Source of the DNA: Aotus nancymaae
Lineage: Eukaryota
Assembly (NCBI RefSeq): GCF_030222135.1
Contig: NW_026988420.1
Span: forward strand, 6,643,875 to 6,707,874
Direction: 5' to 3'
Length of the DNA: 64,000 bases
Shown here: positions 1-64,000 of the stretch, in pieces
Layout: every line of letters starts with the position of its first letter
How positions within the stretch are numbered: position 1 is the first letter of the stretch
The notes under the pieces: generated by a model
Databases searched by the model: none
Told to the model about the DNA's origin: nothing
The model's input: the letters and a program-made list of their open reading frames with translations, nothing else
Program-made: the position numbers and the translations under genes

Positions 1-1275
1 TTATATTTATGCTTCTGAGACAAAGCCACATATGGTTTCATTTCCCAAGCCTGTAGGTTTGTATTATCTATAATTATAGGAGATACCTTCTTCTCAAATG
101 CTGCTTTTGCACGATTCTGGTTCCATTCATGTGCTTCTCCTAAGTACTTTACATCAAACTGGTACTGTCCATTTATAAAAAAAAATCATCAGTACTAAGA
201 ATGACTCCACTTGGATTATCCTCTTGCAAAGTCCTTGCCAAAAAAGATTTTCCAGATCCTGGAAGTCCTCTGAGAAGAACAAGAACTAGTCCAACATAAG
301 ATGTCTTTTTTCTTACAATCTGAGAAACTGAGGTTTCTTGTACTTGATAAGGGCTTGTTCCAGCTTTATTTCTCCATACTTTTTTTGGGGAAGTGTGAGA
401 AATAACTGAGGGTGGAAATGTATGGTTGACAGATCTCCAGTGTGCAGCTGTGGTTACAACAGGAGCTACAAAGCCATGGTTTCCTTGGAAGAGGTCAAAC
501 GCAGGAATCATTGGATTCCACATCAGTGGAGGTGGAGGAGGCGACAGTAAGGGGAGAGGAGCGAGTACTGGGCAGTAACTTACATCTTTCCCCTTAGTTG
601 GCAGTTCAGGATGTTTGTGTGGCTTGAAGTTGAACCCTTCGGAAGGTAGAAACATATCAGACATTGGAATAGATTTCTGATCCCCACCCATACCTGGTAA
701 ATCAAGCCCTGGAAGGTTTAGAGAAGGCTGAGGTTCACTGGCATCCAAATCTACAGGGGTTTGAGAGAACTGAGCCTCAACATACTCAGATTCTAAAAGT
801 TCTTTCTGTTTTTGATTGAGACTGCTATCGCCCATGATGGAGTCACTTGTTACATTTAAAGAATTACTAAGAAGAGAATCTTCTCGGTGGTTACCTTCCA
901 AAGCCAATGTGTTATCCTTTATAAAACATCTGGACTCATTCAAAACTGAATGTGAAGGTAATGGACTTAAACTTAACGTAGAGGCAGAATTCTCTAAATT
1001 TTCACTGTTTAAATTCATATTTTGTGTAGAAAAAATAGGAGTCATATTACTGGAATCAAAATTTACAAACTCACTCGGGTCATTAAAACTATTAACATCT
1101 TGCGAAGGCAAAAGTGAGTATACTTGGTCATCAGGAGAAGAGTTCAATTTCTCAAAAGCATTCTGTATTAAAGAATCCAGGTCTTCAGTTAGCTGCATGT
1201 CCAAAAATGAATCCATTTTTGAAACTTCACTCTCTTCTTCAGGACGTTTTTCCATTATTTCACTTTCTGCTGCAC
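1..1275 (-). CDS. N4BP2L2: N4BP2L2-like large coding exon (exon 3), partial because it runs off the window start. It encodes a Ser/Pro-rich region followed by a P-loop (GLPGSGKS) polynucleotide-kinase-like domain. The frame is broken by a 1-bp deletion at 177-185.
   Basis: A minus-strand ORF at 173-1255 (plus in-frame extension to 1275) translates to ...[32 protein letters not shown]. The next frame, over 1-172, continues ...[55 protein letters not shown]. This is the N4BP2/N4BP2L1/L2 kinase-like domain signature; compare N4BP2L1 ...STDDFFF...EEAHEWNQKRA...[16 protein letters not shown]. The exon begins after the acceptor ...ccaagtag|GT at 1276/1275. Confidence 0.7.
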
Positions 1276-1379
1276 CTACTTGGTTCTCAGAAACAACGAA
1301 ACTTTATAAAGATGATTCTTCTGTCTTGGTATCAGTGGCAGATAATTCTAATAGACAATCCATAGCATTTTCAACTCAC
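1276..1379 (-). other. N4BP2L2: 104-nt intron (GTGAGT donor, polypyrimidine tract, TAG acceptor) between N4BP2L2-like exons 2 and 3
   Basis: Read on the minus strand, the junction is ...ACAACAACCT|GTGAGTTG...TTTCGTTGTTTCTGAGAACCAAGTAG|GTGCAGCA. Splicing joins the two reading frames exactly (split codon T|GT = Cys). An in-frame stop at 1348-1350 falls inside the intron. Confidence 0.6.
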
Positions 1380-1692
1380 AGGTTGTTGTGGGGATTAAAT
1401 GAGATAATCCATGAAAAAGTGTTGTGTACAAGAACTGGCACCTAGTAAGCACCCAATTAATGTTCCCTTTGAAATCACATTCAGAAAGCATCAAATACAC
1501 TACATCAGGATCCAGATCAGAAAATATCTCTGAGATACTGGTGAAGAGTTCTTCCTGATCAACTTTTGTCTCACCCATGGAAGGAAGAGTAGTGGTTGGC
1601 TCCTCACGAATAGCAACACGGGATACAACTTCCTTAGGGTTTGCAGTCTTCCGAAAAGGATTTCCCCCAAGATTTTTCCTTTGCCTTGGCAT
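1380..1692 (-). CDS. N4BP2L2: N4BP2L2-like coding exon 2 carrying the start codon (ATG at 1692-1690): MPRQRKNLGGNPFRKTANPKEVVSRVAIREEPTTT...EIFSDLDPDVVYLMLSECDFK...
   Basis: On the minus strand the ATG sits in the context gtcagaATGc. The frame stays open for 104 codons to the GTGAGT donor at 1379. A polypyrimidine-AG acceptor lies just upstream (about 1700-1712). The EIFSDLDPDVVYLMLSECDF stretch looks CUE/UBA-like. Confidence 0.55.
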
Positions 1693-1712
1693 TCTGACTT
1701 TCAAAACTAAAA

Positions 1713-1984
1713 TGTTCACCTTTTCTTAGTTAAAATGTTTGATATTTAAGTCATAATTCAAACAAAACAGCGTTAAATATCTTGCACAATCCAGCAGTAA
1801 AAAGACCTTTTAATTAAATTTCTATCATAGCTCTCTCCACCTTCCAGAACTGCACTGTCAATATGGCAGCCACCAGCAACATGTTCTGTCTGTCTAGCAT
1901 CTCTGCTGGCAACATGCTCATTAAGGCCACGGTTGATATATGCAAACTCTACAGCTCTTGTTGATACCCAACATGTCTTCTTAC
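1713..1984 (-). other. N4BP2L2: putative intron 1 of the N4BP2L2-like gene (about 270 nt)
   Basis: On the minus strand a GTAAGA donor at 1984-1979 follows the GC-rich 5'UTR segment (...GCTGCAGGAGCA|GTAAGAAG). A ...cattttagttttgaaag acceptor sits immediately 5' of the ATG. Confidence 0.35.
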
Positions 1985-2460
1985 TGCTCCTGCAGCGGGC
2001 CGAGGGCGTCGAAGCCGGTGCCGCGTAGCCGAGAGCACAAGGCGGCGCCGCGGGTCCGTAACCCTTTCCCGCCGGCGCCACTGTGCTCTCCGGCGCCGCG
2101 CCGGGCTAGCGAGCAGTTGCGCCGCGAGGGTAGAAGCGGCGAGCGCGCCCGGCGGCGAGATACTGCCGCTCTCCGTCCGGCCAGGGAAGAGCAGCCGCGC
2201 AGGAGCCCGCCGCGAGAGGGCGGGTAGGTGGCCGGGTGGGGAGGAGTCTCGAGGCGTCGGCAATGGCTGCCTCGTCGCCCAGGTGGACCGCCGCCCCGCC
2301 TCCCGAGCCCGCCGGCTGTTCGCCACGACCTCTCCTTCGTCCCCGGGCCCCGCCTCGGCGCGGCGGCCCTGGGGACCTGAGCCCGCGGGCGCTCTCACCT
2401 CTCCCGCTCCCTCAAGAGAGTAAGTCCTGCCCGGCCTCTGCTAACTTTAATTTGTTCTTC
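1960..2460. promoter_or_regulatory. CpG island / promoter and non-coding first exon of the minus-strand N4BP2L2-like gene, possibly bidirectional
   Basis: About 500 bp with very high GC and CpG density (gcgccgcgggtccg..., ccggcgccgcgccgggctagcgagc...). It is immediately 5' of the minus-strand gene, and AT-rich sequence starts abruptly at about 1980. Confidence 0.7.
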
Positions 2461-2768
2461 TAGTTCTTTGAGGTATAAAGTTAGGTTGTTTATTTGACAG
2501 ATTCTCCTTAATATAAGTGTTTACTTGTATAATCTTCCCTCTTCATACTGCTTTCTCTGTATCCCATAAGATTCATTACACTGTGTTTTTGTTTCATTTC
2601 TCTTCAGAAATTTTCCAATATTACTTGTGTAATCTTATTACAAAGGTTTCTTTTTTGACTCATAAGTTGTTTAAGAGCATGATAGAAATGGGAGGACAGC
2701 CCTGGTGATTCCCTCCTGCCCAGTCTTCTAGTATTTCACCCACCCTTTTGTGGATGAGTTGGGGTTAA

Positions 2769-3153
<385 letters not shown>

Positions 3154-3399
3154 TGAGCCCTGGGGTGACCTCAGGGACAGTGACTAGGCTTCATCCAGGG
3201 GCTCCCTGTCAAGGGGCTGTTGTGTAGGAGTGGGGGGGAAGACAAAAAAAATCCACCAGAGCTTTGTATTTTTGTTACATACTGTTTCTTTGATAATTTA
3301 TGTGATAATGAGGAAAAATGTCCTATTTTTATACTCCCAAAAAAATTTTTGTTAAGATTTGTTTTGTGGCATAACATATGGTCTATGCTAAAGAACGTT

Positions 3400-5085
<1,686 letters not shown>

Positions 5086-5086
5086 T

Positions 5087-5455
5087 GGCTGTGTCCTCAC
5101 CCACATCTCATCTTGAATTGTAACTCCTACAATTCCTACATGTCATGGGAGGAACTTGGTGGGAGGTAATTGAATCATAAGGGTGGGCCTTTCCTGTGCT
5201 GTTCTCATGATAGTGAAGGAGTCTCATGAGATCTGATGGTTTAAAAAAAAAAATAGGAGTTTCCCTGCACAAGCTCTCTTCTCTTGTCTACTGCCATGAG
5301 AAAACATGAGATGCACCTTTCACCTTCCACCATGATTGTGAGGTCTCCCTAGCAATGTGGAATTGTAAGTCCAATAAACCTCTTTCTTTTGTAAATTGCC
5401 CAGTCTTGGGTATTTCTTTATCAGCAGCATGAAAACAGAATAATACAGGGTCATT
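5087..5455 (+). mobile_element. THE1/MST-type MaLR solo LTR, + orientation
   Basis: It starts ggtttggctgtgtcctcacccacatctcatcttgaattgtaactcctacaattcctacatgtcatgggagg and ends ...cagaataatacagggtc. Both ends match the MaLR THE1 LTR start (TGATATGGTTTGGCTGTGTCCCCACCCAAATCTCATCTTGAATTGTA) and end (GACTAATACA). Confidence 0.8.
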
Positions 5456-5764
5456 ATTTCTTCAAGTAGGACCTCAACCCTTTCTCTCTTCTGTGTTTAA
5501 GAATTCCATAATGCATGTGTTGTTCCATTTGATGATGTCCCATAAGCTCCTTAAGTTTCCTTCACTTTTCCTCATTTTTTTCCCCTCTGACTCAGTAATT
5601 TCAAATAAAGTGTTTACAAGGTTACTGAGTCTTTCTTCTCTTTGGTCAAGTATGAAACCCTCCAGTGAATTTTTCCATTCAGTTATTATATTCTTCAGCT
5701 CCAGAATTATATGTATGTGTGTGTATATATATATATAATGCAATTAAAAAAATGTATATTTTTT

Positions 5765-5955
5765 ATTGCATTTTAGGCTTTGGGGTACATGTGAAGAACA
5801 TGCAGGATTGTTGCATAGGTACATACACAGCAATGTGGTTTGCTGCCTTCCTCCCCATCACCTGTATCTGGCATTTCTCCCCATGTTATCCCTCCCCAAC
5901 TCCCCACCCCCACACTGTCCCTCCCCTAGGGGTTCTTTTCAATAGTTTGTCTCTT
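5765..5955 (-). mobile_element. L1 3'-end fragment (antisense)
   Basis: ttgcattttaggctttggggtacatgtgaagaacatgcaggattgttgcataggtacatacacagcaatgtggtttgctgcc...ccctcccc is the antisense form of the L1 3' terminal region. The same motif occurs at 32500-32650. Confidence 0.7.
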
Positions 5956-5999
5956 TGTTGATAACCTCATTTTGTACATGCATTATTTTCCTAATTTTG

Positions 6000-7200
6000 T
6001 TTTGTGGTTTGTGTTCTCTTTTAGCTCATTGAGCATCTTTAAGATGATTGTTTTAGATTATTTGTCAGGTAATTAATAGATCTCCATATCTTTAGGGTCA
6101 GTTTCTAGAGATTCATTTTGTTTCATTGATTGGGCCAGTTTCTCTCCTTCTTGGTATGCCTTGCAATCTTTTTTTAAGCTTTGGGCATTTCCGGATGGCT
6201 TTATACAAGGTAAGACCTTCACTATCAACCCGCTGGAGATTCTAGGGCTTTTTCCAACTTTTTTTGGCACCATGTCTTCTCTGGGCTGTTTATAATTCCC
6301 CAATTTAAGGTTTGCTTGTCTCTTTTCTGCAGCCTACAATCTCTTGCTCCCCTTGGTGTCTGTCTGTGGTACTACAGTCATATTGTTTCCATAACAAGCT
6401 GCGGCAGTCACCTTTGATCTCATTGACCCCAACTTGGCATCTAAACTGCTGTTCCCATCAGCACTCCAAGTCAGGAGAGATAGAAATCTGCTTCTTAGGT
6501 GAACTGTCAAAAGGCCTGAGTACTGGACCATGGTTGATTCACTTCTCTTTTTCTCTCTTGAGGGAGAAGAGGATTGGAAATGTTCTCCCAATTATACTGC
6601 AGTGTGCTAGGGATAAGGAGTAACTAGGGTAACAAAGAATCTCTCCTTGACCACACTTTAGTCAGATTCCTCTGAACCCTCTACTTAACCAGGCCTTGAC
6701 CTTTGAGCTCCTATATCCATCTTTGCATCACAAAACTGTTTCCTGCAGTTTTAGCAAGAATCTTCCACTCTTGATATCTAATCAAATTAATCATCCTCCA
6801 CCATCCCCCAGATGACATTTGATCACCCTGGCCTGCCTTCAGCAAGAACCCTGTCAAATCAGTTTTACCAGAATGTCACCCTTGCCTTGACATTGCCTCT
6901 TAGTAATTTTCCATCCACTGCTCACCCCCACCCCCCAACTCTGCTCTGACTATAAATCCCCACTTGTCTTGCTGTAACTATGACAATTGTCTTTGCTTTT
7001 CCTTACCAATGGCAAGCAAATTGCCACACAATTTCCTACCTGTTTCAGTGAATCTCTTGGCTTTGTGTACCTTTGGGTGCTGCAAACTTTCAACTGGTTT
7101 TTGGAGTTCTCAGAAAGGCAATTTTGTCCATATGATGTTGTTAAGTTGATGTCTCTGTAGGAGGATAAGGGTCTGGGATTTCCTATTCTGCCATCTTGCT
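6000..7200. repeat. possible old LTR/ERV-derived or other ancient interspersed repeat, family not assigned
   Basis: Unique-looking AT-rich sequence with LTR-like motifs (ctataaatcccc, ttgtcttgctgtaact). I have no confident match from memory. Confidence 0.15.
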
Positions 7201-7230
7201 TATATCAATCAGCACAGTCTTATTTTATAA

Positions 7231-7552
<322 letters not shown>

Positions 7553-7802
7553 ACTGGACTTTTTTGATCTTCCTCTCCAAAACCTAATTTACCACAGTGT
7601 TCCTAAAACAATAAAATGACAACACCTGCTGCCATACAGTATTTAAACTAGAAACTTAGGAATCATCCTTACCTTTGCCCTGTCCTGCCATGTCAAATTA
7701 TTAACCAAGCATTCTTGATTTCACTTTATAAATAGTTATCAAATCTACCCACATCTCCTTACTGCCACACAAAGCCATCCCTTTTCATTTGGATGATTAT
7801 TA

Positions 7803-8105
7803 ACAGTCTTTTTTTTTTTTTTAAACAGGGTCTTACTCTTTCTCTCAGGCTAGAGTGCAGTGCTGTGTGATCACAGCTCACTGTAATCATGAACTCCTGG
7901 GCCCAAACAATCCTCCCACCTCAGCCTCCCAAGTAGCTGGGACTAAAGACACGCAGCATGGTGCCTGGTTAATTTTTTATTTTTTGCTGTCATGAGGTCT
8001 CATTATGTTGCCAGGCTGGTCTCAAACTCCTGAGTTCAAGCAATCTTCCCATTTCAGCCTCTAAAATCATGCTGGGATTACAGGTGTGAGCCACCATGCC
8101 TGGTT
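7803..8105 (-). mobile_element. Alu, minus orientation
   Basis: tttttttttttttaaacagggtcttactctttctctcaggctagagtgcagtg...gctgggattacaggtgtgagccaccatgcctgg. Confidence 0.9.
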
Positions 8106-8762
8106 TATAACAATCTCTTAATTAATTCTTAATTCCTGACTTTAACTCCTCCAATTTAATCTCCATAGTGTAGGTACAGCAATTCTAAAATGCATATGTA
8201 GCCCTGTCATTCTGCCACTTAAAAGCTTTCAGTGTCTCTCTACTGTCTTAGGAATAAATTCTAGCCTCTTTTACAAAGTTTACACAGCTTTTTATTGTTT
8301 ACAATCCCCTGCTCACCCCTCCAGACTCACAAAACAAAGAATTATCTGGTCCAAAATGTCAATAATGTGTGTCAGGTTTGAGAAATCTAGTCCTAGAGGA
8401 TGGGCTCCAGAAAATGAAGGAGTCAGCCAAGAAAAAGAAAGAAACAGAACCCCCAAAATAAGAGATCCAGCAGGAGAAAGCAGCAAAAGAAACTCCCAGG
8501 ATTTATACATTACAAATTAAGAGCAATGACCAACACCAAGTTATTCCTGCTGCTGATGGACATCTCCAGCTTTGGAGGCTTCTGCATTAGCCTGGTGTTG
8601 GTCTTTCCTCCTTTCATTTTCCTAATGGTTAGGCTATTCCTGTGCCCACTGTCAGTGGTGAGGGGGTAGCCTGAGAATCATATTCTGAGTCTTCCATCAG
8701 CTTTAGCCTTGGAGCTGGTCCAGAGAGGAAGAAACTTCAGATGCTCTGAAAGTTTTAATATG

Positions 8763-9070
8763 GGCCAAGCATGGTGGCTCACACCTGTAATCTCAGCACT
8801 TTGGGAGGCCAAGGGAGGCAGATTGCTTGAGTCCAGGAGTTTGAGACCAGCCTGGGCAAAATGGTGAGAACCCATCTTTACAGAAAATACAAAAAATCAG
8901 CTGGGCATAGTGGCACGTGCCCTGTAGTCCCAGCTACTCAGGAGGTTGAGGTGGGAGGATCAACTGAGCTCGGGAGGTTGAGGCTGCATTGAGCCATGAT
9001 AATGCTATTGCACTCCAGCCTGGGTGACAGAGTGAGACTCTGTCTCAAAAAAAAAAGAAAAGAAAAAAGA
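8763..9070 (+). mobile_element. Alu, + orientation
   Basis: gggccaagcatggtggctcacacctgtaatctcagcactttgggaggccaaggg...gcactccagcctgggtgacagagtgagactctgtctcaaaaaaaaaag. Confidence 0.9.
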
Positions 9071-9476
9071 AAGTCATAATTTGAAATAGGTGGGACTGAG
9101 AGCCTCTCACATAGAAAAGTAGGTCCTGCTTAAAGTGGATTAAAAAAGGAGTTTAGGATCTTGTTTGTTGGTTGGTTCTGTCCCTGGAATCTTGCATTTC
9201 AGTTTCCCTATTAGGAGGTTGGATTGGTAAAAGCTACCCTGAATACCAGACTAGTCTGGGAGGAGTCTTACTACTGTGTTGTTAAGGGTTTTGTTTACAC
9301 CTTGGAGAAGCAGGCTTCCTGTAATTCTAGCTGGCTATTCCAGTAGACCTAGAATAGATGGCAGGGAGAGTGGAGAGCTGGCAGCCAATAGCACCACTCT
9401 GTCTTTGCAACTATAAAAATAAATTAACCAGGAATTTATCTGAGAGGTATTGGTGTCTAGAAAAAGAACATCAGGG

Positions 9477-9890
9477 TCCAGGCGCGGTGACTCACATCTG
9501 TAATCCCAGCACTTTGGGAGGCCAAGGTGGGTGGATCACGAGGTCAGAGGTTCAAGACCAACCTGGCCAAGATGATGAAACTCTGTCTCTACTAAAAATA
9601 CAAAAAATTAGCTGTGAGCTGTGAGCTCAGTTGATCCTCCCACCTCAACCTCCTGAGTAGCTGGGACTACAGGGCACGTGCCACTATGCCCAGCTGATTT
9701 TTTGTATTTTCTGTAAAGATGGGTTCTCACCATTTTGCCCAGGCACACTCCTGTAATCCCAGCTACTCGGGAGGCTGAGGTGGAGAATTGCTTAAATCCA
9801 GGAGGTGGAGGTTGCAGTGAGCTGAGATCACACAACTGTACTCCAGCCTGGGCTACACAGTGAGACTCTGTCTCAAAAAAAAAAAAAAAG
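9477..9890 (+). mobile_element. Alu, + orientation. Its central part (9623-9742) has been replaced by an inverted 120-bp copy of a segment of the neighbouring Alu (8852-8971).
   Basis: Left half: ggtccaggcgcggtgactcacatctgtaatcccagcactttgggaggccaaggtgggtggatcacgaggtcagaggttcaagaccaacctggccaagatgatgaaactctgtctctactaaaaatacaaaaaattagctg. Right half: gcacactcctgtaatcccagctactcgggaggctgagg...ctctgtctcaaaaaaaaaaaaaaag. The middle block is the exact reverse complement of 8852-8971. Confidence 0.85.
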
Positions 9891-10121
9891 AAAAAGAATA
9901 TCAGAACAAACCTAAAGAAATTGACAAGAAGGAATAATGAAGATAAAATAAATTAATGAATTAAACAAAGGAAAAAGTCAAATAGCAATAGATGAAGGGC
10001 TTATTCAAAAAAATAGACAAACCCTTGGTAAACCTGAGCAAGGAACAATTAAGAAAATTCAAATACAGAACAACAGACATGAGGAAGGGGTAATACATTA
10101 ATGAAATTCAAAGAATTATAA

Positions 10122-10415
10122 GAGGCCAGGCATGGTGGCTCATGTCTGTAATCCCAACACTTTGGGAGGCTGAGGCAGAAGCATCTCTTGAGGCCAGGAG
10201 TTAGAGACCAGCCTGGGCAACATAGCATGATCCTGTCTCTACAAATAGCCAGGCATGGTGGTGCATGCCTGTAGTGCCAGCTACTCAGAAGGCTGAAGCA
10301 GGAGGATCACTTGATTCCAGGAGCTTGATGCTCCAGGAAGCCACAATTGTGGCACTGCAATCCAGCCTGGGTGACAGAGCAAGACCCTATCTCAAAACAA
10401 TCAAACAAACAAACA
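10122..10415 (+). mobile_element. Alu, + orientation, with a (CAAA)n-like tail
   Basis: ggccaggcatggtggctcatgtctgtaatcccaacactttgggaggctgaggcag...cagcctgggtgacagagcaagaccctatctcaaaacaatcaaacaaacaaacaaac. Confidence 0.9.
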
Positions 10416-10983
10416 AACTCAAGCAGATTTATAAGATAATTTCATATACAACTTTATGCCCATGCATTTCAAAATCTCAATGATATAAACAGATTTCTGG
10501 GAAAATAAATAAATTATCAAAATTAGAACAAGATGTTAAAAGCCAGAATAACCTCCTAATCTGTAGGGGAACTGCTCCATGATGGCCCTGGTCACCTTGC
10601 ACTATCATCATACAAGCAAAAGCTTCAACCACAGCTATCCTGAGTCCTGTGATACTCCTGGAACACAAAAGAATGGGGCTTGAGAGGAGCTGCCATGGGG
10701 CTTCTTCCAGCTGCCTCCTTTTCCCCTGAGGATGCTGCCGGAGTGTTTCTCGTGGCCATCTAGTTCTGATGAGGCCTAAGGCTCAGGCTAAGAATCTCTG
10801 CAGCTGCAGTCTAACACCAGCTCCTCAGCAATGCGGTTGTCTCACAACGCATTTCACAGTAATCTAGTCCTTTTGTTTCCATGTCTATTTTGGGATGTGG
10901 GACAAGGACCACGAGGAACTGACATCTTTGACTACCCTTCCTTTTGCTATTTATGTGAGTAATAAACCATCTAGATCTAAAGA

Positions 10984-11258
10984 AGGGTGGGGTGCAGTGT
11001 TTCATACCTGTAAACCCAGCACTTTGGAAGCCAAGGTGGGAGGATCATTTGAGGTCAGGAGTTTGAGACCAGCCTGGCCAACATGGTGAAACCCCATCTA
11101 CTAACAATACAAAAATTGGCCAGGCGTAGTCTCAGGCATCTGTAATCCCAGCTAATCAGGAGGCTTAAGTCCAGGAGGCAGAGGTTGCAGTGAGCCGAGA
11201 TTGCACCACTGTACTCCAATCTGAACGACAGAGCAAGACTGTTTCAAAAAAAAAATGA
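10984..11258 (+). mobile_element. Alu, + orientation
   Basis: gggtggggtgcagtgtttcatacctgtaaacccagcactttggaagccaaggtgggagg...gagcaagactgtttcaaaaaaaaaa. Confidence 0.9.
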
Positions 11259-12437
11259 AGAAAGAAAATAAAGAAAAATAAATCTTCAAGAAAAATAAAT
11301 CTAAAGAGGGCTTGTTATATCTTTACTGGCTGGAGCTGTCAGGTCATTTCATCTTGCCTGCTCTGTATTTGACATAATCACAGCAGATCAACTGTCTTTT
11401 CTTGGTTTGCCAGATTAAGTTAGTTAAAAGATTGCAAGTGCCCAGTAGCACAGAGAGCATAGGTAAACAGGTACTTCCTTACATTATTACTGGAAACAAA
11501 TACAGTCGGCCCTCCAACATGGATCAGAAATGCAGTTATGCTTATGATGGTTGCATCTGTACTGACCATGTACACACTTTTTTTCTTGTCATTATTCGGT
11601 AAACAATACAGTATAACAAGTATTCACATACCATTAACATTAGATTAGCTATTTAAGTAATCAAGATGATTTTAAATATATGGGAGGATGTTCATAAATT
11701 ATATGCAAACAGTACACCCTTTTGTATCAGGGACTTGAGCATCCTTGAATTTTGGTATCTGCAGCACATTCTGAAACTAATCACCCATGGACATCAAAGG
11801 ATGATTGAACAGGTAAAACAAAATTTGGCAATAGCTATTGTCTTTGTTTTCTGTTGCTTATAACAGAGTACCTGAAAATGGGTAATGTATAAAGAAATGA
11901 AATTTATTTCTTACAGTTCTGGAGGATAGGTCCAAGATTGAGGGAGGGGCATCTAGTGAGGCCCCTCTTGCTGGTGGACTCTCTGCAGAGTCTCAAAGCA
12001 GTGCAAGGCATCACCTGGCAAGAGGCAACACATGCCAGCTGAGGTTTCTCTTCCTCTTCCTACAAAGCCACTAGTTCCACTCCCATGATAAGCCATTAAT
12101 TTATTAATCCATTAATCCAGAATGAATTAATCCATTTATGAGGGAAAAGCCTTCATAACCCAATCACCTCTTAAAGGCCCCACTTCACATGAAGTGAGTT
12201 TGAGAAAGAACAAACATTCAAACCTTAACATCAATGAAAATTTAAATCACTATCGTCTTTCACTCATAAATTCCACTAATAGAAATTCCACTTCTAGAAA
12301 TTTATCTCACAGAAATATAGATACACACACATATGCACTATACATAGCAGTTTATACACAGCACCATATATATATAATATATATAGCAGTTGTAAAACAA
12401 TATGCGATAGAGCTCGTTTTAAAGATTATGAGCCAAT

Positions 12438-12722
<285 letters not shown>

Positions 12723-12934
12723 TTATGTATATATTTATGCTTACATGTGCCAGAGTAAAAATTTGTGATGTCATATTACAAACTGGTTATCTTTGATGAA
12801 TGGGAACTTTATTTCTACCATATATATGTGTTATATATATAAAAATATATGGAATCTATATTATGTATGGTATATATTATATATGGTGTATATATATGTT
12901 GTTTATATATATGTATATGCACACACATATATTT

Positions 12935-13085
12935 TAGAGACAGGGTCTTGCTGTGTTGCCCAGGCTGGAGTGCAGTAATGGGATCATAGCTCACTGCATC
13001 ATGAAACTCCTGGCTTCAAATATTCCTCCTACCTTGGCCTCTCAAAGTGTTGGAATTACAGGTGTGAGGCGTGGTGCCCAACACT
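12935..13085 (-). mobile_element. partial Alu (monomer-length, FLAM/FRAM-like), minus orientation
   Basis: tttagagacagggtcttgctgtgttgcccaggctggagtgcagtaatgggatcatagctcactgcatcatgaaactcctggcttcaaat...ggaattacaggtgtgaggc. Confidence 0.75.
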
Positions 13086-13103
13086 TTTTTTTTAAGAGCC
13101 AGG

Positions 13104-13475
13104 ATCTGATATGGTTAGGCTTTGGGTCCCCACGCAAAATCTCATCTTGAATTGTGTTCCCCATAATCCCCATGTGTCAAGGAAGAGCCAGGTGTAGGTA
13201 ATTGAATCCTGGGGGCAGTTTCCCTCATGCTGTTCTCATGATAGTGAGTGAGTTCCCATGAGATCTGGTGGTTTTATAAGGGGATCTTCACCCCTTCGCC
13301 TGTCACTTCTTCCTGCTGCTGCCTTCAGAAGGTTAGGATTTAAAGACCAGCTTCCTCTTTGCCTTCCGCCATGATTGTAAGTTTCCTGAGGCCTCCCCAG
13401 CCAAGCTAGACTGTGAGTCAATTAACCATCTTTCATTTATAAATTACCCAGTCTCAGGCAGTTCTTTATGACAGT
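13104..13475 (+). mobile_element. THE1/MST-type MaLR solo LTR, + orientation, about 2 kb upstream of the MPHOSPH8 promoter
   Basis: tgatatggttaggctttgggtccccacgcaaaatctcatcttgaattgtgttccccataatccccatgtgtcaaggaag...gccatgattgtaagtttcctgaggcctccccagccaagctagactgtgagtcaattaaccatctttcatttataaattacccagtctcaggcag. Confidence 0.85.
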
Positions 13476-13486
13476 ATGAAAAAGAT

Positions 13487-13753
13487 AGGATCTCACTCTG
13501 TGTCACCCAGGCTGGAATGCAGTGGTGCTCAAGCAAGCCACAATCTTCCTGCTTCAGCATCCCAAGTAGCTGGGACTACGGGTGCCTGCCACCACACCCA
13601 GCTAGTTTTCTTTTTTTATCTTTGTAGAGATGGGGGTCTTGCTATATTACCCAGGCTGGTTTGAACTCCTGGTCTCAAAATATCAGGTGATCCTCCCATC
13701 TCAGCCTCCCAAAGCACTCACTGGGATTACAGGTATGAGCTGCTGTGCCTGGC
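13487..13753 (-). mobile_element. Alu, minus orientation
   Basis: gatctcactctgtgtcacccaggctggaatgcagtggtgctc...cctcccaaagcactcactgggattacaggtatgagctgctgtgcctgg. Confidence 0.9.
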
Positions 13754-13759
13754 TGTTTT

Positions 13760-13768
13760 ATATGTATA

Positions 13769-26475: not shown

Positions 26476-28304
26476 ATTTTTCTTTTAAAATTTTTACCAT
26501 ATAGTAATAATTTTGCTCTTTGCCCTTCCTTTAAAATAATCTTTTATTAATACATATTTAGAAAACAAATAGGGATATTTTTGGCACCAGTAGATTCTCA
26601 GAGATTCTTTTATTCAACATGTTACTATTGGTGCTAAAACTGTTGCACATTTATCTGGGAACCCCTTCTTGCCAGCCCCTGTGTCCTGGTGCTCTCTCTC
26701 AGAGTAGTACTGCTCTCCTTTTTGACACAGTGGCACATCCCAGCCTTAATAAATCAGTGCTGACCTCTGTAACTCAGTCTGTCACCACAGAACCCTGCAT
26801 GCTTTCCGTTTTCCTACCAGGAGAACTCTGGTCACAACCCTCATTCACTAAATCTTACAATACAGAGAGATTAGCCCCAGATTTGCTATGCCCTTTCTAC
26901 TGCAAACAACAAACAATATTTATCAACCTATTTGATAAAGTTCCACATTTATTTGCAGTTCTTTTTGTTCTTAGAATATATTCACTGTTTAATGTTCAGA
27001 AGAATATATTCACTGTTTAATGTTACTTGCATTTTTTTCTGTATGGTTTTGTTATCAATTTGATAAGCAGGTTCATTTGTCTGTTTGTATTCAGTTTTAG
27101 GGTTCCCCCATCCTTGCTGATGTAGTTTTGTTGAGTATGTAAAATACTTAATGTGTTTTAAAGAATAAAAGTAGAAATTAAGTAGGACCTGTCTTCTCCC
27201 TGCCCTCTCTCTCCCTCTATATCTAATTTGAAATACTGTCCTTTACTAAGTTAATAACTATAATGGGCAAGCATAATATTCCTTTAATATGTTCACCACC
27301 TCTCCCCATTATTTCACTGTAGCTTGTCAGAACATTTAGTCACACGTACTGCAGTCTCTCTTATAACCTCATTCAGTCTTAGTTCTAGAAGCAAATACAT
27401 AATTAATGCTTTCCACCAGTCCTTATGGTGATGTTTATCCAGTCATTTTTGGTTATTTGAAGCTCATGCTTTAGTACAGGGCTTCTCCAAATGTGGACTC
27501 TGGCAGGAGTGTCAGTCCCCAGTGGGGGTGGATGCAAGAGTCTGCAACCCACCTTGTGTTGGAAAGGCTCATGAGAACAATATTTGCTGAATTCTTGTGT
27601 TTCCTAACAGTTTGTTGGCAGTTTTTCTCTCTGAACGCCAGTTGCAGATTCCTTGGTGCACATTTTCTTTTCTCAGGTGTCTTATTATGTTAATCCATTG
27701 TCATCTGGCACAAAACACTGCTCTTGATGACCAATTGAGTTTCTTTGTCTAATAAGTGACTTGGATCTTTTTGCATGATGCTCCAAAGTTTTTGTTTGTT
27801 TTCTCTACCGTTTTATAGGCATGTCTTTTTGGCATGCTTTTATTGTTTTTAGGGTAGTCAGTTAGCCTAGCTAACTTAAAAAAATTTTTTTTAGATCTTT
27901 TTGTCTTCTCTGGCCTACTTTGTTTGGAATCCAATCCTAGCAGTTTTTCCTCCTTGTAGGGCTTGGTTCTGGAATTCCTGACCAGCTTCCCTGGTCCCTT
28001 TTGGGAGTTTGCAGGGCCTGGGAGGGGCCATGCGGCCCCACCCCACTGCTGTACTCTCAGGCACTAACCACCTGGGCCTTTCCAGATTGTGGCCTTCGCT
28101 TCCCCTGAGTGACTGTCCACACTGCACGGGCCTCACTGCTGTTTTAGTATTGGTAAGGCCTGCATGGTGTGGACTTGGGACTTAACAAACTAAAAGCTAT
28201 CTGTGGGGGAATTTTGTTTGGCTCTCCTACTTGCCTTGTTTTTTATGAGGTGATTCAGGCAGATTGAAAAGGTTAAGCTAGCGCCACCATATTCCTACTT
28301 GTTA

Positions 28305-28778
<474 letters not shown>

Positions 28779-29343
28779 TTATTCTTAAGTTTCTGTTTTT
28801 CAATTCTAAAATAGGAAAATATATTTTCATAGGCAATATTTTAGATAACACAGCCCATGAATTTGAGAAGTAAGATTTGTGTGCAGTCTTGCTCCATACA
28901 TAACTGTCAAACCTAGGAGCAAAAAGAACATTGCGGGACCCAGGGTCTTAGAAAACGTTTTTTGTTTGCATTGGTAACTACTTTGTTGGCAGCCAAGACA
29001 ACCTGTAAGATTACTTTCTTGGTGGTTTTGGAAATATTGAAGTTCAGATTATTTACAACCTACCATACCTGAGTCCACTCACTCCTACTTTCAGTTGGGC
29101 ACTCAGCAGCACTGAGTTTCTGTGTGCCCCTCCTTTCTAAACTCACACTTGCCCTCATCACCAAGACCTGTTTGCTAAGTCAGAGATAGAGGTAGCATAT
29201 GATTTCAGCTTGGTTAAGCAGTTTTAAGAAGTTGGGATTCTGCTTAGGACAAAAAATATTCTTACCAGATTTCATTGGTACCGCTTTTCAAAGCCTTTAA
29301 AATTAATATGTTAATGAATATTTTAATCTTTTTTTTTTTTCAG

Positions 29344-30192
29344 AAGCTATCCTTAAATAATGACATATTTGAGGCAAACTCTGATAGCGATCAGCAAAGT
29401 GAGACAAAAGAAGATACTTCCCCAAAGAAGAAAAAGAAAAAATTAAGGCAGAGAGAAGAGAAAAGCCCAAATGATCTGAAAAAGAAAAAGGCAAAGGCTG
29501 GAAAACTAAAAGACAAGTCCAAACCAGACCTGGAGAGCTCCTTAGAAAGTTTAGTTTTTGATTTAAGGACAAAGAAAAGAATTTCGGAAGCCAGAGAAGA
29601 ACTAAAGGAGTCCAAAAAGCCCAAAAAAGATGAAGTAAAAGAAACAAAGGAATTAAAGAAAGTTAAAAAGGGTGAAATAAGAGATTTAAAGACGAAAACA
29701 AGAGAAGATCCCAAAGAAAATAGAAAAACAAAAAAAGAAAAATGGGTCGAATCCCAGATGGAATCTGAATCAAGTGTACTTAATGATTTGCCCTTTACAG
29801 AGGATGACAGTGAAGGGCTACTTTCTGAGAGCAGAGAAGAGAGACAAAAAACTAAAAGTGCAAGAGAGAGAGCAGGGCAGGACGCAGGGCTGGAGCTCAG
29901 CTTTGAAAAGCCCCTGGATGGTGCCTTGAGTGCTGAGGAGGAAACCGATGTTAGTGGCAGGAGGAAAAAGAAGACCCCGAGAAAGTCTGAGGACACTAGA
30001 GAGAGCAGGAAGCTAGAGAACAAGAACCCTTTCTTAGAGAAGAAAACTGTGCCTAAAAAGCAGAGGAATCAAGACAGAGGAAAAAGTGCTGCAGAGTTAG
30101 AGAAACTGGCACCTGTGTCTGCCCAAACTCCAAAGGGCTGGAGGTTGAGCGGGGAAGAGAGAAGCCTCCGGTCCACTGACTCAACCGAGGAG
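29344..30192 (+). CDS. MPHOSPH8: MPHOSPH8 exon 3, a large 849-nt exon (283 codons) encoding a Lys/Glu/Ser-rich low-complexity region: [42 protein letters not shown]...RSLRSTDSTEE
   Basis: Acceptor tttttttttttcag|AAGCTATCC at 29344 and donor ACCGAGGAG|gtaaggg at 30193. The frame continues from exon 2 and matches the long + ORF at 29275-30228. Confidence 0.9.
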
Positions 30193-31420
30193 GTAAGGGC
30201 CACAGAGGCATCAGAAAACCCGTGTTGAGTGGTCAAGACGTTTCACAAGCGAGGAAAGGGCAACAGCCAAGCTGTAAGAAAGTGTTATAACCATGAGTGG
30301 TTATAAATGAAGCTCCTCCATTGGACCCTGCGGCTTATCTCTTAGTCTCTGTCCTGTTTTCTCTTAGAATGATTATGACTAGAAAATTAAAGGCTAATTT
30401 CTGAACAAAAATCAGGATGGTTTTTAGAGGTACTCAGATGATATACGGAGCACTGTATACTCAGGTTTATAGCTTCATCAGCTGCTTTTATTAGCTTTTC
30501 ACATCCTACTTGGTTATTTCCCCTGTTGTCTTGAGTATACCACTATTTACTTAAATAATAGGACAAAAGTACATTAACATTACAAGTCTTTTAATGCTTG
30601 CAAAAATACATTTAATAAGAATTTGACCCATTATAAAAATTATTTTTATATGGCTTTGCAAAATGGAAATATTTTCCAAATTATGAGAATATTTATTTAA
30701 TATTTATCAAGGGCTATAAAAAACATCATTTCTTTCTATCCATTATTTCCAGTTTGGGGAATTTACTTTAAGGAGATCATTTTAAAAAGGGAAAAGCTGT
30801 GCAAACATAGTTATTTATGGCAGTATTATCTTCATTAATGAAAAATGGATAGCAATCTAACTTTCTAGCCATAGAAGAAATGGTTAAGGAAATATTGATA
30901 TGTCAACTTGGGGACTATTAGAACTATTGAAATATTAATTATTAGGTCAGTGTAGCAAAATGGAACAGTTTAGAAAATGCAGTGGAGAAGAAAACCCTAC
31001 ATAAATATGAATACAGTCAGGTAAAAATATCTGTAGTGTTAATAAAAATGAATTTTAAAAAAGATTATCCATGCAAAAGTACAAGGACCAGAACAGGGAA
31101 CATGGAGAAGTAAAAATAGTCATGGTTGGTTAAGACTATGGGTGGAAAACTTTTTTAGAATTTTATTTTTTTAATAATAAAATTCCTAAAAGAGGGTGGA
31201 AAAACTGGTATTGAGTTTTGAATTTGATATTTTGTGAATTATATGGTTGACTGAGGAAGCAAAATCCTTTTGTGTGAAAAGAATTTAGTGATCAGTGATC
31301 ATGTACGACAGTATACAAGGGTGGTTCCCTGAAGCCACAAACCTGTATTTTACGTTCTCAAATAAATATACAGTGTCAACTCTTTATCCATTATTGTTTT
31401 GGATATCATGTCATTTTCAG

Positions 31421-31520
31421 GACAAAGAGACCAAAAAAAATGAACCCAAAGAAAAATATCAGAGAAGGCATGATTCCGACAAGGAAGAAAAAGGGCGAAA
31501 AGAGCCAAAAGGATTAAAGA
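31421..31520 (+). CDS. MPHOSPH8: MPHOSPH8 exon 4 (100 nt): DKETKKNEPKEKYQRRHDSDKEEKGRKEPKGLK
   Basis: Acceptor tgtcattttcag|GACAAAGAG and donor GGATTAAAGA|gtgagtgt. It ends in phase 1. Confidence 0.9.
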
Positions 31521-32479
31521 GTGAGTGTAAATATTAACGTTTTGCCATTTACATTGCTATTATACAAATAAATAACAAGTTACCTAAGTTTATTATATAA
31601 AAATTTATATAATTTTTTTCCTTTTCACCTTGTTTTTCCTTCTTTTTAATATGATAAGGGATCGTATTAGAATTACTGAGACAGGAAATTCATTATGGCA
31701 GAAAAATAAATGTGTTTTTTTTAATGGCAGATGCTAAATTTAAAAAACACCTTTTGTTTAATATATTCATTATATGTAACTCTGTGTTATTTGTATAAAT
31801 ACATTAAATACACATTTTGGATCACTTCAAGATAGACCATAATAGAGAATCCATAATACATATCAATATTGGAGCAAATACTTTATATTTCTTAAACAAA
31901 CAAACAAACAAAAAACACCATTACTGTGTTTAAATAAGCCCTAGCAGATAAATACTTAGTTTCTGTAGCAAAAGTACTTGGAACACATGTTTTCTTGCAA
32001 ACAGTGGTTCTAAGAGATGGATGATTTTCCCTGGGTTTTTTTCCTGAAAGCTGTATGTAACTGAGGTAATACTAAAAGTAATTTTTTTCTAAGCCTAGGC
32101 TGGTCTTGGCAGTAGAAGCAGGTGAATGAAGCTAGGCAGGAACAGTGGCTGATTCAGTGGGTTACACATAAAGTGGCTGTAAGACTATTATTCAAAGCAA
32201 AACAAAAATAGTAAATGCCTTCTAGTCTTCAAAGAATGATTAGAGGTTCAAAATACTGCAAAATTGGACCTAGCCTTGTTAATGTTTTTTCCTCCTAGTA
32301 TCTAGTATGTCAGTTTCAGGTACATTTTTACTGTGAACATATAGTCTTAAATGGAACTACTGTTTGTCCCATTCATAGAGGTCCTCACTAGAGTCCAGTT
32401 TTCAGTATTCCCTGATAATAAAACTCATCTGCTGTATACCCAGAATTTATGACAGAATTCATCCTAATTATATTCTTTT

Positions 32480-35400
32480 GGGGGTTATTTTTTTTAATTG
32501 CTCTTTAGGTTCTAGGGTACATGTGCAGAATATGTAGGGTTGTTGCATAGGTACATATATGGCAATGTGGTTTGCTGCCTCCATCCCCCCGTCACCTCTA
32601 TCTGGCATTTCTCCCCATGTTATCCCTCCCCAACCTCCCTACCCCCACTGTCCCTCTCCTATTCCCCCCAAACAGACCCCAGTGTGTGATGCTTCCCTCC
32701 CTGTGTCCATGTATTCTCATTGTTCAACACCCATGTATGAGTGAGAACATGTGCCGTTTGATTTTCTGTTCTTGGGTCAGTTTGCTCAGAATGATGGTTT
32801 CCAGGGTCATCCATGTCCCTACAAAGGACACGAACTCGTTTTTTATGGCTGCATAGTATTCCATGGTGTATATGTGCCATATTTTCTTTGTCCAGTCTAT
32901 CATCGATGGGCATTTGGGTTGGTTCCAGGTCTTTACTAGTGTAAACAATGCTGCAGTGAACATATGTGTGTGCATGTGTCTTTATAATAGAACAATTTAT
33001 AATCCTTTGGATATATACTCAGTAATGGGATTGCTGGGTCAAATGGATTCTATTTCTAGGTCCTTGAGAAATCGCCACACTGTCTTCCACAATGGTTGAA
33101 TTTACACTCCCACCAATTCTATGCTAATTTTCACTCCCACCAACAGTATAGAAGTGTTCCTATTTCTTTACATCCTCTCCAGCATCTTAATAATTGTCTC
33201 CAGATTCTTTAATAATCGCCATTCTAACTGGTATGAGATGGTATCTCAATGTGGTTTTGATTTGCATTTCTCTAATGACCAGTGATGAGTATTTTTTCAT
33301 ATGTTTGTTTGCCTCAGATGTGTCTTCTTTTGAAAAGTGTCTGTTCATGTCCTTTGCCCACTTTTGAATGGGTTTGTTTGTTTATTTCTTGTAAATCTAT
33401 TTTAGTTCTTTGTAGATTCTGGGTATTAGCCCTTTGTCAGATGGGTAGATTGCAAAAATGTTTTCCCAGCCTGTTCATTGCTGGTTCACTCTAATGATTG
33501 TTTCTTTTGCTATACAGATGCTCTGGAGTTTAATTAGATCCCAGTTGTCTATTTTGGCTTTTGTTGCCAATGCTCTTGGTGTTTTAGTCATGAAGATCTT
33601 CTTATGCCTATGTCCTGAATGGTTTTGCCTAGGTTTTCTTCTAGGGTTTTTATGGTGTTAGTTCTTAAATTGTTTAAGTCTTTAATCCATCTGGAGTTAA
33701 TGTTAGTTTAAGGTGTCAGGAAGGGGTCCAATTTCTGCTTTCTGCACATGGCTAGCCAGTTTTCCCAACACCATTTATTCAGCAGGGAATCCTTTCCCCA
33801 TTGCTTGTTTTTGTCAGGTTTGTCAAAGATCAGATGGTTGTAGATGTGTGGCGTTGCCTCTGAGGCCTCCGTTCTGTTCCATTGGTCCATATCTCTGTTT
33901 TGGTACCAGTACCATGCTGTTTTGATTACTGTAGACTTGTAGTATAGCTTGAAGTCAGGTAGCCTCTAGCTTTGTTCTTTCTATTTAGGATTGTCTTGGC
34001 TATGTGGGCTCTCTTTTGGTTCCATATGAAGTTTAAGGTGGTTTTTTTCCAGTTGTGTGAAGAGGGTCCTAGGTAGCTTGATGGGGATAGCATTGAATCT
34101 ACAAATTACTTTGGGCAGTGTGGCCATTTTCACAATATTGATTCTTCCTAACCGTGAACATGGAATATTTTTCCATTTGATTGTGTCCTCTCTTATTTCC
34201 TTGAGCAGTGGTTTGTAGTTCTCCTTGAAGAGGTCCTTTACATGCTTTGTTAGTTGTATTCCTAGGTATTTTATTCTCTTTGTAGCAATTGTGAATGGCA
34301 GTTTGTTCTTGATTTGGCTGTCTTTAAGTCTGTTGGTGTATAGGAATGCTGCTGATTTCTGCACATTGATTTTGTATCCTGAGACTTTGCTGAAGTTGCT
34401 TATCAGTTTCAGGAGATTTTGGGCTGAGACGATGGGGTCTTCTAAATATACAGTTATGTTGTCTGCAAATAGAGACAATTTGACTTCCTCCTTTCCTAAT
34501 CGAATACCCTTTATTTCTTTTTCTTGCCTGATTGCTCTGGCTAGAACTTCCAATACTATATTGAATAAGTGTGGTGAGAGAGGGTATCCTTGTCTAGTGC
34601 CAGATTTCAAAGAGAATGCTTCCAGTTTTTGCCTATTCCGTATTATATTGGCTGTGGGTTTGTCATAAATAGCTTTTATCATTTTGAGATATGTTCCGTC
34701 GATACCTAGTTTATTGAGAGTGTTTAGCATAAAGGGCTGTTGAATTTTGTCAAAGGCCTTCTCTGCATTTATTGAGATAATCATGTGGTTTTTGTCTTTG
34801 GTTCTGTTTATGTGGTGGATTACATTTATAAACTTGGGTATGTTGAACCAGCCTTGCATCCCCAGGATGAAGCCTACTTGATCGTGATGGGTAAGCTTTT
34901 TGATGTGCTGTTGCATTCAGTTTGTCAAGATTTTATTGAAGATTTTTGCATCTATGTTCATCATGGATATTGGTCTGAAGTTTTCTTTTTTTGTTGAGTC
35001 TCTGCCAGGTTTTGGTTTCAGGATGATGTTGATCTCATAAAATGATTTGGGAAGGATTCCCTCTTTTTGGATTGTTTGGAATAGTTTCAGAAGGAGTAGT
35101 ACCAACTCCTCTTTGTATGTCTGGTAGAATTCGGCTGTGAACCCATCTGGACCTGAGGGTTTTTTTTTTTGAGTGGTAGGCTATTAATTGCTCCCTCAAT
35201 TTCAGCCCTTGTTATTGGTCTATTCAGAGTTTCGACTTCTTCCTGGTTTAGGCTTAGGAGGGTGCAAGTGTCCAGGAATTTATCTATTTCTTCCAGGTTT
35301 ACTGTTTTATGTGCATAGAGTTGTTTGTAGTAATCTATTATGGTAGTTTGTATTTCTGTGGAATTGGTGGTAATATCCCCTTTATCATTTTTTATTGCAT

Positions 35401-38400
35401 CTATTTGATTATTCTCTCTTTTTTATTAATCTGGCTAGTGCTCTATTTTGCTGATCTTTTCAAAAAACCAGCTTCTAGATTTATTGTTTTTTTTTTTTGA
35501 AGGGTTTTTTATGTCTCTATCTCCTTCAGTTCTGCTCTGATCTTAGTTATTTCTTGTCTTCTGCTAGCTTTTAAGTTTTTTTGGTCTTGCTCCTCTAGCT
35601 CTTTCAATTTTGATGATAGGGTGTTGATTTTAGATCTTTCCTTGCTTCTCATTTGGGCATTTATTGCCATAAATTTTCCTCTAGACATTGCTTTAAATGT
35701 GTCTCAGAGATTCTGGTACATTATATCTTCATTTTTGTTGGTTTTGAAGAACAACTTTATTTCTGCCTTCATTTCATTGTTTATCCAGTCTACATTCAAG
35801 AGCCAGTTGTTCAGTTTCCATGAAGTTGTGTGTTTCTGAGTTAGTTTCTTAATCCTGAATTCTAATTTGATTGCACTGTGATCACTGTTAGTTATGATTT
35901 CCGTTCTTTTGCATTTGCTGAGGAGTGATTTACTTCCAATTATGTGGTCAGTTTTAGAGTAGGTGTGATGTGGTGCTGAGAATAATTTATATTCTATGGA
36001 TTGGGGTTGGAGAGTTCTGTAGATGTCTATTAGGTTTGCTTGGTCCACATCTGAGTTCAAGTCCTGGATATCCTTGTTAATTTTCTGCCTCGTTGATCTG
36101 TCTAATATTGACAGCAGAGTGTTAAAGTCTCACACTATTATTGTGTGGGAGTCTAAGTCTCTTTGTAGGTTAAGAATTTGCTTTATGTATCTGGGTGCTC
36201 CTGTATTGGGTGCATATATATTTAGTATCGTTAGCTCTTGTTGCATTGATCCTTTTACCGTTATGTAATGCCCTTCTTTGTCTCTTTTGAACTTTGTTGG
36301 TTTAACATCTATTTTATCAGAGACGAGAATCACAACTCCTACTTTTTTTTACTCTCCATTTGCTTGGTAAATCTTCCTCCATCCCTTTATTTTGAGCCTA
36401 TATCTGTCCTTGCATGTGAGATGGGTTTCCTGGATACAGCACACCAATGGGTTCTGACTTTTTATCCAATTTACCAGTCTGTGTCTTTTGATTGGGGCAT
36501 TTAGCCCATTTACATTTAAGGTTAATATTGTTATGTGTGAATTTGATCCTGCCATTTTTTTGCTAGGTGATTGTTTTGCCCATTAGTTGACACAGTTTCT
36601 TCATCGTGTTGATGCTGTCTACCATTTGGTACATTTTTGGAGTGACTGGTACTGGTTGTTCCTTTCTATGTTTAGTGCTTCTTTCAGGAGCTCTTGTAAG
36701 GCAGGCCTGGTAGTGACGAAATCTCTTAGCAATTGCTTGTTCGTAAAGGATTTTATTTCTTCTTCGCTTATGAAGCTTAGTTTGGCTGGATATGAAATTC
36801 TAGGTTGAAAGTTCTATTGGCCCCTCACTCTCTTCTGGCTTGTAGGGTCTCTGCCGAGAGATCTGTTGTGAGTCTGATGGGCTTCCCTTTGTGGGTAACC
36901 TGGCCTTTCTCTCTGGCTGCCCTTAGCATTTTTTCCTTCATTTCAACCCTGGTGAATCTGACAATTATGTGCCTTGGGGTTGCTCTTCTTGAGGAATATC
37001 TTTGTGGTGTTCTCTGTATTTCCTGGACTTGAATATTGGCCTAAGTTGCTAGGTTTGGGAAGTTTTCCTGGATCATATCCTGAAGAGAGTTTTCCAGCTT
37101 GAATTCATTCTCTCCATCACATTCAGGTACACCTATCAAATGTAGATTAGGTCTTTTCACATAATCCCATATTTCTTGGAGGTTTTGTTCATTTCTTTTC
37201 ACTCTTCTCTAATCTCGTCTTCTTGTTTTATTTCATTGAGTTGATCTTCAATCTCTGATATCCTTTCTTCTGCTTGGTCAATTCGGCTATTGAAACTTGT
37301 GTATGCTTCTCAAAGTTCTCGTGTTGTTTTTCAGCTCCATCAGGTCATTTATATTCTTCTCTAAGCTGTTTATTCTCATTAGCATTTCGTCAAACCTTTT
37401 TTCAAGGTTCTTAAGTTTCTTTGCATTGGGTTAGAACATGTTCTTTTAGCTCAGAGAAGTTTGTTATTACCTACCTTCTGAAGCCTGTTTCTGTCAATTC
37501 ATCAGACTCATTCTCGATCCAGCTTTGTTCCCTTGCTGGTAAGGAGTTGTGATCCCTTGGAGGAGGAGAGTTGTTCTGGTTTTGGGTGTTTTCATCCATT
37601 TTCCACTGGTTTCTTCCCATCTTTGGGGATTTAGCTACCTGTGGTCTTTGTAATTGGTGACTTTCGGATGGGGTCTCTGAGTGGACGTCCTTTTTGTTGA
37701 TAATGAAGTTATTTTTTTCTGTTTTTTAGTTTTTCTTCTAACAGTCAGGCCCCTCTGCTGTAGGACTGCTGGAGGTCCACTCCAGACCCTGCTTGCCTGG
37801 GGATCACCTGCGAGGGCTGCAAAACAGTAAGGGTTTCTGCCAGTTTCTTCTGTTACGTTCATCCCAGAAGGATGCCCGCCTGATGTCAGCCTGAGCACTC
37901 CTTTATGAGGTGTCTCTGGGTATATGGGGATCAGGGAGCTGCTTGAGGAGACAGTCTTATAGGAGCTCAAGTGCTGAACTGTGAGCTCTGTTATTTCATT
38001 CAGAGCTGCTGGGCAGGTACATTTAAGTCTGCTGCAGTGGAACTCATAACCACCTTTTTTCCCAGGTGCTCTGTCCTGAGAAGGTGGGGCTTTATTTATA
38101 AGTTCCTGACATGCTGCTGCCTTTTTTCAGAGATGCCCTGCCCAGCGAGGGGATAGCCTAGTCACAGTCCGCCAGCAGAGGCGTTGCTGAGCTGCTGTGG
38201 GCTCTGTCCAGCTGCTGTGTGAACTTCCTTGTAGTTTTGTTTATAGAGGTATAGTTAGAACTGCCTCAGTAATGGCGGATTGCCTCAGTAATGGTGGACT
38301 GCCTCGGCAGTGGCGTACTGCCTCAGTGGTGGCAGATGCCCTTCCCCCCACAGAGCTGGACTGTCCCAGGTCCAGCTGCACTTGCTGCAAAACTCTCAAT

Positions 38401-38700
38401 TCAGAGCGTTTCAGATTGCTGGTCTTTGTGGGGGTAGGACCCGCTGAGCCAGATCACCTGGCTCCCTGTTTTAGCCCCCTTTTTTTCAATTGAATGGGTG
38501 GCTCTGTCTCCCAGGCATTCCAGGCGCCAGTTGAAATGGCCACCCAGCTTTGTGTGAGTTTTTGTGCAGAGACCCACTGTGCTGGCTGAAACAGCCATGC
38601 AGGAAACTCTTGGCGCTTTTCAGCCTGGGAATCTCCTGGTCTGTGGGCAGTAATAACTCATTTGAAAATGTGGTGATCACTCACCCTTTGCATTGTTCTC
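32480..38700 (-). mobile_element. near-full-length L1 (about 6.2 kb; L1PA/L1PB-type) in antisense orientation within MPHOSPH8 intron 4. ORF1 and ORF2 are degenerate, with multiple stops and frameshifts. The 5'UTR end lies at about 37.7-38.7 kb.
   Basis: The minus-strand ORF at 32724-32975 reads ...TWNQPKCPSMIDWTKKIWHIYTMEYYAAIKNEFVSFVGTWMTLETIILSKLTQEQKIKRHMFSL, the L1 ORF2p C-terminus. The 311-aa ORF at 33981-34916 is the L1 RT domain ([12 protein letters not shown]...). ORFs at 36130-36555 are the endonuclease N-terminus (MAGSNSHITILTLNVNGLNAPIKRHRL...CIQETHL). The region 36600-37650 is antisense ORF1. The region 32500-32650 is the antisense L1 3' end. Confidence 0.95.
38262..38345. repeat. 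short tandem repeat, 4 units of about 19 bp (tgcctcagtaatggcggat-like), inside the L1 5' region
   Basis: gattgcctcagtaatggtggactgcctcggcagtggcgtactgcctcagtggtggcagatgcc. Confidence 0.6.
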
Positions 38701-39304
38701 GCTGAGAACTGCACTCCTGAGCTGTTCCTATTCGGCCATCTTGGATCACTGTCCCTAAAATGTATCTCGGGGTTATTTCTTATATCAGGTCTAGTACCTG
38801 CCAGTTTTCTTTCCCACTTTCTTCTTTAGTTAAAAGCTAGTAGCATTAGGTACAGTTTTACCAGGTACACAGGCAGTGCTCTGGCACCCTGCTGCTGTTT
38901 CCCTCACTTGCCACCAGAAACCATTTTGGTACAAGCTTCAGGCTCCAGCTATTAGACAGTCTGGTGTCTTTAGCAGTGGGAAAGATGCTGGTGAGACTTG
39001 GATCACTCTTAGGCTCACTGTCTTCAGTAGGCCTTTGTCACAACAGGAGTTGAGTAGTTCACAACATCTGCTTAACAGCCATTCACACTGGACATCGTTT
39101 CTGAGTATTGAGCAACTAGTAGAAAGACCAGTTGAAATGATTTTGTGCTTTTGATAGTAAATCAGACCAGGCTTTATAAGCAAGGTAGAGGTTAGTAAAA
39201 ATTAAGAAAATACCTTCTTGGTTTAACACTAACTTAGATTTTCTTTCGAATGTAACAGAAATTTGTGACTCATACTTAACTATCAATTTTAATTTTTTGA
39301 TTAG

Positions 39305-39562
39305 CACTTAAGGAAATCAGAAGTGCATTTGATTTACTAAAATTAACACCAGAAGAAAAAAATGATGTTTCTGAGAATAATCGAAAAAGAGAAGAAATGC
39401 CACTGGATTTTAAAACCATAGATGATCACAAAACCAAGGAAAACAAACAGTCACTTGAAGAAAGGAGAAACACGAGAGATGAAACGGATACTTGGGCATA
39501 CATTGCTGCGGAAGGTGATCAGGAGGTTTTAGACAGTGCGTGCCAAGCAGATGAGAAATCGG
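39305..39562 (+). CDS. MPHOSPH8: MPHOSPH8 exon 5 (258 nt): TLKEIRSAFDLLKLTPEEKNDVSENNRKREEMPLDFKTIDDHKTKENKQSLEERRNTRDETDTWAYIAAEGDQEVLDSACQADEKS
   Basis: Acceptor ttttaattttttgattag|CACTTAAGG and donor GAAATCGG|gtgagttt. The phase continues from exon 4 (A+CA = Thr). Confidence 0.9.
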
Positions 39563-40299
39563 GTGAGTTTGGAATCATTCTGGAATCAATTTTTCAGGGT
39601 AGTGCTGCACCATATTATTTTATTGTACTTTCTGTATTTCTGCTCTCAAGATAAAAATAGTAACAGAATAGAAGAGTTTATTTGGATAAATAAAACTCTT
39701 TATTTGGATCTCCTGAATAAATAATAAAAACATTTTATAGTGAAGACTTGGGTCATTCTGTGACTTCTCAGTGGATCAAACAATTTTTCTGAGTTCCTAT
39801 GTTGTTCTCAGCATGTTTAGAAACTAAAATATTTCTGATTTTCTACCTTACCTACTCTTACCTGGCAGACTCATTTTATATCTTAGTATTTAATAAATTT
39901 TTTTCAGAAAATTATCAAATACGAACTTATTTGTATTTTGCCCTTTTAACATTGCAGCAAATAACACGAAATAAGGTTATATTGTAAATGGTGTCCTGAG
40001 GACATTGGCATTGGTCAAGAAAAAGAATATAGACTACAGTAGCGATGGGAAGGAGTACTAAAATGTGTACATGTATGTTTATAACTAGGACCTAATAAAC
40101 GAGAAAGTCTACTCTAATAAAACTTTTTATAATTTGTGAATCTTGAGAAACAGTTGGAGAGAATTGAGAAATTCAGAATATATGACAGACTAGATTGTCT
40201 GGGAAACCCTCTTACTACAAAACGACTATATCCTGGATACCTAGGTAAAATGTGCTTTTGGATGCATTGCTGAGCTTGCAGGAAATTAGGGTAATTTCA

Positions 40300-40670
<371 letters not shown>

Positions 40671-40726
40671 AGAGACATGATTACAGGTTGGGTACAGATT
40701 GAAAAGATGAAAGAATTCTGTGAGCG

Positions 40727-41530
<804 letters not shown>

Positions 41531-42071
41531 AATTTCAAAAGAGGTTTGAAAACTGAATGACATGGGAAAATTCCTAGGGAAAAAATAATTTAATGAAACT
41601 GATCCAAAAAAGACTGAATAGTCACAACTGTTAAAGAATGTGAAATAATAATTAAAATAGCCTCATAAATTTAACACCAAGCCCATATGGTTTTCTCAAA
41701 CCAAACACTACCAAACTTATAAGAGTAGTTCTAAAAATAGACAAAGAATGCTGACACTAACTCATTCTGGGAGACCATTATAAATTCAGTACCAAAACCA
41801 GACAAAAAAACTATATATAAGAAAGAAAAATGACAGGCCAAGCTCACTAAATGAAGTCACATGCAAAAGTCCCCCACAAAATATTAGCAAATTTAATCTG
41901 GCCCTGTTTTTTTTAAAAAAAAAAAGTCATCACATTGGGTTTTTCCTATGAATTGAAAAGGAGAAATTGGTTTAATGGCATTCTGGATTAAAAAGTAAAT
42001 AAAACCTAACAAATTATGAATAAAGGGAGCTTTCTCAATTGATAAGGAGCATTAAACCTTTAGCAACATAA

Positions 42072-42365
42072 GCCAGGCGTGGTGGCTCACTCTTATAATC
42101 CCAACACTTTGGGAGGCTGAAGTGGGAGGATCACTTGAGCCCAGGAGTTCAAGACTAGCCTGGGAAAACAAGACCCTGTCTGTACAAAAAATTTATACAT
42201 TAGCTGAGTGTAATCTTAGCTACTTGGGTGCCTGAGACAGAGGATCACTTGAGCCCGAAAGTTCAAGGATGCAGTGAGCCATGATAACACCACTGTATTC
42301 TAGCCTGGATGACAAGAGTGAGACCCTGTCTTTGAAAAACCAGCAACAACAACAACAAACCCTTT
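42072..42365 (+). mobile_element. Alu, + orientation, with a (CAA)n tail
   Basis: agccaggcgtggtggctcactcttataatcccaacactttgggaggctgaagtgggaggatcacttgagcccaggagttcaagactagcctgggaaaacaagaccc...gagaccctgtctttgaaaaaccagcaacaacaacaacaaac. Confidence 0.9.
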
Positions 42366-42414
42366 AGCAGCATGAGTTGTAATGGTGAAACATTAGAAAT
42401 ATTGATTTGATTTG

Positions 42415-42530
42415 ATTTTTTTGTGGAGACGGGTTTCACCATGTTGCCTAGGCTGGTCTTTAACTCCTGGGTTCAAGTGATCCACTTGCCCCAGCCTCCT
42501 ACAGGCATGAGCCACCATGACTAGCCAGAA
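42415..42530 (-). mobile_element. partial Alu, minus orientation
   Basis: ttttttgtggagacgggtttcaccatgttgcctaggctggtctttaactcctgggttcaagtgatccacttgccccagcctcctacaggcatgagccaccatgactagcc. Confidence 0.8.
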
Positions 42531-42671
42531 ACATTGATTTTAAATCAGGAATAATACAAGGATGCCTTCTGTCATCACTTTTATTCAACATTATACTGAG
42601 GTCTACTCAGTACAGTAAGACAAAGAAATACAAAAGGCATAGGCGTTGGAAAGGAAGGGGGAAAAGCTGTC

Positions 42672-42960
<289 letters not shown>

Positions 42961-42964
42961 AAAA

Positions 42965-43416
<452 letters not shown>

Positions 43417-43462
43417 TTACTAAAATGTATATATGCCATTTTTATTAGAAAACGATTTTAGG

Positions 43463-43762
43463 GGCCAGGTGCAGTTCCTCATGCCTGTAATCCTAGCAGT
43501 TTGGGAGGCCATGGCAGGCAGATCATTTGAGGTCAGGAGTTCGAGACCAGCCTGGCTAACATGCTGAAACCCCATCTCTACTAAAAAATACAAAAATTAA
43601 CCAGGTGTGGTAGCACGCTCATGCAATTTCAGTTACTCAGGAGACTGAGGCACAGAAATCACTTGAACCCAGGAGGTGGAGGTTGCTGTGAGCCGAGATT
43701 GCGCCACTGCACTCCAGCCTGAGTGACAGAGTGAGACTCTGTCTTAGAGAGAAAAAAAAGGA
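43463..43762 (+). mobile_element. Alu, + orientation
   Basis: ggccaggtgcagttcctcatgcctgtaatcctagcagtttgggaggccatggcaggcagatcatttgaggtcaggagttcgagaccagcctggctaacatgctgaaacc...gagtgagactctgtcttagagagaaaaaaaag. Confidence 0.9.
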
Positions 43763-45794
43763 AAACAATTTTAAAAATTTGTCATTTTCTCCATACTGGT
43801 CTATAGCATCACTGCAGTTCTAATCAAAATCTCAACACAGTTTTTCATGGAATTTACAAATGCTGTTTCTGTGGTTTATATGAAGATTCAAGAAAAGCCA
43901 GAGCCAACTGTCCCCGTAAGCAGTCAAAACCTGCTGTATCAAACTAGCGATCAGTACAGCATTTACTTGGCACAGAAAGGTAGGTGAACTAGCACAGCAC
44001 GGTAGAGACCTCAGTCCGGCGATGCAGCTCTGATACAGGACAGAGGATGGGGCGTCACGGTCCCTGTGGGGAGGATGACTCTTCTCACTGGTGTCAACAG
44101 ACGGTTACTCATGTAGCAAAAGCCCATACGTGAGAGTCAAATCCTGATGGAGTGAGCCCTATTCGGAGGGTATTTAGAGATTAAGGATACTATTGTTAAG
44201 ACCTTGGGGGAAGGGAAAGATTTCTTAAGACACAAAATGTTCCATTAAAGGAACAGAATGATAAAATTGACTGAACAATATAGTTCCATTTGTCAAAGCT
44301 ACCGTAAGTAAGAGTGGAAAGACAAAGGATCACTACCCAGAGCATGAAGAACTCCTGCAATTTGTATAAAGCTCATTAGCAAGCAAAACCAACTACCTAT
44401 TTCTTAGGGATATGTGTATTTATGGCAAAGCTATTTTGAAGAAGAACATGAGAGATACAGACTGCAGATGTAAATGACACCATGCAGGGGCCAGCTGTGG
44501 TAGGCACAGGTGTGTGCCCCCAGGCAGTTCTTGTGACCACAGAGCACACTTCATTGTTTTATGACATGCATTCCTTCATATATGTATATCGAGTTTCTTA
44601 TTAAAAATAAAGAGAAAATTAAGTTTATCAGGTCCAGAGGCAAGGCCCAGCACTTGTCAGGAATGAGCATAGGTTTTGAACCAGTTTGCTTTGTTAGAGA
44701 CCACAGTCTGAGCTGCAGCTCATCCTTTCCGATGGTTCTGGTCTAGGGATGCTCTCTGTTCTTACAGCAGCCCTATGAGTTCAGTGGTATTATCTCGGTT
44801 CATAAAGACCTAACCTGTTCTGCTTCCAGTCTTTCCATGTTGCTTCCTCAGTGGCGGGATGGATTATGGGGCATACCAGGTGGGGGCTCCACGGGGTACT
44901 CAGATACCTGAGTAAGAAGACCAGCTCTGCTACTCTCTGGTGTGTGTCTCTGAGCAAACCCTGGAGCCTTTCCCAGCTTCTCTCATCTGTAACACGTCTC
45001 CCCTTACAGATTATTGTGTATGGAGGAAATAGATCCATTCATGTAAACAAGTTAATGTGTCTCATGATTGCTAGTGGCTTTCACTGTTGCTGATTGAGCT
45101 GGGATGCTGCAGGATGGACAGCCCAGAGGCTGTGCTGTTTGTCTGCTGTTTCTCTGCTGTCAGCTCTCAGAGTTAGCAGAAGTGTTAGTTTGAGTTTAGG
45201 GCTTTGGAAAAAGTTATTCAGTTATTGCATGTGTTTTACAAACTTTATTTCTGTGGCTGGGCCATCTGCCTAACATCATCTATGTAGTTTGAGGAATTGG
45301 TTTCCAGTGAAAATCCTTTAACTCTTACCATCAAGTATTTCTGTTTTTCATTTGTAAAAAGAGCACATAACCATTGTGAATTACTCCCAGATAAGCTGCG
45401 CTGAAGTCTGTGATTGATTGCAGTGGTGGTAAAGGCTGAACACATGCGTCCTCAGTGTTCCCACACCTGTGAGTCCCGTCGGGGAAGACTCTAGCAGTAC
45501 CTCACGGTGGGTTGGGTGTGAGCCAGGGTACTGTGGGAGCAAGAGGCTTCCAGGCACAGGGGCTTGAGTGAGTCTGGAAGGATCCGTAAGCAGTGCCTTT
45601 GACGTACATGCTGGATCAACTCACATGCTGAGAATGGCGCTATCTGTACATGGTCGGAAGCAGTGTATGTCCAAGAAGAATGGTGGAAGGGAGAAAAGTC
45701 ACATTAGAATTGCACTTCCTCTTACCAGATCCCTGATTTCTCCTTACTTTGAGCTACTGAGTCTTAAAATTCCTCCTTTGCTATTTTACAATGA

Positions 45795-46095
<301 letters not shown>

Positions 46096-46327
46096 ACCTA
46101 TTTATCTTTAAGCCTTCACAGCACCATGGCTTCTAAATGTGGGTAGTTCATATTACTTCCCAAAGAAAATTGGGGATTTTATCAATTAAAAGACCCCATT
46201 ATACAATGACTTACGTTAAAAGTATACATAAAGCTTTGGTTAAGACACCACAAATTTAATAAACAACATTGTGGGGTTTTTTTTACTTTAAATAAATGTA
46301 TGTTAACAAGGCCTCTGTGTGTTCCAG

Positions 46328-46453
46328 ATGGCAGGCAGCAGATTCTGAGTTTGGGTATGGACCTGCAGTTGGAATGGATGAAGTTAGAAGATTTCCAAAA
46401 GCACCTTGATGGGGAAGATGAGAATTTTGCTGCAGCAGATGCAATTCCAAGTA
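46328..46453 (+). CDS. MPHOSPH8: MPHOSPH8 exon 6 (126 nt): DGRQQILSLGMDLQLEWMKLEDFQKHLDGEDENFAAADAIPS
   Basis: Acceptor ctctgtgtgttccag|ATGGCAGGC and donor CCAAGTA|gtgagtag. It restores the reading frame between exons 5 and 7. Without it the CDS comes out 42 codons short. With it the 14 exons sum to 2580 nt (859 codons plus the stop). Confidence 0.8.
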
Positions 46454-46529
46454 GTGAGTAGTTTTGGAATAATGAAATCCCTTTTGCAAATCTAGATATA
46501 TAAAATCTAACAACTTTTCTTTCATTTTA

Positions 46530-46618
46530 GATGTGTTAAGGGATGCTGTGAAAAATGGAGATTATATTACTGTAAAAGTTGCTCTTAATTCAAATGAAGA
46601 ATATAACCTGGACCAAGA
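46530..46618 (+). CDS. MPHOSPH8: MPHOSPH8 exon 7 (89 nt): NVLRDAVKNGDYITVKVALNSNEEYNLDQE (start of the ankyrin-repeat region)
   Basis: Acceptor ttttctttcattttag|ATGTGTTAAGG and donor GACCAAGAG|gtaatatg. The exact end is +-1 nt. Confidence 0.85.
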
Positions 46619-46714
46619 GGTAATATGTCTTTTAAAAATCTCATGAAAGGAAACTGGAAAGTAAATCTTGAAAGAATTCAATTTAAGTTTTCATTTATTT
46701 TAATTACAAAAAGG

Positions 46715-47063
<349 letters not shown>

Positions 47064-47079
47064 TTAATTCCAAGCCCCT

Positions 47080-47900
47080 CCCCCTTAAAAGTGATGGTTT
47101 GGTTTGTTACGGTCTACCTGTTTTGTATGTAGGTTACCCTTTGCCACTTTGAGAGTGTAGAATAAGACCATTTTCCTGTGGCCATTTGTGTTTCTTTGAT
47201 GGTTGCCCTGTTTACAACAACTGTCCATCTCTCTGCTGTAGCTGGGGATTTTTCTTACTGATACATACGGATTTTTTAATGGAAACATATTGACCCTTTC
47301 TCCCTAGATCTTAGGCTTTGTGTTTGAGTCTTGTATTGCTTGAAGATTTTCATTTTTAGGCAATCATATCTGTCGATCTTTTACATTTATGGCTTTTGGT
47401 TATCTTGTCTTGCTTAGAAAATGTCTTTATATTTTTTTCTTTTGTTTTTTAGCTTAGCTGTGGATTTTTTAGGTTTCATCCTTTGGGATTACAATTCAAA
47501 AAATTAATGGGATTTTTGATTAAAATGGCATGAAATATGTCGGTTGACAGAGAATTGACATTTTTATTTGCATTTTGTGTCTTCTATCTAGGAGCATGGT
47601 AATTCTACATTCACTCAGCTCTTCATTTATTGCCTTAAGCAAAGTTCTTTGGGTTTTTTCATTCATATAGACATTGCACATTTCTTATAGATCTCTGCCT
47701 ATATGTTTTATAATATTATGGTCATTAGAGTCTTTTTTCATTTACATTTTGTTTCCTAACTGGTTATTGCTTGCTGATGGTAAAGCTATGAATGTCTTTG
47801 TATATATCCATGTGTGTGTCTCCAGTCACTTAATGAAATTCTCTTACTCTGATAGTTTTCAAGTTACTTCTTTTGGATTTTTTAGGTAGAAAATTTGATC
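47080..47900 (-). mobile_element. probable old L1-derived fragment (antisense), low confidence
   Basis: AT-rich sequence with runs resembling antisense L1 ORF2 (…ctttctccctagatcttaggctttgtgtttgagtcttgtattgcttgaagattttcatttttaggc…). Not verified. Confidence 0.3.
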
Positions 47901-48002
47901 ATATGCCCCCCAAAAATTCACTTCATTTTATATGGTGCAAACCTTTTATGTGCCTTTAGGATTTAATACACAAAACAAAAACAAAAAAGATACAAAAATG
48001 AG

Positions 48003-48135
48003 AGCTAGGTGTGGTGGTGCGCACCTGTAATCCCAGCTACCCGAGGCTGAGGCAGGAGGAGTGCTTAAGCCCAGGAGTTTGAGACCAGCCTGGGCAACAT
48101 AGCAACATCCTGTCTCAATAAAAAAGAAAGAAGGA
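48003..48135 (+). mobile_element. partial Alu (right arm), + orientation
   Basis: agctaggtgtggtggtgcgcacctgtaatcccagctacccgaggctgaggcaggaggagtgcttaagcccaggagtttgagaccagcctgggcaacatagcaacatcctgtctcaataaaaaagaaag. Confidence 0.8.
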
Positions 48136-48727
48136 AAAACATCACCAACAAAAACAAGTCAAGCATTCCTTGGAGATATTGTGAGTTTGGTTCCAGACTG
48201 TTGCAATAAAGTGAGTCACACAAATTTTTGGTTTCCTGGTGCATAGAAAAGTTAGGTTTACATTATACTATAGTCTAAGTGTGAAAAGCATTACATCTTT
48301 TTTTAAAAAAACTATATATCTTAATTTACACATACTCTGTTGCTAAAGCATGCCGACACAACAACACAAAATGAGCACATGCCATGGGAGTAATGGTGTG
48401 CGTAAACTTGCTTGTGGCAGGGTTGCCACAAACCTTCAATTTGTAAAAAACAAAGTCCCTGTGAAGTGCAGTAAAGCAGAACTCAGTGAAACAAGGTGGA
48501 CCTGTAGAGGAAAGCTGTAAAATCTTATACAAGCATTTACATGAGAAAAAATATTCTAAAAGCTACTAGTTTCTGATGGTTGGGATATTTTAGCGAAAAT
48601 CCTAAGTAGATGCTTAAATCAGTGCCCATTAGTGATTTCACATTGAAACATCTCAAGTGAAGAGACTTAGTTCTGAAATTGTTCTGACTAAAGATTAACA
48701 AGTTTTTACTTAACAAAACCAACACAG

Positions 48728-48868
48728 GATTCCAGTGGGATGACACTGGTGATGCTTGCTGCTGCAGGAGGGCAAGATGACCTCCTGCGACTCCTCATCA
48801 CGAAAGGCGCGAAAGTGAACGGTCGGCAAAAGAATGGGACCACCGCTCTCATTCATGCTGCAGAGAAG
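48728..48868 (+). CDS. MPHOSPH8: MPHOSPH8 exon 8 (141 nt): DSSGMTLVMLAAAGGQDDLLRLLITKGAKVNGRQKNGTTALIHAAEK (ankyrin repeat)
   Basis: Acceptor aaaaccaacacag|GATTCCAGTGGG and donor GCAGAGAAG|gtttgtgg. The exon is in phase 0/0 and shows the ANK consensus (G-TAL--AA--G). Confidence 0.9.
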
Positions 48869-48997
48869 GTTTGTGGCTTCTCATGCATCCATTTCAGAGC
48901 TTTCATGGTATTTCTGCCAACGGCCTGAGAGGATCTCTTTGGTAGTGAAATACAGCAGTCACGTGGCCACATGCTTTTTAAAAATTTATTTTTAGAA

Positions 48998-49145
48998 ATA
49001 AGGTCTCTGTCGCATGGGCTAGGGTGCAGTGTGCCATCATAACTCACTGCAGCTTCAAACTCCCTGGACCCAGGCAATCCTCTTGCCTCAGCCTCCCAAA
49101 TAGCTGGGACTAAGCGTGCACCACCACACCTGGCTAATTTTTAAA
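48998..49145 (-). mobile_element. partial Alu, minus orientation
   Basis: gaaataaggtctctgtcgcatgggctagggtgcagtgtgccatcataactcactgcagcttcaaactccctggacccaggcaatcctcttgcctcagcctcccaaatagctgggactaagcgtgcaccaccacacctggc. Confidence 0.8.
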
Positions 49146-49156
49146 ATTTTTTTAGA

Positions 49157-49828
<672 letters not shown>

Positions 49829-49996
49829 CCAGGGTAACTTTTTAATTTCATGTTTCAGTTGATCTGTGACAGGTAATGAATGGATTTATCAATAGTGCAT
49901 TGTAATCACATTTCAAAATGTGGTTTATCTCATTGGAAATAATTTATATTAAAGTACTCTAATTAAAGTACTAATATTAATTTTAATCCTAGATAA

Positions 49997-50610
<614 letters not shown>

Positions 50611-50899
50611 TTTTAAAGGATTTATATCTTTTTAAAGAATTTATATGCAGAGGCTGTTAGGTTGGAGCCAGTGGTTCCACTCAGGTAGCGGTTGTTGCTG
50701 GCAGCGCAGTGAGTGGCCGAGCGTAGGCATCTGTGGGACAGGGCTCACCCCTGTGGCCCCACAGAAATGCTGTGGCCCACAGCCACTTGCAATAGAACCT
50801 GCCAGGTATTTTTCCTGATGACTAAAAATTTCAAAACATCTGAAAACTGTCTTTTAAATAATTTGGGGAATTAAATTCGCTTTTTTTTTCTTTTAATAG

Positions 50900-50986
50900 A
50901 ACTTTTTAACTACAGTGGCTATTCTTTTGGAAGCAGGAGCTTTTGTAAATGTCCAGCAAAGCAATGGTGAGACCGCGCTGATGAAG
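50900..50986 (+). CDS. MPHOSPH8: MPHOSPH8 exon 9 (87 nt): NFLTTVAILLEAGAFVNVQQSNGETALMK (ankyrin repeat)
   Basis: Acceptor tttttttttcttttaatag|AACTTTTTAAC and donor CTGATGAAG|gtaaatcc. The exon is in phase 0/0. Confidence 0.9.
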
Positions 50987-51849
50987 GTAAATCCCTCCTG
51001 TGGGTCATCCCTTTCTTCAGTACCTTGGCTGGTGCTCGTGTTGGCATCTGCCACTGTCAGGCACTGTGCTGGGGACTGAGAACAGAGTGGGTACCAAGAC
51101 AGTCCTGGAGTCCAGCCGCTCATGTGGGAGGAGGAGAAACGGTCCAGCAGGGCAGCAGTGAGAGCTCATATGGGCGGTGGTATGCTCAGAACAGGCACAG
51201 AGAGCTGTGAGGTCACAGGGAAGTGTTTCGAGCTGGGCCCTGGGGACACTGGCAGTCCTTAGGGTGGATGAGGCCATTGCCACACTGTGTCCTAAATGGC
51301 AGTCAAGTCAGCAGGGAGGGAGCACTCCAGCCACAGCTGGAGCAGCAGGGAGGCTGCCGGCCTCGAAGCCGGGCTGAGGGTGGGATGGAGCTCCTTGTGT
51401 GCTGTTTGTGTTTGTCATTTTATGTTGGTGAATTTGTCGCCTCGGGCTTGCTCCTGTGTTCTGGAATGTGGTTTCCAGACAGGTTTTGAAAGGAAGGTCA
51501 GCAGTTTGGCATTTGTCTCAGGGGGCCCTGCCCAGTCTGGTTGGTTCCTGGCCCAAGATGCTGTTAGGATATAGCAGGTCCAGACACCCAGCCAGGGGTG
51601 GCCAGCTCAGCTCCCCATGGGCACCTGTCCTTTTGCATCCCTGGGATGCTTGGCTCTGTGTAAGCCATTGAGCCAAGCAGGGGCCTGCCCACAGTGTCCA
51701 TTCCAGCCTCTGGCCCCAGTAAGCGAAAGAGCATAGCCAGGTCCCAGGTCTGCAGGGCACCTGGCATCGAATCCCACTGTGAACCCTATTCTGAAGGCCC
51801 AGACCACCTGTCCCTTGGCCTCCTGCTGCACAAGGCCCATAAACCGTCT

Positions 51850-52035
51850 CCTCTGTCACCCAGGCTGGAGTGCAGTGGCACCATCATGACTCACTGAAGC
51901 CTCAACTTCCTGAGCTCAAGTGTCTCTTACCTCAGCCTCCCAAGTGCATGACACCACGCCCAGTCATTTTTTTTCTTATTAGAGGCAAGATATCACTGTG
52001 TTGCCCAGGCTGGTCTTGAGCGCCTGGCCTCAAGC
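51850..52035 (-). mobile_element. partial, rearranged Alu fragment(s), minus orientation
   Basis: ctctgtcacccaggctggagtgcagtggcaccatcatgactcactgaagcctcaacttcctgagctcaagtgtctcttacctcagcctcccaagtgcatgacaccacgcccag...gcaagatatcactgtgttgcccaggctggtcttgagcgcctggcctcaagc. Confidence 0.75.
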
Positions 52036-53539
52036 ACTTTCCTTTCGGTGCATGGGAATGTTCATTTTGTTCAGGAGCCTGAGGTTTGTCTTTTGTTTCC
52101 CTTCATTTGTTTCTGTGGTTGCTGTGTGTGGAGCCAAGGTGGCCTCTCAAAGCATCATCTTGGTGACAGATGGCCAAGTACACCCTGAACTGCAGCCATG
52201 CAGATGTGTCTAGAGCATGAGAGAGGTGGGTGGGCACAGAAGCCCCTGTGGGCCAAGTCTGAGGGCACTGGGGAGCCACAGCAAGGTTGAAGCCGGAGAA
52301 GGGTAGAATCGGATTAGAGGATTTTCATTTGTTTGTTTTAATGCTTCTCAGTACAGAAGAGGCATAGATTGGGAGGAAGATAGTTTGCAGACTTGTCGGG
52401 AGGGTCTCCAGGTTTCGTGAAATAACAAGTCCGTATCTCGGTAGTGGCAGAAGGGATGTGCAAGTGAGTTGACCACTTGGTAGGAGGTAGAATTCACAGA
52501 GCTTGGTAACTGGAGGTGACTCCTGGGCATTCCATTTCCTAATTGGGGGCACAGGTGGCCCAGATGGGGGGAGTTGGGCATTGGGTTGTTTATATGTCAC
52601 CTCTGCACATTTCACTGGGGATTCTGGGCTCAGGAGAAAGTTGCGGACTGGAGATTCAGGTTTGTTGCCATTCAGCTCTGCAACAGTGACTGTAGCCATA
52701 GGTTGAGAGTAGGGTCATCCATGGGGAATTGGAAAGGAGAAAAGGGCCATAGATGGAAGAAGGCTGCGTGGGGAGAAGCAGAGAAGGAGGGAGTGTGAGA
52801 GCCACGGGCGGAAGTGGTCCTCGGCAGGCAGTGCCTCCCCCCGCAGGCACCCGGGTCAGCTCCTCAGGGCTGGCTGCCTTGCTAAGGTATGGTGTTGAGT
52901 TAGGGAGTGGGGCACAGAGGGGAGGTGGCTCTGGAAGTGGGTTGGGGAGGGCGTGGCATTTCTTCCCTTAGAGGACACGTAGCACTTATTTCCCTGGGTC
53001 TGAATTCCATAGACTGCCTTTATCTGCCATGAAGTTTAATTTAAGTATTTGTTCCTGAAAAGCTGTATTTTAATTGCTTTCAGGATTTAGCATGTTGAAG
53101 TTTTTTTGAGTTTTAGAATGAGATGTAAACATAATTGTCAGAAATTAAAATAAAAACCTTTTCACCTGAGGAGAAAGTGTCTAACATTGGTTCTCACCAG
53201 AGTGGGCAGGTGCAGAGGGTCTGCCCTCGCCTGTCACTGTGGGCTCTGTGGGTCCCAGCGGGGCTTCTCACCCTCCCCGCGGCCGTAGTGTGGGCCACTC
53301 ACTCTGTCCTGGACGGCGTCCCTAACCTCAACTGGACGCCCAGGGTAACATCCAGAAAGGTCTCAGGCATTGCCCAGGGTCCACCAATGGCAGAGTTGTC
53401 CCTGCCAGAAGCCCCGGCAGAGGCCGTCATCAGGGTGTTTTGGTGGCTCCTAGGGCTGGCTGCGGGAGTGCCGCTGATCCCAGAGGCTACTTTGGGAAGT
53501 GACGCTGCTGCCCCAGCATCTGCCTCACAAGGTAGGGAA

Positions 53540-53660
53540 GCACAGGGGCCCTTATCTCCTTTCACAGATGGAAACGTGAGCCTCAGAAGAATTAAGGGAC
53601 TTAATCTGAAGTCACGTGGCCAGTAAGTGGCAGACAGAGAGAAACTGTCGACTGTGCCAC
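53540..53660 (+). mobile_element. MIR (ancient SINE) core fragment
   Basis: cctttcacagatggaaacgtgagcctcagaagaattaagggacttaatctgaagtcacgtggccagtaagtggcagacagag resembles the MIR core acagatgaggaaactgaggctcagagaggttaagtgacttgcccaaggtcacacagctagtaagtggcagag. Confidence 0.7.
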
Positions 53661-54216
53661 AGCTCCATCATAGATTTGCAAATTCAGATTTGTATCTGTG
53701 CTTGGGTGTCTGTCTCCTTTACAGCAGCAGCTGGGGACATTTAGAGGTTATGAGAGGTGCTTTTGAGATTCTGGAGAAAAAGCTCTCTATAGTGAGGGCC
53801 AGGCTTGCATATCTCTGTGCCTCTGCTGAGGGGCTGGCTCACGGGGGACAGCATGGCAGGGACAGAGGACAGCAGGGGACTGCTTAGCAAGGCCTGGTGT
53901 TTCTGTCTTGGGACTTAAGCATCCTTTTTGAAGTTGCCCATTTCCTGAAAATTCAGTGAAGAAACTGACTGAATGTAGCACACAGATTTCTGTGTTGGCC
54001 CCTGAGTCAGATATTCCCCACTTGCATTTAAACAACACTATGTGACTCCTAATGCCGTGGCCTGACGGGCCCCATAAATTCTCTCCCCTCTTCCCTGCCC
54101 TGTGCCCTCTCTTCACAGAGAACCCCCAGGCATGCATGGAGATGGGACCAGCAGCTGTGGGTAGTGTTACCACAGTTTACAGCTAAGTAATTGTTACTCC
54201 TTTTTACCTGACCTAG

Positions 54217-54371
54217 GCCTGTAAAAGAGGAAATTCAGACATTGTACGACTCGTAATTGAATGTGGAGCTGACTGCAACATTTTGTCAAAGCACCAAAAC
54301 AGTGCCCTGCACTTTGCGAAGCAGTCTAACAATGTGCTTGTGTACGACTTGCTGAAGAGCCATTTAGAGAC
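54217..54371 (+). CDS. MPHOSPH8: MPHOSPH8 exon 10 (155 nt): ACKRGNSDIVRLVIECGADCNILSKHQNSALHFAKQSNNVLVYDLLKSHLET (ankyrin repeats)
   Basis: Acceptor ctttttacctgacctag|GCCTGTAAAAGAGG and donor TTTAGAGAC|gtaagtggg. It ends in phase 2. Confidence 0.9.
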
Positions 54372-54439
54372 GTAAGTGGGAAGGACTGTGCCGTGGTTAA
54401 GTCCCGTAGCATATGCCTGTTTATGTAGACACATTATAA

Positions 54440-54875
<436 letters not shown>

Positions 54876-54927
54876 GTCTCAAAAAATTTCAAAGTTAACA
54901 TTGGCCTATCTGGGAGTATTTTTCTTA

Positions 54928-55422
<495 letters not shown>

Positions 55423-56431
55423 TTACTACAGCCAACGTGCCTATAGGGACACCTCATAATCACTCGGAGTGCAGCACTGACATTAGGGCTCACTCGTGGT
55501 GTTACACATTCTTTGGATTTGGACAAATACATAATGACATCCATCCCTCATCACAGTTGTCATACAGAATAGTTTCACTGCCTTAAAAAGCCTGTGTTTT
55601 CCACCTCTTCATGCTTCCCTCCCCTAGCCCCTGACAACCACCAGTAATTTTACTGTCTTCTTATTTTGCCCTACCCAGAACAGTTGGAATCACACATTAT
55701 TTGGCCTTTTCAGATTGGCCTTTTTCATTTAGTAATAGGCATCCGAGATTCCTTCCATGTCTTGTTAGTGCATTTCTGATTAATATTCTGTTACTGGTTG
55801 TCAGGATTTACCAGTTTATTCAGTTCATTCTTTTTCAAATAAATTCTAAATCACATTTTATTTGATTGCAGGTTCATACTTGTAACAGTTTAGTATTCTA
55901 TCACTTAACTCTTTTAGCAACACATATCAGACTCTCACAGACAGTAGCAAACTCAAGGCAGGTGTTTGTGTAGCAGGCCTCGAGTGGACCTCTGGGACTG
56001 TGCCTGTCGCACTCGGTGCTGCTGATGGCTGGAGTCCTGACTCCTCTGTTCACACGGGGTGTTTGCAGAGATCCAGCAAGTAGAGTGACCCACTTTCCTG
56101 AATTGCCCAGGACTGAGGGGTTCCCATTTCTGATTTTCCACTGATTCATTAGACAACTATGTATTACACATAGACTTGTGCCAAGCACTGTTCTAAAAGC
56201 TAGGGAGATGGAAATGGCAGTGAGGGGAAGAGACTTCGCTTCCACTGAGATGGACAACAAGACAGATACACGGGTGTCCGGTGCTGCATGGAGGTAGAGC
56301 TGGAAAGTAGAGGCAAGCAGAGCTGCAGCTCTTTTTTGGAAGGTTGGCCTGAGAAGGCCTCACTGGTATTTGACAGGCTTGTGGTTCTTTTCTACATTAA
56401 TGTTAGCAATGCCTACTTTTTTTTTTCTTAG

Positions 56432-56586
56432 ACTTTCCAGAGTAGCAGAAGAGACAATAAAGGATTACTTTGAAGCTCGCCTTGCTCTGCTAGAACCAGT
56501 TTTTCCAATTGCATGTCATCGACTCTGTGAGGGGCCAGATTTTTCAACAGATTTCAATTACAAACCCCCACAGAACATACCAGAAG
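56432..56586 (+). CDS. MPHOSPH8: MPHOSPH8 exon 11 (155 nt): (T)LSRVAEETIKDYFEARLALLEPVFPIACHRLCEGPDFSTDFNYKPPQNIPE
   Basis: Acceptor cttttttttttttcttag|ACTTTCCAGAG and donor ACCAGAAG|gtaagcct. The frame continues from exon 10 (AC+A = Thr). Confidence 0.9.
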
Positions 56587-57229
56587 GTAAGCCTGTGCCT
56601 CTCTTCACACTTTTCTATGTGAAGTGTGACACTATATTAACAGACTTTTAGACAGAATCCTTTCTTGGAACAAAACTTTAAGGAAATTCCATTATGTGTA
56701 ATAATTCTGCAGACCAGTTAACAGCCGAGCTGCTCTGGTGGAAAAGAGACCCAGCTGACACCCCCTTCCCTGTTTTAACACCCATTTAGAGCTTGGAAGT
56801 TGGGTCTTAATAATGACACTAGTTCCTAATGAGTTTTATTAAAATTCAGCTTCAAGATTCTAAGCCTAGAATGTTTTTTCCCTGAATTTTGTTTGTAATA
56901 GTCTTTGCCCTTTGAAAAAGAAAAATAGTCTTGCCCATAGTAAAACTGAGTGGAAAGAGATGGAAATGCCAATTCCCTCTCTAGCCTCTGCCCGACAGCT
57001 GCTCTCCGGGCAGGACTGCGGCTGGCCCTCCCTAGACACGGTGCTAGGTAGATGTGGAGGCAGCACTGTCTGCCAAGGGGAGGAAGCTGGGCTCTAGCTT
57101 TTTCTGCTTAGAAACCTTGTTCCCCATTTTGTAAATGGTTTGTATTCATTCCTGGAAAATGTATTTAAGAACATATAGCCATGATCCTGAAAGAGCCATT
57201 TGTAATATCTTAGTGTTGACAGAACTTGA

Positions 57230-57550
<321 letters not shown>

Positions 57551-57727
57551 AATTTACAGTTTTGTTTATTCACGTGGAGCATCTGCATTGCCAGGTGTGG
57601 GCACCAGATAGTGATGGCCTGGGCTGGCCTTGGTGAACCTGAGCACCCACTGACACCCACAACTGCTGGGCCTGCAGAGCTTTTTCAGCATGTGCACAAG
57701 GTCTGCATCAAGGTGTGCAATCACCAG

Positions 57728-58025
<298 letters not shown>

Positions 58026-58454
58026 ATTTTTGGTATGTCTTAATCAGAAAATTTGGAAGGGACCAAAGAGTATGTGGAAGAAAATGGAAAACCACTCAGA
58101 CCCACACCCAAAGATGCCCACCATGGGAATGTCCCTGGGACGTGTGCTCATTCAGCAGCAACCTTTAAATACCAGTTTAATAATTTCAGCGTAGAAAATC
58201 ATACTTAAGTCTTTTTCATGAACTGTCAGTAGAGGTTACTTGGGAAAAGGTAAAAAGGGTTCTGTGGGTTGAAAAATGCCAGATGACACAAGCTTTGAGA
58301 CAGCCAACCTCCTCTGAGCCTCCAGCTGGAGTGGGTGATGCTTGTCTGACCAGGCCCAGCTCGGGGGCCTGCTTCCATCTGGCGTGGGTGTTCTTCTCTC
58401 TGGGGGCTCAAGATTGCATTTGGAGTAATTCACACACATCTCTCTTGTGTTCAG

Positions 58455-58582
58455 GCTCTGGCATCCTGCTGTTTATCTTCCATGCAAACTTTTTGGGTAA
58501 AGAAGTTATTGCGCGGCTCTGTGGACCATGTAGTGTACAAGCTGTAGTTCTGAATGATAAATTTCAACTTCCTGTTTTTCTG
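58455..58582 (+). CDS. MPHOSPH8: MPHOSPH8 exon 12 (128 nt): GSGILLFIFHANFLGKEVIARLCGPCSVQAVVLNDKFQLPVFL
   Basis: Acceptor ctcttgtgttcag|GCTCTGGCATCC and donor GTTTTTCTG|gtaagata. The frame continues from exon 11 (G+GC = Gly). Confidence 0.9.
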
Positions 58583-58921
58583 GTAAGATACTCTGTATTT
58601 CACTACTGAAAAGTACATTTTTCCAATCAAAAGCACAGATGACTTAATTTTAAATTTTTGTGTCTTAATAAAATATAATTGTTCAGAATATGACCCAATA
58701 AATATTACCCATTAATACTTTATGAGTAATAATTTTACCCATAAAGTAAGATTATCCTAAATTTTGTCAGTAGAAATTTTACCTGTTTATTTTTTGCCTT
58801 AAATTATGCTTACTATACTGAGGACCATCATTGTTCTGAATATAAATTCTTAATGATCTCAAAGATTCTTTGTACATAATTACTTGGCCACTTTTAGAAT
58901 TCTTTCTTTGGATTCAATTAA

Positions 58922-59300
<379 letters not shown>

Positions 59301-59329
59301 ACATACTGACTTACGAATTAAAAATAAGC

Positions 59330-59600
59330 ACTTTGGGTGACCAAGGTGGGCAGATCACCTGAGGTCAGGAGTTCGAGACCAGCCTCGCTGACATGGTGAA
59401 ACCCTGTCTCTGCTAAAGATACAAAAATTAGCCGGGCATTTGGCATGCACCTGTAATCTCTACCCAGGAGGCTGAGGCAGAATTGCTGGAACCTGGGAGG
59501 CAGAGGCTTCAGTGAGCCAAGACCACACCACGGCCTCCAGCCTGGGCAACAGAGAGCGATTCTGTCTCAAAAACAATAAATAATAAAAATAAATAAAATT
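59330..59600 (+). mobile_element. Alu (5'-truncated), + orientation, with an A-rich tail
   Basis: gcactttgggtgaccaaggtgggcagatcacctgaggtcaggagttcgagaccagcctcgctgacatggtgaaaccctgtctctgctaaagatacaaaaattagccgggc...gggcaacagagagcgattctgtctcaaaaacaataaataataaaaataaataaaa. Confidence 0.9.
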
Positions 59601-59693
59601 TATTTATGATTCTTTTACACCACTGATGTTTTTAAAGGCTTCTGGTGTAAGTTTGTGTGAAAAAACACTGATTTTTTTTTCTTTCCATTGTAG

Positions 59694-59777
59694 GACAGTC
59701 ATTTTGTTTACTCATTCAGTCCTATTGCAGGTCCCAATAAACTCTTCATAAGGTTGACGGAAGCACCCTCTGCCAAG
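59694..59777 (+). CDS. MPHOSPH8: MPHOSPH8 exon 13 (84 nt): DSHFVYSFSPIAGPNKLFIRLTEAPSAK
   Basis: Acceptor tttttttctttccattgtag|GACAGTCATTTT and donor CTGCCAAG|gtgaaaat. The exon is in phase 0/0. Confidence 0.9.
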
Positions 59778-60317
59778 GTGAAAATCCTTTCTTCATATTT
59801 AGTGTCACTACTCAAGTTGTTACTCCAGATTACTGTGTCATCATTAAAAAAGAATGCCAAGAATCCTGGTGTGCCTGTCCTAGAAAGAGACAGGCACTTC
59901 CTTGAGTAGTGATGCTAGGTGCACTCCCTCGGTCTACACTGTGTTAGACATGATAATGTGGCAGGAAAAGGACTAGGCTGCAGCTGAGAAGAATGCCATC
60001 TAGAGGATGCAGCCATCTGAATCATGTTCTAGGCCTTGGTATGAAATTACCAAATGTGTTATCTTTAGGGCGGTCCCTAATCTCTTGTGTGAAAGGAAGC
60101 TGGACAAAACAGTCTGTCTAATAAAACAGTAATATAAAATTATAAGCACTTGGAATTATTTCTTGAATTAAAATGGCAATGATCTAACAGTGTAAATTGA
60201 TGATAAGCAACTTGAAAATATTGCCAAATAATAGAAGCAAACCTTGGCTATGTGTGGTTTTTCTTGTAAGGGGAAATCTGGATCTGTACTGACACCTGCA
60301 TTCTTTTCTTTCAACAG

Positions 60318-60359
60318 GTTAAGTTGCTAATAGGTGCATATAGAGTGCAGCTGCAGTGA
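60318..60359 (+). CDS. MPHOSPH8: MPHOSPH8 terminal coding segment (exon 14): VKLLIGAYRVQLQ*, with the TGA stop at 60357-60359
   Basis: Acceptor ttcttttctttcaacag|GTTAAGTTGCTAATAGG. Summed coding length of exons 1-14 is 2580 nt (859 codons plus the stop). Confidence 0.9.
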   Translation, partial: VKLLIGAYRVQLQ

Positions 60360-60636
60360 CCAAACAGGAGGGATTGGGTGGAGTTCTCTGCAGACCGATT
60401 CGTATACTCTCATTGACAGCAGTTTGGAATTCCAGCACATCCATGTAAAGTTTTATATAGACCTCTTGCAATCAAGCCTGTTGTCTGTTGTAGTCTGTAA
60501 GATGCGACATAGCTGTGTCTGTGCCAGGGTGCTGGAATCTCAGTGCAGTGTCCAGACTGCGTATTTCAGTTTTTCCACAATGTGGATAGTACGTATGAGG
60601 ATTATTTAAGAAAATTAAAGAATTTTTCTTTTTTTT

Positions 60637-60865
60637 TTTGAGATGGAGTTTCCCTCTTGTTGCCCAGGCTGGAGTGCAGTGGCACGACCTCAGTTCCCCA
60701 AGTAGCTGGGAGTACAGGCATGCCCAGCTAATTTTGTATTTTCAGTAGAGACGGGGTTTCTCCGTGTTGGGCAAGCTGGTCTCGAACTCCTGGCCTCAGG
60801 TGATCCAACCGCTGGCCTCCAAAGTGCTGGGATTACAGGTGTGAGCCACTGCACCCAGCAAGACT
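60637..60865 (-). mobile_element. Alu with an internal deletion, minus orientation, inside the MPHOSPH8 3'UTR
   Basis: ttttttttttgagatggagtttccctcttgttgcccaggctggagtgcagtggcacgacctcagttccccaagtagctgggagtacaggcatgcccagctaattttgtattttcagtagagacggggtttctccgtgttgggcaagctggtctcgaactcctggcctcaggtgatccaaccgctggcctccaaagtgctgggattacaggtgtgagccactgcacccagc. Confidence 0.9.
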
Positions 60866-61211
60866 TATTTTCTTAACTTGAAATTTTTTGTTAGCCCTGG
60901 TGAACTTCTGTTTTTTAAAAAAAGGAAAAAATTCAACTCTGAAGGGAGCCATGTTATAACAGTCAAGTTACCCAAGCACGGAATAAAAGTGTGGGTTTGC
61001 TGCCCTTGAAGGGGTTGGGAGGCCTGATCTTTTTCTAGCAGACGACAGTAGCCACACATTCCCCAAGCACAAAAGGTGGAGAGGGCAGTCGCTTTGTAAA
61101 TGTGCTGTAGTCACTTATCTTTTCAAAGGGTAACAAGAGAGTCTAAGATTTAGCAAGAATGTAAATCAGTACACTATGAGGCCTAAAAGAGAATATTAAA
61201 TGTGAACTTTT

Positions 61212-61460
61212 GGCCAGGTGTTGTGGCTCACACCTGTAATCCCAGCGCTTTGAAGCCTGAGGCTGGAGGACCGCTTAAGCGCAAGAGTTCAAGACCAGCC
61301 TGGGTAACATGAGTGGCACACACCTGTAGTCCCAGCTACTCAGGAAGCTGAGGTGAAAGGATTGCTTGAGCTGGGAGGTCAAGGCTGCAGTGAACCCTGA
61401 AAGGCCACTGCACTCCAGCCTAGGTGACAGAATGAGACCCTGTCTCAAAAACAAAAAAAT
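61212..61460 (+). mobile_element. Alu, + orientation, inside the MPHOSPH8 3'UTR
   Basis: ttggccaggtgttgtggctcacacctgtaatcccagcgctttgaagcctgaggctggaggaccgcttaagcgcaagagttcaagaccagcctgggtaacatgagtggcacacacctgtagtcccagctactcaggaagctgaggtgaaaggattgcttgagctgggaggtcaaggctgcagtgaaccctgaaaggccactgcactccagcctaggtgacagaatgagaccctgtctcaaaaacaaaaaaa. Confidence 0.9.
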
Positions 61461-64000
61461 GAGCATTTAACTTTGCTCTTGGAATCTGTACATTTTTTTA
61501 AAGCCACATCTTGTACCCTTGTTTTGAATACCAACTGGGAAGATGATGGGACTTAGGTAACAGCCAAGCCTATTACCTGTCAGCTGTGTGGGAGCCACCA
61601 TGCTGTCTTGAAAGAGTTCCTGCTTCTGTAGATTACCTACAGGTTGAACTCATATCCTCTTAAATTTCTGGCAAGCATAAATCAAGCTGTCTGGGTTATG
61701 AAGAAGTTGAAAATTGTTTTGTTCCTCATTAGTTTCTAATTGTATAAAATATGATTTTAATGAAAACTTTTCAGAATTCATATTTGTGTAGATATTTCAG
61801 AGCACCATTTTTACTTTATATCCTAAAACTGCCTTTTCCTATGGTTTTGTCAATAAAACATTATGATGTTGGTCTGTTTCCTTTTATATCTCAAGTTTCA
61901 GAACTTTAAAACATGGTTGATATTTGCAATTTTTTAGCTAAATGAGGGCTGAGATTGGACTTTTTCAACTAAATTGAATCGTAGTATATCTGGCTTCATA
62001 GCTTTGTGGGGGGAAAAGGAGATTTGAGTCAGCAGTAGTGCAGGTCAGGAGCAATAAAGGAGACAGTAGGAGTCCAACTGCAGATGTGAATGAACAGCCT
62101 CAGAGGAACACATGAGAAGGTGACCTGCTGTTGATCAGGAAGGCAGGGCTGTCTAAGCCACAAACCAAATAAATAGGAATTGGCACATAGTTCAAAATTA
62201 TTTTTTGGGGAAAAAAAGCCTGAGCAATGATCCCTCTGGAAAACAAAGTTCTCAGGCAGCACCTTACCAAAGGTTTATAGATGATAACGTTTAGAACTAT
62301 AGGTCAAGGCCCAAGGGAACCTTGTGTAGTTAAAGTGTATGCAGCATAGCTTATGTGACAGAGGACATAGACCTAGTCATGTCCGGATCTCCTAACCTTT
62401 CCCCTGGAAGGCTATGAAGTCAGATAAAGTACATGATTCAGTTCATGGCCTAGAATACAGGCGATGTCGGGACTGAGCTCACCACAGATGGGATGCATGG
62501 CTGTAGCCAGACTGAGTCATGTCCTCTGCCATTACTCCTTTCCAGGGTCTCCTTGTGTAAGGACAACATAATTGGGCTGTTCAATTAATTTACTAGCAAC
62601 AGCACTCAGATCTAGTTTGCTGTAATGGCTGTAGTAGAAAGTACAGTACACATTCTTTTGTCTGTTCTGCCAAAAAGAGGGATTCTGATGTTGAATAACT
62701 ACAATTAGATATGAGGAGTTTGGTTTCAGTCCAGAAATAATAGAAAACTTTCCATTTTTATACACTATCAAGTCAGTCCTATCTTGAGTCTTAAATGTGG
62801 AGAATCTTATTCAGTAGAATCATCAGGAAAGTCGATTTGAAGCTCAGGTGCTACTTCCTGAGTTCCACTTTGTATCCATTATATTGGGTAGCTTTGAAAG
62901 TAAAGAAGTCCCTCCCCCCACGCCCACACACACACAAAGCAGACTGTTATTGTGAATATACTAGTGCTGGCAAGGCTTATAAGGTACTCAGCATGTGAAC
63001 CAGGGACCTGATGGCGCACACACTGGGAAAGGCTGGATTGGATGCCCAGAATAAAAATGGAGTGGAGAAGCTCAAGGAGGAGGATCGGCAAAACAAGGAA
63101 GGCAAGAGACATACAACAGACTGTGAAAAACCTGGGTCATGAAATGACAAAGGCTAAAGAGTTTGAAATGTTTACTATTTCATGCAGTTAACATGTTTCA
63201 TAGCTTTAAGTTTAAAGTTTTAGACTTACCCCGTATCCTTGCTAAGTCAAGACCACTTTGGAATTTACACTGCTTTCTTTTGACTTCCATTGACTTGTAG
63301 CTAATGGTCCTTACACAGCAAAACTGGGATTTCTAGATGTAGCCCTCCAAGTTCAGAAAAGCCTCACTAGGTAAGGGGCAAGATTGTAAAGACAATGAAG
63401 GTTCACAATTCAGTCACATCATCATCAGAAACATGATCAGGGACTCATCTGTCCACCTGGAACCACTTTAGTTTTGAAGGTGACGTCACCAGACATCCCT
63501 GCAGCACGCTCTCCTTCCTGTGCTAACTCCTGCTATTTGCTTGCCTGAGCCAGCTCATGCTTCAGTAAAACAGGATTTTTCTCCCAACAATGCCAATTTT
63601 CTTATTCTCAATTATGAGAGACCCAAAATTTGGGCTATGAGGGACAGTTTTTGAAAATCCTCTAATGGTTTCCAGTCACGGAGTGTTGAAAAGGAAGGAC
63701 CTGTTGGCTATTGTGAATTTGTGCATTGCTACCATACTACTGTCCAACATAAACCAGCAAGACCACCACACCAAGGACTAGGTAACAATTTAATTTACAA
63801 ATAAAAAGCCAAAACCCTCAAAAAAGGCTAGTTGACACTTATTCCGGAGATCATTTTTAACCACAGAAAATGTGCCCCTATAGTATGTTTTTAAATGTAA
63901 AATGTTATGATTGCCCAGACATCCATAAACTGCTTATGTAAGAAATTCATAAATGAGGTAAGATTTGTTTTCTGTCTTGTTTCTCCCAGGTCATGAACAG

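What the first reader, a model, noticed from the sequence alone, without database searches (positions are those of the whole stretch)
170..190. A 1-bp frameshift in an A9 homopolymer truncates the kinase-like domain of the N4BP2L2-like ORF
The minus-strand reading frame runs ...VILSTDDFF and then hits TAA at 175-173. The next frame continues immediately with the conserved ...[23 protein letters not shown]...[17 protein letters not shown]. Restoring one T to the T8 run (A9 at 177-185 on the plus strand, so A10 expected) gives [14 protein letters not shown]. That is an uninterrupted domain, and it matches the DDFFF motif of the paralog N4BP2L1. The exon is therefore collinear except for a -1 indel in a homopolymer. 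As read, the product would stop right after the Walker-A motif and lose the rest of the kinase-like domain. The cause is a genuine inactivating mutation (a pseudogenised duplicate), a polymorphic indel, or a homopolymer sequencing error.
Basis: seen in the sequence. Interest (0 to 1): 0.6.

Follow-up and report, generated by a model that had tools for sequence, protein, structure and literature searches.

The report
Frameshift inside an N4BP2 processed pseudogene
The frameshift is real in the sequence, but it lies in a dead, intron-less retro-copy of the N4BP2 gene (not N4BP2L2) that already has two earlier reading-frame breaks, so it is ordinary pseudogene decay.

Summary
The plus strand has A9 at 177-185. 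The minus-strand frame reads ...[10 protein letters not shown], then TAA at 175-173. The -1 frame continues [12 protein letters not shown]...

The interpretation needs three corrections.

1. The parent gene is N4BP2 (B3BP, the mammalian Cue2 homologue), not N4BP2L2.

2. This is not an exon. Window 2436..1 (minus strand) is a processed pseudogene. At least six parental exon junctions are fused. In the titi-monkey and human-like N4BP2 genes, four of these hold GT-AG introns of 1.9-4.3 kb. The copy sits inside an old L1, about 13 kb upstream of MPHOSPH8.

3. The ancestral sequence was not A10 (DDFFF). It was GAT GAT TAT TTT TAT ATA (DDYFYI), identical in titi and the human-like contig; the non-primate cDNA differs only by a synonymous TAC. 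The T-run arose from one A>T substitution plus a 1-bp deletion.

The frame was already broken upstream, by a retro-copied 92-nt cassette exon (1466-1375) and by a CAA>TAA stop (1306-1304). Window-specific coding changes run 22 nonsynonymous to 6 synonymous, against 5 to 8 in the parent, which indicates relaxed constraint. I could not test whether the run length is an assembly error, but it would not change the verdict. Low interest.

The parts
177..185 (-). T9 run on the coding strand (A9 on the plus strand). This is the frameshift lesion. The parent has TTATTTTTAT (10 nt) and the window has TTTTTTTTT (9 nt), which is one A>T substitution plus a 1-bp deletion.
   Evidence: The window-specific substitution is at 178 and the gap at 184 in the MAFFT placement. 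Which of the two A's was deleted and which substituted cannot be resolved.
173..175 (-). TAA stop reached in the shifted frame (...DDFFL*).
110..233 (-). Retro-copied parental exon 3 (TLQEDNPSG...NQNR). It holds the lesion.
   Evidence: 98.4% identity to L001:6257-6381 and 97.6% to titi L002:10030-10154. Both parental exons are flanked by AG/GT.
234..1374 (-). Retro-copied large parental exon (VENAMDCLL...GSGKSFLAR). It includes Walker A GLPGSGKS at 268-245 and a window-specific 3-bp deletion in the poly-Pro tract near 543/542.
   Evidence: 92.9% identity to L001:2174-3317 and 96.1% to L002:5803-6946.
1304..1306 (-). In-frame premature stop TAA. The parental codon is CAA (Gln, codon 100), and the C>T change is window-specific.
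1375..1466 (-). Retro-copied 92-nt cassette exon, MIR-like by my recollection of the MIR consensus. Its length is not a multiple of 3, so the frame from the ATG shifts and stops at TAG 1350-1348.
   Evidence: 93.7% identity to L001:135-225 and 97.9% to L002:3748-3839, both with canonical AG...GT. It is absent from the non-primate cDNA L003.
1467..1806 (-). Retro-copied parental exon with 5'UTR tail and start codon (ATG at 1692-1690; MPRQRKNLGG...CDFK).
   Evidence: 96.2% identity to titi L002:934-1276. Collinear with cDNA L003:105-445.
1807..1885 (-). Extra 5'UTR segment of about 79 nt. It is absent from cDNA L003 and is not the titi intron sequence upstream of the ATG exon. It is probably another cassette exon of the source transcript.
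   Evidence: The boundary is good to about 2 nt.
1886..1985 (-). 5'UTR exon of the source transcript.
   Evidence: The BLAST match covers window 1982-1915 against cDNA L003:6-73 at 86.8%; the pairwise alignment extends it.
1986..2436 (-). GC-rich 5' end of the copy (GC 76%, CpG obs/exp 1.04, measured over 1990-2435). I take it to be the transcribed part of the parental CpG-island first exon. Inferred, not verified.
   Evidence: It abuts the interrupted L1 ORF2 sequence at about 2437. No parental exon 1 sequence was available.
21..109 (-). Retro-copied parental exon 4 ([30 protein letters not shown]).
   Evidence: 95.6% identity to titi L002:14414-14502, which is flanked by AG/GT.
1..20 (-). 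Start of the next parental exon (SQKHKY...). The copy runs off the window, so its 3' end, poly(A) tail and target-site duplication are not visible.
   Evidence: Collinear with cDNA L003 down to window position 1. It differs from the titi intron that follows exon 4.
2437..3990 (-). Old L1 (ORF2 endonuclease-domain remnants) into which the copy inserted. The L1 is itself interrupted by a TMEM39-like fragment.
   Evidence: Translations of 3815-3479 match the L1 ORF2 endonuclease domain (PDB 7n8s/1vyb, E=3e-27). Reading ...NNLTLYLKELEEQIKVSR at 2500-2437 as L1 ORF2 rests on my recollection of the L1 consensus.

Best explanation
Window 2436..1 (minus strand) is an L1-mediated processed pseudogene (retrocopy) of N4BP2. 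N4BP2 is the CUE / PNK-like kinase / Smr protein also called B3BP.

Origin (inferred from the anatomy). A spliced N4BP2 transcript was reverse-transcribed and inserted into an old L1, about 13 kb upstream of MPHOSPH8, in a New-World-monkey-like primate lineage. The source transcript carried a 92-nt MIR-like cassette exon, and probably an extra 5'UTR segment. The 92-nt exon shifts the frame, so the copy could not encode full-length N4BP2 from its own ATG at birth.

Decay (shown by comparison with the parents). Since insertion the copy has drifted without constraint. It gained a CAA>TAA stop at 1306-1304, a 3-bp deletion, about 30 substitutions, and the lesion in the finding. At that site the parental TAT TTT TAT (Tyr-Phe-Tyr) lost both A's, one by A>T substitution and one by a 1-bp deletion. 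This created a T9 run and shifted the frame into TAA at 175-173.

The frameshift is therefore one of several ordinary neutral lesions. It has no consequence for any protein.
For: Intron loss:
- The window is collinear with the non-primate cDNA L003 from 1982 to 1.
- In titi genomic DNA (L002) the same segments are separate exons. Introns of 2.5, 2.0, 3.1 and 4.3 kb lie between them, and every exon has AG/GT flanks.
- In the human-like contig L001 the corresponding introns are 1.9 and 2.9 kb.

Parent identity:
- Full-length hits are named NEDD4-binding protein 2. Pfam finds CUE plus AAA_33.
- The kinase part is 93-97% identical to mammalian N4BP2, against 60-65% to N4BP2L2 and N4BP2L1.
- The domain architecture of N4BP2 is described in PMC3200294 and PMC6598757.

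Different locus:
- Window 6087-37738 is collinear with the titi MPHOSPH8 contig L004 at 90-94% identity.
- The MPHOSPH8 exon lies at 29275-30228.
- An L1 endonuclease remnant flanks the copy.

Ancestral state at the site:
- GATGATTATTTTTATATAAATGG in L001 and titi. The cDNA differs only by a synonymous TAC.
- DDYFY in the N4BP2 proteins P0001, P0002 and P0025.

Other lesions: the 92-nt exon, the TAA at 1306-1304, and the 3-bp deletion.

Relaxed constraint: window-specific coding changes run 22 nonsynonymous to 6 synonymous (codon positions 8/14/6). The titi parent runs 5 to 8. Fisher p=0.017.
Against: - The 3' end lies outside the window, so the poly(A) tail and target-site duplication cannot be seen.
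- The GC-rich 5' 450 nt could not be matched to a parental first exon.
- CpG obs/exp of 1.04 in that segment is high for DNA assumed to be methylated and decaying.
- Exon 3 is less diverged (2 differences in 127 nt) than the large exon (about 4-7%). This is within the sampling range if the parental kinase exon is highly conserved.
- The species of the window and of L001 are inferred, not given.
Confidence: 0.95

Rival explanations
1. The run length is a homopolymer assembly or sequencing error. The true sequence is A10, which locally restores the frame as DDFFFING.
For: Runs of 9-10 A or T are error-prone in many sequencing technologies (general knowledge). One extra T does restore the downstream frame.
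Against: - This needs two independent A>T substitutions within 10 nt plus an error, against one substitution plus one deletion.
- The copy has another window-specific indel, and indels are expected in a neutrally drifting copy.
- Even if true, nothing changes. The copy is intron-less and is broken upstream by the 92-nt exon and the TAA at 1306-1304.
- No independent assembly could be found.
Confidence: 0.1
2. This is a recent inactivating or polymorphic frameshift in a functional N4BP2-family gene or duplicate, so the gene was working until this mutation.
For: Walker A (GLPGSGKS) and the downstream kinase motifs are well preserved. Exon 3 differs from the parent only at this site.
Against: - No introns at any of the six parental exon junctions examined.
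- The frame from the ATG is broken twice upstream.
- The nonsynonymous to synonymous ratio of 22:6 indicates no purifying selection.
- The locus is the MPHOSPH8 upstream region inside an L1.
- The intact intron-containing parent exists elsewhere in a related genome.
Confidence: 0.02
3. This is a programmed -1 ribosomal frameshift. The lesion creates U UUU UUA, the HIV-1-type slippery heptamer, directly before UAA, and the -1 frame is the kinase frame. A ribosome reading the 360-codon ORF from Met at 1255 could slip and make ...DDFFL-INGQYQ...
For: The heptamer is in the correct register. X is T182, XXY is TTT at 181-179, and YYZ is TTA at 178-176. The -1 frame is open down to the window edge.
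Against: - There is no stimulatory structure downstream. The 100 nt after the site fold at -15 kcal/mol, z=0.04 against shuffles.
- The heptamer is not conserved. The parents have UAU UUU UAU.
- The substitution pattern is neutral.
- The locus is a retrocopy with no evidence of expression.
Confidence: 0.01

Closest known systems
Mammalian processed pseudogenes (L1-mediated retrocopies of spliced mRNAs)
   Same: Intron-less and collinear with cDNA, 5'UTR included. Inserted at an unrelated locus, inside an L1. Carries stops, frameshifts and small indels, with near-neutral nonsynonymous to synonymous ratios. A clear L1-mediated insertion lies in the same window: a 7SL retro-pseudogene with an A19 tail and an 11-bp target-site duplication.
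   Different: Poly(A) tail and target-site duplication cannot be seen because the 3' end is off the window. The copy derives from a non-canonical isoform carrying a frame-shifting cassette exon.
N4BP2 (B3BP), the parental gene: CUE / PNK-like P-loop kinase / DUF1771 / Smr nuclease protein, mammalian homologue of yeast Cue2 and C. elegans NONU-1
   Same: About 96% nucleotide identity to the titi N4BP2 exons. Same N-terminal region, CUE-like segment, Walker A and kinase motifs (PMC3200294, PMC6598757).
   Different: No introns. A 92-nt extra exon, a premature TAA and a 1-bp frameshift. Tyr-Phe-Tyr is changed. The C-terminal two-thirds, including Smr, are not in the window.
N4BP2L2 and N4BP2L1
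   Same: They share the AAA_33 / PNK-like kinase domain. N4BP2L1 does carry STDDFFF (P0036).
   Different: Only the roughly 95-aa kinase domain aligns, at 60-65% identity. The 436 aa upstream of it do not match them.

Membership tests
Processed pseudogene (retrocopy) | Parental introns are absent, and the sequence is collinear with spliced mRNA across exon junctions. | tested here: met
   Six junctions are fused: 1807|1806, 1467|1466, 1375|1374, 234|233, 110|109 and 21|20. The titi parent has GT-AG introns of 2.5, 2.0, 3.1 and 4.3 kb at four of them, and the human-like L001 has 1.9 and 2.9 kb. cDNA L003 is collinear.
Processed pseudogene (retrocopy) | Lies at a locus different from the intron-containing parent. 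| tested here: met
   The window is collinear with the titi MPHOSPH8 contig L004. The copy is embedded in an L1. The titi parent is on another record, CM080832.1.
Processed pseudogene (retrocopy) | 3' poly(A) tract. | not testable with these tools
   The copy runs off window position 1 within the coding sequence.
Processed pseudogene (retrocopy) | Flanking target-site duplications. | not testable with these tools
   Only the 5' junction (about 2436/2437) is in the window.
Processed pseudogene (retrocopy) | Disabling lesions and loss of purifying selection. | tested here: met
   TAA at 1306-1304, a 1-bp deletion at 177-185, and a 92-nt frame-shifting exon. Nonsynonymous to synonymous is 22:6, against 5:8 in the parent, p=0.017.
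Functional N4BP2-family P-loop (AAA_33 / PNK-like) kinase gene | Walker A motif GxxxxGK[ST]. | tested here: met
   GLPGSGKS at 268-245. Pfam AAA_33 scores 4.3e-13 on the repaired translation.
Functional N4BP2-family P-loop (AAA_33 / PNK-like) kinase gene | Uninterrupted reading frame through the kinase domain from a start codon. | tested here: not met
   Stops at 1350-1348 (after the 92-nt exon), 1306-1304 and 175-173.
   Proteins named N4BP2L2 cover only 18-27% of the query at about 60% identity. Proteins named N4BP2 cover 93-100%.
Programmed -1 ribosomal frameshift site | Slippery heptamer X XXY YYZ in register. | tested here: met
   T TTT TTA at 182-176.
Programmed -1 ribosomal frameshift site | Downstream stimulatory RNA structure, and conservation of the site. 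| tested here: not met
   Fold z-score 0.04. The parents carry TAT TTT TAT.

The most novel reading that the evidence does not exclude
The retrocopy may not be inert. Its 5' 450 nt keep full CpG-island character (GC 76%, CpG obs/exp 1.04), which could mean it stays unmethylated and drives transcription about 13 kb upstream of MPHOSPH8. The product could be a non-coding RNA. It could also be the 360-codon ORF from Met at 1255, extended into the kinase frame by slippage on the newly created U UUU UUA heptamer.
Probability: 0.03. Interest if true: 0.35.

Novelty: already known. Interest (0 to 1): 0.06.

Why it matters
It matters mainly for annotation. This locus should be labelled an N4BP2 processed pseudogene. 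It should not be labelled N4BP2L2, and it should not be reported as a frameshifted or low-quality coding gene. No homopolymer 'correction' should be applied to rescue an ORF.

There is one small side value. The copy is a fossil record that a germline N4BP2 transcript included a 92-nt MIR-like cassette exon that introduces a premature stop. That exon's splice sites are conserved between the titi and the human-like parent genes.

Tried and rejected
- Independent assemblies of the same retrocopy, to count the A's. An exact look-up of the 360-aa ORF product found nothing on record.
- A metagenome scan with a junction-spanning 28-mer found 0 hits.
- A metagenome scan with a site pattern allowing 8-11 bases in the run also found 0 hits. 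That pattern should have matched the parental exon in L001's contig, so the scanned collection evidently does not hold it.
- A literature search for 'N4BP2L2 pseudogene' returned only incidental mentions.
- I tried to show the 92-nt exon is an interspersed MIR repeat by finding other copies in the window and loci. Only the exon itself and its orthologues were found. The MIR label therefore rests on my recollection of the consensus.
- CpG decay in the coding part was uninformative. There are only 5 ancestral CpGs, of which 1 is lost.
- Programmed frameshifting was considered and rejected.
I dropped it once the source names, coverage and domain content of the hits were compared.

Full report
**1. 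The observation**

The plus strand at 171-190 reads ATTTATAAAAAAAAATCATC, so A9 occupies 177-185. On the minus strand the codons run GAT GAT TTT TTT TTA TAA. The upstream frame is a 376-codon open stretch from 1303 to 176. It ends ...[31 protein letters not shown] and stops at TAA 175-173.

The frame displaced by one base towards the 5' side reads [61 protein letters not shown], down to the window edge. Inserting one T gives [11 protein letters not shown].

**2. Which gene it is**

I built a conceptual 533-aa translation. It uses the ATG at 1692, skips a 92-nt insert, replaces one stop with X and adds one T. Pfam finds AAA_33 at residues 440-532 (E 4.3e-13) and a weak CUE match at 48-87.

In the protein database, the hits that cover the whole query carry the name NEDD4-binding protein 2:
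- P0002 covers 93% of the query at 73% identity.
- P0025, from Plecturocebus cupreus (the titi monkey), is 95% identical over the kinase part.
- Fish N4BP2 entries carry CUE + AAA_33, and one also carries Smr.

Proteins named N4BP2L2 or N4BP2L1 cover only 15-27% of the query, which is the kinase domain. On the kinase domain alone, identity is 93-97% to mammalian N4BP2 and 60-65% to N4BP2L2 and N4BP2L1.

N4BP2 is the CUE / PNK-kinase / DUF1771 / Smr protein, the mammalian homologue of yeast Cue2 (PMC3200294, PMC6598757). The source gene is therefore N4BP2, not N4BP2L2.

**3. It is not an exon but a retrocopy**

The window is primate DNA, with 11 Alu 5' heads. Two genomic copies of the intron-containing parent were retrieved.
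- L001 is a 19-kb contig carried in a JGI metagenome. Its protein, P0003, matches my recollection of human N4BP2, so I call it human-like. This is an inference.
- L002 is the N4BP2 locus of the titi monkey assembly GCA_040437455.1.

The table gives each parental exon in titi L002, the window segment it matches, and the identity.

| Parental exon | Titi L002 | Window | Identity |
|---|---|---|---|
| ATG exon | 934-1276 | 1806-1467 | 96.2% |
| 92-nt cassette exon | 3748-3839 | 1466-1375 | 97.9% |
| Large exon | 5803-6946 | 1374-234 | 96.1% |
| Exon 3 | 10030-10154 | 233-110 | 97.6% |
| Exon 4 | 14414-14502 | 109-21 | 95.6% |

Every one of these exons has AG...GT flanks. The introns between them are 2.5, 2.0, 3.1 and 4.3 kb.

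L001 shows the same cassette exon, large exon and exon 3, with introns of 1.9 and 2.9 kb. In the window these segments abut each other directly.

A non-primate cDNA contig (L003) is collinear with window 1982..1. It lacks only the 92-nt cassette exon and a 5'UTR segment of about 79 nt at 1885-1807. The sequence on the far side of junctions 1807|1806 and 21|20 also differs from the titi introns. That makes six fused junctions in all.

**4. Where it sits**

Upstream of about 2436 the minus strand carries L1 ORF2 sequence. Translations of 3815-3479 match the L1 endonuclease domain (PDB 7n8s/1vyb, E=3e-27).

Window 6087-37738 is collinear, at 90-94% identity, with the titi contig that carries MPHOSPH8 (L004). 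The ORF at 29275-30228 (+) is the large MPHOSPH8 exon, 90% identical to the titi protein.

The N4BP2 copy therefore lies inside an old L1, roughly 13 kb upstream of MPHOSPH8 and on the opposite strand. This is not the N4BP2 locus. The 3' end of the copy is beyond window position 1, so the poly(A) tail and target-site duplication cannot be checked.

**5. What happened at the A9 run**

L001 and titi both read GAT GAT TAT TTT TAT ATA AAT GG (DDYFYING). The non-primate cDNA is the same apart from a synonymous TAC for the second Tyr. The window reads GAT GAT TTT TTT T-T ATA AAT GG.

The N4BP2 proteins P0001, P0002 and P0025 have DDYFY. A bird N4BP2-like protein and a fish N4BP2L2 both keep DDYF.

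The ancestral ten bases TTATTTTTAT became TTTTTTTTT. One A was substituted by T and the other was deleted. Which A suffered which change cannot be resolved.

Its match to the STDDFFF of N4BP2L1 (P0036) is coincidental. Two A>T substitutions followed by homopolymer slippage, or by an assembly error, is possible but less parsimonious.

**6. It is not the first or only lesion**

- The retro-copied 92-nt cassette exon is not a multiple of three. From the ATG at 1692 the frame runs ...CDFK-GNINWVL... and stops at TAG 1350-1348. The copy could not encode full-length N4BP2 from its own start codon even at birth.
- Codon 100 is TAA at 1306-1304, where titi and L001 have CAA.
- A window-specific 3-bp deletion lies in the poly-proline tract near 543/542.

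**7. Mode of evolution and rough age**

Over 1,356 sites aligned among the window, titi and L001, the counts are as follows.
- Window-specific: 30 substitutions.
- Titi-specific: 13.
- L001 differing from both: 55.
- Of those 55, 21 are derived states shared by the window and titi, polarised with the non-primate cDNA.

The source transcript therefore came from a platyrrhine-type N4BP2.

In the coding part, the window-specific changes are 22 nonsynonymous and 6 synonymous, at codon positions 8/14/6. The titi-parent changes are 5 and 8. Fisher p=0.017. This is the signature of relaxed constraint.

The window-specific divergence of about 2.2% is less than half of the roughly 8% noncoding divergence between the window and the titi MPHOSPH8 region. 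The insertion probably post-dates the split of this species' lineage from titi. That is a rough inference, because exonic and intergenic mutation rates differ.

**8. Rival explanations**

- *Assembly error in the run length.* I could not test this. An exact-product look-up and two metagenome scans found nothing. It is irrelevant to the verdict.
- *A recently inactivated functional gene.* This is excluded by the missing introns, the upstream breaks and the neutral substitution pattern.
- *Programmed -1 frameshifting.* The lesion happens to create U UUU UUA in register, directly before UAA, and the -1 frame is the kinase frame. However, the downstream 100 nt fold no better than shuffles (z=0.04). 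The heptamer is also absent from the parents.

**9. Verdict**

This is an ordinary processed pseudogene of N4BP2. The frameshift is one of its neutral decay lesions. The kind of feature is already known, and interest is low.

One item remains unexplained. The 5' 450 nt keep CpG obs/exp of 1.04 at 76% GC. No parental first exon was available for comparison, so I cannot say whether CpGs have been preserved by hypomethylation.

Noticed in passing
window 22135-22476 (7SL body 22166-22465, minus strand): A full-length 7SL/SRP RNA copy (Rfam RF00017, 219.5 bits, model 1-299/299). It has an A19 tail and an 11-bp target-site duplication, AAGATGTTCTT. The titi orthologous site is empty (aaatttaagacgttctttgtgataac). 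This is a lineage-specific, L1-mediated 7SL retro-pseudogene.
   Followed up: yes
window ~2895-3155 (+ strand): An 87-aa open stretch ending in a stop matches the C-terminus of Pfam Tmp39 (TMEM39 family; profile 351-422 of 422, E=5e-27). It sits in non-L1 sequence that interrupts the old L1. It is possibly a 5'-truncated TMEM39 retrocopy fragment. An A8 run lies at 3244-3251.
   Followed up: partly
window 1375-1466 (-); L001:135-225; L002:3748-3839: The retrocopy preserves a 92-nt cassette exon of N4BP2 between the first coding exon and the large exon. By my recollection it matches the MIR consensus. It has canonical splice sites in both the human-like and titi genes. Including it introduces a premature stop, so it looks like a conserved 'poison' exon recorded by retroposition.
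   Followed up: partly
window 1990-2435 (-): The GC-rich 5' end of the copy has GC 76% and CpG obs/exp 1.04, with no visible CpG decay. The parental exon 1 was not available for comparison.
   Followed up: partly
window 29275-30228 (+), and 6087-37738 generally: The large exon of MPHOSPH8 (90% aa identity to titi MPHOSPH8, preceded by a polypyrimidine tract and AG). The region is collinear with the titi MPHOSPH8 contig at 90-94% identity. GC-rich ORF-like stretches at 15461-16355 may mark the MPHOSPH8 promoter CpG island.
   Followed up: partly
window 33981-34916 (-): A 311-aa open L1 ORF2 reverse-transcriptase segment. It belongs to a younger L1 than the one that hosts the N4BP2 copy.
   Followed up: no
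window 176-182 (-): The frameshift lesion creates T TTT TTA, the HIV-1-type -1 slippery heptamer, in register and directly before the TAA. I judge it a coincidence: there is no downstream structure (z=0.04) and the heptamer is not present in the parents.
   Followed up: yes
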